This document shows, piece by piece, positions 1 to 64,000 of a DNA stretch of 64,000 nt; the stretch's first letter is position 1, and the number at the start of each line of letters is the position of its first letter. The notes under the pieces are model-generated. The model saw only the letters and a list, made by a program, of their open reading frames with translations. It made no database searches and had not been told where the DNA came from. Made by a program: the position numbers and the translations under genes. The stretch is taken from NCBI GenBank assembly GCA_965369865.1, contig CBDURU010000002.1, positions 3,838 through 67,837 of the forward strand, written 5' to 3'. This stretch comes from an uncultured bacterium. Lineage in GTDB: Bacteria; JAJVIF01; JAPKYR01.

Positions 1-147
1 TCCGGCCTGGGTGAGGAACAGCAATGCGACAATTGCTATGCGCAGAATGATCGGGTCTATTTTGAAATACTCACCGAGTCCACCGAGGAGGCCGAGGAGG
101 ATTTTACTTTTTTTTGACCGGTACAGGCGTTTGTAGGGTTTTTCCAT
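1..147 (-). CDS. PspC-domain protein, N-terminal part (gene runs off the window start)
   Basis: Reverse-strand ATG at 147; translation MEKPYKRLYRSKKSKILLGLLGGLGEYFKIDPIILRIAIVALLF matches the PspC N-terminal domain pattern (RLYRS..GvcGGLAeYf.IDp..vRi). Confidence 0.6.
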   Translation of the reverse strand, partial: MEKPYKRLYRSKKSKILLGLLGGLGEYFKIDPIILRIAIVALLFLTQAG

Positions 148-343
148 GCGACGGGACCTCTGGTTGTTAGGATTGATGGCAGTATAATCAAGTGGTTATG
201 GGAAAGTCAAAGAGGAAGAGTGGGAATGAGGGGGAGCGAAGCGGTCGGTACTGTTGAGGTCGGTAAAAAAAGTCCCCGGGTGTTTGAGGCCCGGGAACTT
301 AAGAATTTCAAAAATTTGTGATAACTGGTTTATAAGAAGAGCT

Positions 344-2290
344 TTAATTGGTCCTTTTCTGAATGTAGATATTATAATCGCCGGTTTCTTCCTTAGCGTA
401 GGCAGCAATCAGATCCGTGCTGAACGGATCGTTTCGAACATGGCTGTATTTATAAACTCCAACACCGCCACTGCCGAGTACAACAGAATCGCTGAATGTG
501 TCACCACCATTTGATGATTCGACATAGCGGACTTCGTCATCGGCATCATACAATATCGAGACAGTACCATCTTCGTAAGAAATTGAATGGAAAACAGGTT
601 CAGTAGTCAGGCCACCCTCAAGTATGACAACATGCGGAAGGTCAGGCGGCAATGCATTGAAACGGTAATAGGCAACCTCATATGTTCCACCGGTTTCTTT
701 CGCGATAACCAGGTGGTATGGCAGGTTCGATTCAGGCGCGACAGCCGGTTCGATAAGCCGTCCAGGCGACGTGTAAGCAGCTAACTTGAACCACGTAAAA
801 ACGCCAGGCGATTCTTCGGCATACCATGCGAAATCTATCGTGTAATCATCGTGGATATAAAACATCTTAGGAACATCGACCAGTTGCACAAAACCGTCGT
901 TGATTGAATAAACCGCATTATAGAAAGACTGTATATTATCCAGGGTGAATGTATTGATATCATATGGTGATGTGGAATGGAATCCAAACATTGACCAGCT
1001 ACCGGTCCACATGTCCAGAAGTGTACCGTCCGATTTAATTCCAAAGTCACAGGACCATGGCTGCGTGGTCATACCCATAATGTTTGGTTGTACCGGACCG
1101 TTCCAGTCGCCACCCTGGTAGGCCATTATATAAGTCTCTTTATCTGTCGATTTCTGGTATTGAACATAGATTCCGTTATCGGCACCACGGACCGCATGGA
1201 GTGTATCAACACCCAGGTAGGAGTCAATGACGGTTGGTGCCGACCATGAAGCCCCTGCATTTAATGAGGTTCTAAAAAGGATATCGGTGCCGTCAGTGTA
1301 AATAATCCAGACTTCACCCGCTCGATATACAATCCGTGGCAGGATTTCATCGACACCGGGTTCACCGGAGACCAGGATGGGATCGTCGAATTCAGGCAAA
1401 TCACTCCCGATCTCGATCGTGAAGGTGTTATAAAGGGCGTCCGATGCCGCAGTATCCCAGGCGGCCACCCATACATCATAATCACCCGTTACAACTCCAC
1501 CGGTATTGTAAATTGTCGTCTGCCAGTGAGTCTCATCAATTTGAATCAGGTGCACATCGCCACCGGTGATCGGGTTCGCCTCGATAATAACATCGGCGGC
1601 TGTTACATCCTGCCAGTCGAGGACTTCTATAATAACATCCAATGACCCTTCGGTTTCTATTATTTCCCCGGTGACATCGATACTGACGATATCGTACGGT
1701 TCAGGGCAGTTCTCAGGCCAGGACGCTTCTATCAGCAGGGCGGCTTTAATGGGTGGTACGAAATGCAACTCGTAAAATTCCGTCTTGATGTACTGATGGG
1801 GCATTGCGTTCTTGTTCCAGAACGTTCGGTTGGGTTCATCCTTGGCAAATGCCCTGAAGGGATTGGCTATCGGCGGTTCGGATAGATCGAAAAGTTTCGT
1901 ATAGTCATCGGCATTCAGGAGCTCACCATCACCCAAGCCTGTTACAATTCCCCTGACATCAAAACCATCGACCTCGAACGGGTTATCGAGGATCACCTTA
2001 ATAACCATAATCATGGTGTCAGGATCCCAGGAAACTATTGTCATATTGATGTGGTCCGGAATGAAAAAGTCTGTTACGTTAATGTGAAATCCCAAGGTCC
2101 GATTTGGTGCGATCACAAGTTCATCGGATACACCATCCCAACTGAAATCGAGTGCCGCCCAGAGCTGGTGGCCTTCCCGGGCATCAAGGGGAGTCACCGG
2201 ATTGGGAGCGGTAATATCTCCTCTTTCAGAGCATCCGAGTATAGTTACCAGAAAAATAAACACCAGTAAACAAACCACTTTGAATCGCAT
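344..2290 (-). CDS. large secreted lipoprotein, unknown function
   Basis: Long ORF. Start at MRFKVVCLLVFIFLVTILGC (lipobox LGC) with GGAGGT RBS 8 nt upstream. Shares an LLNADxYT-containing N-terminal domain with the neighbouring lipoprotein. Confidence 0.6.
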   Translation of the reverse strand: MRFKVVCLLVFIFLVTILGCSERGDITAPNPVTPLDAREGHQLWAALDFSWDGVSDELVIAPNRTLGFHINVTDFFIPDHINMTIVSWDPDTMIMVIKVILDNPFEVDGFDVRGIVTGLGDGELLNADDYTKLFDLSEPPIANPFRAFAKDEPNRTFWNKNAMPHQYIKTEFYELHFVPPIKAALLIEASWPENCPEPYDIVSIDVTGEIIETEGSLDVIIEVLDWQDVTAADVIIEANPITGGDVHLIQIDETHWQTTIYNTGGVVTGDYDVWVAAWDTAASDALYNTFTIEIGSDLPEFDDPILVSGEPGVDEILPRIVYRAGEVWIIYTDGTDILFRTSLNAGASWSAPTVIDSYLGVDTLHAVRGADNGIYVQYQKSTDKETYIMAYQGGDWNGPVQPNIMGMTTQPWSCDFGIKSDGTLLDMWTGSWSMFGFHSTSPYDINTFTLDNIQSFYNAVYSINDGFVQLVDVPKMFYIHDDYTIDFAWYAEESPGVFTWFKLAAYTSPGRLIEPAVAPESNLPYHLVIAKETGGTYEVAYYRFNALPPDLPHVVILEGGLTTEPVFHSISYEDGTVSILYDADDEVRYVESSNGGDTFSDSVVLGSGGVGVYKYSHVRNDPFSTDLIAAYAKEETGDYNIYIQKRTN

Positions 2291-2356
2291 GATGTCGACC
2301 TCCAACATAGCTATCATAAATTTGTAAGATTTTATTATTTTTATAACAATGTTATT

Positions 2357-4081
2357 TTATTCGGCAAATTCCACCAGGATCTCTTCGATATGCCAACCGA
2401 AATTATACGGCAGGCAGTTGTCTATGTAATCATAAGTGTCAAGTACAAACTCGACCGTAATTGTGGTCCCGTTGTAATCTGTCCCAAGGTTGAAAGTGCT
2501 TTCTGTCCAGTCGTATTCATCGGTCCAGCATTTGATTGGATCGAAAGTCATGGGATAGTAATTATCCTCGTAAGGCGGTCCGCCGGTAGGAAATACCTGC
2601 TCGCCGTTCACACGCACAAAGCACATATCCCAGGCAAAATGACCAAAAAATTCAACCGGGTCGACCTGGATTTCGTGGTTAAAAACAATAATCAGGTCAC
2701 TCGACGATTCCGGTATATCGATCGGCGGTGAGGAAACATAGCTGACGTTAAGATTCTCATCCTGACTGCCAGTATCCTCTTCGAAACATGTTCCATCACC
2801 AGTCACACCACCGGCCGCATGCATAAAGCTATCCAATTTTCCCCACCAGTCCCCGCCATGGGCTACCCATTCATATTCGAAATTTTCGAAATCATCATAG
2901 AAAGGCCAACCGGGAATATTAATGTCACTCTCTACCGATACTTCATGCAGTACATACGTTGCAAGTTCCTGGCCCGGAAGACGCCCGTCATATCCTTCGC
3001 CATCAAGAGCGACAGCCGCCACCAGGACCTCAAATGAATCGGCTGAAGTAAGAACGATATTCTGAACATTCAATTCAAATGTCACGTGATCTCCATTCTG
3101 GAGGGTAAAAGTCATTTCCTGCCTTGGGAAAATTCCCGGGGACTCGATGAAGACCGTATCCTGGTCGGCATTTTCGAAATCACGGACCAGCACCTGGAGA
3201 ATAAGTTCACCCGATTGCACATCTTCGATAAATGACAGGTCATTTTGGAGCTCCACAAGATCGACTCGCCATGGCTCGGTAGCCACGGTTCCCGGCGGGT
3301 AATCATCCGGTCCTTGTGGAGGATTGTTTAGAGGCGGTTCCCAACTTGCAACAACCGCATACTGGAACTGGAAAATTCCCTGGCCATGGAAATCGAATTC
3401 ATAATGCCGCCAGTTCAGATTTCCGGCGAAGATAATCGATTTCATAGACTCATCCAGGTCCATGTTATCGGGCAGAGCAGAGAGCCCATCCGCAAACAGT
3501 TTGTAAGGATTAATTGTGCTCAGAAAATCTCCACCGTTCGGGTTGCCATATTTACCGGGATAGTAATTGAGTATCGTCCCATCATATGGGAATTCAACCG
3601 GGTTCATCCATCGGGTATATCCATCAGCGTTCAAAAGGCGCATTTCATCCGGGCTGGACATGACAATATCAGGATTGGCGAATCCCGACATTGTACCGTC
3701 CGACAGGAAAATTCCGCGAGTAGAGAATATCGTGAACTCAGGAGAACCGGCGAAAGGATGCCAGATTCCCATTTCGAACGACATCTCCGGAGGATTAATC
3801 TGCAAGTTTGAAATAAGAATGGCATTTACATCCGGAGCTTCGAGGAACTTAAGAATGTTAAGTTCAATTTCGACAGATCGATTGGGGATTATTTCAGCCT
3901 GGAGCGTATCCGGGTCGATTATGATGTCGTAGAGCCCCAGTAGATGCGTTCCGGACTGTGAAACAACCCGCGCCGGTTCAACTCCCGGCTGGGTTGGTGA
4001 CTGGGAACCGGAAGATGTCGCACACCCGGATAGCAGTATTGCCGCGAACACAGTGAAACACAATATTTGGATATACCTCAT
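2357..4081 (-). CDS. large secreted lipoprotein, paralogous N-terminal domain to upstream gene
   Basis: Start MRYIQILCFTVFAAILLSGC (lipobox) preceded by AGGAGG RBS. Shares the RLLNADGYT motif with ORF 344..2290. Confidence 0.6.
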   Translation of the reverse strand: MRYIQILCFTVFAAILLSGCATSSGSQSPTQPGVEPARVVSQSGTHLLGLYDIIIDPDTLQAEIIPNRSVEIELNILKFLEAPDVNAILISNLQINPPEMSFEMGIWHPFAGSPEFTIFSTRGIFLSDGTMSGFANPDIVMSSPDEMRLLNADGYTRWMNPVEFPYDGTILNYYPGKYGNPNGGDFLSTINPYKLFADGLSALPDNMDLDESMKSIIFAGNLNWRHYEFDFHGQGIFQFQYAVVASWEPPLNNPPQGPDDYPPGTVATEPWRVDLVELQNDLSFIEDVQSGELILQVLVRDFENADQDTVFIESPGIFPRQEMTFTLQNGDHVTFELNVQNIVLTSADSFEVLVAAVALDGEGYDGRLPGQELATYVLHEVSVESDINIPGWPFYDDFENFEYEWVAHGGDWWGKLDSFMHAAGGVTGDGTCFEEDTGSQDENLNVSYVSSPPIDIPESSSDLIIVFNHEIQVDPVEFFGHFAWDMCFVRVNGEQVFPTGGPPYEDNYYPMTFDPIKCWTDEYDWTESTFNLGTDYNGTTITVEFVLDTYDYIDNCLPYNFGWHIEEILVEFAE

Positions 4082-4565
4082 TAACAGGTCCTCCTGAGAC
4101 CGATCTATGGATATGTGAAGTCTAACCCTATATTCGTATCGAAACCCCACCGACCCATTCTTACATACCAATCAAACTGGTCCATCACCGAAAGTCCGAA
4201 GGAGGCGGGAGCCTCATGGTATCCGTTCGAGAGGGTCAGGAGACAAAAATAATGATAACATATGTAGGAAATTCAGTCCATTATATTGATATATCCTTTC
4301 AGCATTAATCATATCCTGTGCCGGAAAACCGGATAATCGTACTGACTTCCCTGCCTCAAATAATTTAACCGGAGGGGAGTCAGCTTGACACTTGTATTTC
4401 AATATGTTAAAAATTCCTGTTCGCGCGGGGGTGAATATATCAACCTGCTCGAATACAAAAATTTGCGAACCTTTTGATGCTTTCGTGTGTCAGAAAATCA
4501 CTGAGGGCATAATTTTTAAATCGAGATTAAAGGAACCAAAACGGTAAGGGAGACAGATCCCAGCA

Positions 4566-5516
4566 ATGATCGAAGTTAAAAACCTATTCAAATCGTATGG
4601 AAGCACAAAGGCGGTTGACGACATTTCCTTCACGATTAACAAGGGAGAGATCGTGGGGTTACTTGGTCCTAACGGCGCGGGTAAAACCACGGCCATGCGG
4701 ATACTCACCTGCTATATCTCGCCTGACTCGGGTGAAGCGTCAATCGGCGGTTACAGTATCCTGAACCAGTCACTGGACGTTCGGAGGATAATCGGGTACC
4801 TTCCCGAAGCCGCACCACTTTACCAGGAGATGAATGTTGTGGACTACCTTGGGTTCATAGCCGATATCCACGGACTCGGGGTAAAAAAGAAATCCCGTAT
4901 AGAAGAGATGATCGATATAACCGCGCTGAACGAGGTAGTGTTCAAGGATATCCACGAGCTTAGTAAAGGTTACCGTCAGAGGGTCGGACTTGCAACCGCG
5001 ATGATCCACGATCCGGAATACCTGGTTCTCGACGAGCCTACCACGGGGCTGGACCCGAACCAGATTGTCGAGATAAGGAATCTGATTCGCGAGATCGGGC
5101 ACGACCGGAACAAGTGTGTCATGCTCTCCACGCATATCCTTCCCGAGGTCGAAGCCACATGCGACCGTGCTATAATCATTGATGAGGGTAAAATTATCGC
5201 TGAGGGCACTACAACGGAGCTGTCCGGGTTCGCCCGTGGATCGGATGTCTATCATGTCGGGGTCGTCGGTAACGCGAATATCGTGGAGTCAGCAATAAAA
5301 TCTCACGAAAAAATCGCGGATTTCAATTTGAGAGAGGACCTTGGGGAGAATCGTCTTATCTATGACATCACATCCAACTCGGACCAGGACATTTCCGAGG
5401 AGATATTCGATATGGCAGTAAAGTCCGGATTTAAGCTTACCAGGCTGACACGTGAAACCGCCAGCCTTGAGGATGTATTCCGGACCCTTACAACAAAGGA
5501 GGTGAGGGCAAAGTGA
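4566..5516 (+). CDS. gldA: ABC transporter ATP-binding protein (GldA-like)
   Basis: Walker A GPNGAGKTT, ABC signature LSKGYRQRVGLA, Walker B LVLDEPTTGLD. First gene of an ABC-2/GldG cluster. Confidence 0.85.
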   Translation: MIEVKNLFKSYGSTKAVDDISFTINKGEIVGLLGPNGAGKTTAMRILTCYISPDSGEASIGGYSILNQSLDVRRIIGYLPEAAPLYQEMNVVDYLGFIADIHGLGVKKKSRIEEMIDITALNEVVFKDIHELSKGYRQRVGLATAMIHDPEYLVLDEPTTGLDPNQIVEIRNLIREIGHDRNKCVMLSTHILPEVEATCDRAIIIDEGKIIAEGTTTELSGFARGSDVYHVGVVGNANIVESAIKSHEKIADFNLREDLGENRLIYDITSNSDQDISEEIFDMAVKSGFKLTRLTRETASLEDVFRTLTTKEVRAK

Positions 5517-6250
5517 ATCGAGTAGCACCAGTATTTCAAAGGGAGCTTTCGCAGTATTTCAACTCACCGCTCGGTTTTATTTACATCGATGTATTCCTGC
5601 TATTGACCGGGTTTTTCTTCTTCGAGCTGTTTTCGTTTTTCCTCGCGGAACAGGCGTCCATGAGAAACCTGTTCCAGCTTTTACCGTGGGTTTATCTATT
5701 TTTCGTGCCCGCGATCTCTATGAGGCTTCTTGCTGAAGACAAGAAAATTGGAACCGTAGAAGTGCTGATGACATTACCGCTCAGGGACTGGGAAGTTGTC
5801 CTCGCTAAATATTTCGCGTCATTTGTTTTCCTTACTGTCGCACTTCTCCTGACATTCCCGCTGATCCTTGTCGTGAAGCAGGCCGCAACACCAGGGGTTA
5901 TCCTCGATTACGGCCCTGTTTTCGGCGGTTACATCGCCGCTATTTTAATGGGCGGTGCGTTTCTCGCGGTTGGTATATTTTTCTCCAGTTTAACCGACAA
6001 CCAGATAGTCGCGTTTATTCTATCCATAGTCACGATGGCGGTTTTCCTGTTGATCGGAATTCCGAATATCGCTGGAATTTTCCCTCCGGGGCTGCAAAAA
6101 TTCGTTCTCAATATCAGCCTTATCAGTCACTTCTACTCGGTCGAGCGAGGGGTAATCGATTCGCGTGACATGCTCTACTACCTGTCGGTAATCTTCATAT
6201 TCCTGTTCGCCACGATCCGCATGGTGGAAAGCCGGAAGTGGAAGGCGTGA
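5513..6250 (+). CDS. gldF: ABC-2 family permease (GldF-like)
   Basis: GTG start overlapping the upstream stop, with perfect AAGGAGG RBS. Six predicted TM helices. Sits between the ATPase and the GldG-like gene. Confidence 0.75.
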   Translation: MNRVAPVFQRELSQYFNSPLGFIYIDVFLLLTGFFFFELFSFFLAEQASMRNLFQLLPWVYLFFVPAISMRLLAEDKKIGTVEVLMTLPLRDWEVVLAKYFASFVFLTVALLLTFPLILVVKQAATPGVILDYGPVFGGYIAAILMGGAFLAVGIFFSSLTDNQIVAFILSIVTMAVFLLIGIPNIAGIFPPGLQKFVLNISLISHFYSVERGVIDSRDMLYYLSVIFIFLFATIRMVESRKWKA

Positions 6251-6265
6251 TGGAGGCTAAAAGAA

Positions 6266-7939
6266 ATGCGTAAAGCCGCACAAATATCACAGAACACAAT
6301 AGAAATAATTATCATAATCGGGATTGTGATTGTCCTAAACATACTCGGGCAGTATTTCTATGCACGGTATGACCTGACCGAAGACAAGATTTTTACCCTC
6401 GCCCAGTCATCGAAAGATGTTGTATCCGAACTTCCGGACCTGGTTCACCTGAGAGTGTATGTCAACGATGACCTCCCGCCAACGCTCCAACCCGCCGATC
6501 AGCGGTTAAGGGACCTTCTTGAGGATTACAGGGCCTCGGCATCGACAAGGCTGGTCATCCAATACATTAATCCGGGCGACCTTGACGAAGGGAAGATCGG
6601 GTCACTCTCGATGAAAGGCATCCAATCGACCCAGGTACAAATCACACAAGAGGATGAATTAAGTATCCAGGAAGTGTGGATGGGCCTTGAGATTTCCTAC
6701 CTCGACGCCTACGAGGTCATCCCGTTTGTCCCGACTGTCCGTAATCTTGAATACGAAATAACCTCCTCGATTTTAAAATTAATCAGTGAGGATACACCGA
6801 CAATAGGCTTCCTTACCGGTCATGGTGAGATGGCGACAGAGGGTTCGCAGTATGCGCAGGCAGCTTACGGCGCATTGGCCGAAATTCTTAAGGAACTTTA
6901 TATCGTCACCGATGTCGACCTCGGCAACGGACAGCATGTAGCCGATAATATAGACACACTTGTAATCGCCCAGCCATTGGAGCTTTTTACGGACCGGCAC
7001 AGGTATGTAATCGACCAGTTCGTCATGCGGGGCGGTAAACTTGTGGTGCTGGGCAGCGGTTACGAGGTAGACCAGATGACCGGTGATGAACTCACATTCA
7101 AAGCATTCCCGCTCGACGGTCTGCTTGCTGATTACGGAATAAGGATTAATAACGATGTTGTAGTGGACCTGCAATTCAATCATAAAATTCCGATGCAAAG
7201 GGGACCTTTCCAGATTTTAATAGATTACCCTTTAATTCCCATCATTTCACCACCGGAAGGATTCCCGTCCGACAGTCCCGTAACTCGCGGCCTCAACCAG
7301 CTTTTCCTGCCGTACGTAAGTTCGTTAACGCTGCTCTACGACAAGATTCCCGACGATATGGAAATTTTCGAGCTGGCGAAATCCAGCGAGGGATCATATT
7401 CAAAAACAGTTCCGGTTGTAGTCGATCCAAACCAGGAGTTCATGCCGCCCGGAGGCCTGGATGACCTGAAACATCAACTGGTCGCGGTTCAGTTGAGCGG
7501 GACATTTACATCCGCTTTTGAAGGCGAAGCAGTTCCGGCATTCGATCCCGATCCGGAAGCCGAAGAAGGCGCAATTCCTGAAATGGACGACCAGGAAATG
7601 CTGGTCGCCAGTGTTCCTACTTCAATCACGGTAATTGGAAACGCCACATTTGTCACCGATGACGCGATCCAGGCTCCCGGTAACGCGGTATTCTTCCAAA
7701 ATCTGATGGAAACGTTAAATATTGGCGATAAATTAATCGATATCAGGACCCGGACTGTCAAGAACCGGCCACTCGACCCGGACCTTACACCCGCTGACAA
7801 GAATGGTCTCAGGTTCTGGGGTTATTTCTTTGTACCGATCCTGATTACAATTCTTGGAACCGCACGGTTCTATCTCAAGGGCCAGCGGAAAAAACTCCTG
7901 CAGGCTATTCAAACGGCCGAAAAGGAATCCGGTAAGTAA
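6266..7939 (+). CDS. gldG: GldG-like ABC transporter auxiliary protein
   Basis: N-terminal TM followed by the YDLTEDKIFTLAQSSKDVV motif typical of GldG. C-terminal TM and size 557 aa fit the family. Confidence 0.75.
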   Translation: MRKAAQISQNTIEIIIIIGIVIVLNILGQYFYARYDLTEDKIFTLAQSSKDVVSELPDLVHLRVYVNDDLPPTLQPADQRLRDLLEDYRASASTRLVIQYINPGDLDEGKIGSLSMKGIQSTQVQITQEDELSIQEVWMGLEISYLDAYEVIPFVPTVRNLEYEITSSILKLISEDTPTIGFLTGHGEMATEGSQYAQAAYGALAEILKELYIVTDVDLGNGQHVADNIDTLVIAQPLELFTDRHRYVIDQFVMRGGKLVVLGSGYEVDQMTGDELTFKAFPLDGLLADYGIRINNDVVVDLQFNHKIPMQRGPFQILIDYPLIPIISPPEGFPSDSPVTRGLNQLFLPYVSSLTLLYDKIPDDMEIFELAKSSEGSYSKTVPVVVDPNQEFMPPGGLDDLKHQLVAVQLSGTFTSAFEGEAVPAFDPDPEAEEGAIPEMDDQEMLVASVPTSITVIGNATFVTDDAIQAPGNAVFFQNLMETLNIGDKLIDIRTRTVKNRPLDPDLTPADKNGLRFWGYFFVPILITILGTARFYLKGQRKKLLQAIQTAEKESGK

Positions 7940-7984
7940 TCTATGCTGTAATAATATGGAGTTTCCCGCGGGATGTGATTCGAG

Positions 7985-9190
7985 ATGAACTTTACAAAAT
8001 TAACAATAATGGTAGTAATCCTGGGAGTTCTGCTGATCCTGGTCTGGAATCTCCAGAAAAAGGATATAGACGAGCGCAGGCAGCAGAGAGCGATAACGAC
8101 AGCCCTGCAATTTCCGGACCTCAATACCGATGAAGTCTTCAGGCTGGAGGTAAGCAGCCTTCAGAACGAGAGCCTTCTATTCAGGAAGGAAGCCGGGGAA
8201 TGGGAAATTGCGCGAGGTAAAAATATAATGAGCGATTTGATGGCGCAAAGCACTGAAGAAGGCGAGGAACCGGTTGTAAATCCAGCTAACGACGTTGGCC
8301 CGGCGGGTGACCGGTTCAGGACTTTCTACCGTGCCAATCCCGATAAAGTCATGGATATGATATCCGCGATCGCGGAAATGCCTACCGGCAACCTGGTGAC
8401 ATCGGATACTGAGAAACAAAGCACCTTTGGAGTACTGAACGCAATAGTAGGTACGGAAGTTGTGCTCTATGACGAACAGATGAATGAAATCGCTAACCTT
8501 ATTGTCGGTAATATGGGGTCGACCTTCCAGACTACTTACGTCAGAAAACCCGAATCCGACGATATTTACGAGGTGCCGATCGGCCTGTCAATGACCTTTA
8601 ATACACCGATTATCAACCTTCGCGACAGAAATATTTTTTCGTCAGCACCTGAGACAATAACTTCGGTTTCGATAAATGATATCGAGGGTGAGGGCGTATT
8701 GACAATGAATCTCGAACGTGCCGATGGAACGTGGGTTGGTACTGACTTTACCGGTACCGAGCTTCCAATCGAAATTGAAAAAATCGACATTCTCCTGGAA
8801 GCACTCGGTAATCTCAGCGCGAATTCGTTCGTAGACATGGAACGGCCACCGGTCGCATATGATGAACCTGAGACCGACGACCCGTACGGGGTTCTGAATC
8901 CCGGCAGGATTATTGAATTCACAACCACCGACTACAGAACCCACACTCTGATAATTGGAGATGAGGATGGATCGACATTTTATGCAACCGTCGGTGATTA
9001 TCCCGATGACATATTCAGGATATCATTGAGTGTGTTGAATAAAATATCCCCATTACCGGAAAGCCTGGATCCGGAATATGTTGAGCCGGAATCGACCGCA
9101 CCGACTTCTATTGATCTTACCGGAGATAATCCAGCACTGAGCCAGGATATGGAAATCCCTCCGGAGGTCCTGGAAGAACTGGGATTGTAG
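7985..9190 (+). CDS. DUF4340-like membrane-anchored protein
   Basis: N-terminal TM helix, about 400 aa. Conserved position downstream of gldG as in GldAFG-DUF4340 operons. Confidence 0.45.
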   Translation: MNFTKLTIMVVILGVLLILVWNLQKKDIDERRQQRAITTALQFPDLNTDEVFRLEVSSLQNESLLFRKEAGEWEIARGKNIMSDLMAQSTEEGEEPVVNPANDVGPAGDRFRTFYRANPDKVMDMISAIAEMPTGNLVTSDTEKQSTFGVLNAIVGTEVVLYDEQMNEIANLIVGNMGSTFQTTYVRKPESDDIYEVPIGLSMTFNTPIINLRDRNIFSSAPETITSVSINDIEGEGVLTMNLERADGTWVGTDFTGTELPIEIEKIDILLEALGNLSANSFVDMERPPVAYDEPETDDPYGVLNPGRIIEFTTTDYRTHTLIIGDEDGSTFYATVGDYPDDIFRISLSVLNKISPLPESLDPEYVEPESTAPTSIDLTGDNPALSQDMEIPPEVLEELGL

Positions 9191-9235
9191 TAATTATTGA
9201 GAACGGGTAAGGCATCAAATCTTTTGGACTTACAA

Positions 9236-9261
9236 CCAGGGAAAATCACCCTGGTTTTTTT
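9236..9261 (+). terminator. intrinsic terminator
   Basis: Hairpin CCAGGGAAAATCACCCTGG followed by TTTTTTT immediately after the 7985..9190 stop. Confidence 0.7.
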
Positions 9262-9343
9262 GTATTATATTATAAAATAGACATTATCAGGCAATTTATA
9301 CCATTTAGACCAATTCCGTTGAATAATTATTGATTCGAGATCG

Positions 9344-9383
9344 GGGACATCTCTTTTCGCCCGTCGAAAAGCAGGTGTCCCCC
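9344..9383. repeat. GGGGACA...TGTCCCC imperfect palindrome (repeat family 1 relative)
   Basis: ggggacatctcttttcgcccgtcgaaaagcaggtgtcccc, in the convergent intergenic region. Confidence 0.5.
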
Positions 9384-9495
9384 TTAATTCTAAATATATC
9401 CAATCAATTTTTATTTAACCGGATTGGTCTTAATAATTAGATTCCACGGAAATTTATTAATAATTTGTCAATAATAGTAAAGTGTTGGGCAATAT

Positions 9496-10662
9496 TTAAA
9501 GTCGTGCAATCTCACCAGCGGTTATTAATCCCAGGTGGTGCATTCGTTCTTCGAGCAGCTCCGTTGCATAGATACTACTATTCTCCGTCAGTTGTATCAT
9601 CGTTTTCTGCGCGATCGAACGTGACGGGTCGATATTCCCACTACCCTTTAATTTATTCCGGCTCGTGGATTTGAAAACCTCGGCTCCAAGTTTACTCATC
9701 ACTTCGTTAACCGGAATGCCCTCCCCGACCGCACCGCGTATGAATATCGCGTTTTCAAGCCTCAGAGCATGCGGGAACCTGTCGAGCCAGGGATCTCCTG
9801 AACGCTGATCGTCGGTAGCGTCATCGATCAACTCACGGTATTTAAGCGCACGGGCCTGACCGATGATATAGGACAGGTTCTCACGACCCGGTTCGCGTGA
9901 GTGGATCACGAAAAAGATATTATCTCCCGATCTGACACCCGTCGGACGGCGGCCATCCGGGAACCGGATCAATTTATAAGCGTTTCTCTGTAAAGCCCAG
10001 ATTCTTACCGGCATAAACGGGTTGACCCGGTCATCGGATGTTCCGTGGAATGTCCACCATGACGCCTGCCCGCGCCTGGCCTTTCTTTTCTTCGGACCCC
10101 GGCGTTTATCAAATAATGTCAGGGCGGCCAGTTCGATACCGCCCGTTTCCCCGCCGGATTCGCGATCGTCATCTGACACCGGTTCAATTTCGTCCAGCCA
10201 ACGGCGAATTAATCGAAGGCGCCGCAGGCTGAAATACGAACCGGCACGCCGCCAGATTTTATCGGCAAGCGAGAAAATATCCCTGGAGTCCGCCCCCTTG
10301 ATAATCATCGGGCACTGCCATTTCCCGGATCCCCGTCCCCAGTCAGCAGGCAGAAATACTGATCCCGATGGCGGCGCGGTAAGCAAAGAAGGCAGAACCT
10401 CATGTTCAGTGACACGGATTTTCACACCGACTTTGGTTAGCCGGATCAGGCTATCCACCTGCCTTATTGTAGAGGATGGTCCCGGTCCGTAGAGAGAAGT
10501 GACGAGCCTGAATTTTCGGGACCGCTGTCCAGTCTGAACGATGAGCTGGTCGAGAACCTGGATTTCGGGAAGAGATGGAATCACAAGCGTAACCGGGTCC
10601 GAACCGGTTTTCACGACGCGGGAAAACAAATCACCGGTTGTACCATGGTGAAGTTCAACCAT
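9496..10662 (-). CDS. hypothetical protein (388 aa), compositionally atypical (R/G/P/S-rich)
   Basis: Long ORF with no recognisable catalytic motif. Flanked by AT-rich intergenics and palindromic repeats. Confidence 0.45.
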   Translation of the reverse strand: MVELHHGTTGDLFSRVVKTGSDPVTLVIPSLPEIQVLDQLIVQTGQRSRKFRLVTSLYGPGPSSTIRQVDSLIRLTKVGVKIRVTEHEVLPSLLTAPPSGSVFLPADWGRGSGKWQCPMIIKGADSRDIFSLADKIWRRAGSYFSLRRLRLIRRWLDEIEPVSDDDRESGGETGGIELAALTLFDKRRGPKKRKARRGQASWWTFHGTSDDRVNPFMPVRIWALQRNAYKLIRFPDGRRPTGVRSGDNIFFVIHSREPGRENLSYIIGQARALKYRELIDDATDDQRSGDPWLDRFPHALRLENAIFIRGAVGEGIPVNEVMSKLGAEVFKSTSRNKLKGSGNIDPSRSIAQKTMIQLTENSSIYATELLEERMHHLGLITAGEIARL

Positions 10663-10755
10663 AACTGTTACTGGCCATCAGAAGAAGATAGAGAAATACT
10701 AACATAGAGAGATTGTAAACGGAAGAAAATGGCGGGTGTGGTTAATACAGGTTTT

Positions 10756-10883
10756 AGACGCTTTGAATTCATGGGGACGCTTTTCCATGCTTCCAGCGTT
10801 GAAAGTGTCCCCATGAATTCTTAGTTACACGGGACACCTTCAACGCTGGAAGCATGGAAAGGCGTCCCTGAATCTAAGATTGG
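10756..10883 (+). mobile_element. MITE-like nested-palindrome element, copy 1 (128 bp)
   Basis: agacgctttgaattcatggggacgc...ggcgtccctgaatctaagattgg. Two roughly 40-bp arms (ggggacgcttttccatgcttccagcgttgaaagtgtcccc and its reverse complement) separated by atgaattcttagttacac. Near-identical copies at 48051 and 62308. Confidence 0.8.
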
Positions 10884-10979
10884 TATAAGTATGTTGAAAG
10901 AGAGACTAAAATTTAAAGTTCCCCTCGTTTGGAGGGGAACTGTTGTGTGAATGTTTTGTTGCTTACTCCCCAGAATGTA

Positions 10980-11228
10980 TCAATTGGGGGGTGGGAGGAT
11001 GTGTTGTCTTCCGCAGTCAGAACAAACCTGAATTTTCTTACCTGCGAAATCAAGTATCTTGAGGTTGAATGACTGGCAAAAAGGACAGCCGACCAACGAC
11101 ATCATGTCTTCGAGGTACTCAAGGAGGTCCTCCATGCGTTCCTCTTTAGACACGTCCACCTTCCCATCCCTCACAACATCGCCATCAGGGGAGAGCAAGC
11201 TTTGGTAGAACCTTAAGTCGTTAAGCAT
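10980..11228 (-). CDS. small zinc-ribbon protein (CxxC...CxxC), hypothetical
   Basis: 82-aa ORF with CPFC and CSDCG pairs. Confidence 0.4.
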   Translation of the reverse strand: MLNDLRFYQSLLSPDGDVVRDGKVDVSKEERMEDLLEYLEDMMSLVGCPFCQSFNLKILDFAGKKIQVCSDCGRQHILPPPN

Positions 11229-11453
11229 GGCTCACCCTCGGTCTCATGTGAGATGGGGTACTTGTGTGTGGAATACTTTATGTTAATTTTTAATGTTCAG
11301 ACTGAGCCGCATACATAGGACTCACTTTTAGTATAATCCTTTGTTTGTTTAATGGCAATAGGTAATTATGGTTAAATGCCTTGAATTTTAGAGAAATATG
11401 CCATAAATACAAAATCAGTTTTTATTCTATACAACCTTATTTTATTTTGACTG

Positions 11454-12557
11454 TCAACCAGTCAAGTTTGCCGCATTGATAGATTCACGAATTCTGTCCT
11501 CGATCAGAGGCAGCGTCGTTTCATGGAAAGTTCTGCACAGGCTTGTTACCGTACCCTCAGCATCGAAAACAACGATATAAGGGAACCTGTCGATATTCAA
11601 ATTCGCATGGAGCAAGCTGCCTTCATCCAGGAGTAACGCAAACTGGTTGTAACCTGCATCACCCATCCAATCCACTTCATCCCTCGTAGCATCCGTAACC
11701 CCAAAAATATATAGCTCCTCATACCCGAATGACTCGTACAAACCTGAAAGAAAATCCATCTCCGCTTCCATATCCTCCGGTGGATACAAGGAATATGCGT
11801 ATGTCTGCACCGAGAAGAAGAACAGAACCGTTGGTTTATCCAAAGCCACCGCATCCTTGAGACGCCATGTAGCTTCGCCCGCGGTTGTACCCTCAAGTGG
11901 ATGCAATTCATTCTCATCGGCGAAATTTTTTCCGATCAGCAGTGGCCAGACATTAACCAGACCCAGGGTTGCACTTGACCCGGTGTATTGAGGCACAAAT
12001 CCCTGGAACTGCTCGGGCAGGCCTTCATCACCGGGTAAGAGGCTCTGGAATTCGATCGGAAGATTGATGTCCGGGGGAATATATTCCCACTGGATAAGGT
12101 ACCAGCCCTCATCGGTAATTTTAAAAACGAGCTGATGGTGCATCCGGTACCAGTTATCCTCACCATTTCCCCTGACCTTCAGTTCAAGCCAGGTATCGGC
12201 CATGTAGGTATCCGCGCCGGTGAAATAACCATAATTGAAATGATGGTTTGTTTCGAGCAGGGTATTACTGCCGCCACTGGTGAAGAGAGTCATGAATTCA
12301 TTTTCAGCTTCTTCATTAGTAAGGAGTATGCCGTTGGTGACAATTCCAAACGTTGGGCTGAGCCAGGTATTAAACCGATCAATATTCCGGGACGAGAAGT
12401 CATTATTAAACAGGTCAAAATATCCTGGCGGAATCGTCGCCTGGGTAAAGGGATCGACCTGACCTTCCAGAGGTGTACCGCCATAAAGTCCCTGCATCAG
12501 AAGAAAACCGAGGGTTAAATGAATAAATTTGTTAAATAACAAGCTTCCAGCAAACAC
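11454..12557 (-). CDS. secreted protein with C-terminal thioredoxin-fold (TlpA/redoxin-like) domain lacking CXXC
   Basis: N-terminal signal peptide. C-terminal KPTVLFFFSVQTYAYSLYP...PYIVVFDAEGTV resembles the redoxin fold, but TYAYS replaces CxxC. Confidence 0.45.
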   Translation of the reverse strand: MFAGSLLFNKFIHLTLGFLLMQGLYGGTPLEGQVDPFTQATIPPGYFDLFNNDFSSRNIDRFNTWLSPTFGIVTNGILLTNEEAENEFMTLFTSGGSNTLLETNHHFNYGYFTGADTYMADTWLELKVRGNGEDNWYRMHHQLVFKITDEGWYLIQWEYIPPDINLPIEFQSLLPGDEGLPEQFQGFVPQYTGSSATLGLVNVWPLLIGKNFADENELHPLEGTTAGEATWRLKDAVALDKPTVLFFFSVQTYAYSLYPPEDMEAEMDFLSGLYESFGYEELYIFGVTDATRDEVDWMGDAGYNQFALLLDEGSLLHANLNIDRFPYIVVFDAEGTVTSLCRTFHETTLPLIEDRIRESINAANLTG

Positions 12558-12646
12558 CTGTCCATCACCTCAATGAAAACGCGCACCCCATCTGATGCGC
12601 GTATCTTCTCACATTGAAAATTCTACCACAACCCGGACTATATTTT

Positions 12647-13315
12647 CTAGAATATGAAGCTTCCGCCGATATGGAGGTCGCCATCCACAAATCCGGCCTG
12701 ACCGGTGAATTGCGGGCCGATGTAATATCGAAGGCCATATGTAAACCCACCAAACAAAGTCCGGTCACCGGAGTTGAACTCAGCAATTGCTATCATGTTT
12801 TCGGAAAACTCGAGATCGATCCCACCGAAAACTTCAAAATCATCGTTGGCGCTTCCGGTAGCGTAGCTGATTCCGCCGTGAAGGCTGGCGTTCTGTGTCG
12901 CTCTCTGGCCGAGTTCAAAGAACTTGCTGGCAACGATATACCACATGGTTGAGTTCTCCGACGAGACATCGGAAACAGTAACACCCCCGGCAGCACCGGG
13001 AAAAGTTTCAGTCTCAGACATAAACAGCCATTTACCGAAGAAACTGAAACCACTGTCTCCCTTATCCGGGCGAATAGTACCGACCCCCACCTCTAACTGT
13101 TCGGAAATCGAACCGGTCACGTTCAAGGTCCAGACAGAATTGTCACCATTATCCAGGAAGTTAAGAGCGATCCACGCGTGCTCCAAAGGTGTAATATCAG
13201 CAGTTGGATTTACTATAAGACCTGTGGGTCCGAAAATTGTTGGCTCCGCAGCGGCTGGGACAACCAGGATAAAAAATACCGCGAATGCACATACAACAAG
13301 AAAGACTCTTCGCAT
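12647..13315 (-). CDS. outer-membrane beta-barrel protein (porin/OmpW-like)
   Basis: Start MRRVFLVVCAFAVFF with AGGAGA RBS. Signal peptide ending AAAEP, alternating amphipathic strands, C-terminal GGSFIF. Confidence 0.55.
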   Translation of the reverse strand: MRRVFLVVCAFAVFFILVVPAAAEPTIFGPTGLIVNPTADITPLEHAWIALNFLDNGDNSVWTLNVTGSISEQLEVGVGTIRPDKGDSGFSFFGKWLFMSETETFPGAAGGVTVSDVSSENSTMWYIVASKFFELGQRATQNASLHGGISYATGSANDDFEVFGGIDLEFSENMIAIAEFNSGDRTLFGGFTYGLRYYIGPQFTGQAGFVDGDLHIGGSFIF

Positions 13316-13471
13316 CGCGTCTCTCCTTAGGTTATTTTTTTTCAAGTATGAAAAATACAAATTCCCTCGACCACCCCGGTGGCGTTTCGAGGGTTGGTAC
13401 AAAACATTTATTGAAGTTTACATAAAATATTATTCGGTGTCAAACAACTTAACGAGACATTCCGCCGGCGG

Positions 13472-13894
13472 TTAAAGCAACACATTAATATCCACCGAAG
13501 CTGATGCCTGATTCCCATCCGAATCGGTTACGATCACAGAGAGTGTAACCACTCCTGGTGAGGCGGGTGTCAGCCAGATTGTAACCTGGCTCGCAGGATC
13601 GGGGATTTCCCCGGCCGAGACCACCCATAAGTAATCGAGCTCAGCCGCGCTATCTTTGTTATCTTCAGCCACACAGGTCAGAAGGACCTGCTCATTGACA
13701 TGGATTTCCTCACGATCGATTGAAATCTGGCTGATGAAAGGTTGCTCACGTTCCTTGTCACCGCCGGAACCGAATTCGTCCTCTATCCATTGCCAAAGAA
13801 GATATGACGCGATTGCTGTGCAACCGGACATCACCGGTACAGCGATAAACAGAGTGAGAACAATAGCTGTAATTGAAAGGAGCTTTTTGGGCAT
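13472..13894 (-). CDS. small lipoprotein with Ig-like domain
   Basis: Start MPKKLLSITAIVLTLFIAVPVMSGC (lipobox) with GGAGG RBS. C-terminal VTLSVIVTDSDGNQASASVDINV. Confidence 0.5.
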   Translation of the reverse strand: MPKKLLSITAIVLTLFIAVPVMSGCTAIASYLLWQWIEDEFGSGGDKEREQPFISQISIDREEIHVNEQVLLTCVAEDNKDSAAELDYLWVVSAGEIPDPASQVTIWLTPASPGVVTLSVIVTDSDGNQASASVDINVLL

Positions 13895-14123
13895 AGGCAA
13901 TCCTCCGACTAAGAGTTTACACAGTATAACAAGAAGATACGAACATGTCACGACAGGTTCAAAGGGAGAAGGGGACCGGGAAACAGGTTGTGGAATTTGT
14001 GAATCGAGAGTTTAATTGGTACCCTGACTACGATATGAAAGGTGTGGGAGGATAAATATGGCAAGTCCAGAGCATGTGGAGATTTTGGCCCAGGATTGGG
14101 TGGGACAAGAGAAGATTATTGAA

Positions 14124-14216
14124 GGGCGCAGCAAGCAGCGCCCCTACTTCGAGTTGTATTTGTAGTTTGAGATATAGCTTGAACATTAAAACGTAGGGGC
14201 GCTGCTTGCTGCGCCC
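14124..14216. repeat. large inverted repeat (two 24-bp GGGCGCAGCAAGCAGCGCCCCTAC arms)
   Basis: Arm at 14124..14147 and its reverse complement at 14193..14216. Each arm is itself an imperfect palindrome. Sits about 150 bp upstream of purC. Confidence 0.7.
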
Positions 14217-14359
14217 TCGTCAGATGATTCAATATCCCAGGGGCACACTTCTCAGAACTTCCCCTTTCCTATTGCAAATAATCCCAGGAACTTGTATCCT
14301 GCTTCCGGTCAAAAATTTGGATGACTTGTTAAAATAATTGGGAGAGGAGAGGGATTAAC

Positions 14360-15097
14360 ATGTCAGAAACCACAGAAACGCGTCCTGTCAAGGGTGAACT
14401 ACTTCACGAGGGTAAAGCAAAGAAGGTTTTTAATACGGACCGTGAAGACCTGTTAATCCAGGAATTCAAAAACGATGCCACCGCTTTCGACGGAACCAAG
14501 AAAGGCACGATAGAGGGCAAGGGGACGGTAAACTGCCAGGTATCGGCCAGGATGTTCAATTTACTCTCTGAGAACGGGATTGAAAATCATTATGTCGAGC
14601 TTCTGAGCGAGAACGCGATGGCGATTCTTCCCGTTGAGATTATCCCTGTGGAAGTGGTTGTGCGAAATATCACCGCCGGGTCGCTGGTCAGGCACCGCGG
14701 ATTCGAGGAGGGGAAAAAACTCGATCCGACAATTATCGAGTGGTATCTGAAGAACGACGAGCTTCACGATCCACTGCTTAACGATAGTCACATTCTTGCG
14801 TATGGTTATCTTGATGAAGACGGTATGGCGTTACTGAGAGAGGAAGCGTTGAAAATAAACGAGATCCTGTCAGAATTCTTTGCCGGGATCGGAATCGACC
14901 TCGTCGATTTTAAACTCGAATTCGGGCGGCGTCCGGACGGCAGTATTATCCTGGCGGATGAAATATCCCCGGACACCTGTCGTCTCTGGGACAGGGAAAC
15001 AGGCAGGAAACTCGACAAGGACCGTTTCAGGTTCGACCTTGGCGATGTAGAGGACGCGTACCAGGAAATTCTGAAACGCACGGCAGCGTCAAATTGA
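14360..15097 (+). CDS. purC: phosphoribosylaminoimidazole-succinocarboxamide synthase
   Basis: LLHEGKAKKVF...SAICAR synthetase motifs, 245 aa, strong RBS GGAGAGGAGAGG. Confidence 0.9.
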   Translation: MSETTETRPVKGELLHEGKAKKVFNTDREDLLIQEFKNDATAFDGTKKGTIEGKGTVNCQVSARMFNLLSENGIENHYVELLSENAMAILPVEIIPVEVVVRNITAGSLVRHRGFEEGKKLDPTIIEWYLKNDELHDPLLNDSHILAYGYLDEDGMALLREEALKINEILSEFFAGIGIDLVDFKLEFGRRPDGSIILADEISPDTCRLWDRETGRKLDKDRFRFDLGDVEDAYQEILKRTAASN

Positions 15098-15127
15098 TTT
15101 TAAGAGTCGGTGAGTCTCTAACGTCTG

Positions 15128-16678
15128 ATGCAATTTAATCCTGATATTGGAAGCAGTAACGATAAGCAGGAAGAATCCTGCGGAGTATTCGGCATATATG
15201 CCCCGCACGTAGACACCTCCAGGTTGACATATTATGCCCTGTATGCCCTTCAGCATCGCGGACAGGAATCCGCGGGGATATGTGTTTCTAACAGCGGGCA
15301 CATGTCATGCTATTCGCGCATGGGCCTCGTAAACCAGGTTTTCAACGACGAAATCCTCAACATTCTGAATGGCCACATCGCGACCGGGCACACAAGGTAC
15401 TCGACAACCGGATCATCGGTAATTCAGAATGCCCAGCCGATCCTTATCGAAAAAAAGCAGGAAGTAATGGTGGATGGGAAGATCCGGAAGAAAAACATCT
15501 CCCTTGCCCTTTCTCATAATGGCAACCTCGTCAATACCCGCGAACTGAAGATAAAATGTAACGACTTGGGCCTTTCTTTGAACACTACATCCGATACGGA
15601 AATCATGGCCCGGTTGATCCACCACGAATATACAAAGTCATTAGATATAGAAGAAGCCCTAATAAAATGGCTTCCCCAGTTTAAAGGCGCATTCGCGATG
15701 GTTATTCAAACCTCGAACGAGCTCATCGGGATCCGTGACGATATAGGCATCCGTCCGCTTGTCGCTGGTTACCTTGGGGACAAGGAAGATCCGGATGGAT
15801 GGGTGATAGCGAGTGAAACCTGTGCTTTCGACATCATCGGCGCTCACTTGTCTTATGACCTGACACCGGGAACGGCACTGATAATTGATAAAAATGGCCC
15901 CAGAAATCTCCAGTGGCGATCAGATACCGCCCCGGAACAGCTTTGCGCGTTTGAATATATTTATTTTGCCCGACCCGACAGCCTGTTCCGTGGGAAACTC
16001 ATCCACTCAATCAGGCAGCGGATGGGGGAAATACTGGCCAGGGAAAGTCCGGTGGATGCCGATATTGTCGTTTCAGTACCGGACTCAGGAACGCCGCATG
16101 CGATAGGATTCGCACGGGAAAGCGGAATTCCCTACACTGAGGGCTTGATTAAAAATCGATATGTCGGGCGGACTTTCATCAGTCCGGTATCAAGGCTGCG
16201 CGCTCTCGGGGTCAGGTTGAAACTGAATCCACTCGAGAGTGTTCTCCGTGGCCAGAAGGTGGTCCTGGTTGACGATTCAATCGTCCGGGGGACAACATCA
16301 AAAAAAATTATCCAGTTGCTCCGGAATGCAGGAGCTAAGGAAGTGCATTTCAGGGTAGCGAGTCCACCGGTACTGAACCCCTGCTTCTACGGAATCGACA
16401 CGGCGGAACAGGAGGATTTAATCGCAAGTCATTTCCAGAATGACAACAATGATTACTCGAAACTGGCTGAAATGCTGGGTACCGACAGCCTCGCGTATTT
16501 GAGTATTGAGGGTATGCTTGAGGCGTTCGGGCACACGGACAAGGAATTATGCCTGGCATGCCTTAACGGGAAATATCCTATTCCGATCTCAACACAGACA
16601 CAACTGAGTTTGAAAAAATTTAACCTTGAAGAAGAACCGCACGAAAGGCTTGAAGCACTGGAAGACAGCATTTCGTAG
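15128..16678 (+). CDS. purF: amidophosphoribosyltransferase
   Basis: CGVFGIY N-terminal nucleophile, PRTase motif VVLVDDSIVRGTT, C-terminal Fe-S cysteines. Confidence 0.9.
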   Translation: MQFNPDIGSSNDKQEESCGVFGIYAPHVDTSRLTYYALYALQHRGQESAGICVSNSGHMSCYSRMGLVNQVFNDEILNILNGHIATGHTRYSTTGSSVIQNAQPILIEKKQEVMVDGKIRKKNISLALSHNGNLVNTRELKIKCNDLGLSLNTTSDTEIMARLIHHEYTKSLDIEEALIKWLPQFKGAFAMVIQTSNELIGIRDDIGIRPLVAGYLGDKEDPDGWVIASETCAFDIIGAHLSYDLTPGTALIIDKNGPRNLQWRSDTAPEQLCAFEYIYFARPDSLFRGKLIHSIRQRMGEILARESPVDADIVVSVPDSGTPHAIGFARESGIPYTEGLIKNRYVGRTFISPVSRLRALGVRLKLNPLESVLRGQKVVLVDDSIVRGTTSKKIIQLLRNAGAKEVHFRVASPPVLNPCFYGIDTAEQEDLIASHFQNDNNDYSKLAEMLGTDSLAYLSIEGMLEAFGHTDKELCLACLNGKYPIPISTQTQLSLKKFNLEEEPHERLEALEDSIS

Positions 16679-16722
16679 ACCAATCCCATTAATTAAAATA
16701 AGGTGACAATCTTCGAGATCAT

Positions 16723-17010
16723 ATGACTCCAATAGAGCTTGCCCATACTATGCTTGGGGAAGTTACCACTACCGCATTTACACAGGCACGAGACACTTAT
16801 GGATTCAATGAAAATAAAGAAGCTGCAACAGACGGTGGGAAAATTGCCGGAAATGCGCGCAAAAATATCGAAGATAAATTAGGAGAATCTGTGGTTTCAG
16901 AACAAAACTACTTAACCAAATCACAGAAATCTAAACGACTCTCTATGCCTGATGTCGATCCTGCGAAAGCACTCGAAGCCTTCATGGAAGTATCACCAAA
17001 AAAGAAATGA
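16723..17010 (+). CDS. hypothetical small protein
   Basis: 95-aa ORF in a lower-GC segment between purF and the tRNA. Confidence 0.3.
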   Translation: MTPIELAHTMLGEVTTTAFTQARDTYGFNENKEAATDGGKIAGNARKNIEDKLGESVVSEQNYLTKSQKSKRLSMPDVDPAKALEAFMEVSPKKK

Positions 17011-17241
17011 TACGAAATAGAGAAAATTAATATAATATATCGTATAATCCAATTTTTATTTATTATTTTGTGCTATATAGTTGCATTTTTAGGTCTAATC
17101 ATTTATAATTCTTATGTACAAGGCAAAATACCCTCAAATGAGGATATTTTCAGTATATAGTTGTCAAGGGTTGACAAGGGTTATAAAAGGTTTTATATTT
17201 CTAAAGCGTCAGTTTGTAGTTGACGCAATCGATAATTAAAA

Positions 17242-17314
17242 TGCGCCTGCCGGGAGTCGAACCCGGAGCTAATTGTGAGCTAGACAATTGCTTTATCCGT
17301 TAAGCTACAGGCGC
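17242..17314 (-). tRNA. tRNA, anticodon loop CUAGCUC (anticodon AGC by position). Atypical
   Basis: Reverse complement folds as a cloverleaf: acceptor GCGCCUG/CAGGCGC, D-stem GCUU/AAGC, anticodon stem AUUGU/ACAAU, T-arm CCGGG-UUCGACU-CCCGG, 5-nt variable loop, A73. Confidence 0.75.
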
Positions 17315-17790
17315 ATGTTTATCTAAAACGCCTCTCGCCTATCAGCTTAGGGCGTTTGTATTCATTGATGATGGCTAGAATCGAACTCCAGCCACCACCA
17401 ATTAAGTTAACGACTCATATGAGTCACGTTGAAAGTCCGCTGGAGAGGCTCACGATAAGTGAACCCCTCCGTTTGACTGTCAATGTTCATTTAAATGCCC
17501 CTCATGATTTGATCGTCCGGGGGGTATTTCTTTCTGCATTCTAAGATACACGACACAAAAGGAAAAATCCACTTTTTTGTTTCAACAAAATTCAACACTT
17601 GATAGGCGGTTCAATTCGATCCGGTTCTGGGGGGATATCAATACCCGAATGAGTAATGAATTATTTGGCAATACTTATGGGTTTGTCAAGTGAATAGTTC
17701 CGATAAAATATTGATTCATATCAGGCACTCCCGTTACACTGGTCTCGGACCGCTCGCTGACGATCGCGGCTCCGATACGGTATTCCCTGG

Positions 17791-18765
17791 CTACAACAAT
17801 CCCATAACCGCAAGCGCGTTTCTCCGGAGCCGTTCTCTTCCGGCGCGTCGAATCGGTGTGCCAGTTGTCAACTTGTCGAATTCCTCTTCCGTCAGTTGGC
17901 TGAGTAACTGGAGATCAGGAACAACGAGGCCATCGCGTGGCTGAAAATCCTTATGGCGGGTTGGTTTTGCGAACCGGTTCCACGGGCAAACGTCCTGGCA
18001 GGTATCGCAACCGTAAACCCATCCGTTCAGCGATTCCTTATACCTGTTGGGGAGGTTTCCCTTGTGCTCGATTGTCAGGTAGCTGATACAGGCACGCGAG
18101 TCGATCTCACAATCATTCCTGATCGCGCTTGTCGGGCACTTTTCGATACATATCCTGCATTTGCCGCATTGACTTGACTGCTCGCGATCGTATTCACCCT
18201 CGAATTCCAGGGTTGTCAAGAGAGCGCCAAGAAAAACCCACGACCCGAATTCACGGGTAATAAGCAATGAATTTTTACCTATCCAGCCAAGCCCGGCACG
18301 GAACGCCCAGATTTTATCTCTGAATGGACTGAAATCAACCGCAATCCTGAATTCAGCATCCTGAGTTCCCTCATCTTTTGCCGATTCAGCGATGGAATCC
18401 TGGATATTACCGAGTATTTTACCCAGGACTTTGTGATAATCGCGTCCCCAGGCATAACGGGAGATTTTCGGGAAGTTCGGAAAATTAAAATGCAATTGCG
18501 GAGTGTAATAATTTACAGCTATAGCGATTATTGATTTGCAGCCTGGCAGTAATTTCCCCGGATCGTTCCGAACATCTACATCCTTCTGCAGCCATCCCAT
18601 CCCGGCGTTGTAATTCAGGCGCAGCCATTTGTCAAAGGCCCTGGCCTCCTCGTCGAGCTCAGCGGATACCGTTATACCGACCAGGTCGGCCCCGCAATCA
18701 ATCGCACAGGTTTTTACGTCCTCGACTTTCAGAACGCCTGGATCCTCCTCCCCCGTATAACTCAT
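17791..18765 (-). CDS. queG: epoxyqueuosine reductase
   Basis: Two 4Fe-4S ferredoxin motifs (CGKCRICIEKCP, CDTCQDVCPWN). Length and N-terminal pattern fit QueG. Confidence 0.75.
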   Translation of the reverse strand: MSYTGEEDPGVLKVEDVKTCAIDCGADLVGITVSAELDEEARAFDKWLRLNYNAGMGWLQKDVDVRNDPGKLLPGCKSIIAIAVNYYTPQLHFNFPNFPKISRYAWGRDYHKVLGKILGNIQDSIAESAKDEGTQDAEFRIAVDFSPFRDKIWAFRAGLGWIGKNSLLITREFGSWVFLGALLTTLEFEGEYDREQSSQCGKCRICIEKCPTSAIRNDCEIDSRACISYLTIEHKGNLPNRYKESLNGWVYGCDTCQDVCPWNRFAKPTRHKDFQPRDGLVVPDLQLLSQLTEEEFDKLTTGTPIRRAGRERLRRNALAVMGLL

Positions 18766-18828
18766 TGAACCTTTAAAAAAAAAGTAAATGACGTTAGAAT
18801 ATTGAGCACTTTAAAAAAAGTTTACCAT

Positions 18829-19491
18829 TTACGCCATATCATAGACAGCCTTTACCGCAGCTTCGATTCCCGGCTGAATATCGCCGATCCCGGGCCCGAG
18901 CATGTACGCTGGAGTGGTTACGATCTTGTGCCCTTCATCAATAACACACTTCTCGACCGGACAATCGACATGCACCTGTCCAAAATCGTTAATATTGGCG
19001 GCAGTCCCGGGATCGTTTCCGATAGTCATCCTCACACCTGAAATGTTAAGTTCCCTGAGAGCCGCCGCAAGAGATGCGGGCGTTATACATATCGCCGCGA
19101 TCGGTTTACGAGCCTGGTAAAGGCCGCCTATCAACTTCAACACGGTGGGTTCGACAGTGCAATCAACGCCTTTGACAGCGAAATCAGAAAGATGTTCTGC
19201 CCCGCCAGACCCTCCCGGACACACAAGTCCGTCCATGTCATCGGCGCTCACACCGGCAATATCGGTGATGTCACCTCGTGTTATCCTGGCGGACTCGACC
19301 ATCGTATTACGGATTTCGCCGGATGGTTCGCCGGTTACATGATCGATAACCTCGAAATCCTTATTTACGGAAAGATAGAGAATTTCCGCTCCCAGCTTGT
19401 TTAAAGCAAGAATTGATAGAGTAGCCTCATGGATTTCCGATCCGTCCTTGACTCCACACCCGGTCAGAAGTAATCCAATTCGTTTCGCCAT
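18829..19491 (-). CDS. elbB: DJ-1/PfpI-family ElbB-like isoprenoid biosynthesis protein
   Basis: MAKRIGLLLTGCGVKDGSEIHEATLSILAL matches the ElbB N-terminus. Confidence 0.8.
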   Translation of the reverse strand: MAKRIGLLLTGCGVKDGSEIHEATLSILALNKLGAEILYLSVNKDFEVIDHVTGEPSGEIRNTMVESARITRGDITDIAGVSADDMDGLVCPGGSGGAEHLSDFAVKGVDCTVEPTVLKLIGGLYQARKPIAAICITPASLAAALRELNISGVRMTIGNDPGTAANINDFGQVHVDCPVEKCVIDEGHKIVTTPAYMLGPGIGDIQPGIEAAVKAVYDMA

Positions 19492-19644
19492 GTCTTTCTC
19501 CTCCGATAATTATTAACAATTGAGCATATCATAAGGATTTTGGTCTCAGAAGAAAAAAATTCGGTTTTTTAGGTTTAGTAGTTAAAGTCCTTGACACCTC
19601 CAATATATATGGCATAGTGGTTCCGGATTTCTTTTATAAAAGGG

Positions 19645-20058
19645 GTGGCATTCATGGCCACGATTCTTAAAATTTCTGACGCAGCGACACTTGCATTCCA
19701 TATGATGGTAATTATTGCAGGTGCAGAAGGCAGGCTTGTAACCGCGAAAGAGGGCGCCCGGGAACTTCATGTTTCTGAAGCGCATATGAGCAAGGTAATG
19801 CAGCGACTTGTCAAACATGGACTGGTCAAGTCGATACGCGGGCCTGGAGGCGGATTTCGTTTAATAAGTAACCCGGAGAACATCAGCATACTTCAGGTAT
19901 ACGAAGCGATCGATGGGCCATTGACGGAAGATACATGCCTTTTGAACAAGAAGTTATGCACCAGACAGAACTGCATCATGAGCGACATGATTGGATCCGT
20001 AAACATGAAAGTACGTGAGTATTTTGTAAATACAAATCTGGCAATGCTAATGGAATAA
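19645..20058 (+). CDS. Rrf2-family transcriptional regulator (IscR/NsrR-like, Cys-containing)
   Basis: wHTH VSEAHMSKVMQRLVKHGLVKSIRGPGGGFRL; three Cys in CLLNKKLCTRQNC. Confidence 0.85.
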   Translation: MAFMATILKISDAATLAFHMMVIIAGAEGRLVTAKEGARELHVSEAHMSKVMQRLVKHGLVKSIRGPGGGFRLISNPENISILQVYEAIDGPLTEDTCLLNKKLCTRQNCIMSDMIGSVNMKVREYFVNTNLAMLME

Positions 20059-20066
20059 GGAATATT

Positions 20067-20834
20067 TTGATGCTTACAGTGCGAAAAATCGTACAAATAG
20101 ACGAGGAAAAATGCGATGGCTGCGGATTGTGCGTGCCATCGTGCGCGGAGGGAGCGATCCAGATAATCGACGGGAAAGCCAGGGTTATCGATGATTCGTT
20201 CTGTGACGGGCTTGGCGCCTGTCTCGGGGACTGTCCCCAGGGAGCAATCACGATCATAGAAAGGGAAGCTCCGGCGTTCGATGAAGAAGCGGTGGGGATA
20301 CATCTTGCCGAGATTGCTAAGAAAGAAGCTCTAACCCCTGCTCCCGCACCGAAATCGCGTGTTTGTGGATGTCCGGGATCAGCGATGAGGACATTCGCTA
20401 AGGAAGCTCCGAAAGCAGCATTTCAAACGCAGGAGGCTCCTGTTGCAGTCATGGAATCAGCCCTGACAACATGGCCGGTGCAATTGATGCTCGTACCTCC
20501 GGTCGCGCCATTCCTTAAAAATGCCGATATTTTAATTACTGCTGACTGTGTGCCGTTCGCCCTGCCCGATTTCCATCAGCGGTTTTTAAATGGTCGTATC
20601 GTGCTGGTGGGTTGTCCGAAGCTCGATGATATCCAGCATTACCGGGAAAAACTCGAAGCGATTTTCAAAGAAGCTGAACCGAAAAGCGTGACTGTGCTCC
20701 GGATGGAAGTTCCGTGCTGTACCGGGATCGCGATGGCAACGAAAGAAGCTCTTGATGCGGTCGGGAACGGAACACCATTTGAATCAAAAATCATCGGAGT
20801 CCAGGGAGATATCCGGGAGGACCGGAACCTGTAG
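20067..20834 (+). CDS. 4Fe-4S dicluster ferredoxin-domain protein with uncharacterized C-terminal domain
   Basis: CDGCGLCVPSC and CDGLGACLGDCP motifs. Starts 8 bp after the Rrf2 stop. Confidence 0.6.
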   Translation: MMLTVRKIVQIDEEKCDGCGLCVPSCAEGAIQIIDGKARVIDDSFCDGLGACLGDCPQGAITIIEREAPAFDEEAVGIHLAEIAKKEALTPAPAPKSRVCGCPGSAMRTFAKEAPKAAFQTQEAPVAVMESALTTWPVQLMLVPPVAPFLKNADILITADCVPFALPDFHQRFLNGRIVLVGCPKLDDIQHYREKLEAIFKEAEPKSVTVLRMEVPCCTGIAMATKEALDAVGNGTPFESKIIGVQGDIREDRNL

Positions 20835-20880
20835 AAAATAACGCTGGAGGGTCCAGCGAAAAAATAGAATTACACAAAAG

Positions 20881-20910
20881 CACCGGCAGAAAGCCGGTGT
20901 TATTTTATTG
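20881..20910 (+). terminator. intrinsic terminator
   Basis: CACCGGCAGAAAGCCGGTG followed by TTATTTTATTG. Confidence 0.7.
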
Positions 20911-20934
20911 TCGGGTGGATTGTTGCCTGGCAGG

Positions 20935-21158
20935 CCACTCACTAACGTTCGTGGTACTGATGCGGTTCGTTCGGACTAAGGCCACTCCCTGACGGTCGCG
21001 GTACTGTGAATATTCACTCCCTGACGGTCGCGGCTCTGATACGGTTCGTGGTACTGTGAATGTCCACTCCCTGACGGTCGCGGCTCTGATACGGTTCGTG
21101 GTACTGTGAATGTCCACTTCCTGACGGTCGCGGCTCTGATGCGGTTCGTTCGGACTAA
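20935..21158. repeat. tandem array, about 5 copies of a 50-57-bp unit (repeat family 3)
   Basis: Unit cactccctgacggtcgcggctctgatacggttcgtggtactgtgaatgtc, with end units cactcactaacgttcgtggtactgatgcggttcgttcggactaa. Abuts the acs stop codon. Confidence 0.8.
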
Positions 21159-23116
21159 TCTTGATCCTTGCCCGATGCCAGATCCGACAGGTTCTTAAGC
21201 ACTCCATGATCCTCAAGAGTACTCGTATCACCGCTTGCGACTTCACCGTTCGCTATGGACTTCAACAGGCGCCGCATGATCTTCCCGGACCTGGTTTTGG
21301 GAAGGGCTTCGGTGAAGATAAGTTTTTTCGGACGCGCAATCGCGCCGATTTCCTTATCAACGTGGGCTTTCAGTTCCTTGATAATTTCTTCGCCCGGCTC
21401 GATACCCATTTTAAGAGTGACAAATGCGCAGACAGCCTCACCGGTCAGGTCATCCTTCATTCCGACAACAGCCGCCTCGGCAACCTTGGGATGCGCGACA
21501 ATCGCGCTCTCGATTTCCATGGTGCCCAGGCGGTGACCCGCTACGTTCAGGACATCGTCCAAACGGCCCATGATCCAGAAATAACCGTCCTCATCAGTAC
21601 GCGCTGAGTCGCCGGCATAATATTTATGGGGAATCTGCGACCAGTATGCCTGCTTGTATCGCTCATCGTCGTTGTAAAGGGTCTGGAGCATCGCAGGCCA
21701 GGGTTGCTTGATAACCAGCCGTCCACCACTTCCGAGCGGGACCACCTCTCCGGACTCGTTGACGATTTCGGGATTGACACCGGGAAGCGGACGTGTGCAT
21801 GAGCCGGGTTTGGTCGGGGTCGCACCGGGTAGAGGGCTGATCATGATGCTCCCGGTTTCGGTCTGCCACCATGTATCGACTATCGGGCAATTCTCATTAC
21901 CGATATTCTTGTGATACCAGATCCAGGCTTCAGGGTTGATCGGCTCACCGACAGTCCCAAGCAGACGGAGTGACGAGAGATCGAATTTCTGGGGATGCTG
22001 CTCGCCCCATCTCATGAACGCGCGAATCGCTGTCGGTGCCGTGTAGAACGTATTAATCCTGTATTTTTCAACCATTTCCCAGAATCGTCCCTCATGAGGG
22101 AAATTCGGCGCGCCTTCGAACATGACCGATGTGGCACCATTGGCGAGTGGCCCATAAACGATATATGAATGCCCGGTTACCCAGCCGATATCCGCTGTGC
22201 ACCAGAATGTATCCTCTTCCTTGATATCGAAAACCAGCTTGGTGGTGTGGTAGGTTCCGACCATGTATCCACCGGTTGAATGCTGGACACCCTTGGGTTT
22301 TCCAGTTGAACCGGAAGTATAGAGGATAAACAGCGGATGGGTGGATTCGACCGGCGTGGCCTCGCATACTCCGCTCTGGCCGTCTATCAGGTCATGCCAC
22401 CAGATATCCTTATCATCGATCCAGTCAACCGGTCCACCGACGCGTTTAACGACTATATTCTTCTCAATTGTCGGGCAGTTTTTGATTGCTTCATCGGTGT
22501 TAGCCTTGAGCGGAACATGCTTGCCTCGACGCCAGCCCTGGTCGGCGCAGATGACAATCTTAGCTCCGACATCGTTGATCCTGTCCTTCAGGGCTTCAGC
22601 GGAAAACCCGCCGAAAACTATCGAATGCGGTGCCCCTATTCTGGCGCAGCCAAGCATAGCGATAGCAAGCTCGGGAATCATCGGCATGTAAAGGCAGACA
22701 CGGTCGCCTTTCTCGACACCCAGGCTTTTCAAGCCGTTGGCGAACCTGCACACCTCATGGTGAAGCTGCTGATAAGTGAAAGTCCTCTGATCCCCCGGCT
22801 CGCCTTCCCAGATGATGGCAGCCTTGTTTTTCCTCGCGGTTTCGAGATGCCTGTCGAGGCAGTTATAGCTGATGTTTGTAACTCCGCCTTTGAACCATTC
22901 GGCAAATGGCTCGTTCCATACAAGAACCTCCTTAGGCTCTTCAAACCAGAAGAGTTCGCTGGCGATTTCAGACCAGAACTCTTCAGGATTTTCAATGCTT
23001 CGTTTCCAAAGTGCCTCGTACTCCTCCATACTCTTGACATGAGCATTACTGGAGAATTCCTTCGATGGATAAAAAACTCTTGTTTCCTTAAGTTTGGATT
23101 CAATGTCTACAGTCAT
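21155..23116 (-). CDS. acs: acetyl-CoA synthetase (AMP-forming)
   Basis: 653 aa, [14 protein letters not shown]-binding motif, overall Acs pattern. Confidence 0.9.
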
Positions 23117-23457
23117 ATGACCACCTGTGTCCTTAAAATTTTCCTTTTGAATTGAAATTTTTTCCTATACAAATACTTCTTAACTACCTATAGAGGGGTT
23201 TATTAATGGTAAATTCCCTCTGAAGCGCACCTATATTTACTCCGACCAGAGCACATTTTCAAGTAAAATGAGACTGTTTGCTAAAATTTTCACAATAATA
23301 TTGAGTTTTTACTCATTTTCTTGTGAAAATTTGCGCAAATGGAGAGCATTCTTTGATTTAAGAGCTCAGACGTTTGAATAAATTTTCAGGAAATTCAGAC
23401 CCTCTTCTCGCTGAAAAATGACTGGGTTACCTGACTAACCCACTTAAGCCCGGGTTT

Positions 23458-24210
23458 TCATATAAATTTCTGGAGCAAGACTACCGATGTAATTTCATCA
23501 TGCTCATCAGTAATAACCTTTGGGAAACATTGAACGGGCAACTCTTTCCCATCTTTTGTCACAAAGGTTACGGTACACTGATAATCATTATCTTTTAACA
23601 CGGAAGGAAAAATCTCTTTGAAATGCTGTTTTGATTGCGCATCGAGGAACTCATCGATGCTATGGCCTGAAAGTTCAATTTTTCTATATCCCAGAGCCTG
23701 GCACATCACAGGATTTAACGTAAGGATCTTTCCTTTGTCATTAAGGATGATTATCGGATCAACAGACGCGTCGAAGACAATATTGAATCTTTCCTCAAGC
23801 TCAGAGATAAGTTCCATGGCGGTGGTTTTCACAGTGATATCCATGGCAAACGCGCAACTAAAATCGTCATCCCCAAGTTTTACCCGGTACGTCCTAACCT
23901 CAACAGGAATTAAAGAACCATCCTTCCTTTTATGTCTTGTTTCAAAAGGATCACCCGCACTATTCTTTACTTCTTCCCAGTGATGCGGCCATTCGGCCTG
24001 GTCATACCACGGGTCTATATCCGCGACCGTCATTTTTAAGAGTTCTTTTTCTGTGTACCCAAGCGATTCACAACTAGCCTTGTTTACATAATGAAACTCA
24101 GCATTTTCATCGATCAGAAAAACCGCTGCCGGGAAATTATCCACAGCAAATCTCATGAACTCCTTGAGCTCTTGAGATGAGAGTTCCCTCTCATGCGACT
24201 TCTCCGTCAT
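23458..24210 (-). CDS. tandem PAS-domain sensor protein
   Basis: Two PAS-like segments, no output domain. Confidence 0.6.
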   Translation of the reverse strand: MTEKSHERELSSQELKEFMRFAVDNFPAAVFLIDENAEFHYVNKASCESLGYTEKELLKMTVADIDPWYDQAEWPHHWEEVKNSAGDPFETRHKRKDGSLIPVEVRTYRVKLGDDDFSCAFAMDITVKTTAMELISELEERFNIVFDASVDPIIILNDKGKILTLNPVMCQALGYRKIELSGHSIDEFLDAQSKQHFKEIFPSVLKDNDYQCTVTFVTKDGKELPVQCFPKVITDEHDEITSVVLLQKFI

Positions 24211-24404
24211 GAGATCATCCTCCTATTTTTAAATGTCGTAGATCGTTTTGTGGAATGGAGTGCCTAAGCTAATAATATTATAATTATTTCATTTGTCAAT
24301 AAGTACAGGAATTATTCAGCCCTGGAAATTTTCACGATTGTAAATTCTGTCAGTGTTCAAGCCTGGTAAACAAATGTAGACCTGAATATCAGGTTCCATA
24401 TATT

Positions 24405-25841
24405 TTACCACTGACGACGGATTGTGTACTCCAGCATAGTTTCCCCATCCGACTCGACCGGGATGATAAATTCGACCGTGCTGGCGTCCTTCTGGAGATA
24501 TTCCATGTTTGAGCGGAGAACCTCCCAGTCACCCCAGACATGGTCCCAGTAAATTATTTCTACATTATCCGTTTTATGGTTGCGAATCGTGACCTCGACA
24601 TCATACTCCCAGGTGTCATAACGAATTTCTTTGCGGTCCATAACCACCCGCTCACCGACAATGTCGAACGCTTCGCCCATTAAAATTTCAATTTCCTCGT
24701 CTTTTGGAGTGTGGTCAACACGATCCTCCCCGATAAATTGAAGCGAGCCTGACGAATCCTCCTTGTAAACCCTGATCAGACCTGCCGGAATTGGAATTCC
24801 AAGCCCATTTTCTTCGGAGTTCATAAAATTGAGCCTGACTTCAATTTCAGCTTCAGCGGTATCGCCGGAGTAATAGTAAGCGTAGCCGGGATCGAAAATG
24901 AACAATTTCTCAACCCCGATCCCCTCCCCTTCAAGAAGGCTTATCTGTTTCTGCTGGTTATTGAGGACAGTCGCAAGTCGCTGGAGGGTGTAAAGGTGGT
25001 ATTCGAAGAACGATTCTTCGACGAAACCAAAATCATCCATGGCGCTATCCGTCATTTCAGACTTCAGGTACAATTCTCCGAGTGCATAATCATATTCAGG
25101 AATCCTGTGAACTTCCCCGGCAACGAGTTTCAGTTCAGCATCGTAGTAGGCGGTTCCGGAATTATTGTTGATTGTCACCCATCCTGAGAGATCGAGGACA
25201 TCATCGTTTTGCCCGACAATTGCCACATAATTCGCTTCCCAGCCAAGACCGTCGGTAAGGTAGCTCATTTCGCATTCCGCGATCATGTCGCGGCTGGAAA
25301 TCAGCGACCATCGCAAAGTCGGACGGGTGATAAGCCCTTCGGGGAGATCGTCGAACGTGACCTCGATGGGATTATTGATGATATTTATCCCCGACCTGGT
25401 CTGGATAACGAGGTTGCCGTCGTACGAAAGTAAAATCCCGTCGATTGTACGGCCGTCCTCGGTCCGAACCTCGATATGGTTATCGATGTGAGCTTCGTAA
25501 AGCGCCGCGGTCGATACGAGGTCATACTCGTAATTCTGCTCGAGGATGGTAAGTGAATCAGGGTCTGATTCATTTACAAAATGGACGCTGGTGGGGTCCA
25601 TCTGCGAAGCGACGTCCATAAAGATGAGATCAAATTCGGCACGCGGTAACTCGATTTCGCGGGTGTCTTTTACGAGGCCCGTCCCGTCGTTGTAGATCGT
25701 GACGGCCATAAATGTCTGATCCTCGAAAGTAGTTGTGACCTGCGGTCCGGCGATGATACTCCCTGGTACCAGGAACATGATTACGATCAGGACGATGAGT
25801 ACGGGTAGAGAAATTAATCCTATGGGTTTTATGTATTTCAT
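24405..25841 (-). CDS. DUF4139/DUF4140 (MuiA-like) secreted protein, copy 1
   Basis: Signal/TM N-terminus then MAVTIYNDGTGLVKDTR...SVHFV pattern. Roughly 70% identical to ORF 26072..27514. Confidence 0.5.
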   Translation of the reverse strand: MKYIKPIGLISLPVLIVLIVIMFLVPGSIIAGPQVTTTFEDQTFMAVTIYNDGTGLVKDTREIELPRAEFDLIFMDVASQMDPTSVHFVNESDPDSLTILEQNYEYDLVSTAALYEAHIDNHIEVRTEDGRTIDGILLSYDGNLVIQTRSGINIINNPIEVTFDDLPEGLITRPTLRWSLISSRDMIAECEMSYLTDGLGWEANYVAIVGQNDDVLDLSGWVTINNNSGTAYYDAELKLVAGEVHRIPEYDYALGELYLKSEMTDSAMDDFGFVEESFFEYHLYTLQRLATVLNNQQKQISLLEGEGIGVEKLFIFDPGYAYYYSGDTAEAEIEVRLNFMNSEENGLGIPIPAGLIRVYKEDSSGSLQFIGEDRVDHTPKDEEIEILMGEAFDIVGERVVMDRKEIRYDTWEYDVEVTIRNHKTDNVEIIYWDHVWGDWEVLRSNMEYLQKDASTVEFIIPVESDGETMLEYTIRRQW

Positions 25842-25870
25842 TTTGATGTTCCTTTATTTACAAATTTTAC

Positions 25871-26056
25871 TGCCCCCCTGTAATCCCCCCGCAAGCGGGG
25901 GGATGGTTTTTTTACCTCCCCCCAACTTGGAGGGGATGGTGTTTTTACCTCCCCCCAACTTGGAGGGGATGGTTTTTTTACCTCCCCCCAACTTGGGGGG
26001 GATGGTTTTTTTACCTCCCCCCCACTTGGGGGGGATTGAGGGGGGGGTCGGTTTTT
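25871..26056. repeat. tandem array of 5 G/C hairpins each followed by a T-tract (terminator-like units on the + strand)
   Basis: ccccccgcaagcgggggg-atggttttttt, then 4x acctccccccaacttggaggggatggt(g)ttttt. Confidence 0.8.
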
Positions 26057-26071
26057 TCATATCCTCGACCA

Positions 26072-27514
26072 TTACCATTCTCTACGGATCGTGTATTCAA
26101 GGACAGTTTCGCCGTCGGATGCGACAGGAATGATAAACTCAACCGTGCTGGCGTCTTTCTGTTCATATTCATGCGTGCTTCGACGTACTTCCCAGTCGCC
26201 CCAGACATAGTCCCAGTACACGATTTCAACTCTTTCCTCTTTATGGTTCCTGATAGTCACTTCGACATCGTACTCCCAGGTGTCGTATCGGATTTCGCGC
26301 CGGTCCATAACTACCCGTTCGCCGACAATGTCGAATGCTTCACCTAACAGAATTTCGATTTCCTCGTCCTTGGGAGTGTGGTCGATTGCGTCTTCACCGA
26401 TGAATTGCAGCGAACCGGATGAATCTTCCTTGTAAACCCGCATTAATCCCTTTGGTAAAGGAATTCCAAGTCCGTTTGCTTCCGAATTCATGAATTGCAG
26501 CCTGACTTCGATATCAGCCTCCGCAGTGTCGCCGCGACCGTAATATGAGTAGCCCGGATCGAAAACGAAAATCTTATCGACAGTTATTCCTTCGCCTTCC
26601 AGGAGGCTGATCTGTTTCTGCTGGTTATTAAGGACTGTCGCGGGTCGCTGGAGGGTGTAAAGGTGATATTCGAAAAATGATTCTTCTTCAAATCCTCCCC
26701 CTGCACCGAGAGCAGCGTAACCATTCATGGCCATGGGTGCTGCCATTCTGGCGTATTCTGGCTGAACCCTGTTCACTTCACCCGCGACGAGTTTCAAAGT
26801 CGCATCGTTGTAAGCCGTACCGGAATTGTTGTTGATCGTTACCCAGCCAGTGAGATCGAGACGGTCATCGTTCTGATTAACAATCACCACATAATTCGCG
26901 CGCCAGCTAATCCCCGATGTCAGGTAGCTCATCTCGCATTCATGCGTACCCGAAGCGCCGTTTATAAGCGACCATTTCAATGTCGGACGGGTGATCAGGC
27001 CTTCGGGAAGCTCCTCGAACTGGATCTCGACCGGATTATTCACGATCACGATCCCATCGCGGGTTTGGATGACAAGGCTGCCGCCGGAGGATAGCAAAAT
27101 CCCGCTGACAGAGCGTCCATCCTCGGTCCGAATCTCGATTTCCTTGTCGATGTAACGCCTGAACAGGGCTTCGGTCGATACGAGATCGTATTCATAATTT
27201 TGTTCAAGGATCGTGATGGCGTCGGGATTTGTGTTCGACACGAAATGGACGCTGGTCGGGTCCATCGACGACGCGACATCCATGAAGACCAGGTTAATCT
27301 CGCCTTCAGGCAGGTTCAGATTTCTCGTGTCTTTCACAAGGCCTGTACCGTCGTTATAGATCGTGATAGCCATGTCCGACTGGTCATCGGATGTTGTCTC
27401 GACGATCGAGCCATCTGCAACCGCATGCGGAATAAATGTCACTAATGCAAGAATAAGCATCAGTGCTGGTATAGCGACTGTAAGTCGTGGGGTATTCATG
27501 AGGGGGTATTTCAT
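26072..27514 (-). CDS. DUF4139/DUF4140 (MuiA-like) secreted protein, copy 2
   Basis: Paralog of ORF 24405..25841. Start chosen at MKYPLMNTPRL, preceded by GGAGGA; a 15-bp direct repeat duplicates MKYPL. Confidence 0.5.
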   Translation of the reverse strand: MKYPLMNTPRLTVAIPALMLILALVTFIPHAVADGSIVETTSDDQSDMAITIYNDGTGLVKDTRNLNLPEGEINLVFMDVASSMDPTSVHFVSNTNPDAITILEQNYEYDLVSTEALFRRYIDKEIEIRTEDGRSVSGILLSSGGSLVIQTRDGIVIVNNPVEIQFEELPEGLITRPTLKWSLINGASGTHECEMSYLTSGISWRANYVVIVNQNDDRLDLTGWVTINNNSGTAYNDATLKLVAGEVNRVQPEYARMAAPMAMNGYAALGAGGGFEEESFFEYHLYTLQRPATVLNNQQKQISLLEGEGITVDKIFVFDPGYSYYGRGDTAEADIEVRLQFMNSEANGLGIPLPKGLMRVYKEDSSGSLQFIGEDAIDHTPKDEEIEILLGEAFDIVGERVVMDRREIRYDTWEYDVEVTIRNHKEERVEIVYWDYVWGDWEVRRSTHEYEQKDASTVEFIIPVASDGETVLEYTIRREW

Positions 27515-27648
27515 GAGGGGGTATCCTCCATTTTTATTTCGAAATAAGAACGCAGACTGCACAACGTGAAATAGGACACGTGAATTGTAACCGAGGGTTC
27601 AGAAATTTACTAACCGGAGAAGAAGATATCCGCAATAATTAACAACAT

Positions 27649-27717
27649 ACCGTAGAACCGCATGGCAATGCGTCGATTGTTTATTACCGAGGACGCACTG
27701 CCGTGCAGTTCTACGGG
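27649..27717. terminator. conserved-arm hairpin (repeat family 2), likely terminator of ORF 27711..28625
   Basis: ccgtagaaccgcatggcaatgcgtc...gacgcactgccgtgcagttctacgg. Same arms as the hairpin at 41684. Confidence 0.55.
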
Positions 27718-28625
27718 ATGTCCATCGAATTTATCTGCTTAAATCTCCACCTGAGGTAGAAGATGTAGGCGATAATCCAGATAGCGATGACGGTGTAGGA
27801 GATGTTGATCATTAATAGGTTGAGTCGGACTTCTCTTTCATAACCTTTAACATCGAATCCTGTTATGGAATAACTCTGTAAGGTTAGTCGAGTATCATTC
27901 TCACCGATCTGTGAATTATACTCATCCTCAAATTCCTGTAATAAATGATCATTCTCTGGATCACCAAGAAAACGGACTGCCATACCCGAGAAGAGAACAG
28001 TATCAACATAATCTAAAGTTAAATATTCCAGTATCAGTGGGAGGTATTCCTTATCGTCAACAGGATCAATAAAATTAACGATTGTACTGAGCGCGCAGAT
28101 TGACAACGAATCAGCAAGGTCAACCTCGTCTCTTATCTTATTCGGGGGTTCATCAAATGGAGTCAATAAATACCTGACATTATTAAGCTCAAGTCCACCA
28201 CTCACCGCTGTGTTAAGTACAATACGCAACCTTTCTTCAGGATTATCCCTAAGTTTAAAGAGAACAAACTGACTTACTGTAGCAATTTTCGGATATGTTG
28301 AATTAGTAGCATTTAAAAGCACATCTCTAACTATCGGCTCATCTGCATGATGCAGTAATAGAGTGAATTTAGTATTATTGTAAGAATTTGATGAAGCCCC
28401 AATTATCAAGGATTCAGCTTCCGTTTTGGTTAGCAGTCTATCCCAGGCAATCATGTATTCAATCTCATCCCACCAGATTTCGGTTTTTATAGACATTGAT
28501 GTAATAGTATTCTCTAAAGTTAGCGGGACAAGCAAAATAGGAGCTATTACGCTGAATAGGTATGTCAGAACAATAGCCCAGAATAGCAATTTCAGCTTGG
28601 ATATGATCTTTGACAACTTTCCCAT
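27711..28625 (-). CDS. membrane protein, unknown function
   Basis: N-terminal and C-terminal TM helices flanking a roughly 230-aa extracytoplasmic domain. Confidence 0.5.
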   Translation of the reverse strand: MGKLSKIISKLKLLFWAIVLTYLFSVIAPILLVPLTLENTITSMSIKTEIWWDEIEYMIAWDRLLTKTEAESLIIGASSNSYNNTKFTLLLHHADEPIVRDVLLNATNSTYPKIATVSQFVLFKLRDNPEERLRIVLNTAVSGGLELNNVRYLLTPFDEPPNKIRDEVDLADSLSICALSTIVNFIDPVDDKEYLPLILEYLTLDYVDTVLFSGMAVRFLGDPENDHLLQEFEDEYNSQIGENDTRLTLQSYSITGFDVKGYEREVRLNLLMINISYTVIAIWIIAYIFYLRWRFKQINSMDIP

Positions 28626-28867
28626 GATGGTCCTCTGCTACATTCTGCATTAAATCTCCGTATATTTAAAGACCACAGAGATTATCGGAAAGCTCAATAA
28701 TCTTGGAATCATTCGAACACCGGGGACAGGCACCCAGATTTGCCGGGTAGTTTGGAGTGGGAGTGGACGTATGTATTAGCGGCAAATCTGTGAGCCAGTC
28801 CCCTGAACGGAAATTAGATTCAAGGGGATTAGTGGACATGGTAGACCGCTCACTGGCGTTCGCGACT

Positions 28868-28975
28868 CTGATATACGGTTCTGATATACGGTTCTGATAT
28901 ACAGTTCTGATATACGGTTCTGATATACGGTTCTGATATACGGTTCTGATATACGGTTCTGATATGTGGTACTGG
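28868..28975. repeat. tandem 15-bp repeat, about 7 copies
   Basis: (ggttctgatatacgg)n, with one variant cagttctgatatacgg. Confidence 0.85.
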
Positions 28976-29049
28976 TATAAGACTGGTGGCCCCTCATAAC
29001 CAGCCCCGTGCTGGTTAGGAGGGTCCTGCAATCCATCTACATGCTCCAA

Positions 29050-29129
29050 ACAGTACCGCGAACGTTAGTGAGTGGTCTGCCAAATCCACTTATCTACCAT
29101 CCAGACCACTCACTAACGTTCGCGGTACT
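29050..29129. repeat. 29-bp perfect inverted repeat
   Basis: cagtaccgcgaacgttagtgagtggtctg ... cagaccactcactaacgttcgcggtactg, with a 22-bp spacer. Core shared with the 20935 array. Confidence 0.85.
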
Positions 29130-29161
29130 GATACAGACACGCACTCACATCGGGACTTCAC

Positions 29162-30397
29162 TCACATCGGGTCTTCGGGTAAAACCATATCGACCGGAAT
29201 AATAATAAGCTCCTCCGGTTCGCCCTGCAAAGCATAGATATTTACCCCGTCCAGCGAAATCGCGACGTCCCTGAAATATGAATCCGTGAGGTTTTCAATT
29301 CTCGATGTAAAAACCGCCCCGTCACCGGCCAGATCGATAATGGCAAGGTCGGATGTGAAAACCCAGCGCATCGATTCCGGGAAATTTCCTCGGATCATAT
29401 TCCGGTATGTATTCACAAACGACCATGTCGCGGGCGGTCCCCAGTCGGAAAGAATCGCGAATGCAAACGATCCTGTGGGCGATGTTGCGAAGTCACCCAC
29501 GCCGGCGGTTCCTATAAAAATCGGTTCGCTCTCTCCCGGACCGGTGATAAATGAAAACGCAGGCTCCATGAGATTTCCTTCGCCCTGCTTACTGCCGGAG
29601 CACGCCACCAGGATTCCCGCCTCGGATTCCGCGAGCCTGCTCGGGTTAATTCCCACCCAGGATTTATCGAGTAAATCGAGAGTATCGGCATCGTATGCCC
29701 AGACCCACGCACCGTACGGCGGTCCCATAGTGCCGTCCGCCTGTTCACTCCACTGAAGCTCAAGGTCGGTTACATAAAGAGTGCCATCTCTTTCAGCGAT
29801 CGCCCACGGGATTTTTCCGCACGATGCCTGAGATTCGATTTCAAGAATTATTTCACCCGTCTCGTCGAAATTCATACTGAGCTTATAAATTATGCCCTCG
29901 TATGCGTACTGCATCCCGCTGGCGATATAGATAGTCCCGGAATATTTCGAATAAACCGCGTTGCACGAACCATCGAGTTCGAATTCATTTAACACCTGGC
30001 CATTCGATTGATCGATGACTAGTAAAACGCCCCGATCGATTATTTGATCGTCCAACGGTTCGCCGACCAGGTACAGCCCGGTTCCGAACTGGCAGAAGGC
30101 AAGGGCTGTCGGACGGATCGTGAGGGGAACATCGATAAGCACGGTTCCGTCTTCAGGATCGAGCGCCACAAGGTTCCCGGACTGGTGGAAGAAAGTCCAG
30201 ATATTGCCATTGAGAGGTTCAATGACTAGGGGTCCCGCGCCTGTACCTGGAAGTTCCCAGGATATAATATCCCCAGCGCTGGATTCTTCCCCAGGCACAT
30301 CGGCATCCTGGGCTGCCGCATAACCGGAATTAACACTTAGAACCAGGAATATGACAGCGGTAATGAATAGCCCCTGAATAGATCTCATGACAGACAC
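29162..30397 (-). CDS. secreted beta-propeller (YVTN-repeat-like) protein
   Basis: Signal peptide MRSIQGLFITAVIFLVLSVNSGYAAAQD. Repeated DG-T-YV motifs including GTLYVTDLE. Confidence 0.5.
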   Translation of the reverse strand: MSVMRSIQGLFITAVIFLVLSVNSGYAAAQDADVPGEESSAGDIISWELPGTGAGPLVIEPLNGNIWTFFHQSGNLVALDPEDGTVLIDVPLTIRPTALAFCQFGTGLYLVGEPLDDQIIDRGVLLVIDQSNGQVLNEFELDGSCNAVYSKYSGTIYIASGMQYAYEGIIYKLSMNFDETGEIILEIESQASCGKIPWAIAERDGTLYVTDLELQWSEQADGTMGPPYGAWVWAYDADTLDLLDKSWVGINPSRLAESEAGILVACSGSKQGEGNLMEPAFSFITGPGESEPIFIGTAGVGDFATSPTGSFAFAILSDWGPPATWSFVNTYRNMIRGNFPESMRWVFTSDLAIIDLAGDGAVFTSRIENLTDSYFRDVAISLDGVNIYALQGEPEELIIIPVDMVLPEDPM

Positions 30398-30600
30398 CTC
30401 AATTCATCGGTCAATTTAAAATGATAATACTACCGTAACGAATCCGGCGCAACAGGAATTGCCACTGGCAAGGGTTAACAATTGGGTTCCCTACCGGTTT
30501 TTTTATCCAATCAGTCCTGAACCGGAGTTACTTATCAGACCTCGTATCATGTACAATATGTTCAATAAATCATCCATCAATTAAATAAGAGTTTATTACA

Positions 30601-31680
30601 ATGAAAAATTTCTGTGATTTCTCACCCGCCCCACCCACCCCACCCGTCCCACCTCCTGCAATGCCGCCGATCAGTAAGACCGATGATTTACACATACAGG
30701 ACGAAGTCGGACTTGCTGGGGTTGAGCCTCTCTCAATTGATGATGCGTTAAAAAAGGTCGGCCTTCTCAAGGAGAACATGGAGAAGGTTATTATCGGGAA
30801 ACCGTTGCAGGTCGATATGACAATAGCCTGCATGCTGGCGCGTGGACACCTTCTTCTGGAGGATGTCCCGGGCACAGGAAAAACAACGCTCGCGAAAGCG
30901 CTTGCGAGAAGTATTGAGGGTTCATTCCAGCGGATACAATCGACGCCCGACCTTCTTCCGGCGGATATAACTGGAACATTTGTATATAACCAGAAAACCG
31001 GGGAGTTCCAGTTTCGTCCCGGACCGGTATTCGCCGATGTAGTGCTAGCGGATGAAATCAACCGCGCGACCCCCCGGACCCAGTCGGCACTTTTAGAATG
31101 CATGGAGGAATACCAGGTCACTCTTGAACGGACAACTTTCAAACTTCCCCCGTCATTCATGGTGATCGCCACGCAGAATCCAATCGAGTTCCAGGGCACA
31201 TATCCCCTCCCTGAAGCGCAGAAAGACCGTTTCATGATGCGGTTGAAACTCGGATATCTTGAGGGTGACGAGGAGAAGAGAATGCTCCTTGACCAGACAC
31301 AGGTGCATCCGCTGGAGACCGTCAGGTCGGTAATAACCACCGAGGATGTACTGCGGCTGCAGAAAACCGTTCGGGGCATTCATATCGAAGACGATCTCCT
31401 GGATTACATCGTGCGGATCGTGGGCAGCACCCGCACCGATTCAAATATCCATGTCGGGGCCAGTCCGCGTGGAAGTCTCGGGCTTTACCGTGCCGGACAG
31501 GCTATTGCTCTCGTACGTGCAAGGGATTACGTCATACCGCACGATATCAAGGAAATCGCGGAGTCGGTTCTCGCTCACCGTATGATTTTAAAACCGCAGG
31601 CTGGATATTCCGATGACGCGATCGGTGATCTGATAAATACCCTTCTCGCGAAAGTCGGCCCCATGGTGGACAAGCGATGA
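30601..31680 (+). CDS. MoxR-family AAA+ ATPase
   Basis: LLLEDVPGTGKTTLAKALARSI Walker A, VLADEINRATPRTQSALLE Walker B/sensor. Pro-rich N-terminal extension makes the start uncertain (possibly MPPISK). Confidence 0.85.
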   Translation: MKNFCDFSPAPPTPPVPPPAMPPISKTDDLHIQDEVGLAGVEPLSIDDALKKVGLLKENMEKVIIGKPLQVDMTIACMLARGHLLLEDVPGTGKTTLAKALARSIEGSFQRIQSTPDLLPADITGTFVYNQKTGEFQFRPGPVFADVVLADEINRATPRTQSALLECMEEYQVTLERTTFKLPPSFMVIATQNPIEFQGTYPLPEAQKDRFMMRLKLGYLEGDEEKRMLLDQTQVHPLETVRSVITTEDVLRLQKTVRGIHIEDDLLDYIVRIVGSTRTDSNIHVGASPRGSLGLYRAGQAIALVRARDYVIPHDIKEIAESVLAHRMILKPQAGYSDDAIGDLINTLLAKVGPMVDKR

Positions 31681-33029
31681 CCTTCCGGCCGCTGATATTC
31701 CTGGGGAGCCTGATTCTCCTTTCGATTCTGATTATCCTGTTCCGCAGGGCGAGTATCGAGGGGAAATTTCTGTTGATTACCGCGGTCGGATCGATGGCGG
31801 CATACTTGCACATACATTTCTACCTCCTCTTGCTCACTTCATTGTCGCTGTTTACATTTCTTGCGTTAGCACTGGTCTGGACCTGGATCGCGACATCACG
31901 TCTCAATTTTAAGCGTGAGATTAAGGCCGAGGTAATGGTCGGGGAAAATGTTCAGGTTAAATATTTAATAAAAACCGGAGCGTTTCTACCGCTTTATCAC
32001 ACGAGGGTCTGGGACCGGGCATGGCGTACACGCTCCGATAATACCGAAGATGAAATCCAGTTTGAGGACCCTGGTTATATCGGGTTCCTAAGGATTCATC
32101 CGAGAGATAAATCGGAAGGAATTCAGCATATCGTTCCGCCGGTACGCGGACGTCTGAACTTTGGCCCGGTGGGGATCGAAGGCGGCGATCCGTTCGGGCT
32201 GTTTACTGCGATTAAATGGCTTCCGATCGGCGATGAATGCCTGGTTCTCCCGACATGGGTCCTTTTACATACCTTACCATCAATTCCCGCACGGCTTGGA
32301 TCGCGGGAACAGGAACACCTGGTCAGTAAGGAAGGATTCAGCCATGAATTTCTCGGCATCCGCCCCTGGGCCGATGGCGACAGCCTCAGGGGTGTACACT
32401 GGGTACTTACTGCGAAACATAACGCGTTGATAGTCAGGCAGTTCGAGAAAGAGGTTGAGGAGGAATTGCTGATCATTCTCGACGCGGACAGAGCGGGCGA
32501 TGTCGGTGAAGGGGCTGAAAATGCTCTTGAATACCTGATAACCCTGACGCTGAGCATGATTAACGCCGCTATCGAGGTCTCAAGGCCCTGGAACCTTGTA
32601 ATTGTCGATGAGAATCAAAATCTGATCACCTATAAAATGAAAGACCCTTTGCGCCAGGTCCAGTACGCTCTCGCGGAACTCCCGGCTAAACGCATTGTAC
32701 CGATCGAGAGCCTGCTCGATGGAATCCGCAGGCAGTATCCAGGGTCGGCATGCGTTCTTCTGACCCCAAGAATCGACCAGGCTGTCTCAGTGGCGCTCGC
32801 ACAAAGCGATCAATCGATTGGTGACAACCTGCCGTCGATTTTAGTCCGCGTGGATCCGGACAGTTTTATAACATCGGTCAGTTCCGGACTTAAAACGCTG
32901 AGATACCGGAAGGGACGGGATGAGCGTCCTTCCGCTTTCCACTCGGACCGGCTATCGAGAATTTCTGAGATAACAATTAACCGGGGCGACAACCTTGGAG
33001 ATTTATTCAACGGGGTCGTACCGACATGA
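31677..33029 (+). CDS. DUF58-domain protein (MoxR partner)
   Basis: Overlaps the MoxR stop (ATGA). N-terminal TMs. GIRPWADGDSLRGVHWVLTAKHNALIVRQFE is the DUF58 signature. Confidence 0.8.
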   Translation: MTFRPLIFLGSLILLSILIILFRRASIEGKFLLITAVGSMAAYLHIHFYLLLLTSLSLFTFLALALVWTWIATSRLNFKREIKAEVMVGENVQVKYLIKTGAFLPLYHTRVWDRAWRTRSDNTEDEIQFEDPGYIGFLRIHPRDKSEGIQHIVPPVRGRLNFGPVGIEGGDPFGLFTAIKWLPIGDECLVLPTWVLLHTLPSIPARLGSREQEHLVSKEGFSHEFLGIRPWADGDSLRGVHWVLTAKHNALIVRQFEKEVEEELLIILDADRAGDVGEGAENALEYLITLTLSMINAAIEVSRPWNLVIVDENQNLITYKMKDPLRQVQYALAELPAKRIVPIESLLDGIRRQYPGSACVLLTPRIDQAVSVALAQSDQSIGDNLPSILVRVDPDSFITSVSSGLKTLRYRKGRDERPSAFHSDRLSRISEITINRGDNLGDLFNGVVPT

Positions 33030-33079
33030 ATTCCTGAGTACACTTAATTTTAACCGACGGGGAATGGAGCTTTTATACC

Positions 33080-34216
33080 TTGCCAGCAATCATAAAAAAA
33101 ACTTACAATACCGGCATGATTCAGATCAAAATCCGGCAGAATGCAGTCTATTGCTTAATCGCCATCCTAATTTATTTTTTATTAATCCCGTATCCGACCA
33201 GGGCGACAACTCTCTCCGAAGTTCTTGTGGGGATCTACAACGCCCGAAATCCAGCGAGCCTATCTTCGCTTTCGTTTCTTGGCGACATGCGTCTCGATCT
33301 TGACGATGAACAGGGCGCGATGCTTCCGGCCCAGATCAGCCTGCTTGCCGCGTGGCGAAGCCCCGATGAATGGTACAGCACTTACGAAATTTCAGGTGAG
33401 ATCGCTACCGGGATGAGGGGAATCGGTTACTCGCATCCGGCTGTTGACCAGATGATTCTAAGCCGTCCGGACTTTCTCGATGTCCTTGATATAGTCTGGA
33501 CAGTGCAGTACCAGGGTACAGCGATGTGGGACGGGGAACCCGCCTGGAAAATTCTTTTTAACACGCGTGACATAACGCTCGATACACCGCCGTTTACGCT
33601 TTATGTCCGGAAGGATGATTTTGTCCCCCTGAGGACACAAGTAGAATTTTCAGACGGCACCACCGCGATCACCGACCTGAACTGGATCGTGACCGACGAT
33701 GTTTTGCTGCCCTCGAAATTTACGACAACTTTTAACCCGCCGATCGGCCCTTTAGCGGGATATGAAACAACCTGGTTCAATCATGAGATCAATCCTGATT
33801 TATCGGACATTGATTTTCCGCGCGAGGAAGGGTCTTTACTAAGCGGCAACGATCCCGATCTGGACGATGGCCCGGCGGTTTTCGAGGAGCTTTACCACGG
33901 CTTCGCGGATGATCCGATTATCGCGCCGATCAACGATTCGTCCGGAACATATGACCGGTTAAGTTTTACATTCAGCCTGTATGTCGAGGACGATTCAATT
34001 CCCGGCCAGTTGGATTCAAGGCAGATAGCTATCCGGAATCTCGCGATCGATATAATTTCTGACTGGGATTGGTCGGGTGATAACGGATTGAGCATGCCCG
34101 GCGGGAAATACGAGTGCGGAAAGGAAATAGTCGGTGCGATCGGAGAACTCCTCGGAACCGACTCGATAACGGATTTTTATTTCCTCGACTGGGAACCTAT
34201 TGAATCGGGGGAGTGA
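33080..34216 (+). CDS. membrane-anchored hypothetical protein (third gene of MoxR operon)
   Basis: N-terminal TM, acidic C-terminus. Confidence 0.45.
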   Translation: MPAIIKKTYNTGMIQIKIRQNAVYCLIAILIYFLLIPYPTRATTLSEVLVGIYNARNPASLSSLSFLGDMRLDLDDEQGAMLPAQISLLAAWRSPDEWYSTYEISGEIATGMRGIGYSHPAVDQMILSRPDFLDVLDIVWTVQYQGTAMWDGEPAWKILFNTRDITLDTPPFTLYVRKDDFVPLRTQVEFSDGTTAITDLNWIVTDDVLLPSKFTTTFNPPIGPLAGYETTWFNHEINPDLSDIDFPREEGSLLSGNDPDLDDGPAVFEELYHGFADDPIIAPINDSSGTYDRLSFTFSLYVEDDSIPGQLDSRQIAIRNLAIDIISDWDWSGDNGLSMPGGKYECGKEIVGAIGELLGTDSITDFYFLDWEPIESGE

Positions 34217-34423
34217 CTCCAATAATTCAAAAATTATTAATCCGTGTGGCCGGATTTTTCATTTCAGCAACCCATTTCGATGGCAAGGATCTGGTAAAGA
34301 CCGCGGGATGTCGAATCGTCGGGTGGCATGATCTAGATTTGCGGATTGGGGATATGGTAGCAGATTATTGAATAAGAGATAATATTTTTTATCGATGCTC
34401 TTTAAGCCTAAGTCACCTTGTTT

Positions 34424-36457
34424 TTACAACCTTTTATTAATTTCATCAATTAAGCTTTTTGCATTGTGCTCACTAACTCCATTGTATTCTGAGATATCAG
34501 TTTGGGAATCAATATCTACTGTTATTTGTTTAATAATTTCTTTTTTATTCAGTTCCTTACCAAGCATCGCAAAGAACCGTTTATTTTTTGCAACTATACT
34601 ATCATCTCCCTTAAGTTCAGCTTCATATTGCTCGAATTCATAACCAGCGACCTTCATCTCCTGTTCATGAACCTTGTACACATACTTATTATAATATCCT
34701 TCTTGAAATATACTTTCTAGTTCTGGCTTATCATCATCAGTTTCAATGATTGACTCTATGCTAATAACTGATAACAGTTGCGAATTAATTTTTTCTTCTA
34801 GCTCATTATTTAATTTTTCTTTCGCTTCAATTCCCGCATTATCTGAATCAATCAAGACAACTACATTTAATTTTTGACCCAGCATGAATAAACACAATTT
34901 GAAAATATTACCAGTTCCACATGCGGGTGTGATAAATATATCACTAAGCAACCCAGGTTTTCCTGATTTTAATAATAGGTTTGACAAAGCATTTAGGATC
35001 CAGAAATCCTCTATACCTTCAACGATTAGGTTTTTCTGAGAAACAAGAAAGCTTTGACTTGCATTCATACCCAACGCAGCCTGTAAAACAAAATTCCTAT
35101 TGCTTTCCTCTGAAATTAGTTTATCTGTGGTTTTTGATCCTTCTTTAGTCATTTCAACGACTTTAATGTTTAGTGGATCCTTTAAATCCACCATAAATGG
35201 CGAGTGCGTTGAGATTATCATTTGGTTTTTCTCTGATTGCGTCTTTAAATATTCAAGTAAGTCCCCTTGCCAGTCTGGATGCAAATGCAAGCCTGGTTCA
35301 TCGAGTAGCATGAAATAGTTGTTGCCTAAATATTTTTGCCCATGAATTAGCAAAAGAAATGAAATTAAATTTTGTGTACCAAAGGACATTTCTGACAAAT
35401 TTGTATTGGTTTCGTAAAAAGGAGAGTCCTTATTGACACTGGTTAAATCAAAATCTATATTATCCCCATCAGCTATTAGATTCACATTATGCTGTATATC
35501 AAATCCACCGCGATCCATCAATGATTGTATGACTTTTGATATTTTTCCATACTCTAACCTTCTTCGGCGACGATGTTTAAATTTTATGATTTCTGATGGG
35601 TCCTTATTTGCAATACTCGCTATAGGTTGTAAAATTGGTTGCCTCTTTGATTTTATTTGAAATCGTTCATCTGGATCCTGCTTTGTTTCATCACCATCCT
35701 TTGCCAAGTTCCCACTGCCTGCGTACAGAGGGATATCAACCATGTAAATAATTCTTGGCAATAAATCGTATATAAAATTATGAAATGGTTGAGGTAAGGA
35801 TTTAATATCACCAATTTGTTTTGCATAGGCATTCATTGTAGTAATTATGCTTGTAAAGTACATATCCGCTTCCGCACTACCTTCATTCATCCTCAGGAAT
35901 TGTGCCCGCTGTCCATTAAACTTACTAAGGGTAGTATTAAATAATTGTATTCTTATATCACAACCAAGCCTAATCACTGTGTCTATAAGACCTATAGTTG
36001 AATCATCAAAATTAAAATCATTAAATCCTTTAGATAATGGTGTTTCTAGCGACAATGGCGTTATATCTGGGGAGTTAATATCTATATCCTTATCAATATC
36101 GTCAGTTACTGCATGAATTGTTAAAAAACCATCATTATTACGAATCACCAAAACTTCATTCAAAGGATTAGAAATATTGCCTAATTTTATTACTTCTTCT
36201 AGCTCCTCATCACTCAATTTAAATATAGCAGAAACTTTAGGTTTTAGATCATCTTCGAGCCGGCTAGTCCTTGTATAAGAATGCTCTGGAAAATAGGTTG
36301 GGATTGTTAATGATGGGTTTAACATACATAATGCTTCAAGGTGGGCTGACTTCCCACTTTGATTAGGACCAACGAAAACAGTGAAATTTCTGATATCAAC
36401 CCATCCAGAATCTATTATACATTTGTAATTCTGAATTCTGAATTTCTTCAATTTCAT
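34424..36457 (-). CDS. OLD-family ATP-dependent endonuclease (ABC-ATPase + TOPRIM), class 1
   Basis: FRIQNYKCI start. Walker A GPNQSGKS, Walker B LLDEPGLHLHP, H-loop ISTHSPFMVD. C-terminal TOPRIM NLIVEGIEDF ... VVLIDSDNAG. Gene is about 30% GC against about 50% in flanks. Confidence 0.7.
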   Translation of the reverse strand: MKLKKFRIQNYKCIIDSGWVDIRNFTVFVGPNQSGKSAHLEALCMLNPSLTIPTYFPEHSYTRTSRLEDDLKPKVSAIFKLSDEELEEVIKLGNISNPLNEVLVIRNNDGFLTIHAVTDDIDKDIDINSPDITPLSLETPLSKGFNDFNFDDSTIGLIDTVIRLGCDIRIQLFNTTLSKFNGQRAQFLRMNEGSAEADMYFTSIITTMNAYAKQIGDIKSLPQPFHNFIYDLLPRIIYMVDIPLYAGSGNLAKDGDETKQDPDERFQIKSKRQPILQPIASIANKDPSEIIKFKHRRRRRLEYGKISKVIQSLMDRGGFDIQHNVNLIADGDNIDFDLTSVNKDSPFYETNTNLSEMSFGTQNLISFLLLIHGQKYLGNNYFMLLDEPGLHLHPDWQGDLLEYLKTQSEKNQMIISTHSPFMVDLKDPLNIKVVEMTKEGSKTTDKLISEESNRNFVLQAALGMNASQSFLVSQKNLIVEGIEDFWILNALSNLLLKSGKPGLLSDIFITPACGTGNIFKLCLFMLGQKLNVVVLIDSDNAGIEAKEKLNNELEEKINSQLLSVISIESIIETDDDKPELESIFQEGYYNKYVYKVHEQEMKVAGYEFEQYEAELKGDDSIVAKNKRFFAMLGKELNKKEIIKQITVDIDSQTDISEYNGVSEHNAKSLIDEINKRL

Positions 36458-36580
36458 TTTGCGACCACCTCAAGTTTTATTATTAATTCAACCCATAGGA
36501 TGATGAGTTCCAATCGTACTAACGAATCTATAATTTAACAGATCTTCAGGACAGAATTTAGTATATCTTCTAGGTATGCC

Positions 36581-36877
36581 TTAAATTGCCGGGGCATACT
36601 TCACCTCATTCATGATTGAATCACGGAGACTTGGCTTGATCGTATCGGGCAGAACCAGATCAACTTTCCTGCCGACCAGATCCTCAAGGAAAAATTTCAA
36701 TCCCATGTACGCCCTGAATGTTTCATTCTCAAGCTCAACAAGGAAATCGATATCACTGTCAGGAGAAGCATCGCCACGGGCAATCGATCCGAAAATCCCG
36801 AGCTTCCGCACACCAAACTTCTTTATCTCAAGCTGGTGCTTCTCAATGAGGTTAAATATTTCTTCAAGCATGGTCAT
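36581..36877 (-). CDS. minimal nucleotidyltransferase (MNT/MntA-like)
   Basis: 98 aa, GSIARGDASPDSDIDFLVE (GS-x9-DxD pol-beta NTase motif). No HepT/HEPN partner adjacent. Confidence 0.75.
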   Translation of the reverse strand: MTMLEEIFNLIEKHQLEIKKFGVRKLGIFGSIARGDASPDSDIDFLVELENETFRAYMGLKFFLEDLVGRKVDLVLPDTIKPSLRDSIMNEVKYAPAI

Positions 36878-37031
36878 TGCGATTAATGATTATACACTGA
36901 GATTTCACTTAACGTCAGCCCTAATCCCTATTCTCCTCTGCACTTTCGCTTGAGGTGACAAAATGGCACCTCAAGATTTCCCATTCTTCCTCAATATAAC
37001 AAATCCTTTTCCGGAAAGAATTCCACTCCTT

Positions 37032-38423
37032 TTATGGATACATGCTGCCTATTGTTCTCGGGAATGGGATGCACTCACGGACTGAATGTACTCCCGCGAG
37101 CCAGGCGACAGTCCTCTCCACTCCAAGTCCGAATCCGCCGTGCGGGTTGGTGCCGTATTTCCGTAAATCGAGATACCACTTGAACGCTTCCATCGGGAGT
37201 TCGTGCTTTTTGATCTGCGCGACAAGAAAATCATGGTCCTCCGCACGCTGCCCGGCGCCGATGATCTCCCCGTACCCTTCAGGCGCGAGCATGTCGACCG
37301 ACATGGTCGTGCGCTCGTCATCCGGATCGGGCTTCATGTAGAACGCTTTGATGTCGCGCGGGAAATGGTGGACAAAAATCGGACGGTCGTACGGCATCGT
37401 CAGTAACGTTTCATCCGGCGCGCCAAACTCCCCACCCCATTCAAATTCGGTACCGAGATCTTCAATTTCGCGCTTTATCTCAGCCTGGCGGGTCTCATCG
37501 CCGGTGGTTTTCAATTCACCCTCAAGCTCAGCAATACGTTTCGGCTTGAGTTCATTAAGTTTTATCACCGCATCGTCATAGTGCATTCGTATGAACGGTA
37601 CTTTTACATTTTCAAGGAATGAAACATCACGCCCGACAATCTCAAGCTCTGGCCGGCATTTTCGGAGAACCCACTCGATGATGTACATGGTCATCCGTTC
37701 CATGAGTTCCATGTTGTCCTCAAGGCTGAACCATGCGATCTCAGGTTCGATATGCCAGAATTCGGTGAGGTGGCGACGGGTTTTCGATTTTTCCGCACGG
37801 AAGGACGGCCCGAACACTACGATTTTCCGGTGCGACATAGCGCCGACTTCGCCATAGAGTTGCCCGGATTGCGACAGGTAAGCGATATCATCGAAATACG
37901 GCACCTCGAAAAGGTCGGATGTCCCCTCGCAAGCGTTCGGTGTGAAAATCGGAGCGTCGAACGTGATATATCCGTCCTCGTAGAAAAATGTTCGTATCGC
38001 GTGGATGACTTCGGACCGAATTCGCATCAATGCCCACGGGCGCTTGGATCGCAGCCACAAATGCCGGTGCTGGAAAAGGAATCCGGTCCCGTGATCTTTC
38101 GGCGTGATCGGGTATTCACTCGCGATCTGTACGATTTCCACACCACCGGATGTCACATGGAGCTCATACTCGTCCTTCTTCGGATGTTTCGCGACTTTGC
38201 CTGAGATCCGTAGCGAAGATTCCTGTGTGAGCGATCCGGCTTTCTCCCAGGTGTCTTCGTCAACATCGTTGATCCCGACAATGGCCTGGATGATGCCCAT
38301 TCCGTCGCGGATTTCAAGGAACTTGAGTTTCTTGCTTTCGCGTTTATTGTAGAGCCAGCCCGTGAGAGTGACTTCCCGGTCAACAAACTGTGAAATCTTG
38401 TCGATTGTTGTTTCGGTCGGCAT
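37032..38423 (-). CDS. asnS: asparagine--tRNA ligase (could be non-discriminating archaeal-type AspRS)
   Basis: 463 aa class IIb aaRS. N-terminal OB fold, motifs 1-3, C-terminal GGFGLGVERTVAW. Confidence 0.75.
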   Translation of the reverse strand: MPTETTIDKISQFVDREVTLTGWLYNKRESKKLKFLEIRDGMGIIQAIVGINDVDEDTWEKAGSLTQESSLRISGKVAKHPKKDEYELHVTSGGVEIVQIASEYPITPKDHGTGFLFQHRHLWLRSKRPWALMRIRSEVIHAIRTFFYEDGYITFDAPIFTPNACEGTSDLFEVPYFDDIAYLSQSGQLYGEVGAMSHRKIVVFGPSFRAEKSKTRRHLTEFWHIEPEIAWFSLEDNMELMERMTMYIIEWVLRKCRPELEIVGRDVSFLENVKVPFIRMHYDDAVIKLNELKPKRIAELEGELKTTGDETRQAEIKREIEDLGTEFEWGGEFGAPDETLLTMPYDRPIFVHHFPRDIKAFYMKPDPDDERTTMSVDMLAPEGYGEIIGAGQRAEDHDFLVAQIKKHELPMEAFKWYLDLRKYGTNPHGGFGLGVERTVAWLAGVHSVRECIPFPRTIGSMYP

Positions 38424-38503
38424 TGTTATGAACCTCGATTAAAACGGTACTGGGAATATATCAGAGGGGGGGGGTATGGGCAAGTGTGTGGGAGAGCCAG
38501 GGA

Positions 38504-38974
38504 TTAGTTTAATTCATCGTGCACAAGGTGTGGATGCTTCTCCTTTAACCATGCAATGACAATCTTCTCTAACTCAATTACTATTTCAGCCAATTCCTCG
38601 ACTTCTATATCACTCACCACTGTTGGTTCCCAATCATACCTGAGATTATGTCTTGTCTTTCTGAAACTATCAAGTACATTTGCGAGCTGCTCAACACCGG
38701 TGCCTAAAAAATGACGGAATCCTGTCACTGCTGCTTCATGATGCCCCCCAGCCTGAGTCACCCAGCCTTCAGCACGCAATACTAATTCGCACCACATCAT
38801 CGCAGCATCATAAAAACCTTTGAACTGACCATATACAGTCTGGCCGGACACACTTGCGTCTTTAGCGGAAATCAGTGTGCCCTGAATGCGGTTTGATATT
38901 TCCCGCCTTGTCGGGTCTACCCGCCTGACAGAATTGTCAACCAGTAATTCGTTCCAATCTCTCATTATCACCAA
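38504..38974 (-). CDS. HEPN-domain protein (putative toxin of HEPN/MNT pair)
   Basis: 156 aa, all-helical, FRKTRHNLRYD (R..H..Y HEPN-like motif). Overlaps the upstream NTase gene by 38 nt. Confidence 0.5.
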   Translation of the reverse strand: MVIMRDWNELLVDNSVRRVDPTRREISNRIQGTLISAKDASVSGQTVYGQFKGFYDAAMMWCELVLRAEGWVTQAGGHHEAAVTGFRHFLGTGVEQLANVLDSFRKTRHNLRYDWEPTVVSDIEVEELAEIVIELEKIVIAWLKEKHPHLVHDELN

Positions 38975-39629
38975 CTAAAAAAACTTTTTGTGTTGACATT
39001 AACGAACGTACAAAATGATCATTGTTTTCGTACTTTTCCTTCCAAATCCCAGGAGTATAGACTTTATAATCTATCTGCCGGTTAATCCTCTTCTCAAGAT
39101 CGGAAATTTCCTTGCTTAATGACCGTTTTGATTGATGACCAATGAAAACAATGTCTATGTCGCTCTCAGATCTTTGAGTCGAGGTGGCAAAAGACCCATA
39201 GACAAAAACACAATCTATGCTAATTAGCTTATTCATCTCTTCTTTGAGAATTCCAAGGCTACCGATGGCATGTTCAAATATCATTCTCAGACCAGGGATC
39301 CAGGGATGTGTCTGCTTCAGCCGGTATGGATAACGCAAAGATTTTTTTAAATCATTTGAGATATGAGGTTCAAGTAACCCCATTATCCAGAGTTTAGTCA
39401 TTTGTTTATGTAGAGCACTTTGACTACAACCAGTAAGTCGCTCAAGGTCACGGGAACCTAACCATTCCTTAGGGCGTTTGATGTACTCCCAAAGAAGTTT
39501 AACACGCACTGAAGACCCAAATAACACAAACAGCTCCTTTTTGCCAGGGTCTCCTGCAGGCTTAACTTCGTCATTTGAATTTTCCAAATTACGATTATTT
39601 GACCTCATTATACGATCATTATAAGCCAT
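38937..39629 (-). CDS. winged-helix + nucleotidyltransferase domain protein (MNT partner)
   Basis: wHTH segment LERLTGCSQSALHKQMTKLWIMGLL, NTase motif VFVYGSFATSTQRSESDIDIVF. Confidence 0.6.
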   Translation of the reverse strand: MAYNDRIMRSNNRNLENSNDEVKPAGDPGKKELFVLFGSSVRVKLLWEYIKRPKEWLGSRDLERLTGCSQSALHKQMTKLWIMGLLEPHISNDLKKSLRYPYRLKQTHPWIPGLRMIFEHAIGSLGILKEEMNKLISIDCVFVYGSFATSTQRSESDIDIVFIGHQSKRSLSKEISDLEKRINRQIDYKVYTPGIWKEKYENNDHFVRSLMSTQKVFLVGDNERLERITG

Positions 39630-39657
39630 TTCGCGATCATTGTCAATCTGTGGAACG

Positions 39658-40140
39658 CTAATCCCTTTCCCTTAATGCCCTTTCCTTTTCCCTGTCCGAT
39701 TCCTTCTTCGCGATTACCTCACGCTTCTCGTACTCCCTCCTACCCTTGCAGATTCCTATTTCAACTTTCACCAGGTGCTTTTTGAAATACACCCTCAGGG
39801 GGATCAGTGTCATCCCCCTTTCATCGGTGGCCTTTTTCATCTTGCGAATTTCGCGCTTGTTGAGGAGAAGATGCCTTGGACGCCTTGGCGGTAGCGGCTC
39901 GATTGTCGCGAATTTGTAATGCGCGATATGCATGTCGAACAGGATAACCTGCCCATCTTTCACACGGGCGTATGAATCGCGCAGGTTCAGGCCTCCGGCA
40001 CGGATGCTTTTCACTTCCTGTCCGGCAAGGGAAATGCCCGCCTCGAAACGGTCAAGCACATTGTAATTCCGCAATGCTTTCCGATTAGTGAATGTTGGAA
40101 GCCCGGAACTTTTTTCGACTTTTTTATCTTTCTTAGCCAC
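39658..40140 (-). CDS. smpB: SsrA-binding protein
   Basis: 160 aa, NRKA...YN..DR..AGI.L.G.EVKS pattern, basic C-terminal tail. Confidence 0.9.
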   Translation of the reverse strand: MAKKDKKVEKSSGLPTFTNRKALRNYNVLDRFEAGISLAGQEVKSIRAGGLNLRDSYARVKDGQVILFDMHIAHYKFATIEPLPPRRPRHLLLNKREIRKMKKATDERGMTLIPLRVYFKKHLVKVEIGICKGRREYEKREVIAKKESDREKERALRERD

Positions 40141-40247
40141 GATATATCAACCCGATATAATTTCGGCAATTCGGCAACCCAGTATAGCAATCCTGCCCGA
40201 ATTCTGCATCGGAACCCCCCTCGCTCTGGTATACTTCGACAACGAAA

Positions 40248-41639
40248 ATGTATACGAAAGTTGATAAAACTCATCTTGATAAGCTGCGTTCGATTGTGGG
40301 TAATGAATACGTATTAACAGAACCGGAATTCCTGGAACTTGCGTCATCGGATGAAACCGAGGACCTATGTTACCCCCCGGAGGTCGTTGTCCGCCCAAGA
40401 AAAGCACAGGAGATCGGCGAAATTATGAAACTCGCGAGCGAGGAGAAAATTCCCGTTACCCCCAGGGGTGGAGGTACAGGACTGTCCGGCGGGTGTCTTC
40501 CAGTGCGCGGCGGCATAGTAATTTACATGGACAGATTCCAGGAAATTCCTGAGATCGATGAGGAGAATCTTTTCGCGACAGTCGAAGCCGGGGTAATTAC
40601 CGAAACATTCCAGGACGAGGTTGAAAAAGTCGGACTTTTTTACCCGGTCGATCCGGCAAGCAGGGGAACATGCTTTATCGGCGGTAATATCGCGGAAAAT
40701 GCAGGTGGACCGAGAGCTGTCAAATACGGGGTTACAAAGGACTGGGTGTATGGCCTTGAGGTGGTTCTCCCAACCGGGGAAATCATCAATCCCGGCGGGA
40801 AACTACTGAAAAACGTGTCCGGATACAATCTCACCCAGCTTTTTATCGGGAGTGAAGGGACACTCGGGATTGTCACAAAGGCAACAGTCAAATTAATCGC
40901 GAAACCGAAATTCACCGCGGTGCTTCTGGCTGCATTCGACGATCCTTTCAAGGCATGCAAGGCTGTCCCGGCACTGTTTCATGCGGGGATCGTTCCTTCT
41001 GCATGCGAATTTATGGAAGGCGATGTCATGCGGATGGCTGCTGAGCATCTCGAAAAAAATATCCCCAACTCCGATGCCGCCGCGCAGTTGATGATCGAAA
41101 TCGACGGCAATGATGAGGCGCGACTGTACGAGGAGATCGAAAAAGCCGGGACGATCTGTGATGAGGGCGGTGCTATAGATGTCATCCTTGCCGAGTCGGG
41201 CCGGAGGGTGAACGAAATCTGGGACGTTCGGAGAGCCGCGGGAGAGGCTGTAAAGGCGCATTCTGTGTATAAGGAAGAAGATACTGTCGTGCCGCGCGCC
41301 AAACTCCCCGATCTGTACGTGGGCGTGAAAGAAATTTGTGAAAGGCACGGGGTTATGAGCGCATGTTACGGCCATGCCGGCGATGGTAATCTCCATGTTA
41401 ATTTGCTGAAAGATACGATGTCGGATGAAGACTGGAACAATAAACTCCCGGATACGATAACTGAGATTTTTAGATTCTGTATTTCGCTTGGAGGAACAAT
41501 TTCCGGTGAGCATGGGATCGGATATACGCAGAAATCATATTTACCAATGGCACTTTCAGAGATCGAGCTGAATCTGATGCGTGAAATCAAGAAGGTTCTG
41601 GATCCTGATGGAATCCTGAATCCGGGGAAGATTTTTTGA
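40248..41639 (+). CDS. FAD-linked oxidase (GlcD/D-lactate dehydrogenase family)
   Basis: FAD-binding PCMH domain (RGGGTGLSGG), C-terminal HAGDGNLH. Confidence 0.8.
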   Translation: MYTKVDKTHLDKLRSIVGNEYVLTEPEFLELASSDETEDLCYPPEVVVRPRKAQEIGEIMKLASEEKIPVTPRGGGTGLSGGCLPVRGGIVIYMDRFQEIPEIDEENLFATVEAGVITETFQDEVEKVGLFYPVDPASRGTCFIGGNIAENAGGPRAVKYGVTKDWVYGLEVVLPTGEIINPGGKLLKNVSGYNLTQLFIGSEGTLGIVTKATVKLIAKPKFTAVLLAAFDDPFKACKAVPALFHAGIVPSACEFMEGDVMRMAAEHLEKNIPNSDAAAQLMIEIDGNDEARLYEEIEKAGTICDEGGAIDVILAESGRRVNEIWDVRRAAGEAVKAHSVYKEEDTVVPRAKLPDLYVGVKEICERHGVMSACYGHAGDGNLHVNLLKDTMSDEDWNNKLPDTITEIFRFCISLGGTISGEHGIGYTQKSYLPMALSEIELNLMREIKKVLDPDGILNPGKIF

Positions 41640-41683
41640 TGGAGGCGTGCCACCGGAATTGGTCGATACGAAAAAACGACAAG

Positions 41684-41778
41684 CCGTAGAACAGCACGGC
41701 AGTGCGTCTTCCACATTAAAACAATCCATTCGACGCACTGCCGGTCGACGCACTGCCGTGCTGTTCTACGGTTTTTTC
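41684..41778 (+). terminator. conserved-arm hairpin (repeat family 2), bidirectional intrinsic terminator
   Basis: 25-bp perfect arms ccgtagaacagcacggcagtgcgtc / gacgcactgccgtgctgttctacgg followed by TTTTTTC; A-run upstream. Confidence 0.75.
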
Positions 41779-41982
41779 ATTTCTCATTTTAATCATCGAT
41801 CATCCTGAAATCTATTAATCAATCCGCAGGGGCTAAAAATGGTTAATACCTAGTAGGAGTTAAAAGCAACCAGAGCGGTCCGGCATCTAAAAATAGCGGG
41901 CGAATATGAACCTGACCGGTTCTGCTGTATCTATAATAGGGATTTATTTCAACCCAGCCTGGAAACATTATTCGGTCATCGG

Positions 41983-44274
41983 TTGATATTTATTGACGAT
42001 ATATTTAGAATACGCCTTTGGTATTTTATGGTTGAGCGACATTCCAATAAATCATTAAAATTAGCCCGTGCTCCCGGCGGCGATATCCATCATCCCGGAC
42101 ACGCCCAGTTTCATATCCTGAGACTCCTTACAGGCAGCATTATCGGTGGTTGGACGCTTGTCCTGGTTTTCCTCGCACTCGGGTTCATGGGAAACATAGA
42201 ATTTACCGAGAGTATGGACCTCGCAATAAACTGGGTGCTGTATGGCGGGACAATTCTGGGTATTATCCTCGGGCTTATATTTTCGATCGTGGCCGCACTC
42301 CTTACCAGGATATTTCCGATCCTGAGGAGAACAACCCATCCGCTGGCGCTGGTGCGTACCGGATTCATCCTCCTGATTGTCTGGACGTTTTTCACGTACG
42401 GATTCTGGCCGCACAGTAAGCTGGGATATATCATCGGGCCCTTTCTTGCGTTTCTCGCCGGACTTGAATGTATCCGGGTTAATCCGCGTGCGGAACTGGT
42501 TCCGCATTCGACAATCGGGCGTGTACTGGGTACCGCGATCGGGCCGTTCATTATTGTGTCCATGATTCTCCTGGTCATGGTTCCGATGTTCCAGAGAGGA
42601 TTCGGGAATTCAAATTCGCCGAAATTAATTATTGTCGCAGTGGATGGAATAGACGGAACCCTTACAGAGGAGTTCCTGGGATCAAACGAAAAAGAACGTT
42701 ATCCAAACCTGGTTGAAATGAAAGAAAATGGGGGAATCGGATCGTTGGCGGCAACATCGCCGATCATTTCTGACAGGGCATGGGCCGACCTTATGACCGG
42801 GCAGGATTGGGACGGCCACGGAATACTGGATCGCCACAGTACATCCGACGACCTTACCGCTTTAACCATGTGGGACATTCTCGCGATGAACGGTTACAGG
42901 ATCGGGTTGTTCCAGATGCTCCCTCCGCACGAGACCAGTCCTGATTTCGAGTTCGATATCCCCGCATCGGGAACAGCCGAGGAAAAGGACTCGTTAAGTT
43001 CTGAAGCGTTGACCGCTGTTAGAATAATAGGGCGGAATCCCGGGCTTGCCGGGGTCGAGGAAAGCATTCTTGCGGCATGCCAGCTTGCCAGGCTTGGGGT
43101 TACGCTTGAGACAATTACCTTAATTGCCGGGGAATACAGCCTTGAGCTCCTTACCGACCAGCATTACAGTTTTTCCTATCTTCAAAGAAAGCTCTTAGAA
43201 TTCCGGGTCGAATCGGATATCGCGATCTCCCGATTGAACAATTACCCTGTCGATGCCGCGTTTTTGAGATTCACAAGCCTGGAGGATATTTTTCTGACTT
43301 ACTGGGGATATTCAAAACCGCCGGCATTCGGACCCATCCAGGAAGGAATCGATTCCGCTGTGGTTGCCGGACTTACTAACGCAATCCCCGATGCTGTCTC
43401 CGAGCTGGACAGGCTGGTCGTACGGCTGAAACCGTTTATCGGAGACCAGACAGTCTTTGCGATACTCTCAAATCATGGAGTGCGGTCGACATCCGACATT
43501 CGCCGCCAGGAGTATTTTCTTTCACCTGAACGGTTGATCGAGATTCTGGGTCAACCCGGATCGATGATCGGCGATGTAAGTTCGAATGGGATAGTCATCA
43601 GGATCCCGGGCCTCGATACATCGACTCCTGAATTAACCGAATTTGAAACTTTACTTAACGAGACAAAATGGACTCTCGAACCTCCTGATGACCCGAACAA
43701 TTTTCTCGGTCAACGAGTTTTTTCAGTAACCCGCTATGGCGAAAGCCTTGAGATCAGCCTTCGCAATTCAGGGGGGATAAATGAAAATGTGTGGATTAAA
43801 ACCAGCATGCAATCAGCCAATTTTATCGGTCCGATCGATTCGCCGGATCCGGTTTTCGGTTGGGAGGGGCGGTTATCCGAACTCCTGGCGCCGGGCGAGC
43901 AGCCATCGGGACGAATCAACGGGTCGGCGCTCATGATGATCAACGGTCCGCAGTTTAAGGCCGGTAGTGTGGCGAGCAACCCATTCTTGTTCGATGTAAC
44001 CGCGACAATTCTTCATGCACTTGGGTTTGGAATTTCATACGATATTCTCGGTCATACCCTGGACGAATTATTCAGGCCGCAATGGCTAACAAATCATCCG
44101 GTGATTTACGTGGAAAATTACGAACCCGTTGAACCGGAGCCTGTTGAGCTGGATCAGGAATCTGTTGTAAGTGATGATCTATCGACAGTGACTGAAGACG
44201 CGGTGGAGATTTCCGCGGTCGATGATGAGCCTGTAGATATGTCGCTTTTCAGGGAATGGGAACGTATCGAGTAG
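41983..44274 (+). CDS. polytopic membrane protein with alkaline-phosphatase-superfamily (phosphodiesterase/sulfatase-like) domain
   Basis: About 6 N-terminal TMs, then IIVAVDGIDG...SPIISDRAWADLMTG resembling the AP-superfamily metal-binding N-terminus. Start uncertain. Confidence 0.45.
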   Translation: MIFIDDIFRIRLWYFMVERHSNKSLKLARAPGGDIHHPGHAQFHILRLLTGSIIGGWTLVLVFLALGFMGNIEFTESMDLAINWVLYGGTILGIILGLIFSIVAALLTRIFPILRRTTHPLALVRTGFILLIVWTFFTYGFWPHSKLGYIIGPFLAFLAGLECIRVNPRAELVPHSTIGRVLGTAIGPFIIVSMILLVMVPMFQRGFGNSNSPKLIIVAVDGIDGTLTEEFLGSNEKERYPNLVEMKENGGIGSLAATSPIISDRAWADLMTGQDWDGHGILDRHSTSDDLTALTMWDILAMNGYRIGLFQMLPPHETSPDFEFDIPASGTAEEKDSLSSEALTAVRIIGRNPGLAGVEESILAACQLARLGVTLETITLIAGEYSLELLTDQHYSFSYLQRKLLEFRVESDIAISRLNNYPVDAAFLRFTSLEDIFLTYWGYSKPPAFGPIQEGIDSAVVAGLTNAIPDAVSELDRLVVRLKPFIGDQTVFAILSNHGVRSTSDIRRQEYFLSPERLIEILGQPGSMIGDVSSNGIVIRIPGLDTSTPELTEFETLLNETKWTLEPPDDPNNFLGQRVFSVTRYGESLEISLRNSGGINENVWIKTSMQSANFIGPIDSPDPVFGWEGRLSELLAPGEQPSGRINGSALMMINGPQFKAGSVASNPFLFDVTATILHALGFGISYDILGHTLDELFRPQWLTNHPVIYVENYEPVEPEPVELDQESVVSDDLSTVTEDAVEISAVDDEPVDMSLFREWERIE

Positions 44275-44312
44275 TTAGAGTTGGAATCAGGCCATCGTCC
44301 ATAGAAAATTTG

Positions 44313-44918
44313 TTAAAGCCCAATTATAAAATATATGAAACGCATAATCGGTGCCATTATTTTCCATAAGATCCCGGTGAACATTAAAATTATCAGGACA
44401 AAAAATCCGTAACGTTTAAAATTATTCCAACCCTCAAGCATGTTCTCCGGGAGAAGACCTTCAACGATGTGGCTTCCATCCAGTGGAAATACAGGTAGAA
44501 GATTAAAAGCAGCCAGCAAAACATTTATCATTAGGAATATTTCAAGCAACCGACCTTGCGGATGGGCTATCACTTCCGGAAACAACCTCACCACAAATGC
44601 GAATACTGCAGCGAGAATGATGTTACTTACCGGTCCGGCAATTGCGACAATCATGTAGTCGCGACGGGGATGCCGCAAGTTGTATAAATTTACCGGAACC
44701 GGTTTCATCCATCCGATACCGAACCCTGAAAATGACATAATAACTAAGAAAATCAGGCCTGTGGGATCGATGTGCGGGAGTGGGTTGACGGTCATCCGTC
44801 CGGCACGCGCGGCGGTGTCATCGCCCAGTTTAAATGCCGCGTATGCATGAGCGAACTCATGAAACGATCCTGAGATCAAAAAAGCTATTACCCATAATGG
44901 AACTTCCTTGAAATCCAT
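44313..44918 (-). CDS. M50-family (site-2 protease-like) membrane metalloprotease
   Basis: HEFAHAYAA HExxH in a TM helix, LPLDGSHI second motif. Confidence 0.75.
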   Translation of the reverse strand: MDFKEVPLWVIAFLISGSFHEFAHAYAAFKLGDDTAARAGRMTVNPLPHIDPTGLIFLVIMSFSGFGIGWMKPVPVNLYNLRHPRRDYMIVAIAGPVSNIILAAVFAFVVRLFPEVIAHPQGRLLEIFLMINVLLAAFNLLPVFPLDGSHIVEGLLPENMLEGWNNFKRYGFFVLIILMFTGILWKIMAPIMRFIYFIIGL

Positions 44919-44936
44919 AAATTCATGCTCCGATAC

Positions 44937-45506
44937 TTACTGCAATAATCCCTCGCGTTTTAAGAGTTTCGCCAGTTTTTTGAAATCGAGAATGATCGAA
45001 TCGCGATATTGCGGTCGGTGAAGTGCCGCCGCCGGATGGTACATCGGGAAAAATATTACCCCGTCCTTGCGCCGTAACGGTTTTCCATGGACGTCCGAAA
45101 TTTTCAAACCCTTCTTGACCAGCCTTTCAAGCCCGAACCGTCCGAGCGGTACAATAATTTTCGGTTTTATCAGCGCGACCTGAGCGGCAAGAAATTTACT
45201 GCAGTTTTCGAGTTCTTCCGGAAGGGGATCGCGATTGTCGGGGGGACGGCATTTCAGTGTATTCGCGATAAAAACGATCGATCTCGGAATCCCCGCGTTT
45301 GACATCGCGTCGTCCATCAATTTTCCTGCCCGGCCGACAAATGGTACACCAACGCGATCCTCATCGGCTACAGGCGCCTCGCCGACAAAAAGCACCTCGG
45401 CTTCAGGTGTACCGTCGCCGAACACGGTTTTCGTTCGTGTGTCGGCAAGTTCCTTGCATCGGGTACATTTGGCAACCTCATCGCGGAGTTCTTCGAAGAC
45501 ACTCAT
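44937..45506 (-). CDS. uracil-DNA glycosylase, family 4 (Fe-S)
   Basis: CTRCKEL, VGEAPVADEDRVGVPFVGRAGKLMD, C-terminal MYHPAA. Start taken at MSVFEEL. Confidence 0.8.
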   Translation of the reverse strand: MSVFEELRDEVAKCTRCKELADTRTKTVFGDGTPEAEVLFVGEAPVADEDRVGVPFVGRAGKLMDDAMSNAGIPRSIVFIANTLKCRPPDNRDPLPEELENCSKFLAAQVALIKPKIIVPLGRFGLERLVKKGLKISDVHGKPLRRKDGVIFFPMYHPAAALHRPQYRDSIILDFKKLAKLLKREGLLQ

Positions 45507-45535
45507 GCCGGGTATTATAGCAGGGATGTATGTCC

Positions 45536-45661
45536 GGGGACACCAGATTTGGTGTCCCCATAAAAAACCGGCCAAAACCAGGGACACCAGACTTGGTGTC
45601 CCCATATAATACCAGGGACACCAATAGTTACAATACCGGGGACACCAAGTCTGGTGTCCCC
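45536..45661. promoter_or_regulatory. three copies of a 24-bp perfect palindrome GGGGACACCA-N-TGGTGTCCCC in a divergent promoter region
   Basis: Copies at 45536..45559, 45581..45603 and 45638..45661, plus a half-site at 45615. Lies between the UDG (-) and ABC ATPase (+) starts. No flanking T-run on the appropriate side, so they are not terminators. Confidence 0.6.
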
Positions 45662-45813
45662 TTAAACCGTATATTTTTCTTGCCGAAACAATTCACCACT
45701 TATATAATGATTAAATCTGATTGGCAGGCTCCTGGCTTCGAATTACATTGAAAAGTCGGCATGTAAATCGTCGAATATCGGTCCAATGAGCCTGACAGGG
45801 ACCGATTGTATTA

Positions 45814-46821
45814 ATGGCTGGAATGAGCGTACACATAAGGACAGACAAACTCACCAAGATCTATCCGAAACCCGGAGGGGGCACACTTGCCGCTGTCGAC
45901 GAGGTTTCTATGGAGATCAATTCCGGTGAGGTTTTCGCGTACGTCGGACCCAACGGCGCCGGCAAAACGACCACGATCAAGCTGCTGCTTGGACTCACAA
46001 AGCCGACATCGGGGACATTCGAAATTCTCGGTGGAGATATTTCAGAAAGGGAAATCCGGCAGAGGATCGGATTCCTGCCGGAAGACCATAACTATTTCGC
46101 ATACCTGACAATCGAAACAGTCCTTGATTTTTATGCGCGCTTGTTTGGATTAATCGGGAGAGACCGTAAAAAATCGATCGAAAAGGTCCTCGACCTTGCC
46201 GGGCTTGCTGACAGGCGGAAAACGAAAGTGAAGCATCTCTCGAAAGGTCTCCAGCAGCGTGTCGGACTCGCCCAGGCACTTATCAACGATCCCGATCTTC
46301 TGCTTCTCGATGAACCGGCCAGCGGACTCGATCCGCTCGGGCAGGCGGACCTCCGGAAATTAATCCTGAGCCTTAAGGAAATGGGCAAGACTATTTTTCT
46401 GAACACTCACGACCTTTCCGATGTCGAAAAAATTGCTGACCGGGTTGGGATTCTCGACAATGGAGAGCTGGTCGCGGTTAACCGGGTCGCGGATATCTGC
46501 GGGGCGAAAGAAGGCGTTATTGTCAAGGTTGAGCCGATCCGGGACGAGGAGCATCTCGATCCGATACGAGAGGTGGCATCGAAAATCGATACGCGTGATG
46601 GGTTTACATTTATTGAACTCGATGATGAAGGGAAGGTCGTGCAGCTCATCCCGTTATTGAAAAAAGCTCAATCGAAACTGATTTCAGTCGAGCAGCAAAG
46701 GGTACATCTTGAGGATTATTTCAAGGGAGCGGTGAAAAGCAGAGGTGATAGCTGGGTAGGCCCGCTGCCTGATTTAGATAACGATAGGTCCGGGGGGGGA
46801 GTAACCGGTCAGATGGAATAG
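45814..46821 (+). CDS. ABC transporter ATP-binding protein
   Basis: GPNGAGKTT, LSKGLQQRVGLA, LLLLDEPASGLD. Confidence 0.85.
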   Translation: MAGMSVHIRTDKLTKIYPKPGGGTLAAVDEVSMEINSGEVFAYVGPNGAGKTTTIKLLLGLTKPTSGTFEILGGDISEREIRQRIGFLPEDHNYFAYLTIETVLDFYARLFGLIGRDRKKSIEKVLDLAGLADRRKTKVKHLSKGLQQRVGLAQALINDPDLLLLDEPASGLDPLGQADLRKLILSLKEMGKTIFLNTHDLSDVEKIADRVGILDNGELVAVNRVADICGAKEGVIVKVEPIRDEEHLDPIREVASKIDTRDGFTFIELDDEGKVVQLIPLLKKAQSKLISVEQQRVHLEDYFKGAVKSRGDSWVGPLPDLDNDRSGGGVTGQME

Positions 46822-46824
46822 ACG

Positions 46825-47988
46825 ATGGAAAATTTCATAAGAGAAATTCAGGATTTCTGGCGTTCGAGTATGGCCCCGCACTGGCCCATAATAGTGCCTG
46901 CGCTTTTGGCTGTCATGGCAATTCTCTGGTTACTCATCATCTACAACCGCAAAAAATTCCGATTCCTCCCTGCCCTTGCGATCGCACGTGTCACGGTTCT
47001 TGATTCCATCGGACGCATGGAGGTTATTATCCTGCTGGCGATCGGAATCATGCTGGTCGGAGTGAACGGGATTATCCCAAACACCCTTGAGGGAAATAAT
47101 ATCCTGAATACATGGATGGATCAGCCGTACTTCCAGGACAAACTTAATGAACTTTCAGGGGGATCAAGTTTCACCATTGAAGAAGACTTCCGCCCGTTAA
47201 ACACACCTGAAGATGATGTTCCGGAAACGGTGGATATCAGTACTGCAGGGGAAGAGCCGGTAATAATCGTTGATGATCCCAGGAGAGACATCATGTCAAG
47301 GGCAGAGGAACTCAGGCGTGAAACCCAGCAGAACACGCTCCAGGCCCTGATATGGCAGGGAGCGTTTCTTGTCGCGGACGTCTTTGTGGCGCTTATCGGT
47401 TTTGTGCTCGCGATGATGGTGTTACCGGGAGAGATCAACCGGGGTGTGATTTTATCTATTCTCCCGAAACCACTCTCCCGCGAGGAATATATTTTTGGCA
47501 AGGCACTGGGAATATGGATCATAGTGTCCGGGTGCTACCTTATTCTCGCAATTGAACTGTTCGGCATACGTGCCATATTCGATTTCATAAACGGCACTAA
47601 CTCGCTTGACTTCAGGATATTAATGGCGTTGTTCCTGTTCCCGATGAAATACGCCACACTGGTTTTAATTGTCATGGGACTTACATTACGAATGCCCGAG
47701 GTTCCAGCAGGGATCGTAGGCGCCGCGCTTTTCGCTACCGGGCACTTCGCCGACCGGATTTACGATATCGCGACCACCCCTGACATCAATGCCCTAGTCG
47801 GATACGGGCTGAAATTTTCGTACTGGATTCTGCCGCACCTGTCACCGGCAACATTCAGCATCCTGGACCGCGATGCGTCGCTGATTAGTACACAGGCCGA
47901 ATTATGGGGCTGGATCTGGCAGATAACGATCTACAACATTCTCCTGCTGAAACTCCTTTCATGGCTGTTTAAACGCCGCTCATTGTAG
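46825..47988 (+). CDS. ABC-2-type permease with large extracytoplasmic loop
   Basis: N-terminal TM, roughly 130-aa loop, C-terminal 5 TMs. Immediately follows the ATPase. Confidence 0.55.
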   Translation: MENFIREIQDFWRSSMAPHWPIIVPALLAVMAILWLLIIYNRKKFRFLPALAIARVTVLDSIGRMEVIILLAIGIMLVGVNGIIPNTLEGNNILNTWMDQPYFQDKLNELSGGSSFTIEEDFRPLNTPEDDVPETVDISTAGEEPVIIVDDPRRDIMSRAEELRRETQQNTLQALIWQGAFLVADVFVALIGFVLAMMVLPGEINRGVILSILPKPLSREEYIFGKALGIWIIVSGCYLILAIELFGIRAIFDFINGTNSLDFRILMALFLFPMKYATLVLIVMGLTLRMPEVPAGIVGAALFATGHFADRIYDIATTPDINALVGYGLKFSYWILPHLSPATFSILDRDASLISTQAELWGWIWQITIYNILLLKLLSWLFKRRSL

Positions 47989-48050
47989 GAAATAAAATTT
48001 AAATTGAAATCCAACCGCTGGAAGGAGTCGGCATGTATTTATTTTAGTCC

Positions 48051-48224
48051 AGACGCTTTGAATTCATGGGGACGCTTTTCCATGCTTCCAGCATTGAAAG
48101 TGTCCCCATGAATTCTTAGTAACACGGGACACCTTCAACTCTGGAAGAGTGGAAAGGCGTCCCTGAATCTAAGATTGGGGCGTCACTGAATATAAGATTG
48201 GGGCGTCACTGAATCTAAGATTGG
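48051..48224 (+). mobile_element. MITE-like nested-palindrome element, copy 2 (extended by two 23-bp tandem tail units)
   Basis: Same sequence as 10756..10883 with a few substitutions. 3' tail ggcgtccctgaatctaagattgg is triplicated. Confidence 0.8.
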
Positions 48225-48226
48225 TC

Positions 48227-49183
48227 TTATTCCAGTCCGGCGGCGTTTGACATCTCCGGTTTATAATATCCCTGGCGCCGTACTTTCGCGAACGCGTTAA
48301 TTCCGAAATATGAAGTAATCAGGCACGACCAGTAGATGATTAATATCCCGATAGCGGCAGTTGAAATGTAGATGATAAATTCTTCCCTGAAATTAAGCCC
48401 ATAACTCCTGAAAACTGACCAAGTCATATATTCATGATACATTGACATCGCTACACCGCTGATTATCGCTAAAATAAGTGCGTGCAGGAGAGTGGCCATG
48501 ATAGCTCCGAAGATATTGTGAGTAATCGCGTATGCCCCTGAAACAAGCGATATCACAAGCATCATGAGGACCAGGGCAAGGATCATATAAATCAGAGTAA
48601 TGATTGTGATGCCGATTATCGGAAGCATCTGCTCGATCTCAAATGTCGGTACCCATAACATGCCGACAAGCCAAAGAGAAAGGAACAGTGGTAATGCTAA
48701 TCCGATGAACAGGTAAAGCAATGACTGGATCACCTCTAATCCCCGCACGAAATTTGGGAGTGTCTCCGCGAAAAATAGGCTACCGTCTGAAAGGGGGGTT
48801 GTAAGGATTGAGCTTAGATTATCCTTCCCGATATCCTGCTGGACTTCCCGCGGGGTGGTGACAAGGCAGAAAATGAACATCCGGAAAAACGTAATGCCGT
48901 ACAAAATTACCAATGGCGATGCAATAAGTAAGCAGGCTGCGATTGATGCGAGTTCATCATGATCGTAAGCGGTTACAATCAGCATAATTACAGAGATGAT
49001 AGCCGACCAGATCAACCCGGCCCTGAACGCAAGTTTTGGATTTATTAAATTTTTTACCCGACTGTTACGGTAATTTCTCTGGAATACGGGATTGAACCAT
49101 AAGCGCTTCAGGAACGGGATTCTGGCGATCCAGAACGGGATGTTTTTAACGGTAGAAAGGCCGAATTCATTGATCGGATCCAT
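48227..49183 (-). CDS. polytopic membrane protein (possible ABC-2-like permease), paralog A
   Basis: About 6 TMs. N-terminal FQRNYR motif and C-terminal NAAGL shared with ORF 49274..50239. Confidence 0.45.
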   Translation of the reverse strand: MDPINEFGLSTVKNIPFWIARIPFLKRLWFNPVFQRNYRNSRVKNLINPKLAFRAGLIWSAIISVIMLIVTAYDHDELASIAACLLIASPLVILYGITFFRMFIFCLVTTPREVQQDIGKDNLSSILTTPLSDGSLFFAETLPNFVRGLEVIQSLLYLFIGLALPLFLSLWLVGMLWVPTFEIEQMLPIIGITIITLIYMILALVLMMLVISLVSGAYAITHNIFGAIMATLLHALILAIISGVAMSMYHEYMTWSVFRSYGLNFREEFIIYISTAAIGILIIYWSCLITSYFGINAFAKVRRQGYYKPEMSNAAGLE

Positions 49184-49273
49184 GTTATCAAGTCCGACAG
49201 CAATAAACGTAAGCTATCATAATTAGGATTCAACGTGTGATTTACGGGTTCATACAGCAATCATCCAAATTTT

Positions 49274-50239
49274 TCAAACGCTTTTTCCAAACGATGACCT
49301 GGTTCTCTCTTCCCTCGACAACAATCCTGCCGCGTTGACTCGCTCGTGACCATACCAGCCCGGACGCCTGGCTTTCGCGAATGCAATCACGCCAATGTAG
49401 CCTGTTACCGCGCACGCGACGGTAAGCGATGCTATTAAGAATGTCCCGATGCCGAGGTAGATCGCAAGGATATCCAGGTTCCTGACCGGATCGAATCGCA
49501 TCGTGAATTCCGCAATCCACAACGCAATCAGTGAGAAAGCACTGAACCATAAACCGGTATTGATCAGCGTCGCGGGCACTGTGGCAACTACAGGTAACTG
49601 TATCGCCATAAGTCCCGCAGAAAGAGAGGCAAGCAGGAGTACCTGGATCAGAATGATGATTGCAATCAACAGGAGCACAAACCACCAGAATGACGCGGGC
49701 CCTTCCGCTTTTACATACGGCCACAACTGAGTGCTCATAAGGGCGATAAATGGAATCACCAGCCCGATGAGCATTGAGATAACCTCTTCCATCGCGCCGA
49801 ATCCCCGCATCAGCCCGGATATACATTCCGCGAAAAAGACTTTTTCATCGGACATCGGGGTGGTAAGTACCGCGCCAAGCATCCCGGAAAAAAGTTCCCT
49901 GCGCATTTCGAGGGGAGTACCGACAAGAGACGATATGAAGATCCTGATCGAAGTGACCGTGATGATTACGATCCCCGGGGCAGCTACGGTAACCCAAAAT
50001 CCAATTTCAAGAGCGAGTTCTTTTTCGGTGACGAGGAGTAAGAAAAGATTAATGATGAATGAGACGCCAAGTCCGATCATGAAGGATTTTTTTGGCCCGA
50101 ACATGGGCTTCAATCGCCACATGACATAGCGTCGCTGGAAGATCGGATTTCCCCAGAACTCCAGGAGCGGTCCGAACACCTCAACCCATGGAGGGGGTGG
50201 ATCGGCCCAGGTGAGATCGAATTCATCGTCGTGGATCAT
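49274..50239 (-). CDS. polytopic membrane protein, paralog B
   Basis: Same architecture and motifs (PIFQRRY..., ...AFAKARRPGWY...NAAGL). Confidence 0.45.
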   Translation of the reverse strand: MIHDDEFDLTWADPPPPWVEVFGPLLEFWGNPIFQRRYVMWRLKPMFGPKKSFMIGLGVSFIINLFLLLVTEKELALEIGFWVTVAAPGIVIITVTSIRIFISSLVGTPLEMRRELFSGMLGAVLTTPMSDEKVFFAECISGLMRGFGAMEEVISMLIGLVIPFIALMSTQLWPYVKAEGPASFWWFVLLLIAIIILIQVLLLASLSAGLMAIQLPVVATVPATLINTGLWFSAFSLIALWIAEFTMRFDPVRNLDILAIYLGIGTFLIASLTVACAVTGYIGVIAFAKARRPGWYGHERVNAAGLLSREERTRSSFGKSV

Positions 50240-50274
50240 AGCGGTTGTTTATTTTCCCTGCACATTATAAGGAA

Positions 50275-53007
50275 TCAGGGAACAGGATGCTGATATTCTT
50301 CCAACATCAATACTATTTCATCGTAACCCGATTCCACCGCAATCGTGTATGCCGTCTCCCCATCATCATTTGCTGATTCAGGGTCGCAACCGGCATCAAG
50401 AAGCAATTCAACAACCCTTACCGGATTTCGATTATCGACTTCTTCCATGTCGCCTGAGTATTCTCTTGGGTAGTAAAATTCCGCAAGGAAATCTTCGTAT
50501 CTCATGACTGCGCACATAAGGGCAGTATCCCCATAGTCACTTGTTTTCGATACATCAGCACCACTCTCTATTAGTAACTTCACAATTTCCGGATTCCCAA
50601 TCCCCGATGCAAACATCAGGGGAGTGTGGCTGTTGATATAATACGTTTCAAGGTTGGCTCCGGCAATAACGAGCGTCCTCACCAAATTTAAGTTATTTCC
50701 CCTGACAGCGAACATCAATGCGGACCAGTATCCACGGTTTCTATAACCGGGCTTATCGGGAAGAGAGTAGCCGGTTTCCCTTTCGAAGCTCGGGTCGGCG
50801 CCTGCTTCCAGCAGAATATTGACAATCTCCACATAACCGCCGTTCGCAGCACGCAAAACCGGTGTGTCGCCGTATTGTGAAATAATCATGTTTGGATCGG
50901 CACCATTCTCTAGTAGATCGGTTACTTTTCCACTATCACCCCTATGAATAGCACTGTTGAGAAGAATATAAGCCATTTCATCGTCAATCAGCATATCGTG
51001 GGATTGCAGGAGTTCAATGATTTCTGAATTACCTCTGCCTGCTGCGATCATATAGGTTGAACCGCCGACATTCGGATCGGCACCATGTTCGAGCAGTGAC
51101 CTGACCAGTTCCACATTGGTGTTTTCAATTGCATACCAGAGTGCTGTCGGACCCTCCAGCATGGACGCTTCATCGTACATGGTGGCTTTTGTGTCGGTTT
51201 CACAGCCCGCTTCCTGCAGGAGTTCCGCAACTTCATTCTGCTGCCCGAAACCCTTGTCGCTGCATTCAATCATCTGGGCCATCTGTCCGTAATTTCCGTG
51301 AGTGAAAATATCTCTGAATTCATGGAATCTGACCGCCGTTAAAATCAGGGCTGTGTAACCTGTCTCTCCCTGAAATGATATATCTGCACCTCCATTAATT
51401 AACACCCTGGCAGTATCAACCTTACCAAGTCCGGCAGCCATCATCAGAGCAGTAAGCCCGTTCGGATCCTGGAAATCCGGATCGGCTCCGGCGTTCAGGA
51501 GGTCGGTAACCAGTTTAGCGGTCCCGATTCTTGATGCGAGCATCAATGGTGTATCTGTTGAAGCGCCCCGGACATTCGGGTCAACTTCTGCATCCAGGAG
51601 CACTCTCACAATTTCTTCTTCCGGGGATAAATCGTCTGATTGACTGGGACTCGGGAGAAAACCATGAATAATCGCTGCCAGGAGTGGAGTATACGGCCAG
51701 ATTTCGGATTCCGAACCGGGATCTGCGCCAAGCTCCAAGAGCCTGTCCATCATCACAGGCTGGCGAGTGTTGATCGATACCATCAGGCACTGTTCAAGCC
51801 ATGGGTCATCTGTGTTTATACCATACTCGATCAACAATTCCATCATAACAATATTGCCTGAATAAACCGTTGAAACGACAGGATGATACAAATCACCGCC
51901 TTCATGAAACTCGAAATCTATCTCGCCGCCTGCTTCTAATAGTAATTCAAGAATTTCATGGTAATGTCTACCGGTATGTGAATCGGAAATCCTTAAATCC
52001 TCCTGGGGAGAATTTCCGTACCGAATCGCTTCACAGATTCTGTTGTCATATTCGATGCATCGACGGAACACAGAATTGCCGTTGTTAGGGTTTGCACCTC
52101 TTTCAAGCAGAAGCTCTACAATATCGACGCGCTGGTTATAAACAGCCCAATAGAGAAGCGATGATTCTCCATCATAAAGGAAATCGATTTCCGAACCGGC
52201 TTCAAGGAGAATTTTTATGGCATCCAACTGTGCTTCAAAATCAGAGTCACCTTCATAAGCATTACCCAACAGAATAGCCATCGAGTCGACATCTTCACGA
52301 TTGGAGTAAAAAAATGGCCTGGATTCAGGCATATCCAGCCTTCCGGCTCCTGTGCATAAATAATATAAAGACTGCCTACCTTTGAAATCCCTGTGTTCCG
52401 GATCGTCAATTGCGGACATTAACCGATCCACCACATCTGAATGGCCATTGAGAGCTGCAATCATCATCGCCGATAGGTAGTAATCATTAAATCCGGACGG
52501 ATCAGCACCAAACTCGAGGAGGTTATCAAGCATATGAAGATCACCGGTCTCGCTGGCAATCTGCACCGGGGTTACACTGTTAATTCCTTCTGTATCCGGG
52601 TCAGCGCCAGCGGTCAGCAGAACCAGTGCGATTTCATCGTACCCATGTGATACAGCTTCGGAAATTGCGGGAAAATCATATCCATTGGGAATGAAATCGG
52701 GATTGGCTCTCTGATCCAGAAGCGATTGCACCCGATTCAGATCATTATCGATGACAGCGTCAATCAATTGATTAGTTAGGGACCGGTCGAATGGGCCCGA
52801 ATCTTCGATAAAAATACCGGTTGGTTCAACGCCTTGATTGCCCGGGCCACCGCTTAATTTATGGGGATAATCAGATTGCTGGTCTGCAGCGTGAATTTCA
52901 TCTTCGTAACCTGTTGCACAGCCGATGCTATTTAACAAAGCGACAATTACCAGGAATAACAATGTAATTAAGATGAAATTTCTCGCGCATTTCCACTTTA
53001 TGCACAT
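50275..53007 (-). CDS. giant ankyrin-repeat lipoprotein (910 aa)
   Basis: Lipobox LLNSIGC. More than 20 ankyrin repeats (G-TPLM-A---G----V--LL--GADPN pattern repeated throughout). Confidence 0.75.
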   Translation of the reverse strand: MCIKWKCARNFILITLLFLVIVALLNSIGCATGYEDEIHAADQQSDYPHKLSGGPGNQGVEPTGIFIEDSGPFDRSLTNQLIDAVIDNDLNRVQSLLDQRANPDFIPNGYDFPAISEAVSHGYDEIALVLLTAGADPDTEGINSVTPVQIASETGDLHMLDNLLEFGADPSGFNDYYLSAMMIAALNGHSDVVDRLMSAIDDPEHRDFKGRQSLYYLCTGAGRLDMPESRPFFYSNREDVDSMAILLGNAYEGDSDFEAQLDAIKILLEAGSEIDFLYDGESSLLYWAVYNQRVDIVELLLERGANPNNGNSVFRRCIEYDNRICEAIRYGNSPQEDLRISDSHTGRHYHEILELLLEAGGEIDFEFHEGGDLYHPVVSTVYSGNIVMMELLIEYGINTDDPWLEQCLMVSINTRQPVMMDRLLELGADPGSESEIWPYTPLLAAIIHGFLPSPSQSDDLSPEEEIVRVLLDAEVDPNVRGASTDTPLMLASRIGTAKLVTDLLNAGADPDFQDPNGLTALMMAAGLGKVDTARVLINGGADISFQGETGYTALILTAVRFHEFRDIFTHGNYGQMAQMIECSDKGFGQQNEVAELLQEAGCETDTKATMYDEASMLEGPTALWYAIENTNVELVRSLLEHGADPNVGGSTYMIAAGRGNSEIIELLQSHDMLIDDEMAYILLNSAIHRGDSGKVTDLLENGADPNMIISQYGDTPVLRAANGGYVEIVNILLEAGADPSFERETGYSLPDKPGYRNRGYWSALMFAVRGNNLNLVRTLVIAGANLETYYINSHTPLMFASGIGNPEIVKLLIESGADVSKTSDYGDTALMCAVMRYEDFLAEFYYPREYSGDMEEVDNRNPVRVVELLLDAGCDPESANDDGETAYTIAVESGYDEIVLMLEEYQHPVP

Positions 53008-53211
53008 TGTCTACTCCCTGTTGAAATTGATTAGAATAATTATACACGAGATTTGAGTATGGAAAATTTAGTAAGAGTTCATATACCATCAAGTTTAAAA
53101 TTCCAGGTCCTTTTTATACCTCTGAAAAGAGAGTATAATATGTAAGGTTACGAATGGGAACGTAACCGATTAGTAATTTGCATACCGTTTTTTCAGAAAC
53201 GGAGTTCTGAA

Positions 53212-53547
53212 ATGGGATTACGTGGAATAGATGTTCAGGTAACAATCCAGCGGGCTGCCGATGCGGATAAAATGCAGCAGGCCGAAATCGCCAATGCCCG
53301 TGCAGGGGAGGCGAGTACAAGGGAGGAGGCTGAACTCGCGAGGGCACGCAGGCAGGAACAACCAAGGCAACCGGAGAAAACTGATACGGTAGTTATCCAG
53401 AAGCGTAAGGAGCACGAGAAGAACGAAGGGGAAGGTGAAGAGGAACAGGAGGCTGTCGAGGAGCTCGGCCTTGAGGAAGAGTCGGATCCGATCAAGGATT
53501 ACTTGCGCAAACCACAGGTGAAGGGGAACCTTGATATTAAGGCGTAG
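53212..53547 (+). CDS. small highly charged (E/R/K-rich) protein, hypothetical
   Basis: 111-aa ORF with plausible RBS. Divergent from the ankyrin gene. Confidence 0.35.
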   Translation: MGLRGIDVQVTIQRAADADKMQQAEIANARAGEASTREEAELARARRQEQPRQPEKTDTVVIQKRKEHEKNEGEGEEEQEAVEELGLEEESDPIKDYLRKPQVKGNLDIKA

Positions 53548-53628
53548 GATTTACCAAGATGTAACTGATGAGGGTGATTTTACAAGTGCCGGAATCGCAT
53601 GCCGTGGATGTGCCGATTATAAATGCAT

Positions 53629-54711
53629 CTAGGATGCCGCGGCCATACGGGATCGCTGCCTGCGATATTTTTTCTTCGTTTTGTAGATAAAGGCAAGAAC
53701 TTCCGCAATGGCAATATAGAATTCGTACGGGATCATGTCGCCAATTTCGACCATTTTGTAGAGGGAGCGCGCGAGAGGGGGATCGCGATGGATGTGAATG
53801 TCGAACTCTCTCGCGATGTCGATAATTCTCTGTGCGATCGCGCCTTTGCCTTTAGCCACCACCTGCGGAGCGGGCATGTCTGGTTCATATTTAAGCGCGA
53901 CAGCAACGTGTATCGGATTGGTGACCACTACATCAGCCTTGGGGACTTCCCTTAGCATCGCCGTCATTGCGATCTGTCTCTGGCGTTGACGCATACGGCT
54001 TTTAACGAGCGGATCTCCCTCCATCTGCTTGTATTCTTCCTTCGCCTCGGTTTTTGTCAACATCAAATCTTTCTCGAACTGGTAAATCTGGTAGATAAGG
54101 TCAAGAATTGCAAGGATCAGCATTACACCGATGATCCAGAGTCCGAGCCTTAACGCATGCTGTCCGAAAAAGGGGAGATAAGCGGTTGGTTCGAGAGTGT
54201 GAGCCTGGATAATTACAGGGAGGTTCGCACGGATGTATGCCGTGGTTACAAGCGCCACGAGTCCGATCTTGAATACTGCCTTCAGGAGTTCCACGAATCC
54301 GCGAGTGGAGAACATCCGCTTCAAGCCGTTCATTGGATTAATGTTGCTTAGTTTAGGCCTGATAGGTTCAATGCTGATGTTCCCACGGGTCTGTAGGAGA
54401 TTTACTAAAATCGCGATTAAGGATGTTGCCGCAAAAATGGGCCATAAGATCACCAGGATTTTTGTGATGACGTAACTTGTCAATAACCTCATGCCTTCCT
54501 GGCTGACCGAAGGCCATGAAAGGTTGCCGTATACATCCCTGAACAATCCCATTGTAATATTGCCCCACATGTTCATGACAAGGGCAAGCGTCAGAAAAGC
54601 GATAAGAAGGACAATGGTGCCCGAAAGTTCCCGGCTCTTGGCGACCTGCCCACGCTCTCGCGCGCGTTCACGGCTTCTGGGTGTTGCCTGTTCTGTTTTT
54701 TCCTCGTCCAT
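53629..54711 (-). CDS. flhB: FlhB/SctU-family type III export apparatus protein
   Basis: MDEEKTEQATPRSRERARERGQVAKSRELS N-terminus, 4 TMs, NPIH (NPTH-type autocleavage site), PPLARSLY. Confidence 0.8.
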   Translation of the reverse strand: MDEEKTEQATPRSRERARERGQVAKSRELSGTIVLLIAFLTLALVMNMWGNITMGLFRDVYGNLSWPSVSQEGMRLLTSYVITKILVILWPIFAATSLIAILVNLLQTRGNISIEPIRPKLSNINPMNGLKRMFSTRGFVELLKAVFKIGLVALVTTAYIRANLPVIIQAHTLEPTAYLPFFGQHALRLGLWIIGVMLILAILDLIYQIYQFEKDLMLTKTEAKEEYKQMEGDPLVKSRMRQRQRQIAMTAMLREVPKADVVVTNPIHVAVALKYEPDMPAPQVVAKGKGAIAQRIIDIAREFDIHIHRDPPLARSLYKMVEIGDMIPYEFYIAIAEVLAFIYKTKKKYRRQRSRMAAAS

Positions 54712-54792
54712 TTAAATTGGGCGGACAGCAAAATTTACCGTTCCCTGGGAAACGGTATAATTAGTATCCGATTAATATTAATTGGATTACCT

Positions 54793-55203
54793 TCAGACGT
54801 CCTGCCAGTCGTCCTCTAATTCATTTAGATCCTGCCGGATATCGATGAATTTATCGAACCTGCAGATTCGGAGAATGTCCAATATCTCTCCACGAGGTGC
54901 AAGGATGGAAAAGGAAATGCCATCATTTTCATCAACGTATTTGTAGATTCGGACAAGGTTCTGGAGGCCGACCGTGTCGGCATATTCAAGCTTGCGGAAA
55001 TCGAGTACGAGATTTTTAATTCCCGATTCGTAAAGCCTGATAGCCTCTTCAAATAATGATTCTGCCAGAGTTTGTCTTAGTTCGCCAATCAGGGAGAGCA
55101 TGCATTTCTCACTGGCGAAAGCCCTCTTGAACATCAAGTTTTGACTATCGCTCTTTACCTGAGCGACGCTGCCCTTGATATAATTCTTAAAGTGGTCACC
55201 CAT
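54793..55203 (-). CDS. STAS-domain anti-sigma-factor antagonist (SpoIIAA-like)
   Basis: 136 aa, LVLDFRKLEYADTVGLQNLVRIYK. Confidence 0.65.
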   Translation of the reverse strand: MGDHFKNYIKGSVAQVKSDSQNLMFKRAFASEKCMLSLIGELRQTLAESLFEEAIRLYESGIKNLVLDFRKLEYADTVGLQNLVRIYKYVDENDGISFSILAPRGEILDILRICRFDKFIDIRQDLNELEDDWQDV

Positions 55204-55463
55204 TTGCCTTATCCTTCCATCTTTTACCGCGAAATTTCCTGTTGGGAGAGGGAAGAACGGAAATTAACGCAGCATTTACGCTCACAATATTATCATTATG
55301 ATTGGATGGATTGTTCTTTAAGTAAGTATATACAAAATAATTTTTTGCATGCAAAATTCAGCTGAAGATTTAGTTCATATCCAGAGTTTCCAGGGTCGCT
55401 TTAAGCCATACAGGCCGATCTAAGCCTTTATTTGTACTTTTAGATGTCACCGGTCGACCGGAT

Positions 55464-56099
55464 ATGGGTTATAATATTAATGTGAATTTAAATCTTAACA
55501 GGAGGGTTACCTTGAGCACGTGCGATTATGGTTCAAAAATCCTTCTTGCATTGATTGCATTTCTTGCACTATCAATATCACTTTACGCGGGTGGGAACAG
55601 TCCTGATAATTCCGGTACTCGGTTCATCATGGTCATGGATGTCCCCAGCCAGGATACTGTAGAGTTCGACGGCATGGTCCTCAGGGACAACTGCAAGCTT
55701 GAAGGACTTGTGGGCAGGATCGAAAGCGTTATTCTTTTAACCGGCGGCGACCTGTTCGTACTCACGCCTGCGATTAAAACCGCCCGGGAGATCGATAATC
55801 CCGGTATCCCCGGAAACGACTCAACAACATGGTCTGAATGGCTGATAGAGCCGGGCAGGATAAATCCACTGAAATTTGGTGAATCCCTTGGTGTTTCAGA
55901 CGAAGGCAATGAATCTTTACAGGTCGGGTCGAGTGGACAGATTGATCTTAATTTCGAAAATGGAATCCTGATATCCGTAAGGTTCCAAAATCCGGACGGT
56001 GAAGGTGAGGTTATATACACCTACCGGGATTTTGAATCCGACAGCGATATCAAACACAGAGATTTCGAAATCCCTGATGATTACCTGATGACTGAATGA
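55464..56099 (+). CDS. secreted hypothetical protein (LolA-like size/fold possible)
   Basis: Signal peptide/TM LLALIAFLALSISLYAGG. Confidence 0.4.
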   Translation: MGYNINVNLNLNRRVTLSTCDYGSKILLALIAFLALSISLYAGGNSPDNSGTRFIMVMDVPSQDTVEFDGMVLRDNCKLEGLVGRIESVILLTGGDLFVLTPAIKTAREIDNPGIPGNDSTTWSEWLIEPGRINPLKFGESLGVSDEGNESLQVGSSGQIDLNFENGILISVRFQNPDGEGEVIYTYRDFESDSDIKHRDFEIPDDYLMTE

Positions 56100-56114
56100 A
56101 GTAAAAACAAGGAT

Positions 56115-56133
56115 CCCGGGTAAGCTACCCGGG
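56115..56133. terminator. hairpin between convergent genes
   Basis: CCCGGGTAAGCTACCCGGG. Confidence 0.5.
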
Positions 56134-56181
56134 ACCTTTCGACATAACGCCGATTTGATTTGATGCTAAGCCAGCAGTTCA

Positions 56182-57384
56182 TTACTCCGTTACGATGAAG
56201 CCGGGTCCACCGGGTCCACCGTCCAGAACATCGACACCTTCATCGTAAATTCCATTTCCGTTAATATCCAAAAGGAGGTCGTACACACCTTCCTGGGCGA
56301 GAATCCAGGCGAGTATCAATCCTTCATTGACGCATCCTTCCTGAACCGGATCGAGTTCCACTCCACCCGTTATATCTTCGATGGTCATCCCATCTATCCA
56401 GATGTCTGTGTGAAACAGGATGTACTTAAGAACGTATAGACTGTTCAGGTCAAGTATGACACTCGGGTTGAGCCATATGTAAATCTTATCCCCGACCTTG
56501 AAGTTATTTGTGTAGGTATAGTCCCTGTGCGAAGCAAGTTGAGCGTAGATCGGACCACCAGTGTGTACATCCTGGACAACGATGCCGGTTGGCAACTGCC
56601 CGTCGACAGCATCCGTGCCTGAATTGAAAACACCGAATGGTTCGGCATCCAGGACAATATCGAATTGATCCGTGACGCCGGGCAATATTTTTGTCGCGTA
56701 AGGGAGAAGCTGCGTTGGTTCGATCTCACCGCCGGCGTTTGAGGTTACCTCAATATATTCCTGAATCTCAGGGGGCCAAACAACCAACGGGCGGTCGTCC
56801 GACCAGCTTGATATTATATCTCCATCGTTCCAGGCGCGTTTGTCTATAACCGGCCAGATACGGTAATTAGCCCCGGATTTCAAGGCCCTTGCGGCAACAA
56901 ATACGGGTTCACCAACAAGAACCGCGTTGGTGAGGTTACCATCGATATCACATCCCCATACTATTGGGTCCGTTGGCGCAATCGGAATTGCGACCGTACG
57001 TTCAACTGTACCTTTCAACGATGTGAGACGAATTGTATATTCTCCCGATGAAAGCCTGCCATGACCGGTATCGGGAAAGAATCCGACATCGTAAGCGATT
57101 ATTACATCATCGATCCGGCCCTGGTTGTCCGCAGTCAGACGGGCCATACTAACCACTGAGCCATCCTCCGCGATTGCCTCAATTAAAACCGGGAACTCAT
57201 TGGTATTCAGGCCGGATGCAGAGAACGTGAGCGCCTCGCCCTGGTTAAGAACGCCGCCAAATCCAGTTGAAACCGAAAGGACAAGGGGACCTCCAGGATT
57301 TTCATCGGAGCTTCCGGAGCATCCGATGGCCAGGGCGAGAACACCCATCAGCAATAGAGAGAAAAAGATTGGGAAGCGATACAT
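56182..57384 (-). CDS. secreted lipoprotein, unknown function
   Basis: MYRFPIFFSLLLMGVLALAIGCSG lipobox. Confidence 0.55.
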   Translation of the reverse strand: MYRFPIFFSLLLMGVLALAIGCSGSSDENPGGPLVLSVSTGFGGVLNQGEALTFSASGLNTNEFPVLIEAIAEDGSVVSMARLTADNQGRIDDVIIAYDVGFFPDTGHGRLSSGEYTIRLTSLKGTVERTVAIPIAPTDPIVWGCDIDGNLTNAVLVGEPVFVAARALKSGANYRIWPVIDKRAWNDGDIISSWSDDRPLVVWPPEIQEYIEVTSNAGGEIEPTQLLPYATKILPGVTDQFDIVLDAEPFGVFNSGTDAVDGQLPTGIVVQDVHTGGPIYAQLASHRDYTYTNNFKVGDKIYIWLNPSVILDLNSLYVLKYILFHTDIWIDGMTIEDITGGVELDPVQEGCVNEGLILAWILAQEGVYDLLLDINGNGIYDEGVDVLDGGPGGPGFIVTE

Positions 57385-57679
57385 TTTTCAAAATCACCTC
57401 TAAGTCAAGTACCTCTATTGTAACATCTTGTAGCTTTTTGTCAACTCTTGTGACTCGAAAAAATCATGGGAAGTTCATTAAAACGGCAATAAATTTTCTG
57501 AATTTAATCAAATTCAACCGTCCCTGTCCTTCATCGGGAAGCCTGTATTATAAAGTCGGATAATTCCGATAATTCTGCCATCCCTCTATACCATTGACAG
57601 AAAACCCCCCCTTGCTCATCACATTATGGTAAAATTCTGGTAATAATGGGATTTTTACCAGCATACCGGAGGTTTTTTA

Positions 57680-59446
57680 ATGTCACAAAAGCTAGACGAA
57701 TATCCCCCGGACTTATTAGATTCACGGTTTCCACTTACATCACTTGAAAAAAAGCTTCTTGAGAGTGGTGCCCTTGACCGTTCAACACTCAGGAAAATCC
57801 AGGTACAGGCAATGGAACGGGGTGTATTTGTGGAGGAAGAGATTCTCGACAGCGGCTTTGTCGAAGAGGAACCTGTACTGAAAATCGTTGCCAAGAGGCA
57901 GAACGTTCCGTACCTCATTCTCGATACAATAGAGCCGAACCCTGATGTGGTCACGCTGCTCGAGCAGGATTTCTGTGAGGAGCACAATGTATTTCCGATC
58001 CGTATTGAGGGTTCATACATGCACCTTGCGATGGCCGATCCGAAAAATATCAGGCTTAGAGATGAGATCAGGGAAATCACGGGGAAATCCGCCAAGGGTT
58101 ATCTCTCGAGCAAAGGAAGTATTAAGAAGAAAATATTTGAATACCGGCCGCATTTCCGCAAGAAAATCATCGAAATGCTTCTAAAATCAGTAGGAAAAGA
58201 CCAGGGAATCCAACTCACCCGCGAGATGGGGATCGAAATTGAAGACCTGAAAAAACTTCCCGAACAAACTGAAATTATCAGACTGGTCAATCTCCTGATT
58301 CTCCAGGCATTGCAGTTTCATGCATCGGATATCCACCTTATGCCGAGCGAGAAAGCGATGAATGTTAGGTTCAGGGTGGACGGTGTGTTGCAGGAACTGG
58401 TCGACCCGATCACTTACGATAAAGCCGAGCAGGTAGTGAATCGAATAAAAATCCTGTGCGATTTAGATATTACCGAAAGAAGGATGCCTCAGGACGGTCA
58501 TTTCAGGATTATTCTTGAGGGCCAGGATATCGACTTCCGTGTGGTTACCTCCCCGACAATTTTCGGGGAGAAAGCTGTTCTAAGGGTTCTGGACCGATCG
58601 ACAACAGTGCTGGACATGCGTCATCTCGGGTTTGAAACAAACTTGATCCAAAAGTTCAGAAAGCACCTTTCCAAACCACACGGGATAATAACAATGACCG
58701 GCCCCACCGGCTCCGGAAAAACCACGACCCTGTACTCGGCACTCAAGATTTTAAACTCGAAGGAAAAAAATATTACAACGGTCGAGAACCCGATTGAGTA
58801 CCGCATGAACGATATAACTCAGATCCAGGTTAACCCGGATATCGGATTAACTTTCGCCCACTGCCTGAGATCGATCCTCCGGCAGGACCCGGACATTATA
58901 CTGATAGGTGAAATCCGGGATCTCGATACGACCGAGATCGCCATACGCGCATCGCTTACAGGGCACCTTGTATTCGCGACACTTCATACGAACAACGCGG
59001 GAGGGGCGATAACCAGGCTGCTTGATATGGGTGTTGAGCCGTACCTCCTAGCAAGCACTCTGAGATGTGTTCTGTCACAAAGGCTTGTAAGGACAATCTG
59101 CAAACAATGCAGGAACGAGTACATACCCGATGCTGCAATGCTGGACGAAATCAGGTTGAATCTCGATGACATGGCTAAATTCGGTGATGAGCCCATAAAA
59201 CTTGCATATGGGAAAGGTTGCGGGCATTGCTTCCAAACCGGATTCTATGGACGTACCGCCATCGGTGAGCTGCTTGAGACCAATGATGAAATCCGCGATC
59301 TGATCGTAAATCGTGCGCATACGATTCATATCGAGGAAGCTGCGATCAGGAACGGGATGGTTTCTTTAAACAAGGACGGTTTGAGAAAGATACTCGCGAG
59401 AGTGACGACCTACGAGGAAGTGGCATCACAGACCGAGGTGGTATAA
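57680..59446 (+). CDS. pilB: type IV pilus / type II secretion assembly ATPase (PilB/GspE family)
   Basis: T2SSE N-domain, Walker A TGPTGSGKTT, Asp/His boxes, tetracysteine CKQC...CGHC. Confidence 0.85.
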   Translation: MSQKLDEYPPDLLDSRFPLTSLEKKLLESGALDRSTLRKIQVQAMERGVFVEEEILDSGFVEEEPVLKIVAKRQNVPYLILDTIEPNPDVVTLLEQDFCEEHNVFPIRIEGSYMHLAMADPKNIRLRDEIREITGKSAKGYLSSKGSIKKKIFEYRPHFRKKIIEMLLKSVGKDQGIQLTREMGIEIEDLKKLPEQTEIIRLVNLLILQALQFHASDIHLMPSEKAMNVRFRVDGVLQELVDPITYDKAEQVVNRIKILCDLDITERRMPQDGHFRIILEGQDIDFRVVTSPTIFGEKAVLRVLDRSTTVLDMRHLGFETNLIQKFRKHLSKPHGIITMTGPTGSGKTTTLYSALKILNSKEKNITTVENPIEYRMNDITQIQVNPDIGLTFAHCLRSILRQDPDIILIGEIRDLDTTEIAIRASLTGHLVFATLHTNNAGGAITRLLDMGVEPYLLASTLRCVLSQRLVRTICKQCRNEYIPDAAMLDEIRLNLDDMAKFGDEPIKLAYGKGCGHCFQTGFYGRTAIGELLETNDEIRDLIVNRAHTIHIEEAAIRNGMVSLNKDGLRKILARVTTYEEVASQTEVV

Positions 59447-59634
59447 ATACTCGTTATATGGTCAAACATATTGGCCGTTTTGGCCTTAAAAGACAGGATT
59501 TACCAACCTTGGTAAATTTTAATACCCGTGACATATCTTTTCCTGCTTCCAGCACCCCACTTAATTTACGATATTAAGTCGGTTAATTATTATGATTATT
59601 CCGACCTGAAATTTTTTCATGGCGGCATTAAACC

Positions 59635-60681
59635 ATGCGTGTACCAAGATTCAGACAATATGCAAACCTGACGCAAACGGCTTCGAAGGGGCCCAGCCAG
59701 GTATGGCCAGTTGTCAAGAAAATATTCATTTTATTTATCGCCATCGTGATGCTCGCGGGGTCCGGATGGGTGCTGATGAGGATCATCCCGAAGAGGAACT
59801 CTATCCAGGGTGAATACACACCGCCGTTATCCCGGACCGACATCGTCGAGTGCTCCCAGGCGCGATGGATTCTCCAGGACACACATTCGGAACAGCTTGG
59901 GGTCTACCTCGGGTGGTACTATCGCAAATTCCTTATGGTGGCCAAAAGCCCTGATGAACTCGATCAGTCAGGTTTCCGACCCTTCATATTCAACGATGAA
60001 GCTGGTGAGGAAGTAAAAATTCTCCCAAGTGGAGATGATTTCGAAGCAAACAACGACCTGTTTCTGTTTATGCTGATTCCTCCCGAAGGCACGACCGGTG
60101 GTTTCATTTCCAAGAGAACCCTGGAACAGTCAAATTTTGCGGGACAGGTCTCACATGAAGTCAGCAACGAAACTGTTTATGTAAATTCCGAGGATAAAAC
60201 ATCAATTCATGCCCAGTTCCTTCCTCAAACTCCGGAATTCCAGGAAGAATATATCTGCTTTCTCGCCCAGGCGTGGGAGTACGCAGTGTCGGGGTATGTA
60301 GCGCTCTATCAGCATCCACCTGAAAACCTGGACGACCTCCTTGACGGGATCGGTCTCGAGGCAAATCCCGATTGTGAGTGGCCCTTCGGAGCACGTGAAA
60401 GAATTCGTGCAAAGGTCGAAGGAGGGATTATCAATGGGAAGATCATTTACTGGCAGTTAACACTAATGGACGGATCAAGGTATGGTCAGGCCAGGTACTG
60501 GGACCATTACACGATTTACGATGATCCGGATACACCGGTAAATATCATTACCGATCATAATAACTCACCGGTTGTCGATCCCTCAGAAATTCGCGGGACG
60601 CGCCAGGTAATGTTTAACCTGGACATAATGAAAAACCTCCTTGAAGAGGCCCGGGCCGCAGAAATTCAGGGCACGGGATAG
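59635..60681 (+). CDS. membrane-anchored hypothetical protein
   Basis: Single N-terminal TM (IFILFIAIVMLAGSGWVLM). Follows pilB. Confidence 0.4.
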   Translation: MRVPRFRQYANLTQTASKGPSQVWPVVKKIFILFIAIVMLAGSGWVLMRIIPKRNSIQGEYTPPLSRTDIVECSQARWILQDTHSEQLGVYLGWYYRKFLMVAKSPDELDQSGFRPFIFNDEAGEEVKILPSGDDFEANNDLFLFMLIPPEGTTGGFISKRTLEQSNFAGQVSHEVSNETVYVNSEDKTSIHAQFLPQTPEFQEEYICFLAQAWEYAVSGYVALYQHPPENLDDLLDGIGLEANPDCEWPFGARERIRAKVEGGIINGKIIYWQLTLMDGSRYGQARYWDHYTIYDDPDTPVNIITDHNNSPVVDPSEIRGTRQVMFNLDIMKNLLEEARAAEIQGTG

Positions 60682-60763
60682 ATTCGGGCAATCAAGTTCA
60701 AATTTTTTTTGTTATACTGCACAGGTCAACTCCCCCCCTTGATGGTCGGGAATTTTAAATTTT

Positions 60764-61243
60764 ATGGATGAACGCGTTCGAAAAGCAATTTTCCCTCACC
60801 GGCTTACTGCAGGCCTGGGTATGGTGCTGCTTGCAATCGTATGGGCTTTCGGGTGGATCGTTGCTCCAACAAATATTTTTAATGAATCTGATTCAACACT
60901 GAAGCTGCTCCTGACAACTGTTGTACTCGGGTCCTGGAACCTGCTCTGTTGTGTGATCGCCGCCGGGTTTTTCCATGCAGCGAGTGTGAACCAGGCAAAA
61001 ACTTTCATGAAATATCGAACAGTAAGTCTAATGCTGCTGATCCTTGGAACCCTTGTCCTCTTTCCAGTGCCAATGATGTCCCAGGTTCTTGGAGATGGCG
61101 CCATCGGACGGGCAATGGCACTTCTGATTACGGGGATGTCATTTGCCGCGATCGCGTTCGGGAGAGCGCGGATAAATGCCATTTGCACTCGACTGATGGA
61201 ATTCACTGAAAGCGATGAAGGCGCGAGTTTGATTCCTTTCTAA
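60764..61243 (+). CDS. small polytopic membrane protein
   Basis: 4 predicted TMs. Confidence 0.4.
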   Translation: MDERVRKAIFPHRLTAGLGMVLLAIVWAFGWIVAPTNIFNESDSTLKLLLTTVVLGSWNLLCCVIAAGFFHAASVNQAKTFMKYRTVSLMLLILGTLVLFPVPMMSQVLGDGAIGRAMALLITGMSFAAIAFGRARINAICTRLMEFTESDEGASLIPF

Positions 61244-61421
61244 TACTCAGGCCAATCTTATTAATTGGAAAATTTATTGGGTATATCGACTCCCACCTCT
61301 CAGGGCGAGTTAATCAGTGCCCGTCCTTTCTGAATAATTTCGGTTGTATCTATTGCAGTTTGGTGCAGGCTTAGTTACAATTTCTCGTTTGGCGCTCCAT
61401 TTTCGGAGCGGAAGGTATGCT

Positions 61422-62132
61422 ATGGATATTTTAAAACTTGCGGCAGCACAAAGAGAAGAAACCGGGACCCGTCTATCCCGTAAACTCAGAGAGAATGGGT
61501 TTATCCCGGCCAGCCTTTACGCTGGTGGTGAGCAGCCTACACTACTCAAACTGGAAGCTAACAAGTGGGCGCGACACCTTACGGACCAGTTGAACCTGGT
61601 CAACATCGAAATCACGGGAGCCGGGAACCAGATGGCGGCAGTTCGTGAAATACAGCGTGATCCGTTATCCCAGGCTGTTATTCATGTTGATTTTTTCAAG
61701 ATTACAATGGATCAGGTCACCGAATTTAATGTACGCCTTACGTTCGAAGGCTCTCCAGTAGGTGTTAGTGAAGGCGGTGTAACTACTGTTGCGTCAGACT
61801 TCGTGGCAATCGAATGTCTTCCAACGGATGTTCCGGACACCATCAGCGTGGATATTTCGGAACTGGAAATCGGTCAAAGCATAAATGCCGGTGGTATAAA
61901 GTTACCTGAAGGCTTAAAACTTATTTCCGATCCTGGTATGACAATCGTCAGTATCACTACTATCCGGGTGGTTGAAGAAGAGAAGCCGGAAGAAGAAGTT
62001 GTTGAAGGTGAAGAGGTTGAGGTTGCTGAAGGCGAGGAAAAACCTGCCGAAGGTGATGAAAAAGCTCCTGAAGGTGATGACAAGAAACCATGGGAAAAAA
62101 AGGGCTTTAAGCATTCCGGCAGTAAAAATTGA
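61422..62132 (+). CDS. rplY: 50S ribosomal protein L25 / general stress protein Ctc
   Basis: MDILKLAAAQREETGTRLSRKLRENGFIPASLY. GGAAGG RBS. E/K-rich C-terminal extension. Confidence 0.85.
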   Translation: MDILKLAAAQREETGTRLSRKLRENGFIPASLYAGGEQPTLLKLEANKWARHLTDQLNLVNIEITGAGNQMAAVREIQRDPLSQAVIHVDFFKITMDQVTEFNVRLTFEGSPVGVSEGGVTTVASDFVAIECLPTDVPDTISVDISELEIGQSINAGGIKLPEGLKLISDPGMTIVSITTIRVVEEEKPEEEVVEGEEVEVAEGEEKPAEGDEKAPEGDDKKPWEKKGFKHSGSKN

Positions 62133-62307
62133 TATTCCACTCGTGTCGCGTATGTGACGAGAGTATAAATGACCAATCACTCGCGATCTCGAACGAGCTG
62201 GAGGTCATTACGGCGGAGTTATCAGTCCATACAAATTTACCCCCCCGGTTACAAAAGTCCGGGGTGTTTGAGGTTTTAGCGGAGTAAACACGTAAAAAAT
62301 TCTAATA

Positions 62308-62435
62308 CCAATCTTAGATTCAGGGACGCCATTCCATGCTTCCAGCGTTGAAGGTGTCCCGTGTAACTAAGAATTCATGGGGACACTTTCAACGCTGGAA
62401 GCATGGAAAAGCGTCCCCATGAATTCAAAGCGTCT
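62308..62435 (-). mobile_element. MITE-like nested-palindrome element, copy 3 (reverse orientation)
   Basis: Reverse complement of the 10756..10883 element. Ends 1 nt before the chosen pth ATG. Confidence 0.8.
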
Positions 62436-62436
62436 G

Positions 62437-63129
62437 ATGCAAGAGCCATTATCAAATATTGAACCGGAGAAAATCGACAGGATCATTGTCGGACTTGGAA
62501 ACCCCGGCCAGGAATACCATGGGACACGCCATAATCTGGGCTATCGTGCCCTGGACGAATTTCTTCGTACGCTCGAAATTAAAAGGGACTTCAAAGCGGG
62601 GAGGAAATCAAGGACCCAGCGCATCGAGGTTGGCGGGAGTAATGTTCTTCTCGTGCGTCCAACAACATTTATGAACCGTTCCGGCGACGCGTTAAAACCA
62701 CTTCTGCAAAATTATGAACTTGAAGTATCCGATGTGCTCGTAGTTCACGACGATATGGATATCTCCTGCGGTAAAGCAAAAATGAGACAGGGTGGCGGTG
62801 CTGCCGGGCACAAGGGAATAATCGACATATCCGAAAAATGCGGAGCAGGTTTCACGCGGATTAAGATCGGGATCGGCGTACCGGAAGCTCGCGATAATGA
62901 TTCAGATATTGACTGGGTCCTCGGAAAGCCAACAAAAGAAGAATGGGAGTCGCTCGAATCGGTGATGCCGGGAGTCGCGGAAGCCATGCGGATATGGATC
63001 GTGGACGGCACCGTTAAGGCAATGACCTGGCTCAATACTGTTATGAACGCGGAAGGTAAGGAAGAAAATACAGATAAGGAAAATGATGTGCCCGATTCAG
63101 TAAACGAATCAGAGTCTGATGAGCGGTAA
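62437..63129 (+). CDS. pth: peptidyl-tRNA hydrolase
   Basis: IIVGLGNPGQEYHGTRHNLGY. Conserved rplY-pth-mfd order. The start could instead be 62419 inside the repeat element. Confidence 0.85.
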   Translation: MQEPLSNIEPEKIDRIIVGLGNPGQEYHGTRHNLGYRALDEFLRTLEIKRDFKAGRKSRTQRIEVGGSNVLLVRPTTFMNRSGDALKPLLQNYELEVSDVLVVHDDMDISCGKAKMRQGGGAAGHKGIIDISEKCGAGFTRIKIGIGVPEARDNDSDIDWVLGKPTKEEWESLESVMPGVAEAMRIWIVDGTVKAMTWLNTVMNAEGKEENTDKENDVPDSVNESESDER

Positions 63130-64000
63130 ATCAAAAGGATTAATGGACGCCCTTACCGGGCACAGTGAGGTTGCCCGACTGCTTGAGTCTGTCGGACGCG
63201 GGGATGACTGTGTTTATGCAAAAGGACTTCGAGGCGCTTTAAAGGGAATCCTTGCGGTTCTAGCTCATGTCGAACGCAGGAATTCACCCACGCTTGTGGT
63301 TGCCCCGGATCCCGTAAGCGCGAGGGATATTTTCCAGGACACGTCGTTCATACTCGACCATCTCGAGCGTGAGTCAAGTGAGGAAGTGTTCCTTTTCGAA
63401 GACCTGAATCTTCTCGCACAGGATTTTCTTACCCTTGGAGAACTGGAGGTCATTTTCTACCGATACAGCGTGCTCGAGAAGTTGATAATCGGCGACCCGG
63501 TGCTGGTAATCGCCAGCCGGTCGTCGCTTGGAGTTCCACTGGTGGCGCCGGCACGTTATCGGGAGAAAATGATCGCGCTGAAACGCGGCGATTCGATCGA
63601 GGATAAGAACCTGCTTTTAAGGGCTTTATTCGATATCGGATACCGGCTTGTGAGCAGGGTACGGGAAGTCGGACAGGTCGCGGGCCGTGGCGGAATCATC
63701 GATATTTACCCGCCCGGGCGAAAACGCCCGGTGCGTATCGATCTTTTCGGAGATGAGGTCGACAGCCTTCGGGAATTTGACCCGGAAACGCAAAGATCGC
63801 TTGGCGAAGTGACCGATCTTCGGATCAGCCCTTGTTTCGAAGCTGAGCTATTAAGGGAGCAGGACCCGGAGGAATTGTTCGATGTGGAAGGCAACCTCCG
63901 GGATCCGAGCCGGTTTTTTGATGATCCCGTAAAATTCCGGGAATTTTCATCTGAGGAGAAGGATGAATTCCTCGCACGCGGATATTCGTATTTCGATAAG
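63118..64000 (+). CDS. mfd: transcription-repair coupling factor, N-terminal part (continues beyond window)
   Basis: ATG overlapping the pth stop. UvrB-homology N-domain (...IDIYPPGRKRPVRIDLFGDEVDSLREFDPETQRS). Open to the window end. Confidence 0.8.

Follow-up and report, generated by a model that had tools for sequence, protein, structure and literature searches.

ERIC (IRU) elements of the Enterobacteriaceae are 127-bp imperfect palindromes that lie between genes, vary in presence between strains, have no known cognate transposase and insert at TA. Correia (NEMIS) elements of Neisseria are small, carry 26-bp terminal inverted repeats, duplicate TA and often sit immediately upstream of genes; promoters and an IHF site have been documented in them. 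The IS5 family and Harbinger-type elements have TNA as the consensus of their target duplication. TIMEs, which are derived from Tn3, have 38-bp inverted repeats that start with GGGG at the very termini and make a 5-bp duplication. Palindromic elements derived from IS200/IS605 have no inverted ends and no duplication, and insert 3' of a fixed tetra- or pentanucleotide. HUH/Y1 transposition (IS200/IS605) is not known to yield target duplications or terminal inverted repeats. Once transcribed, an ERIC hairpin can alter the fate of the mRNA by unmasking an RNase E site, and Correia hairpins in Neisseria mRNA are cut by RNase III and can alter the expression of neighboring genes; the general properties of MITEs are given in the same source (PMC10969869). 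Members of the IS1031 group (IS5 family) commonly have an insertion site of 3 nt (PMC2516522). BrickBuilt, a MITE of Porphyromonas gingivalis, has a tandem 23-nt repeat whose number of units varies between copies (PMC4596501). A REP unit is a palindrome of 20-40 bp, one end of which carries an unpaired tag, GTAG or CGTC (PMC3733652).

The repeat described here was found in a 64-kb window, the whole stretch of DNA analyzed, from an uncultured marine Planctomycetota lineage. A repeat search of the window matched 10756-10883, 48051-48178 and 62296-62435 at 95-97% identity, in agreement with the initial annotation, which had described three copies more than 90% identical. Copy 3 is inverted relative to copy 1 (inverted pair I1, 140 nt, 97% complementary), an orientation that the annotation had missed. 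The bounds of the element were set using empty sites as the reference. Copy 1 spans 10746..10885 on the plus strand (140 nt; left end TACAGGTTTTAGACGC..., right end ...CTGAATCTAAGATTGGTA), its left boundary, a probable one, resting on a TAA/TAA match and a TACAGG terminus. Copy 2 spans 48042..48226 on the plus strand and is 185 nt long, including three tail units. Copy 3 spans 62306..62434 on the minus strand (129 nt), and the plus strand there reads TACCAATCTTAG...GAATTCAAAGCGTC. The tandem 23-nt units at the right end of copy 2 occupy 48156-48178, 48179-48201 and 48202-48224 on the plus strand, with a TRF score of 124 over 48156-48224, and are the triplicated tail noted earlier. This 23-nt tail occurs five times in the window, compared to 0.00 expected, and a 21-nt arm core occurs six times, two per copy, again compared to 0.00 expected.

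Within each copy, two 38-nt arms lie 19 nt apart and are 92-95% complementary. The left arm of copy 1 (10774..10811, plus strand) is an imperfect palindrome clamped by GGGGAC...GTCCCC, and its right arm (10831..10868, plus strand) is 95% complementary to it (inverted pair I3). The two reverse-complement arms of roughly 40 bp in the first description were thus recovered. The GGGGAC...GTCCCC clamp that it gave to every arm is present on the left arm, but the right arm has only GGGAC...GTCCC. A GGGAC...GTCCC mini-palindrome lies inside each terminal inverted repeat. When folded as RNA, the element formed a long imperfect palindrome at about -79 kcal/mol per element, a single hairpin of ~55 bp (-79.2 kcal/mol for copy 1 and -78.3 kcal/mol for copy 3), with z = -11.7 and none of the shuffles folding as well. 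As DNA, it folded at -46.9 kcal/mol. The sole ORF in the element is a 48-codon read-through of the palindrome. The element is, then, one long hairpin, made of a pair of long imperfect terminal inverted repeats (~60 nt each) with 19 nt between them at the center.

The copies are very similar to one another. The 127-nt cores of the three differ at 1-6 positions, with a single difference between copies 1 and 3 and five between copies 2 and 1. Four of the five substitutions in copy 2 fall in the arms. Each of these four breaks a pair without a compensating change, so that the arms have 6 mismatches instead of 2. This pattern is that of a recently active selfish element and speaks against a conserved structured RNA. 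Searching the whole window with Rfam 15 at the gathering score returned only a tRNA and nothing for the element. The best matches of copy 1 below threshold were models of eukaryotic miRNA precursors (44.5 bits, compared to a gathering score of 96), and these reflect a generic long hairpin.

The right end of the A-type element, as we call this family, is sharp and reads ...GCGTCCCTGAATCTAAGATTGGT[A/C]. In six of seven copies, the triplet that follows the end ...CTGAATCTAAGATTGGT[A/C] (that is, ...GATTGGT[A/C]) is TAA, TTA, TTA, TGA, TTA or TAA; in the copy on the related contig L001, TAA lies one base nearer the element end than in the others. Related contigs that contain or lack the element, 92-96% identical to the window in flanking DNA, made it possible to compare filled and empty sites. 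At the site of copy 3, the spacer between the L25 gene and pth is 304 nt in the window, compared to 172 nt in L006, L007, L009 and L014-L017. The window is thus longer by 132 nt, the 129 nt of the element and 3 more. The empty alleles read ...ACACGTAAAAAAACC-TGA-TGCCAGAG (...CC-TGA-TGCC in L006, L007 and L014-L017) or, in L009, ...TCA-TAA-TGCC. The filled allele in the window reads ...AAAATTC-TAA-[TACCAATCTTAG...AAAGCGTC]-TGA-TGCAAGAG. A second filled allele was found in L008, a contig that begins inside an element and has the right junction ...GCATC-TAA-TGCC. In total, seven contigs are empty at the pth site and two are filled. The upstream duplication of copy 3 is TAA at 62303..62305, from comparison with the empty sites, and its right duplication at 62435..62437 is TGA here and TAA in L008, its last base being the A of the pth ATG. 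The two flanking triplets of copy 3 are unequal (TAA and TGA), and the position at which they differ varies among strains. A 6-bp duplication at this copy (TCTAAT) was considered and rejected, TCT being element sequence that copies 1 and 2 have in common.

At the site of copy 2, the spacer is 238 nt in the window and 50 nt in L012, and the difference of 188 nt is 185 + 3. The empty site in L012 reads GTGTAA-TTA-TTCCAGTCC and the filled site ATGTAT-TTA-[TTTTAGTCCAGACGC...GATTGGTC]-TTA-TTCCAGTCC. Alignment with the empty site places the left TTA at 48039..48041, and the right TTA at 48227..48229 is, on the minus strand, the TAA stop of a 318-aa gene (48227..49183). Copy 1 is absent from the orthologous spacer in L013 (189 nt, compared to 317 nt), which is too diverged for an exact junction. 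Its TAA duplications at 10743..10745 and 10886..10888 were read from the sequence as partners; the left one depends on the inferred boundary, and the right one follows the ...GATTGGT[A/C] end. A full-length A-type copy on L002 is flanked by TGA/TGA. Counting the A-type elements and the sister family described below, eight of nine elements have TAA, TTA or TGA on both sides. Target-site duplications are therefore 3-bp TNA, as judged against empty sites for copies 2 and 3. CSMAG_1386, a Planctomycetota MAG that carries the family elsewhere, is empty at pth (L014), a direct argument for mobility within the lineage. Taken as a whole, the filled and empty alleles indicate that the element has been recently active and is still moving in this uncultured lineage.

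The left terminus is more variable. The sequence that the window copies share starts only from GACGC inward, and upstream of it there are 11 nt in copy 1, 10 nt in copy 2 and 0 nt in copy 3. The left junctions are TAA|TACAGGTTTTA in copy 1, TTA|TTTTAGTCCA in copy 2, TCA| with no extra sequence in copy 3, and TTA| in L008. We infer that these left ends are differently truncated forms of one degenerate left repeat, TACAGGTTTTAG(TCCAG)ACGC, although this is the weakest part of the anatomy. By manual alignment, that repeat matches the inverted right end at ~16 of 24 positions, and it is truncated in copy 3. The TACAGG terminus is common to copy 1 and the copy on L005, which is flanked by TAA/TAA; a matching TNA was part of the reason for placing the left boundaries of both where they are. 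The junction GGCA-TTA-GAYGC of copy 3 and L008 is the expected product of a deletion between the TTA repeats of TTA|TACAGGTTTTAGACGC. In-situ loss of an end also occurs in the wider superfamily: at one locus, 26 nt of an end still present in L006 are missing from L007. The left end of copy 2 is similar over its first ~30 nt to the coding sequence that flanks the copy on the opposite side (20 of 29 positions, one gap). We treated this likeness as chance, but it may be a longer imperfect duplication. A 12-nt imperfect duplication at copy 2 (TTATTYYAGTCC) was dropped in favor of TTA/TTA and a longer left end, since copy 1 carries the TTTTAG...ACGC segment at another locus.

A sister family, MITE-B, is represented in the window at 9308..9429 on the plus strand (122 nt; GACCAATTCC...[GGGGAC-clamped hairpin at 9343-9382]...CGGATTGGTC), flanked by TTA at 9305-9307 and TTA at 9430-9432. 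At another locus, L007 is filled with a MITE-B element at 3519-3799, and the window (~56100) and L006 are empty; the duplication is TAA/TAA, and the terminal G...C belongs to the element. This comparison proves that the MITE-B family is mobile. The A-type copy on L002 has a full inverted left end, AACCAAATTTAGATTCAGGAACAC, which matches the right end at 17 of 20 positions, and it is interrupted by a 208-nt MITE-B element with the ends GACCAATCC...GGATTGGTC and the duplication TTA/TTA. For this nested insertion, the element sequence without the interruption, GAATTCTTAGTTACAC, acts as the empty site. A 5-bp duplication with the ends ACCAAT...ATTGGT fitted two cases on L002 but was contradicted by the pair in which L007 is filled and the window empty. 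There the target GTAAA is seen as GTAAG...CTAAA, so the ends are GACCAAT...ATTGGTC and the duplication is the 3-bp TAA.

A- and B-type elements both end in ACCAATC. Both also have TTAGAWT as a sub-terminal box and a hairpin, clamped by GGGGAC, with a (C/T)TGAATTCTWAG-like box after it. On L005 and L003 there are hybrids in which the right half is A-type and the hairpin B- or C-type. L006 and L007 have a C-type element at a locus where the window shows only a short remnant. Hairpins clamped by GGGGAC...GTCCCC, with interiors of 24, 40, 74 and 82 nt, are scattered through the lineage. Together, the A-, B- and C-type elements and the hybrids make up a modular MITE superfamily.

A scan with the arm pattern across GTDB, using one genome per species, found four contigs, all from CSMAG_1386 (GCA_030673355.1). 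A fifth match, L004, was a chance coding match and was rejected. Outside CSMAG_1386 and the window, one further copy was recorded, in L008 (run ERR10503158). In all, ~10 family members were examined. Contigs from the Logan assemblies of ERR10503156, ERR10503158 and ERR10503112, from JGI 3300040952 and from CSMAG_1386 match the window at 92-96% identity over the genes they have in common with it, so we regard them as strains of the same species-level lineage. A protein encoded near the element is 100% identical on the ENA scaffold ZORZ22-1_SAMN30647028_METAG-scaffold_56, a Logan contig of SRR21487742 and a 117-kb NCBI contig. Viral contigs searched with the arm pattern gave no matches. The 17-mer of the tail had 20 matches in viral contigs, all of which were discarded as chance, none having the GTCCC context. 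A BLAST search of a plasmid collection found no match to the element.

Compared with the described systems, the element behaves as a classical bacterial MITE does; it is closest to ERIC in shape and size, and closest to derivatives of the IS5 family (IS1031-like) or of Harbinger-type elements in its TNA duplication. Like ERIC, it is one long imperfect palindrome (127-140 nt), intergenic, variable in presence between strains and without a known cognate transposase. Unlike ERIC, with which it has no sequence similarity, it belongs to a Planctomycetota host, has a 3-bp TNA duplication and ends in a 23-nt unit that is tandem and variable in number. It resembles Correia elements in being small, having terminal inverted repeats and lying next to a gene start, but no sigma-70-like promoter was detected here, and the duplication is TNA. 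The 3-bp TNA/TWA duplication is shared with IS5/IS1031-like and PIF/Harbinger ("Tourist-like") MITEs, as are ends beginning with GA in the sister family and at the right end of copy 2. However, most A-type ends begin with TAC, not GA or GG, and the inverted repeats, at ~60 nt, are longer than usual and enclose a palindrome of their own. No IS whose ends match those of the element turned up. The one versus three tail units of the window copies, and the doubling of a 19-nt unit at the opposite end of the L008 copy, recall BrickBuilt. That element, unrelated in sequence, has an internal minisatellite of up to ~23 units, whereas what is repeated here is the unit of the terminal inverted repeat itself. 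REP, BIME and REPIN repeats are alike in having inverted palindromic pairs that make a larger hairpin and in having several hairpin families per genome. They differ in that the units here are much longer and have no GTAG/CGTC tag, and in the presence of duplications and terminal inverted repeats. A Tn3-like or TIME reading was rejected since the 38-nt GGGGAC arms are internal, with 17-31 nt of conserved element sequence outside them, and a 5-bp duplication is contradicted by the empty site of the L007/window pair. An element derived from IS200/IS605 was likewise rejected because inverted ends and duplications are present.

The gene next to copy 3 encodes peptidyl-tRNA hydrolase. This pth gene, 62437..63129 on the plus strand, encodes 230 aa, as in close relatives, and its start is conserved among PF01195 homologues. 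The Met at 62437, which is M21 of a longer ORF, is invariant in 13 aligned sequences, and the region that follows it, EPLSNIE.EKIDRIIVGLGNPG, is conserved in the same alignment. That the insertion lies exactly at the pth start was correct in the initial annotation: the element ends at 62434, and the duplicated TGA at 62435-62437 supplies the A of the ATG. The annotation had placed the end of copy 3 one nucleotide before the ATG, which fits the shared sequence, running to 62435, but not the element itself. As it also stated, there is an in-frame ATG inside the element, at 62377, from which an ORF (62377..63129) is open into pth. The element-encoded extension, MGTLSTLEAWKSVPMNSKRL, is 20 codons long (62377..62436, plus strand). 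The insertion has changed the leader of pth. The native A-rich tract is now 132 nt upstream, and the hairpin ends 8 nt before the AUG. A promoter scan of copy 3 with its surroundings, and of the empty allele, detected no sigma-70-like promoter. A conserved hairpin, CCCCGG-N10-CCGGGG followed by a T-rich run, lies downstream of L25 at 62243..62264 on the plus strand in filled and empty alleles and may be the L25 terminator; its loop, at more than 8 nt, kept it from being called in a terminator scan.

We consider it highly probable that the repeat is a lineage-specific, non-autonomous DNA transposon (MITE) that inserts at TNA and is moved in trans, and that the native pth start is the one in use. 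This is in keeping with the label "MITE-like" in the initial annotation, given the terminal inverted repeats, 3-bp duplications, exact empty sites and copies in an independent MAG. The copies are small (129-185 nt, within the ~50-1000 bp typical of MITEs) and have no transposase gene. Terminal inverted repeats are clear in the L002 copy, the left ends of the window copies being degenerate. The duplication has a fixed length, 3-bp TNA, at copy 2, at copy 3 with one mismatch and at two copies of the sister family. The copies are dispersed and polymorphic, with three in the window, four loci in CSMAG_1386 and one in L008. The remark that no transposase lies nearby agrees with a Pfam search of 40 window ORFs, none of which had a transposase domain. 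There was also none among 17 ORFs around the CSMAG_1386 copies, and precomputed Pfam annotation of homologous contigs added no transposase.

Two other explanations of the repeat itself were weighed. That it is an artefact of assembly or binning, such as a chimeric join or adapter-like sequence, could be suspected because contigs often end inside the element (L001, L008, L011), but breaks at dispersed repeats are the expected behavior of short-read assemblers. The sequence of copy 2 is the same in an ENA scaffold as in a Logan assembly (L010, L011), and the 250-aa pth ORF that arose with copy 3 lies on three contigs in NCBI and ENA. The initial annotation would have suspected an artefact had the repeat been confined to one contig and free of target duplications. 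Instead, related copies are present in a MAG of another project (CSMAG_1386) and in run ERR10503158 (L008), and the junctions are exact, with target duplications. The likelihood of an artefact is negligible. The other explanation is a REP/REPIN-type repeat copied via single-stranded DNA by a RAYT, an IS200/IS605-like tyrosine (HUH) transposase, instead of being cut and pasted by a DDE enzyme; the RAYT route had also been suggested at the outset. The inverted pair of palindromic units forming one large hairpin would fit such a repeat, the several interiors of the GGGGAC...GTCCCC hairpins in the lineage resemble multiple REP families, and no DDE transposase was found in the window or at related loci. 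On the other hand, the definition of a REP unit calls for an unpaired GTAG/CGTC tag beside a 20-40-bp unit with an 8-9-bp stem (PMC3733652). Here, the units are 38-40 nt, their GGGGAC/GTCCCC clamps are paired, and no GTAG or CGTC flanks them. REPs insert without target duplication, whereas 3-bp duplications and terminal inverted repeats are present, as judged against empty sites. None of the 57 ORFs scanned was Y1_Tnp-like. A REP/REPIN origin is therefore very improbable. Scanning the 64 kb of the window and ~29 kb from CSMAG_1386 loci turned up no RAYT gene.

A different possibility concerns the pth copy, which could have been co-opted. In this case, ATG 62377 would be a new start, or initiation would be otherwise rewired, giving Pth a 20-residue N-terminal extension or a new ribosome-binding site. 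The initial annotation had proposed that the element supplies an alternative start and RBS. In addition to the open frame from ATG 62377, the NCBI/ENA gene call for this contig starts there (P0152, 250 aa), the insertion takes the native A-rich leader away from the AUG, and codon 2 of pth is CAA uniquely here. Nevertheless, the other members of the 90% cluster have 230 aa, and the native ATG is intact, its position being kept in 12 homologues, some of which are only 41-61% identical. The full extension was found in no relative; only P0003, on the truncated contig L008, has the last 6 element-encoded residues. The 20 codons are element sequence. The same peptide ORF is present on the minus strand of copy 1 with no gene downstream, making the extension a by-product of the palindrome. 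ATG 62377 also lies at the apex of the -78 kcal/mol stem in the RNA fold. Neither ATG 62377 nor ATG 62437 is preceded by GGAG, GAGG or AGGA, and pth has no SD in the empty alleles either, although SD-like motifs precede 19 of 46 window ORFs, compared to an 11% background, which indicates that this genome does use them. Furthermore, most strains have no element at the pth site. Co-option of this kind is very unlikely. The extension from ATG 62377 is most likely untranslated and the 250-aa call an annotation artefact. The insertion thus neither takes away nor supplies a ribosome-binding site, and the target duplication rebuilt the native start codon.

For the TNA-inserting MITE that we favor, a transposase encoded elsewhere in the genome would cut the element at its ends and insert it at TNA, mostly TAA or TTA, and the insertion would duplicate the 3-bp target. 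At copy 2, the stop codon of the neighboring gene was duplicated by the insertion. At copy 3, the duplicated triplet is the T(A/G)A whose last base is also the A of the pth ATG, and its duplication rebuilt the start codon. Since TAA and TGA are stops and TNA can overlap ATG, copies can sit flush against genes that are unharmed, and the position at the pth start follows from TNA targeting with regeneration of the ATG. We would guess that the mobilizing enzyme is a DDE transposase that makes 3-bp duplications (IS5 family, IS1031-like, or PIF/Harbinger-like); the family is a guess because no autonomous partner with matching ends was found.

The insertion could still matter for pth. ERIC and Correia elements (PMC10969869) make it plausible, by analogy, that initiation or mRNA processing is affected; a hairpin of -78 kcal/mol ending 8 nt before the AUG could reduce or modulate the translation of pth or the processing of its mRNA. 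A bolder reading is that the superfamily targets TNA and lands harmlessly on stop and start codons, and that the pth copy is a segregating regulatory allele of an essential gene. This is only a tentative idea, with a fairly low chance of being right. If it were true, the hairpin, standing just ahead of an SD-less AUG where the A-rich leader had been, would throttle or condition Pth synthesis, or make an RNase III site, in some strains of one population and not in the rest.

These data describe an active, previously undescribed MITE family, together with its GGGGAC-clamped, ACCAAT-ended superfamily, with insertion polymorphism at the level of strains. The family is novel in sequence, but the element is of an ordinary type, found in an unusual place, and the general understanding of such elements is unchanged. 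The finding explains an annotation error, the public Pth call being 20 residues too long and starting inside the element. It also illustrates that an element that duplicates TNA can sit harmlessly right on start and stop codons. Finally, the filled and empty pth alleles provide a natural comparison for the effect of a strong 5' hairpin on an SD-less essential gene.

A second miniature element related to the A-type MITE, MITE-B, occupies 122 nt of the window at 9308-9429, between convergent genes. Its ends read GACCAATTCC...CGGATTGGTC, its centre holds a GGGGAC-clamped hairpin (9343-9382), and TTA lies on each flank. Another MITE-B insertion, of 281 nt, was found at 3519-3799 of L007, a JGI contig from a related strain, while the corresponding site is empty in the window (~56100) and in L006, a second related-strain contig. 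Since the filled site of L007 could be compared with these two empty sites, a 3-bp TAA duplication was established.

The sister strains also carry an element with a 74-nt GGGGAC-clamped hairpin (L006 3018-3119 and L007 2751-2831), whose counterpart is window ~55404-55420. The L006 copy reads TAA-GACCAATGCTCC...TGTGAT-TAA, and the end of the L007 copy is shorter by 26 nt. At this site the window has only TAAGCC-ATACAGGCCGATC-TAAGCC, which, judged from the sequence, looks like a footprint or the remnant of an internal deletion.

Other hairpins and repeats are present in the window. Three hairpins of 24 nt each, GGGGACACCAGATTTGGTGTCCCC, lie at 45536-45661 between a divergent UDG-family gene and an ABC-transporter ATPase gene. 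Their conservation in the sister strain (L012 9337-9426) shows that these hairpins, unlike the MITEs, are not polymorphic. At 25884-26048, four to five 33-nt tandem units, each a terminator-like CCCCCC...GGGGGG hairpin followed by a T-run, separate a pair of diverged DUF4139-like paralogues (24405..25841 and 26072..27562; 72-78% DNA identity). These paralogues belong to a block of ~8 kb, along with acs and a PAS-domain gene, that lies between the two members of a 32-nt inverted pair (20928-20959 and 29051-29082, 94%). Tandem repeats of 50 nt were located at 20992-21149, within region 20928-21158, and a 13-nt repeat, TCTGATATACGGT, runs for 7.6 copies at 28867-28965, within region 28854-29150.

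The window shares with the matching ENA scaffold and Logan contig (L010/L011) a 2.9-kb segment (50241-53125) that contains an ankyrin-repeat ORF of 910 aa (50275..53007). The sister strain (L006/L012) lacks this segment and has the genes on either side next to each other. The stretch 34000-36500 has a GC content of 36% vs about 47%, and encodes a 677-aa AAA_15/AAA_21 ATPase (34424..36457) with a weak OLD-like TOPRIM match. This gene looks like an acquired, defence-type gene. The assignment of the tRNA at 17241-17315 (minus strand) as tRNA-Ala(AGC) looks doubtful: its anticodon loop, CUAGCUC (A34, U37), is atypical, and its acceptor stem has G3:C70 in place of the alanine identity pair G3:U70.

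Codon 2 of pth (62440-62442) is CAA (Gln) only in the element-bearing allele of the window. It is CCA (Pro) in all close relatives, including L008, a related contig with a second filled allele.

The first ~30 nt at the left end of A-type copy 2 (48042-48071) are similar to the coding flank across the element (48230-48259), at 20/29 positions with one gap. This similarity could be due to chance, an end-like target preference, or a longer imperfect duplication. In L008 (1-45), the 19-nt end unit GCTTTGAWTTCATGGGGAC is tandemly duplicated at the pth-proximal end of the element, mirroring the three 23-nt units at the opposite end in copy 2. From these sequences, the end units of the A-type MITE family seem prone to tandem amplification.

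Follow-up and report, generated by a model that had tools for sequence, protein, structure and literature searches.

The class 3 HuH-Y1 proteins and the hairpins that accompany them have, to our knowledge, been the subject of one survey paper and of no experimental study. According to that survey (Quentin et al., 2018, BMC Genomics 19:475; PMC6006769), the hosts of this rare class, for which 24 proteins are listed, belong to the Planctomycetes, Acidobacteria, and Proteobacteria, and the genes for class 3 HuH-Y1 proteins (TnpA_Y1) are flanked by REP-like hairpins in species of Solibacter, Legionella, and Planctomyces. About 600 hairpin copies are reported for Solibacter usitatus. The class 3 hairpin is about 20 nt long and has the consensus GCCGCGACCGTNAGGGAGCGG, the fold ((((..((....))..)))), and a CnGA foot.

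The 64,000-nt stretch of DNA analyzed here, referred to as the window, contains repeats downstream of the acetyl-CoA synthetase gene acs and at two further sites. The repeated unit is an extragenic, REP-like hairpin of the type that flanks class 3 HuH-Y1 genes, and its copies constitute a free-standing, multi-copy extragenic family rather than the remnants of one element’s ends. The explanation taken as a whole, in which REP-like hairpins are spread in trans by a class 3 Y1 enzyme and arrays arise by tandem duplication, is in our judgment a likely one.

Sequence and Fold of the Repeat Unit

On the complementary strand the 24-nt core of the repeats reads 5'-AT CnGA G CCRC GA NC GTNA GN GA GYGG-3'. 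The hairpin within the unit spans 20 nt and has the fold ((((..((....))..)))). Its lower stem of 4 bp leads to a 2x2 internal loop in which tandem G.A/A.G mismatches can form, and above this loop are an upper stem of 2 bp and a GTNA tetraloop. Both length and fold agree with those of the class 3 hairpins. The foot lies 5' of the hairpin and reads CnGA, as in class 3, with CAGT in some copies of the source genome; it is CAGA or CGGA in five of the nine window units and the variant CAGT in the other four.

The 24-nt pattern matched three times in the window and its degenerate form, CACTCMCTRRCGKTCGYGRYWCTG, eight times, compared with no match in 100 shuffles. A first-pass annotation of this DNA had proposed that the acs array shares a core with a second locus; it does, and chance is no explanation for the sharing. 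A covariance model applied to the 64-kb window returned exactly nine copies with scores of 35–44 bits, everything else scoring 17 bits or less. The class 3-type fold is the minimum free energy (MFE) structure in four of the seven single window units that were folded. Single hairpins are weak by nearest-neighbor calculation, at -2 to -3 kcal/mol in six of the seven units and -7.0 kcal/mol in the copy beside queG, and their folding z-scores range from -1.5 to +0.9.

The acs Array

Locus 1 (20935–21158) contains five direct cores, all on the plus strand and starting at 20936, 20983, 21015, 21065, and 21115, so that core-to-core spacings are 47, 32, 50, and 50 nt and the gaps between cores 8–26 nt. 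The annotated count of about five copies stands, but the period given for them, 57 bp, does not, since Tandem Repeats Finder (TRF) reports 50 nt (3.2 copies, 20992–21149) and the spacings are those given above. The array abuts the acs stop, as had been claimed, ending at 21158 and overlapping the stop codon at 21155–21157. The identity of acs (653 aa; 21155..23116, minus strand) is upheld by Pfam matches to ACAS_N, AMP-binding, and AMP-binding_C.

All five units are in the acs-sense orientation, on the minus strand. The first unit past the stop, R1 (CATCAGAGCCGCGACCGTCAGGAAGTGGACA; 21112..21142; 41.1 bits, E = 1.9e-7; plus-strand core 21115–21138), has the MFE fold ((((..((....))..)))) and is present in an independent contig, L119. 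It is followed by R2 (CAGAGCCGCGACCGTCAGGGAGTGG; 21062..21092), with a covariance model score of 43.9 bits, and R3 (21012..21042), with one of 41.0 bits. The remaining two both adopt the canonical MFE fold: R4 (CAGTACCGCGACCGTCAGGGAGTGG; 20980..21010; 37.9 bits) has the foot CAGT, and R5 (CAGTACCACGAACGTTAGTGAGTGG; 20933..20963; 36.0 bits) is a variant type with an upper stem pair A-T in place of C-G, at the pair 16:23 that covaries in the family. The first 22 of 22 nt of R2 are identical to the S. usitatus class 3 hairpin CAGAGCCGCGACCGTCAGGGAGCGATCG in Table S1 of the survey (PMC6006769), and R2 was also compared with the Legionella hairpin published there, CCGAGCCGCGACCGTAAGGGAGCGGA.

Partial sequences accompany the full units. 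Two identical copies of a truncated unit, CAGTACCACGAACCGTAT (21039..21056 and 21089..21106, minus strand), break off at the loop and thus comprise the foot and the 5' half of the stem. A truncated unit directly 5' of a full one occurs in the acs array and in at least six unrelated genomes (L011, L046, L048, L056, L079, and L091). The 50-nt units of the array each have the foot (CAGA...) as their exact starting point and CGTAT as their end, the latter being the motif (CGYAT) that precedes most units in the source genome. A repeat search also identified a 20-nt segment, ATGCGGTTCGTTCGGACTAA, that holds the acs stop (21139..21158, plus strand; CTA at 21155–21157) and recurs at 20960..20979 (plus strand), so that its two copies bracket R1–R4.

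The array sits between the acs stop and a bidirectional terminator-like hairpin (20879..20901; terminator scan) with a T-run on each strand. Because the units are acs-sense and precede this hairpin, the array is probably transcribed. The consequence at acs is modest, in that its 3' UTR carries a hairpin-rich insertion of 220 nt.

The queG Copy and the Second Locus

The annotation had recognized two loci, overlooking a single unit, CGGAGCCGCGATCGTCAGCGAGCGG (17748..17778, minus strand; 40.7 bits; core 17751–17774), that lies downstream of queG, a gene assigned by Pfam, at a distance of 17 nt from its stop codon. It had likewise overlooked a third core at locus 2, a group located upstream of a membrane-protein gene.

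Two of the three cores of locus 2 lie in an inverted repeat whose arms (29051–29079 and 29102–29130) are separated by a 22-nt spacer and are perfect over 29 nt, as the annotation had stated. The left-arm unit (29047..29077, plus strand; 35.4 bits) is the sole window unit with its foot strand on the plus strand; the right-arm unit (29104..29134, minus strand) scores 37.5 bits. The two form a REPIN/BIME-like inverted doublet, the foot-strand units pointing toward each other with their 3' ends, and the doublet folded as single-stranded DNA has an energy of -36.4 kcal/mol (z = -13.5). The third, more diverged core (28847–28870) belongs to the unit CAGAGTCGCGAACGCCAGTGAGCGG (28844..28874, minus strand; 35.6 bits), at the edge of a tandem array. 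The repeating unit of this array is 13 nt long rather than the 15 bp first reported (TCTGATATACGGT x7.6; 28867..28965, plus strand; TRF together with repeat and pattern searches). On the minus strand it reads ACCGTATATCAGA, which comprises the foot CAGA and the motif ACCGTAT without a hairpin, and ACCGTAT lies 5' of units in the source genome. The array is derived from the foot region.

The repeat-overlapping open reading frames (20905..21246 and 28666..29049) have no Pfam match, in agreement with the lack of coding capacity noted originally. The description of the repeats as a dispersed, structured, non-coding family is upheld.

Covariation and the Functional Strand

Covariation was examined in 103 distinct copies gathered with a pattern that fixes most columns and leaves only the N, R, and Y columns free. 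Within this set, 90.9% of cells were paired, compared with 83.1% in shuffles (0 of 500 shuffles reached the observed value), and the covariation score was 0.281 as opposed to 0.142 in shuffles (again 0 of 500) and at most 0.074 with the partners slid. Two stem pairs covary: 12:27 (GC 46, AU 30, GU 21) and 16:23 (CG 73, GC 14, AU 7). The mismatches G14.A25 and A15.G24 are present in 98 and 79 of the 103 copies, respectively, the loop is GTNA in 89 (GTCA 49, GTTA 25), and the foot is CnGA (82) or CnGT (16) in 98.

The G.T wobbles are compatible with the foot strand only. They would become A.C mismatches on the opposite strand, and selection therefore acts on the foot strand. Stem covariation together with wobbles confined to one strand points to a hairpin formed by a single strand.

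Distribution and Genomic Context

The matches listed place the unit at more than 116 loci, which come from about 66 assemblies. By the record titles of 116 of these loci, approximately 33 of the assemblies are Acidobacteriota and 22 are Planctomycetota, while several are Proteobacteria, Legionellaceae among them. These taxa fall within the host range given for class 3 in the survey. The family is thus much more widespread in Acidobacteriota and Planctomycetota metagenome-assembled genomes (MAGs) than would be expected from the original list of 24 proteins, and confinement of the core to two loci, which would have told against a dispersed family, does not hold either in the window or beyond it. 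Copies can be numerous: DATMNI has at least 14 loci and CAYTWV has at least 20, and the 64-kb window holds nine copies, distributed over three loci. Legionella adelaidensis also carries units; six of its hairpin sites, inspected in plasmid-collection records, are all ordinary intergenic sites with no transposase nearby. Viral contigs gave zero matches, and literature searches with the repeat sequence strings returned nothing relevant.

Units occur as singletons, as direct clusters (one, L144, has four units at 27-nt spacing), and as inverted doublets, which adopt either arrangement (37 and 33) and have spacers of 2 to more than 100 nt; most 8-kb loci contain one or two. The copies occupy ordinary intergenic regions, for the most part toward the 3' ends of genes. 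Classifiable intergenic sites comprise 30 convergent, 26 tandem, and 6 divergent ones. Where the flanking genes are co-directional, the hairpin strand is sense to the upstream gene as often as it is antisense (23 versus 23). Several units are located at true contig ends, as is expected of high-copy repeats, and in two MAGs a unit is found inside a longer conserved repeat. An all-against-all BLAST of 1,394 ORFs detected no neighbor family in more than 5 of the 116 listed loci, and the ORFs bracketed by units at five loci (L004, L038, L079, L087, and L094) were all ordinary housekeeping genes by Pfam. The GC skew of the window is flat and indicates no replication direction.

A scan for a HuH...Y motif, covering all six frames of both the window and 150 loci, gave no match, and Pfam detected no class 3 Y1 gene among 30 window ORFs. 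The link to the enzyme accordingly rests on the association reported in PMC6006769.

Origin of the Units and Alternative Explanations

If class 3 works as TnpA_REP/REP and TnpA_IS200/IS605 do, the folded hairpin would be bound on single-stranded DNA by a class 3 Y1 enzyme whose gene lies elsewhere in the genome, the 5' foot would position cleavage and rejoining by the enzyme, and these reactions would spread units to new intergenic sites. Local arrays probably grew by tandem duplication, because the units are 50 nt long and the 20-nt acs-stop segment is itself duplicated. The hairpins in 3' UTRs may, as a side effect, influence mRNA 3' ends, as REPs do in E. coli. A more speculative proposal, which we regard as doubtful, is that the acs array is the footprint of class 3 unit multiplication, through repeated site-specific head-to-tail insertion or abortive Y1 strand transfer next to an existing hairpin and not slippage. 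The exact unit boundaries, and the truncated units placed 5' of full ones in the array and in the six other genomes, would fit it. Such a footprint would be the first mechanistic clue for an experimentally unstudied HuH class and would help to explain a hairpin sequence that is almost frozen across phyla.

The units might instead work mainly as RNA. Transcribed as part of the acs 3' UTR, the array would terminate transcription, block 3' exonucleases, or serve as an sRNA that titrates a protein, the repeated CAGGGAG motifs of the array being an example of what a sponge might present. The acs-sense units lie between the stop and the terminator-like hairpin, the family favors gene 3' ends (30 convergent versus 6 divergent sites), and E. 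coli REPs stabilize upstream mRNA, as summarized in PMC6006769. However, the even split between sense and antisense hairpins does not fit an RNA function, the array (291 nt) shows no surplus of folding energy when treated as RNA (z = +0.48), and near-identity across phyla is unexpected for a generic terminator or stabilizer. Rfam was equally unhelpful to the structured RNA or sRNA gene that the first-pass annotation had envisaged, since only a tRNA (17242–17314) passes the gathering threshold in the whole window, neither locus does, and a search of both at E <= 10 yields only generic miRNA-model hairpin matches far below gathering scores. An RNA role is compatible with the data as a secondary effect, yet it leaves the origin and spread of the family unexplained, and we judge it unlikely as the main function. 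The annotation’s other suggestion, an array bound by a protein as double-stranded DNA, would make the units operator- or iteron-like sites for a regulator or nucleoid protein. Direct arrays at a regular spacing of about 50 nt and the imperfect dyad symmetry within the unit are what such sites would show, but compensatory changes and strand-specific G.T wobbles indicate intramolecular pairing, divergent promoter-bearing regions are avoided (6 of 62 sites), and unrelated neighbor genes in several phyla do not fit a regulon, which makes this idea extremely improbable. A Tn7/Mu-like multi-site transposon end and a CsrA sponge were early candidates for the units and were dropped on the evidence reviewed in this section.

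A relationship to mobile elements had also been suggested, and it survives in part: the hairpins are of the HuH-Y1 (IS200/IS605-like) type, but they are not remnants of one element. Terminal inverted repeats (TIRs) of a conventional IS or MITE, or their decayed remnants, with the 29-nt repeat as a minimal MITE, are a very unlikely source. No recurrent transposase or other family stands beside the units at the 116 listed loci; both inverted arrangements occur, with variable spacers, and there is therefore no fixed element body; doublets inspected by eye lack target-site duplications; and each arm is a covarying hairpin, unlike ordinary TIRs. These observations outweigh the perfect doublet with its 22-nt spacer, the units at MAG contig ends, and the unit within a longer conserved repeat in two MAGs. 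Integrons occur in Planctomycetes, and attC sites are imperfect palindromes that recombine as single-stranded hairpins, so that CTAAC/GTTAG-like motifs in the unit could suggest attC sites or an attC cluster without an integrase. In attC sites, which stand between cassettes and near intI, the imperfect palindrome is 55–140 nt long and has R'' (RYYYAAC) and R' (GTTRRRY) as its outer boxes, with L'' and L' inside them. The hairpin of the present family is 20 nt long, GTTAG or GTCAG lies in the loop region and not in outer R boxes (with GTCA at 49 copies outnumbering GTTA at 25), nothing resembles a cassette array, given that most 8-kb loci hold one or two units and the acs cores are 8–26 nt apart, and Pfam finds no integrase among 30 window ORFs; the probability of this origin is close to nil. 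Misassembly of the tandem arrays is just as negligible an explanation. L119, a short-read contig (Logan SRR21487742) and the sole comparator for array length, does break inside the array, but it matches the first unit exactly, the unit family is present in dozens of independent assemblies, including long-read chromosomes, and point substitutions between units (GGAAG versus GGGAG; GTGAATATTC versus GTGGACATTC) mean that they are not one collapsed or expanded sequence.

Comparison With Known Systems

The acs repeats add an example to a kind of selfish or domesticated repeat that is known but has hardly been studied. The family lacks an Rfam or other searchable model, so annotation pipelines and first-pass readers are likely to go on encountering it as unexplained repeats; the present analysis supplies a consensus, a covariation-backed structure, a working covariance model, and evidence that the foot strand is the functional strand. 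The closest relatives are the class 3 hairpins, which are alike in the 22 leading nucleotides of the S. usitatus example, the CnGA foot, the fold, the GTNA loop, hosts, and probably high copy number. Differences from them are the CAGT foot in four window copies and the variant A-T upper stem pair; a head-to-tail cluster with truncated half-units and a 13-nt foot-derived microarray are not described in the text of the survey consulted here.

Canonical REP/BIME/REPIN sequences and their RAYT proteins (TnpA_REP, class 2 Y1) resemble this system in having short imperfect palindromes with a conserved 5' tetranucleotide, an extragenic location with a 3'-end bias, an organization into singletons, two-way inverted doublets, and clusters, and a presumed mobilization in trans by a single-copy HuH-Y1 protein. 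The canonical foot, in contrast, is GT[AG]G, the stem here is far shorter (4+2 bp) and contains conserved tandem G.A mismatches, and the class 3 enzyme forms a class apart from TnpA_REP, with a Y----Q motif like that of IS200. Canonical REPs are species- or genus-specific, whereas the 24-nt REP-like sequence is nearly constant across phyla, which is unusual for REPs and would merit the attention of HuH enzyme specialists. The subterminal hairpins of IS200/IS605 elements (e.g., IS608 LE/RE) share the length of about 20 nt, an irregular stem, single-stranded recognition, and a guide tetranucleotide 5' of the hairpin foot, but the units described here are free-standing and multi-copy, with no element body and no tnpA/tnpB between hairpins. 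The CGTC-tagged palindromic repeats (Di Nocera, De Gregorio, and Rocco, 2013; PMC3733652) likewise occur in several phyla without an adjacent transposase gene and contain the string CGTC; their tag is an unpaired terminal tetranucleotide, whereas in the present family the unpaired tag is CnGA and the CGTC string belongs to the upper stem and the loop.

Repeat Layout in the Window

The repeats described in the first-pass annotation are present where it placed them, as established by sequence reading and repeat searches; that observation is real, with its periods corrected and one locus added. The first locus, an array at the stop codon of acs (20935-21158), contains five copies of the shared 24-nt core, all on the + strand (starts 20936, 20983, 21015, 21065, and 21115), with core-to-core spacings of 47, 32, 50, and 50 nt. 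The period assigned to this array by Tandem Repeats Finder (TRF) is 50 nt (3.2 copies, 20992-21149), and the 57-bp period originally claimed is absent. The second locus (~28844-29134) carries 7.6 copies of a 13-nt unit, TCTGATATACGGT, at 28867-28965, in place of the reported 15-bp unit, together with an additional diverged core starting at 28847 and a perfect 29-nt inverted repeat (29051-29079/29102-29130, spacer 22 nt), which was described correctly. The core is indeed common to both loci, with eight matches within the window versus none in 100 shuffles. A looser scan and a covariance model revealed a ninth, previously unlisted copy (17751-17774), located 17 nt beyond the stop codon of queG (epoxyqueuosine reductase); no other site in the 64-kb window exceeded 17 bits with the covariance model. 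Eight of the nine units, each a REP-like hairpin formed by the reverse complement of the core, lie on one strand.

An assembly artefact would be another source of such arrays, and an independent Logan short-read contig (L119, from SRR21487742) ends inside the acs array. Such a break is expected of a real repeat that exceeds the assembler's k-mer. The artefact explanation is countered by point substitutions that distinguish the array units from each other and by the same contig, which matches the first unit exactly and carries the same acs and PAS-domain genes. The arrays are thus taken to be real.

Structure of the Hairpin Unit

The structure analysis drew on 216 copies, taken from the window and the loci of the genome scan, which collapsed to 103 distinct sequences. 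On the strand complementary to the core, the unit reads 5'-(A)(T) C-n-G-A G C-C-R-C G-A N-C G-T-N-A G-N G-A G-Y-G-G-3': an unpaired tetranucleotide foot (CnGA) precedes a hairpin whose 4-bp lower and 2-bp upper stems are separated by a 2x2 internal loop and capped by a tetraloop. Across the 103 copies, 90.9% of cells were paired in this fold versus 83.1% in column shuffles, and the covariation score was 0.281 versus 0.142 (0 of 500 shuffles reached the observed value in either case), falling to 0.074 or less once partners were shifted by 1-3 columns. Among the copies, pair 12:27 occurs as G-C (46), A-T (30), or G.T (21), and pair 16:23 as C-G (73), G-C (14), or A-T (7). The latter switch is visible within the window, the pair being C-G in CAGAGCC-type units and A-T in CAGTACC...GTTAGTG-type units. 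On the opposite strand, the 21 G.T wobbles would become A.C mismatches, so the foot strand is the one under selection.

The internal loop has G14.A25 in 98 of the 103 copies and A15.G24 in 79, and the tetraloop is GTNA in 89, although the pattern used to gather the copies fixed most columns and so accounts for part of this conservation; it left the covarying columns free or half-free. When seven units were folded singly, six gave -2 to -3 kcal/mol and the queG copy -7.0 (z -1.5 to +0.9). In DNA as in RNA, tandem sheared G.A pairs and GNNA loops form stable structures, and their presence would be expected to raise hairpin stability above the nearest-neighbour estimate.

Architecture and Possible Origin of the Arrays

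In the acs sense, the first locus reads TAG-TCCGAACGAACCGCAT / R1 / ACATTCA / h / R2 / ACATTCA / h / R3 / ATATTCA / R4 / CCT-TAG-TCCGAACGAACCGCAT / R5 / ...terminator, where R1-R5 are units numbered outward from the acs stop and h, CAGTACCACGAACCGTAT, is an R5-type unit truncated at the loop, retaining the foot and 5' half. A 20-nt segment that includes the acs stop codon is present twice (20960-20979 and 21139-21158) on either side of R1-R4, suggesting that this locus grew by local tandem duplication. The 50-nt unit starts exactly at the foot and ends with CGTAT, and a similar motif, [GA][TC]AT (CGTAT, CGCAT, TGTAT, or ATAT), lies 5' of seven of the nine window units. The 13-nt array of the second locus, read on the - strand, is (CAGA-ACCGTATAT)n, i.e., the foot and preceding motif without the hairpin. 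A 17-nt duplication there (two copies, 29142-29176) takes in the stop codon of the gene upstream (ORF 29162..30397). Both main loci show, beside a REP-like unit, duplication of a short stretch that carries the adjacent gene's stop codon.

Truncated units also lie directly 5' of a full unit at six loci from other genomes (L011, L046, L048, L056, L079 with three 19-nt repeats, and L091 with 20-nt repeats), and half-sites occur at 0.47 per kb near full units versus 0.11 per kb elsewhere, a fourfold difference. Judged from sequence, this architecture could have arisen through hairpin-induced slippage or enzyme-mediated head-to-tail events.

Gene Surroundings

The first array overlaps the stop codon of acs (acetyl-CoA synthetase; 21155..23116, - strand; Pfam ACAS_N, AMP-binding, and AMP-binding_C) and occupies convergent intergenic space common to acs and a 4Fe-4S protein gene. 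A bidirectional terminator-like hairpin is predicted on both strands at 20879-20901, and the array, lying between it and the acs stop, is therefore probably in the acs 3' UTR. The second locus occupies a 536-nt gap between two - strand genes of unassigned function, the downstream one encoding a product with hydrophobic segments at its N- and C-terminus. ORFs overlapping the repeats matched no Pfam family. Neighboring genes in the window are of housekeeping type (queG, DJ-1/PfpI, Rrf2, PAS, DUF4139, purC, smpB, UDG, L25, and pth).

Several other features occur nearby. A tRNA gene (17242-17314, - strand; 62.3 bits with Rfam) is separated by ~440 nt from the single unit at 17751, with no integrase or other mobile-element gene among the annotated genes flanking it. 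Between two - strand DUF4139 paralogues lie 4.2 copies of a 33-nt unit, GGGGATGGTTTTTTTACCTCCCCCCAACTTGGA (25899-26036); in each, a hairpin of a C-run and a G-run precedes a T-run on the + strand, giving four terminator-like modules antisense to the flanking genes. A 24-nt inverted repeat at 28722-28803 (arms 88% complementary, spacer 34 nt) bears no relation to the REP-like unit and has no further copy in the window, and TRF detected three copies of a 23-nt tandem repeat, GGCGTCACTGAATCTAAGATTGG, at 48156-48224.

Distribution and Arrangement in Other Genomes

The core is not confined to the two loci. A degenerate version, scanned against 185,579 species-representative genomes with ~1 chance match expected by our estimate, matched at least 116 loci, those listed coming from about 66 assemblies (taxa as labelled in the records). 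Among the matches listed were ~33 Acidobacteriota assemblies, mostly Bryobacterales/Solibacter, 22 Planctomycetota assemblies, including Kuenenia, Phycisphaerae, Gemmataceae, and Pirellulales, one MAG each of Myxococcales, "Deltaproteobacteria," Gammaproteobacteria, and Legionellaceae, and a few singletons in other taxa. The core tail varies by lineage: GGCTCTG or GGTTCTG in Bryobacterales, GGCACTG in the Myxococcales MAG, and GGTACTG in several Planctomycetota. The window has both GGTACTG and GGCTCTG subtypes, which together with its G+C content of 47.5% suggests that the DNA may be of planctomycete origin. The GGTACTG subtype was found at 31 further loci in a metagenome scan. Viral contigs yielded zero matches. 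Several units lie 20-80 nt from true contig ends, as expected of high-copy repeats, which break short-read assemblies.

Across loci, the units are deployed as singletons, inverted doublets, or direct clusters (e.g., L144, with four units at 27-nt spacing). The doublets comprise 37 with core 3' ends facing, predominant in Acidobacteriota, and 33 with 5' ends facing, predominant in Planctomycetota, with spacers of 2 to >100 nt; the window's perfect inverted repeat is of the 5'-facing type. Among 135 unit clusters, 23 were at locus edges, 62 were classifiable as intergenic, and 50 fell "inside" an ORF, a number inflated by crude gene calling, which overcalls ORFs in GC-rich DNA. The 62 intergenic sites were convergent in 30 cases, co-directional in 26, and divergent in 6, and between co-directional genes the foot strand was sense and antisense to the upstream gene equally often (23 times each). 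The genes bracketed by units at the loci examined are ordinary ones, and no protein family recurs near the units (best cluster, 5 of the 116 loci listed).

Longer repeats containing the hairpin were also observed. In the Bryobacteraceae MAG JBKQPR (L033, L054, L077, L100, L110, L114), a hairpin doublet is central to a ~130-nt palindrome, CTAGGTCTC...GAGACCTAG, and in the Myxococcales MAG CAYTWV (L016, L041, L078, L086, L093), ~60 nt are conserved on either side of the hairpin, which suggests composite, MITE-like derivatives of the unit. In the Gammaproteobacteria MAG CAVRCT (L029, L072, L088), hairpin doublets with conserved spacers form regular tandem arrays (periods ~96-148 nt), which amounts to satellite-like amplification of the REP-like unit.

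Relationship to Known REP-Like Elements

The repeats matched no Rfam family. A canonical GTAG-tagged REP was ruled out by its different foot, and a CGTC-tagged repeat as defined by Di Nocera et al. (2013) and an attC site were likewise rejected. REP-like hairpins that flank genes of the class 3 HuH-Y1 (TnpA_Y1) enzymes are listed in Table S1 of Quentin et al. (2018; PMC6006769), among them CAGAGCCGCGACCGTCAGGGAGCGATCG and CAGAGCCGCGACCGTTAGGGAGCG... from S. usitatus, CCGAGCCGCGACCGTAAGGGAGCGGA from Legionella pneumophila, and ACGAGCCGGAAGCGTCAGCGACGGGC from Planctomyces limnophilus. The - strand window unit CAGAGCCGCGACCGTCAGGGAGTGG is identical to the Solibacter hairpin over the first 22 nt, variable position 23 of the core corresponds to the "n" of the class 3 foot CnGA, and most hairpins in that table are drawn as ((((..((....))..)))) or a close variant, the same fold derived independently from the window family. 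By this match in sequence and fold, the window repeats belong to the class 3 HuH-Y1-associated hairpins, a kind already known and almost unstudied, which gives a specific identity to what had rightly been called a dispersed, structured non-coding family.

The link to the enzyme itself rests on that study (PMC6006769). A class 3 tnpA_Y1 gene was found neither in the window (HuH...Y motif scan; Pfam on 30 window ORFs) nor in 150 fetched loci, and in Legionella adelaidensis records of a plasmid collection, which carry the hairpins, six of six sites inspected were ordinary intergenic regions. By analogy with TnpA_REP/REP and IS608, the hairpins would be mobilized by the class 3 enzyme, and the foot strand would be expected to be biased to the lagging-strand template; GC skew is flat in the window and thus uninformative on this bias. 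Of some interest are the strand-specific covariation of the hairpin, the recurrence of truncated units beside full ones, and the hairpin's near-identity across phyla, which is unusual for REPs.

Follow-up and report, generated by a model that had tools for sequence, protein, structure and literature searches.

Genomic context of the array

The window, i.e. the whole 64-kb stretch of DNA analysed here, carries on its minus strand two tandem paralogs that are 70% identical to each other, an arrangement already recognized in an earlier note on this DNA. The same note named both genes DUF4139. This holds for their homologues, which are annotated as such, but their own Pfam DUF4139 scores (30.7 bits for the upstream and 20.4 bits for the downstream gene) stay under the 31.8-bit gathering cut-off, and the genes are referred to here as DUF4139-like. 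The spacer between them contains the whole feature under study.

24405–25841, minus strand: downstream DUF4139-like paralog, 478 aa
25849–25854, minus strand: Shine-Dalgarno-like AAGGAA of the downstream paralog, read from the sequence
25842–26071, minus strand: intercistronic spacer of 230 nt between the DUF4139-like paralogs, from the ORF map and the sequence
26072–27514, minus strand: upstream DUF4139-like paralog, 480 aa if started at ATG 27514; a GTG at 27562 opens the longest ORF

Between positions 21155 and 30397, every ORF of at least 140 aa with family, homologue or synteny support lies on the minus strand, and the gene order along transcription is a 411-aa ORF, a 304-aa ORF, the two DUF4139-like genes, a PAS-domain gene, and an acetyl-CoA synthetase gene. 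The plus-strand ORFs of at least 140 aa in this interval are all located within those minus-strand genes. The nearest free-standing plus-strand ORF of this size ends at 20834 and possesses its own terminator, a bidirectional hairpin followed by a U-tract at 20879–20901, between convergent genes. No plus-strand gene feeds the array, and no co-oriented transcription unit ends at it. A near-consensus minus-strand promoter, TTGACA-16-TATTAT, is found upstream of the next gene, the PAS gene. The organism therefore uses sigma70-type promoters, and the terminator at 20879–20901 indicates that it uses ordinary intrinsic terminators as well. Other intergenic tandem repeats occur nearby, with periods of 50, 13, 15, and 23, one of them being a 15-bp duplication at the start codon of the upstream paralog; these micro- and minisatellites suggest a lineage prone to tandem duplication. 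Homologues of the DUF4139-like proteins and of the AsnRS encoded in the window bear only the label "[bacterium]"; the AsnRS is 83% identical to the closest of these, and the first named phyla (Balneolia, Planctomycetota) appear at ~55% identity, as expected of a deep bacterial lineage. The Mfd, Pth, and L25 proteins encoded on a relative's contig place it within Bacteria.

Sequence and repeat structure of the array

Five stem-loops with C6–7/G6–7 arms occupy positions 25883–26057 of the plus strand, each followed by a run of T5 to T7, and four of the five belong to a 33-bp tandem repeat. Sequence, repeat analysis, terminator scan, and folding together confirm the five stem-loops with T runs that the earlier note had placed at 25871–26056.

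25873–25878, plus strand: C6 tract (G6 on the sense strand) between U0 and the ribosome-binding site of the downstream gene, present in the window and in the related contig L003
25883–25913, plus strand: unit U0, hairpin at 25883–25904, ATCCCCCC-GCAA-GCGGGGGGAT, then GG and T7 (25907–25913)
25914–25946, plus strand: unit U1, hairpin at 25914–25940, ACCTCCCCCC-AACTT-GGAGGGGATGGT, then GTTTTT, the T run TGTTTTT ending at 25946; copy 2 of the 33-bp repeat
25947–25979, plus strand: unit U2, hairpin at 25947–25973, the same 33-mer as in U1 with T7 (25973–25979)
25980–26012, plus strand: unit U3, hairpin at 25980–26006, ACCTCCCCCC-AACTT-GGGGGGGATGGT, then T6–7 (T7 at 26006–26012); the best terminator look-alike
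26013–26057, plus strand: unit U4, 26013–26052 and T6 (26052–26057), CCTCCCCCCC-ACTT-GGGGGGG, then ATTGA, G8, TCGG, and T6; a C7/G7 hairpin
25899–26036, no strand assigned: the 33-bp tandem repeat proper, with the 3' arms of U0 and U4 as its two limits, found by Tandem Repeats Finder
26028–26047, plus strand: G7-ATTGA-G8, the sole canonical G-quadruplex motif (GGG-N1-GGG-N5-GGG-N1-2-GGG), on the template strand of the operon
25854–26078, minus strand: compositional ORF reading through the whole array, 74 codons long, or 72 if counted from ATG 26072, which shares TAATG with the upstream stop codon

Tandem Repeats Finder reports a period of 33 at 25899–26036 (4.2 copies, 96% matches, score 248), and the consensus of U1 to U3 is ACCTCCCCCC-AACTT-GG(A/G)GGGGATGG-T(G/T)TTTTT. 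The repeat is far above chance expectation. In the 64-kb window, the 33-mer returns three matches with up to three mismatches (0.00 expected), all in the array, and the pattern C6N5G6 with up to one mismatch returns eight (0.21 expected), likewise all inside the array, while 10 of the window's 26 runs of at least six C or G fall in the 186 bases of the array. The identical ENA scaffold L002 reproduces the array sequence and the Logan contig L001 breaks within the repeat; the exact copy number of the units rests on short-read assembly, and L001, L002, and the window may share one sample. The 33-bp units are contiguous and devoid of spacers, and a CRISPR array is thus rejected. The period of 33 bp corresponds to about three helical turns of DNA; phased A-tract bending is nevertheless a resemblance only, without supporting evidence.

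The 74-codon ORF stops 12 nt before the downstream ATG, and the repeat period amounts to 11 of its codons. The 74-aa repeat peptide has no match at E-values up to 1 among 5.8 billion proteins, and the 72-aa form is absent from recorded gene products. A real small protein is rejected on these grounds, and the ORF is probably not a protein gene.

Folding, terminator form, and G-quadruplex potential

The hairpins are equally stable on both strands. The folding energies of U0, U1, U2, and U3 are -18.5, -15.3, -14.7, and -18.3 kcal/mol on the plus strand and -18.0, -14.9, -14.9, and -17.9 kcal/mol on the minus strand, U4 including its G8 folds at -21.9 kcal/mol, and the z-score of the whole spacer fold is about -7.4 on plus and minus strands alike. 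The T-tract is therefore left as the sole strand asymmetry. Folding of the units on the plus strand places the beginning of the U-tract right at the base of the stem, and the terminator consensus scan returns repeated plus-strand matches at U0 and U3, with up to nine pairs, seven G-C, and then T7. The terminator form is found on the plus strand only, since on the minus strand the hairpins are followed by A-tracts. The reading of the units as stacked intrinsic terminators on the plus strand, opposite to both flanking genes, is thus borne out as far as form is concerned, with scan matches and energies of -15 to -22 kcal/mol, and so is the statement that the sense direction reads an A-tract and then a hairpin. 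Judged against the terminator at 20879–20901, the plus-strand units would be strong terminators if transcribed. In U1 and U2, the plus strand has the variant GGAGGGG, i.e. CCCCUCC in the sense RNA. This variant was considered as a means of strand discrimination, with a G-U pair kept in the sense RNA only, and was set aside as uninformative, since the plus strand reaches the same energy by folding in a different register. The AAGGAA of the downstream paralog is unpaired in the minimum-free-energy fold of the sense strand, where it sits in an A/U-rich tail past the last hairpin.

Four G runs of at least three residues with loops of up to 7 nt on one strand, the criterion for a G-quadruplex motif, occur only at 26028–26047 on the plus strand. 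The G4Hunter score of this segment (2.56) is the maximum of the 64-kb window, and the motif is kept in the related contigs L003, L017, and L021. As a sequence motif, the quadruplex potential of G7-ATTGA-G8 thus appears real, although the earlier note had extended such potential, or that of i-motifs, to the alternating C and G tracts in general. Elsewhere in the array, the G runs all have complementary C runs right beside them, and pairing into a hairpin or duplex should prevail over a G-quadruplex.

In the sense RNA, the unit reads CCAU-C7-AAGUU-G6AGGU-A7, its 3' arm being a perfect Shine-Dalgarno-like GGAGGU followed by the A-tract. The frameshift cassettes of dnaX and IS911 comprise an upstream Shine-Dalgarno-like sequence, an A-rich slippery run, and a downstream hairpin. 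The array has the same order of parts, namely GGAGGU, A7, 4 nt, and a strong hairpin. This is a resemblance only: no second frame encodes anything, and the order arises automatically from the repeat.

Comparison with relatives

The contigs that encode the closest homologues were compared in gene-sense orientation, and the tandem paralog pair is present in all of them. The spacers of L004 and L005 (81% protein identity) are 12 and 11 nt long and contain a ribosome-binding site and the ATG only, devoid of any hairpin. In relatives of ~75% identity, the spacer is 27 nt long in L020 and 76 nt long in L019, where its sequence is unrelated. Each window paralog is 81–82% identical to its own counterpart in L004 and L005, whereas upstream and downstream copies share only 70–73%; the gene duplication is therefore much older than these splits.

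G/C hairpins are confined to three lineages, about equidistant from each other with 89–94% pairwise DNA identity in the flanks. The earlier note had suggested a check of whether relatives carry one such unit, and this check proved the informative one: exactly one hairpin is present in the lineage of L017, L018, and L021 (three assemblies of one lineage; protein identity ~95%, DNA identity 89–94%), three in L003, and five in the window. The single-hairpin spacer reads, in the sense direction, TAA-tggtcaaaataccga-C8-TCAAT-C7-tctg-GGTGGGAGGT-AAAAAAC..., and this lineage thus already has the hairpin, GGAGGT, and A6. The three hairpins of L003 are separated by unique spacers of 11 and 27 nt and lack A/T-tracts. 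In alignment A1, all three lineages share the stretch that begins at the stop codon, continues with C8-TCAAT-C7 and hairpin 1, and ends with GGAGGTA. Sense C8-TCAAT-C7 and the U4 hairpin are invariant among them, including homopolymers that are normally hypermutable. U0, the hairpin nearest the downstream gene, is common to the window and L003, while the interior of the array is entirely different.

The T-tracts do not follow this conservation. The tail of U0 in L003 is TGTTGTCCC and not T7, and the tails form a series from ATGGTGTTGTCCC in L003 to ATGGTGTTTTT in window unit U1 and ATGGTTTTTTT in the other window units (TGTTGT, TGTTTTT, TTTTTTT); the T7 tracts therefore look derived. The scan that flags the window units finds no terminator-like site on either strand of the L017 and L003 spacers. 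The lengths of the C and G tracts are near-identical between lineages. The orthologous hairpins offer no material for covariation: they are identical between the window and L003, or differ by an uncompensated change in L017. Altogether, this comparison argues that the array is much younger than the gene duplication, is evolving fast, and is locus-specific as judged from the 64-kb window and ~100 kb of related loci.

Resemblance to known repeats

Scans with the exact pattern returned six single matches in unrelated phyla among one genome per GTDB species and five matches in the JGI metagenomes, all due to chance and neither set including the window's own locus, and three matches in the IMG/VR viral collection, located inside phage coding sequence. 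A blastn search of plasmids gave no match. Among all compared loci, a relaxed motif is found only in the spacer of this junction, in L001–L003. Since the collection scans gave only chance or coding matches in unrelated taxa, a dispersed repeat family is rejected as far as the window, the related loci, and these collections go. Rfam reports at its gathering threshold a single tRNA for the whole window, and a search of the spacer with E-values up to 10 returned a best score of 27 bits against a threshold of 71.

The way the array would work is most like that of the REP/BIME hairpins found in operon spacers. Its hairpins are short (20–27 nt), G/C-rich, imperfect palindromes, extragenic and clustered between genes that are probably co-transcribed, and stable on either strand, and the proposed action, i.e. 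a 3' exonuclease barrier, differential stability of cistrons, and occasional termination, is a documented action of REPs (PMC3479197, PMC5927463). However, REPs are dispersed in hundreds of copies, often in alternating orientation, with a 5' GTAG and a RAYT transposase, whereas the array is a single locus of direct contiguous copies, without GTAG flanking the hairpins and without a second copy in the searches. It can be described as a hairpin-bearing intergenic tandem repeat for which the searches give no REP-like dispersal. Of note, the distant relative L005 has a weak Y1_Tnp gene, far from the junction.

The array also resembles MIRU-VNTR loci, with tandem units in an operon spacer, a copy number that differs between close relatives, a period of whole codons, and a frame that starts on the upstream stop codon as TAATG and stays open across the units. 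For MIRUs, insertion at start codons with a -4 overlap has been described, as has such a coupled ORF (PMC12548453). In contrast to the array, which is one locus of 33-bp units made almost entirely of hairpin and whose open frame is explained by composition, MIRUs are a family dispersed over many Mycobacterium loci. With intrinsic terminators, the array shares on the plus strand stems of 8–10 pairs, loops of 4–6 nt, and a U-tract of 5–7 residues starting 0–2 nt past the stem, a form that matches the terminator at 20879–20901. It differs from them in facing against both flanking genes, with no plus-strand transcription unit to end, in T-tracts that are not kept in the sister lineages, and in a sense strand that reads A-tract then hairpin.

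Origin of the array and proposed effect on the sense mRNA

Read from its sequence and that of its relatives, the feature is a minisatellite of recent origin, locus-specific within the DNA searched, that fills the spacer of a probable two-gene operon, and its terminator look is a product of tandem copying rather than a conserved control element. The ancestral module, just past the upstream stop codon, comprised sense C8-TCAAT-C7, a short loop, G7AGGU, and an A-tract, with a hairpin burying the GGAGGU. Slippage or recombination between the near-identical C-run and G-run arms then duplicated this module head to tail, and the register reported by Tandem Repeats Finder, from GGGGAT to GGGGAT of successive 3' arms, fits unequal exchange or slippage between arms. 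When units are copied in this way, the sense A-tract between two hairpins becomes, on the plus strand, a T-tract 3' of the neighbouring hairpin, and with such a geometry five stacked plus-strand terminators need no selective explanation.

The two paralogs are most likely still co-transcribed, because the ancestral junction is 11–12 nt long and no spacer promoter is detectable in any lineage: no sigma70-like promoter is found on the minus strand of the spacer in the window, L003, or L017, and an internal promoter for the downstream paralog is rejected for all three array-bearing lineages. A sense RNA polymerase would meet an A-tract and then a hairpin, which is not a terminator, and would read on. 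Between its cistrons, the mRNA would thus contain as many as five stem-loops (-15 to -18 kcal/mol each), followed by the unpaired A/U-rich tail with AAGGAA. These stem-loops may abolish the tight translational coupling by termination-reinitiation of the 11–12 nt spacers, and may block 3'-to-5' exonucleases in favour of the upstream cistron, as the REP hairpins of malE-malF do. Protective 3' hairpins between cistrons, including consecutive ones, are described for malE-malF and menBCE (PMC5927463), and REPs raise mRNA stability and can terminate transcription (PMC3479197). The number of hairpins could thereby tune the ratio of the two paralogs, and if stray antisense transcripts were stopped, this would be incidental and not the reason for the array to exist. 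Among the roles put forward in the earlier note, that of a structured intercistronic RNA element fits the evidence best. Taken as a whole, with a minisatellite origin that the comparison shows and, as the inferred part, an uncoupling of the cistrons and a protection of the upstream one on the sense bicistronic mRNA, this reading has about an even chance of being correct.

Alternative readings

The array might instead be a neutral variable repeat made by slippage, without measurable effect on either strand and tolerated thanks to the accessible ribosome-binding site of the downstream gene, which is a less likely reading. Its fast turnover among lineages of ~90% identity, the lack of compensatory changes, the further tandem repeats nearby, and the absence of a homologous element elsewhere in the searched collections and related loci are what such a repeat would produce, and one, three, or five hairpins at ~90% identity without compensatory changes are as compatible with a neutral repeat as with a tuning element. 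However, five stem-loops of -15 to -18 kcal/mol placed in a once tightly coupled junction of 11–12 nt are unlikely to spare coupling and mRNA decay, and three lineages share an unchanged core of C8-TCAAT-C7 and hairpin 1 even though it includes homopolymers that are normally hypermutable. A selected antisense insulator, as the earlier note had proposed among other roles, is an unlikely reading. In this case, the plus-strand units would end antisense polymerases arriving from within or downstream of the second paralog and keep antisense transcription and head-on collisions away from the upstream paralog, without stopping sense polymerases. In terminator form the units equal or surpass the organism's own terminator at 20879–20901, a weak plus-strand promoter-like site (9/12 matches) lies at 24377–24404, and the window lineage has purer T-tracts than L003, which could reflect selection for plus-strand termination and not homogenisation by copying. 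Comparison gives the insulator no support, since the sister lineages have neither T-tracts after the hairpins nor terminator-like sites; no plus-strand gene lies upstream, promoter-like sites in the region are rarer than in shuffles (7 vs 15.8), leaving no convincing plus-strand promoter, and tandem copying accounts for the geometry without selection. Just as unlikely is a one-way valve, in which a hairpin and A-tract module expanded as a minisatellite would present five strong terminators to antisense polymerases only, insulating the upstream paralog with a tightness set by copy number.

It seems decidedly unlikely that the TAATG-started ORF is translated through the array as in MIRUs, with a ribosome that melts the hairpins and reaches the downstream start so that coupling is kept. 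The TAATG overlap occurs in all three array-bearing lineages and is absent from the outgroups, the period of 33 is a multiple of 3, and, as read from the sequences, the frame closes 12 nt ahead of the ATG in the window, overlaps the downstream start as ATGA in L003, and continues without a break into the gene in L017, where a gene caller gave a 505-aa product; the spacer ORF of L002 was called by a gene caller as well. Against this, the scarcity of T on the sense strand is enough to keep two of its three frames free of stops, every frame, as read from the sequence, meets a stop no more than ~25 nt from the ATG, the 50-nt unit of L003 is not a multiple of 3, the ORF lacks a good Shine-Dalgarno sequence of its own and its peptide a homologue, and a TG following TAA is expected by chance in 1 case out of 16. 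An element that acts at the DNA level, whether it forms a G-quadruplex or an i-motif or switches the downstream paralog through phase-variable homopolymers, is very improbable. Many C6–C8 and G6–G8 tracts are present, and G7-ATTGA-G8 is conserved and tops the G4Hunter scores of the window, but outside 26028–26047 the complementary C and G runs bring the net G4Hunter score near 0 and favour a hairpin or duplex, the near-identical tract lengths between lineages are unlike a phase-variable site, and no promoter overlaps the tracts. Lastly, the array lies exactly at the paralog junction, as would a recombination scar of the tandem duplication behind the two genes, another role suggested earlier. 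This reading is refuted, as the duplication predates the split from relatives that have an 81–82% orthologue of each paralog and a hairpin-free junction of 11–12 nt, and the array is restricted to a clade of ~90% DNA identity.

Implications

Viewed as a minisatellite with a proposed effect on the sense mRNA, the array is otherwise an ordinary element, unconserved, with no family and no link to a known system. The related loci nevertheless offer a natural series for the growth of a structured intergenic element, from a coupled junction of 11–12 nt to one, three, and five hairpins. They also show that a perfect-looking stack of terminators can appear on the "wrong" strand purely by head-to-tail copying, which calls for caution with terminator predictors and with the reading of antisense terminators as designed insulators. 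If the one-way valve were true, terminators would have been born here by tandem duplication rather than by point mutation. If hairpin number tunes the ratio of the two paralogs, the array would be a simple and evolvable expression dial in this uncultured lineage.

Gene calls and start codons of the DUF4139-like paralogs

The G/C hairpin spacer between the two DUF4139-like paralogs is treated differently by gene callers in two related sequences. In the sister lineage L017, which has one hairpin in this spacer, it is called in frame with the downstream paralog (4446-5963 of L017), yielding a protein of 505 aa and not about 479, whereas in the scaffold L002, identical across the array, it is called as a 72-aa gene of its own (2850-3068 of L002). 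The fusion and the short gene are both likely to be artefacts of annotation in a spacer with few stop codons. The start codon of the upstream paralog is also ambiguous, GTG 27562, ATG 27514 and ATG 27499 being the candidates, because a 15-bp tandem duplication (27489-27524, 2.5 copies) at the start of the gene copies the stretch around the ATG (CCCCCTCATGAA(A)TA), and the encoded sequence there reads MKYPLMNTPR.

Repeats around the minus-strand gene block

The motif AGTACCGCGAACGTTAGTGAGTGG, of about 24 nt and distinct from the hairpin array, occurs four times against zero expected, in the following two segments:

20935-21149 and 29052-29129, copies of the AGTACCGCGAACGTTAGTGAGTGG motif

The 3' side of the acetyl-CoA synthetase gene has two copies, one within a tandem repeat (20992-21149, 50 bp x 3.2), and two perfect copies form the inverted repeat 29052-29075 / 29106-29129, so that the roughly 8-kb minus-strand gene block is flanked on both sides. 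These copies could be binding sites for a regulator, or members of a dispersed family of REP-like elements. Adjoining the inverted repeat, in the 536-nt spacer upstream of the 304-aa gene (28626-29161), there are 7.6 copies, at 97% identity, of a 13-bp unit whose sense strand reads ACCGTATATCAGA (28867-28979); this repeat looks iteron-like or operator-like.

Other features of the window

Another tandem repeat (48156-48224; period 23, 3 copies, 93% identity) begins 168 nt past the end (47988) of a plus-strand ORF and, with a 3-nt overlap, reaches the stop-codon end of the minus-strand ORF 48227-49183. Two further features are encoded on the minus strand:

17241-17315, minus strand, tRNA-Ala, anticodon AGC (ARAGORN)
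34424-36457, minus strand, AbiEii/OLD-like ATPase (AAA_15/AAA_21) of 677 aa

This tRNA is an odd one for a bacterium. The anticodon loop reads CTAGCTC (A34, U37), the acceptor stem carries G3:C70 and not the alanine identity pair G3:U70, and the Rfam tRNA model scores the segment at 62 bits. The ATPase gene overlaps a low-GC patch at 34001-36000 (GC 0.364, against about 0.47 elsewhere), and is possibly a defence gene gained by horizontal transfer.

Follow-up and report, generated by a model that had tools for sequence, protein, structure and literature searches.

Class 1 OLD nucleases, such as Old of phage P2, OLD of Thermus scotoductus (TsOLD, PDB entry 6P74), Vc OLD of Vibrio cholerae, and YbjD of Escherichia coli, are encoded by lone single genes and have an anti-phage function (PMC12392090, PMC10568477). 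They combine an N-terminal ABC ATPase carrying a helical insert with a C-terminal TOPRIM domain, and the ABC ATPase and TOPRIM layout is also found in Gabija GajA (class 2) and PARIS AriA/AriB (class 4). HepT/MntA, known from Shewanella oneidensis (SO_3166/SO_3165), is a type VII toxin-antitoxin system of class I HEPN/MNT, and its minimal nucleotidyltransferase (MNT) is marked by a GSX10DXD motif (PMC7641770). Genes of these two kinds stand side by side in the window, by which we mean the whole 64-kb stretch of DNA that was analyzed: an OLD-family ATPase-TOPRIM gene encoding 677 aa (34424..36457, minus strand; hereafter OLD) lies downstream of mntA, which encodes a 98-aa MNT (36581..36877, minus strand). 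A preliminary description had reported both open reading frames and a gap of about 120 bp, and had read the pair either as a new two-gene defense module or as the remainder of a HepT/MntA locus after OLD had displaced the toxin. The two reading frames were confirmed, and the gap measures 123 nt (36458-36580).

The OLD-family gene encodes a putative class 1 nuclease

The product of OLD is a member of a widespread, uncharacterized subfamily of ~670-aa proteins, in which its nearest relatives have 31 to 34% identity and none is closer. It is matched by the Pfam models AAA_15 (2e-25) and AAA_21 (8e-17) and, across aa 374-650, by the PADLOC Old model (2.8e-27); partial matches to the PADLOC GajA, AriA, and AriAB models are weaker. 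The Pfam OLD-like_TOPRIM model (PF20469) scores 17.2 bits with the full protein and 20.1 bits with the C-terminal domain alone, both below the cutoff of 23.2 bits, and is matched at E < 1 by 13 of 14 relatives (best, 3.8e-6). ATPase residues G30, G35, and K36 (Walker A), D386-E387 (Walker B), and H418 (H-loop) are invariant across 36 relatives, and so are TOPRIM residues E480, D484, D537, D539, and E581. The TOPRIM pattern E480, D484, D537-S-D539, [E/A/S]579-x-E581, matched by pattern and spacing, is spaced like E377/D381/D431/D433/S478/E480 of TsOLD, for which the roles of the catalytic residues were taken from PMC7049728. The class 1 architecture that had been proposed, with its ATPase and TOPRIM catalytic residues, was recovered as ABC ATPase and TOPRIM domains in a stand-alone gene with all catalytic residues retained, the Pfam TOPRIM model being sub-threshold.

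Sequence identity to the structurally characterized OLD proteins is very low. TsOLD 6P74 is the best PDB match for the sequence profile of the OLD family (4e-14) and ranks first in a Foldseek comparison with the full OLD model, which also aligns with full-length GajA structures. Single-sequence searches of the PDB and searches of PADLOC had AriA and PtuA as top matches, which were disregarded because they cover generic ABC ATPase motifs only. The model of the C-terminal domain (pLDDT 89) matches TOPRIM proteins and the C-terminal region of class 2 BpOLD (6NK8), and its best full-length superposition is on the latter; a PDB sequence search with the profile of this domain alone returned no match, and only the fold comparison gave one. 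A helical insert of ~200 aa (aa 150-320), which may correspond to the dimerization domain that class 1 proteins carry in the ATPase, is predicted with a pLDDT of only 40 to 70. The protein ends, from aa 590 to 677, in a helical domain whose NKG at 637-639 is near-invariant; this domain resembles that of BpOLD and is absent from TsOLD (PMC7049728). Unlike the class 1 proteins, the window's OLD is also ~90 to 150 aa longer.

Neither a helicase nor a reverse transcriptase nor a separate TOPRIM partner lies beside OLD in the window, and no partner recurs among 100 immediate neighbors of OLD relatives. OLD thus differs from Gabija in having no GajB/UvrD-like helicase immediately downstream and from PARIS in having no separate AriB gene. 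Its relatives often adjoin restriction-modification genes, whereas reviews call class 1 genes isolated. Because a helicase or reverse transcriptase partner is absent, we assign OLD to class 1 by gene context, as a putative nuclease.

Composition supports a foreign origin of OLD

The OLD open reading frame has a GC content of 33.6% and a GC3 of 27.9%, while the flanking genes have a GC content of 50 to 53%, close to the earlier estimates of ~30% and ~50%. GC and GC3 values of the neighbors are 0.528 and 0.629 for asnS, 0.504 and 0.573 for a 378-aa gene, and 0.517 and 0.576 for a DUF58 gene. The OLD stretch is the lowest-GC 2 kb in the 64-kb window (z = −7.0, relative to all 2,034-bp windows outside the stretch) and also its strongest tetranucleotide outlier, so composition is not uniform. 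Together with a GC3 of 0.279 versus 0.53 to 0.63 for host genes overall, this supports the view that OLD is foreign and was probably acquired recently by horizontal transfer, as had been suggested. In contrast, mntA has a host-like composition (GC 0.451, GC3 0.525). The AT-rich islet previously drawn at 34230-36900 is therefore correct for OLD and wrong for mntA, which lies outside it: compared with the segment that lacks homology to related loci (34215-36541, see below), its low end was close and its high end took in the resident MNT.

mntA overlaps a relic of hepT

The MNT matches NTP_transf_2 (PF01909, 8e-18), the fold shared with type VII antitoxins, and its GSX10DXD motif is intact (GSIARGDASPDSDID; GS-IARGDASPDS-DID). 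Its score against the NCBIfam MntA_antitoxin equivalog (48 bits) does not reach the cutoff of 60. The dN/dS of mntA is 0.05 to 0.09, indicating purifying selection. The protein also matches the PADLOC single-gene candidate PDC-S09 (8.5e-33), a lone small nucleotidyltransferase that, judging from the libraries used, has no demonstrated defense role. It resembles PDC-S09 and orphan antitoxins in being alone, and in the window its solitary state goes back directly to the loss of a toxin.

That toxin is represented by a hepT relic (36535..36597, minus strand), which begins with an ATG at 36597 and continues for 19 homologous codons (MPRQFKAYLEDILNSVLKI) to 36541, followed by foreign TGT TAA. The relic corresponds to HepT aa 1-19, with 16 of 19 aa identical to the HepT of a sister-strain contig (L085; E = 4e-8), and its overlap with the mntA stop is 17 nt, the same as for intact hepT. 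The MNT orthologs of L085 and L002 are each paired with a PF01934 HepT that has the RX4HXY motif and the 17-nt overlap. Because Pfam found no matches in the 20- to 46-aa relic peptides, nor in translations of 34217-34423, the relic was identified through L085 and L002, with which it shares nucleotide and tblastn homology. Searches with tblastn detected no other HepT in the 64-kb window beyond codons 1-19, and gave only noise (≤15 bits) for a hepT 3′ remnant downstream of OLD (34217-34423). With 19 codons left and the RX4HXY RNase motif gone, unlike in type VII systems, the locus is no longer a toxin-antitoxin system. The earlier statement that HepT is absent holds for the functional toxin and missed the 19-codon relic that overlaps the MNT stop. 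Because hepT was overwritten and mntA left intact, the MNT is a predicted orphan antitoxin, a resident leftover and not a partner of OLD.

An empty-site allele delimits the OLD cassette

Comparison with related contigs, all of them metagenome assemblies, places OLD on a foreign AT-rich cassette of 2,327 bp (34215..36541), delimited by blastn break points at 36542 and 34214, by alignments, and by composition. L085 is collinear with the window on both sides of it (window 36955-36542 with L085 4323-4736, and window 34214-29164 with L085 5094-10162), and between these flanks L085 encodes a complete PF01934 HepT of 113 aa next to a spacer of 70 bp, without OLD. The cassette has no counterpart in L085 and stands in for 357 bp there, namely hepT from nucleotide 57 to its end and the intergenic spacer. 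Its low-coordinate junction can be placed only between 34215 and ~34232, and because no donor or near relative of OLD exists (best, 34% identity), its ends are defined solely by the loss of homology. L002 has the order asnS-MNT-HepT, and its homology to the window stops at 36541. In L001, another sister strain, hepT is cut 7 nt further on and followed by a different candidate defense gene, PDC-M11A (PADLOC, 5e-88), and in L112, hepT carries an in-frame internal deletion. Scanning JGI metagenome contigs with an exact pattern of the mntA/hepT junction yielded 0 matches and so contributed no extra alleles. The hepT relic and the empty-site allele of L085 support the second of the two original readings, that the toxin of a HepT/MntA locus was displaced by OLD.

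Both flanks of the slot are conserved. At high coordinates, asnS (asparagine-tRNA ligase; 37032..38423, minus strand) lies upstream of mntA, and between them lies a 42-bp remnant (36950..36991, minus strand) of ORF6N (PADLOC PDC-S05), a gene still complete at this place in L085. At low coordinates, a hypothetical 366/378-aa gene (33116..34216, plus strand), convergent with OLD, is followed by DUF58 and MoxR. A terminator-like hairpin with T-runs on both strands (34239..34256) separates OLD from the convergent gene; its folding energy is not exceptional. Upstream of mntA, a promoter-like site, CTGACG-18-TATAAT (36889..36918, minus strand), is a consensus match only. The leader upstream of OLD (36458..36540, minus strand) contains an SD-like GAGGTG, and positions 36466-36534 within it may derive from the 3′ end of hepT, since diverged. 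The cassette ends, examined for inverted and direct terminal repeats and for a target duplication, showed only chance-level short repeats, and no recombinase accounting for the insertion was found. An Rfam scan near the islet returned no matches and a tRNA scan no tRNA there, the sole tRNA of the window being at 17241-17315.

Proposed history of the locus

We propose that a foreign OLD cassette overwrote hepT of a resident MntA/HepT pair, that the adjacency of MNT and OLD is accidental, and that OLD is putatively active alone, a reading that we consider very probable. The comparisons show an ancestral order of asnS, (ORF6N), mntA, and hepT, followed by the 366-aa gene, DUF58, and MoxR, with mntA and hepT, overlapping by 17 nt, as a toxin-antitoxin pair of the ordinary class I HEPN/MNT (type VII) kind. 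In the lineage of the window, a 2.3-kb cassette carrying one gene, OLD, replaced hepT from nucleotide 57 on and the downstream spacer, so that the toxin lost its RNase core (RX4HXY) while mntA stayed untouched; MNT adjoins OLD by accident of where the cassette landed. With no terminator visible in the 123-nt gap, the mntA promoter probably also serves OLD, directly or by read-through. The OLD protein is presumably active and may work by itself, as class 1 OLD nucleases do: the ABC-type ATPase module would sense, or be licensed by, an infection cue, and the TOPRIM domain would nick or degrade DNA by two-metal catalysis (E480/D537/D539 and D484/E581), a cleavage that could restrict phage or abort infection. 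Orphan MntA may be kept by selection for a HepT-independent benefit, of which the simplest would be immunity to incoming HepT-bearing elements (anti-addiction).

Alternative explanations

Could MNT and OLD instead form a new two-gene defense module, in which, for example, the nucleotidyltransferase modifies or licenses the nuclease? Both genes point the same way, the 123 nt that separate them have no predicted terminator, the MNT still has its catalytic motif and shows purifying selection despite the loss of the toxin, and it matches PDC-S09. However, among 102 OLD-family loci, 80 of them genomic and 22 viral, not one has a lone MNT adjoining OLD. Four MNT matches lie within 6 kb of OLD-family genes in these loci; the only adjacent one (L018) is an intact NTase and HEPN pair, and the other three are 1.4 to 4 kb from OLD. 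GC3 is discordant (0.525 for MNT versus 0.279 for OLD), and three relatives (L085, L001, and L002) have the same MNT but lack OLD. Elsewhere it is either paired with HepT (L085, L002, L110, and L113) or beside unrelated cargo (L001, L087, and L115), the lone MNTs of this subfamily adjoining defense genes (L001 and L087) or housekeeping genes (L115). The hepT relic also explains the adjacency of MNT and OLD. We therefore regard a two-gene module, the first reading in the preliminary description, as highly improbable: a lone ~100-aa MNT does not recur beside this OLD family, the MNT is resident and OLD foreign, and the MNT occurs without OLD. The possibility that OLD is itself a fused PARIS-like (class 4, AriA-AriB) or Gabija-like enzyme, with a tRNA target or a partner encoded elsewhere, would fit its best single-sequence PDB matches (ATPase segments of AriA and PtuA), its PADLOC matches to AriA (5e-26) and AriAB (1e-18), and the superposition of its C-terminal domain on class 2 BpOLD, including the helical domain that TsOLD lacks. 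We find it quite unlikely, as the AriAB match covers only aa 355-492 and falls short of the DxD motif, the C-terminal domain matches OLD-like_TOPRIM in 13 of 14 relatives with no AriB-type domain or structure among the matches, the family profile has TsOLD as its best PDB match, and no helicase, reverse transcriptase, or AriB gene stands beside OLD or recurrently beside its relatives.

The number and the targeting of the events can also be questioned. In a two-event history, hepT would have suffered an internal deletion (aa 20-89), exactly the kind of in-frame deletion that L112 carries, and the OLD cassette would have entered just past the hepT stop, with its high-coordinate edge at ~36465 rather than 36541. 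The peptide IIDSLVRLELIILWVELIIKLEV (36534-36466) is colinear with the relic and directly follows it, and its BLOSUM62 score with the final 23 aa of L002 HepT is 32, a score reached anywhere by 0.8% of same-composition cassette 23-mers and in the C-terminal register by 0 of 498. With L085, which is a closer relative, as well as with L113 and L110, it scores just 7 to 17; its in-frame nucleotide identity is 46% without a DNA alignment, the region has no Pfam match, and the segment is as AT-rich as the cassette (GC 0.365). We judge this history unlikely. Site-specific integration of defense cassettes at the 5′ end of hepT is suggested by two different cargos that join hepT within 7 nt (at nt 56 in the window and at nt 63 in L001), and similarly short relics, of 11 to 12 codons, occur in L112 and L115. 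Because the MNT of L001 is nearer to the intact L085 allele than to the window (dS 0.11 versus 0.38), independent events are implied. Yet no integrase, repeats, or conserved cassette-end sequence was found, the break points differ (in L087, the break is at the mntA stop), the sample of hepT break points is small (n = 4 to 5), and truncations near the start of hepT would equally arise if partial toxin fragments were selected against or if alleles were replaced by homologous recombination in the flanks. Targeted integration is accordingly improbable in our view.

A strain-variable slot

Across sister strains, the slot holds HepT, OLD, PDC-M11A, or ORF6N/PDC-S05. Conserved flanks and varied cargo are also seen at defense hotspots with cassette turnover, such as E. 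coli defense-island hotspots and the P2 old locus, whose position is occupied by other defense systems as well (PMC10568477). Unlike such hotspots, the slot is tiny (0.4 to 2.3 kb), lies in no recognizable prophage, and has no integrase. Judged from sequence comparisons, it is a strain-variable defense hotspot with ordinary turnover. Repeated refilling of the toxin position directly behind the mntA stop (within the first ~20 hepT codons) by OLD in the window, by PDC-M11A in L001, and by a type II restriction-modification system in L087 could also mean that orphan MntA of this subfamily is a selected, reusable landing pad, whose antitoxin and promoter would stay under purifying selection and which could involve targeted recombination or MntA-dependent control of the cargo; we consider this doubtful.

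With the overwriting of hepT by an OLD cassette as the preferred history, the main value of the locus is a correction. The apparent MNT-OLD pairing would be a by-product of a toxin overwrite and should therefore not be catalogued as a candidate two-gene defense system. OLD, which stands alone like class 1 genes and has a class 2-like C-terminal helical domain, is for these reasons a reasonable candidate for asking if a single-gene OLD defends alone. The intact HepT/MntA locus and the same locus with OLD in place of the toxin provide clean natural before-and-after alleles. They illustrate a toxin-first erosion of toxin-antitoxin modules and suggest that small chromosomal slots swap defense genes without visible mobile-element machinery.

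An AT-rich OLD cassette has replaced most of hepT

As described in the preliminary description, an AT-rich OLD gene (677-aa ATPase-TOPRIM ORF; 34424-36457, minus strand) lies next to a small nucleotidyltransferase (MNT) gene (98 aa; 36581-36877, minus strand), from whose downstream side it is separated by a 123-nt gap. The asnS gene (37032-38423, minus strand; NCBIfam asparagine-tRNA ligase, 490 bits) flanks the pair on one side. On the other, a hypothetical gene of 366/378 aa (33080/33116-34216, plus strand) is convergent with OLD, and DUF58 and MoxR-type ATPase genes lie beyond it. The OLD gene (GC 0.336, GC3 0.279, versus 0.50-0.53 and 0.53-0.63 in the surrounding host genes) is the lowest-GC 2-kb stretch in the entire window (z = -7.0) and its strongest tetranucleotide outlier. 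These measurements bear out the proposed AT-rich islet for the nuclease cassette alone; the MNT gene (GC 0.451, GC3 0.525) is unlike OLD in composition and falls outside it.

A reading frame that starts with an ATG at 36597 shares its first 17 nt with the end of the MNT gene, stop codon included, and encodes MPRQFKAYLEDILNSVLKI, followed by Cys and a stop. In the syntenic relative L002 (FAD oxidase - smpB - NTase - ... - asnS - MNT - HepT), an MNT with 83% amino acid identity to that of the window precedes an intact 112-aa HepT (PF01934), the toxin partner of MntA, whose start has the same 17-nt overlap. Nucleotide homology between the window and L002 ends at 36541, 19 codons inside hepT. The sister strain L085 is much closer (88-94% nucleotide identity) and contains both flanks of the window, with 36955-36542 corresponding to L085 4323-4736 and 34214-29164 to L085 5094-10162. 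Between these flanks, L085 holds only the remainder of hepT, which there encodes an intact 113-aa protein with the RX4HXY motif, and a 70-bp spacer; therefore, the 2,327 bp at 34215-36541 of the window replace 357 bp of ancestral sequence. At the low-coordinate end, the junction is resolved only to the interval from 34215 to about 34232, and no terminal repeats, target duplication, or recombinase gene were found in the cassette. The hepT relic and the empty-site allele of L085, with their precise junctions, uphold the earlier suggestion that OLD insertion displaced the HepT toxin. The OLD cassette is of foreign origin and replaced hepT; the catalytic core of the toxin was lost, and the antitoxin was spared.

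Just past the stop codon of the relic, and colinear with it, the peptide IIDSLVRLELIILWVELIIKLEV (36466-36534, minus strand) resembles the last 23 aa of the L002 HepT with a score of 32 (empirical p < 0.01). Among controls of the same composition, 0.8% score this high at any position, and 0 of 498 do so when restricted to the C-terminal register. This peptide may be a diverged remnant of the 3′ end of hepT or a chance match in AT-rich sequence; the HepT of the more closely related L085 shows no such resemblance, and DNA-level support is absent. A genuine remnant would mean that an internal deletion took out aa 20-89 of hepT and that OLD inserted immediately downstream of the gene; even then, the conclusion about MNT would be unchanged.

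MNT and OLD do not form a conserved pair

The MNT protein is a minimal nucleotidyltransferase (NTP_transf_2, 8e-18; 1WOT, 4e-11) with the exact GSX10DXD motif that is the signature of MntA (PMC7641770). All orphan MNTs of the subfamily keep this motif, and the dN/dS of MNT (0.05-0.09) is similar to that of asnS (0.07). The orphan MntA probably persists because it serves as an antidote to incoming HepT toxins.

The alternative reading of the locus was a new two-gene MNT+OLD defense module. Using an MNT HMM built from 120 homologues, we scanned all ORFs within 6 kb around 80 genomic and 4 kb around 22 viral OLD-family loci. An MNT-like ORF was present anywhere in the flanks of only 4 loci, and a lone MNT adjoined OLD in none of the 102. 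Conversely, members of the MNT subfamily occur with an intact HepT and without OLD (L002/3, L085, L110/111, and L113/114), beside a PDC-M11A-type gene (L001), beside a type II methylase/endonuclease/Vsr set (L087), and beside gid/trmFO (L115). Because the scanned loci show no conserved co-occurrence, an outcome that the preliminary description had named as refuting the module, and the two genes are discordant in composition, we reject the two-gene module.

The sole adjacent case in the scan is an intact NTase+HEPN pair in a Dehalococcoidia MAG (L018, OY282385.1; 5180-5924), where a 121-aa NTase and an overlapping 130-aa HEPN lie directly upstream of OLD. It illustrates that toxin-antitoxin modules and OLD genes are merely co-resident in islands.

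Toxin erosion is recurrent in a variable slot

The hepT gene is also cut in the other sister strain, L001, 7 nt beyond the cut in the window, where different DNA begins. L001 is nearer to L085 than to the window by MNT dS (0.11 versus 0.38) and by the initial 57 nt of hepT, in which L001 and L085 are identical and the window differs at 9 positions; therefore, the two truncations look independent. Directly after the L001 cut, at nt 63 of hepT, lies a gene for a protein with a PIN-like N-terminus (MKFLIDTNIF...; L001 648-1457, Logan ERR10503145; PADLOC PDC-M11A, 5e-88), which runs off the contig end. Elsewhere in the MntA subfamily, hepT has an in-frame internal deletion (L112 3281-3379; MSREYENDLHD followed by ELPGLRDGLEQIILDL...), is reduced to a 12-codon relic before gid/trmFO and an integrase (L115 1310-1348), or has left no relic, with a C5-methylase/REase/Vsr set 121 bp downstream (L087 6280-6415). 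Toxin erosion is thus recurrent in the subfamily. The break points bunch near the 5′ end of hepT, within its first ~20 codons (19, 21, 11, and 12 codons; few loci); selection, allelic recombination, or a targeted process may be the cause.

Between asnS and mntA, L085 has an intact ORF6N gene (3810-4373; PADLOC PDC-S05, 1.3e-58), of which the window and L001 retain fragments of 42-58 bp (42 bp in the window, 36950-36991). The locus presents a picture familiar from the literature, that of a small defense hotspot where cassettes turn over and a toxin-antitoxin pair loses its toxin first.

A second NTase/HEPN-like pair lies between smpB and asnS (38504-39629, minus strand). It consists of a 230-aa wHTH-NTase (PADLOC PDC-M05A, 2.9e-31) overlapping a 156-aa protein (PADLOC PDC-M05B, 1.4e-18; no Pfam match), with low GC3 values of 0.35 and 0.43. 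Because the genes in this interval differ in L085 and L002, it is a second variable slot.

The OLD protein is a divergent class 1 nuclease

The OLD protein matches AAA_15 (2e-25), AAA_21 (8e-17), and the PADLOC Old model (2.8e-27, aa 374-650). Its scores against Pfam OLD-like_TOPRIM (17.2 bits for the full protein and 20.1 for the C-terminal domain alone) are under the gathering cutoff of 23.2, and 13 of 14 relatives match that family. The closest relatives in a search of 5.8 billion proteins are just 31-34% identical, and they belong to a large family of ~670-aa proteins found in many phyla, viral contigs, and plasmids. In a 36-sequence alignment, all ATPase and TOPRIM catalytic residues are retained, as the preliminary description implied: Walker A G30, G35, and K36, Walker B D386-E387, H-loop H418, and TOPRIM E480, D484, D537, D539, and E581 are invariant. 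The TOPRIM acids match in pattern and spacing the experimentally defined metal A/metal B ligands of the Thermus scotoductus enzyme TsOLD (E377/D381/D431/D433/(S478)/E480; PMC7049728). TsOLD (6P74) is also the best solved structure by family profile (4e-14) and the top Foldseek match of the full-length AlphaFold model (pLDDT 71).

Modeled separately, the C-terminal 216 aa (pLDDT 89) match small TOPRIM proteins and, over their entire length, the C-terminal region of the class 2 BpOLD (6NK8; TM 0.45-0.50). The ~670-aa subfamily resembles BpOLD in the fold of this region, yet its genes stand alone. The C-terminal helical domain of the subfamily (aa 590-677; 34424-34690) is predicted well and contains a near-invariant N637-K638-G639, and K638 may be the counterpart of BpOLD K562 or TsOLD R487.

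OLD has no helicase, reverse transcriptase, or separate TOPRIM gene next to it, and none recurs next to its relatives; by the gene-context definition of the literature, it is a class 1, single-gene OLD with the expected domain architecture. The neighbors of the relatives are heterogeneous, with restriction-modification genes the commonest and type I/IIG components (Methylase_S, Eco57I) the commonest immediate neighbors, whereas class 1 OLD genes have been described as lying away from other defense genes. In three Poribacteria MAGs (L008, L009, and L020; about 2592-5940), a ~1,115-aa protein is encoded 57-58 bp upstream of each OLD homologue.

By analogy with the class 1 enzymes P2 Old, TsOLD, and Vc OLD (PMC7049728, PMC10568477, PMC12392090), an ABC ATPase-controlled TOPRIM nuclease would nick or degrade DNA on infection by two-metal catalysis. 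The gap between mntA and OLD has no predicted terminator, and mntA is preceded by a promoter-like site; OLD may be expressed from this former toxin-antitoxin promoter. The OLD protein is a divergent, new stand-alone OLD nuclease in an ordinary defense hotspot.
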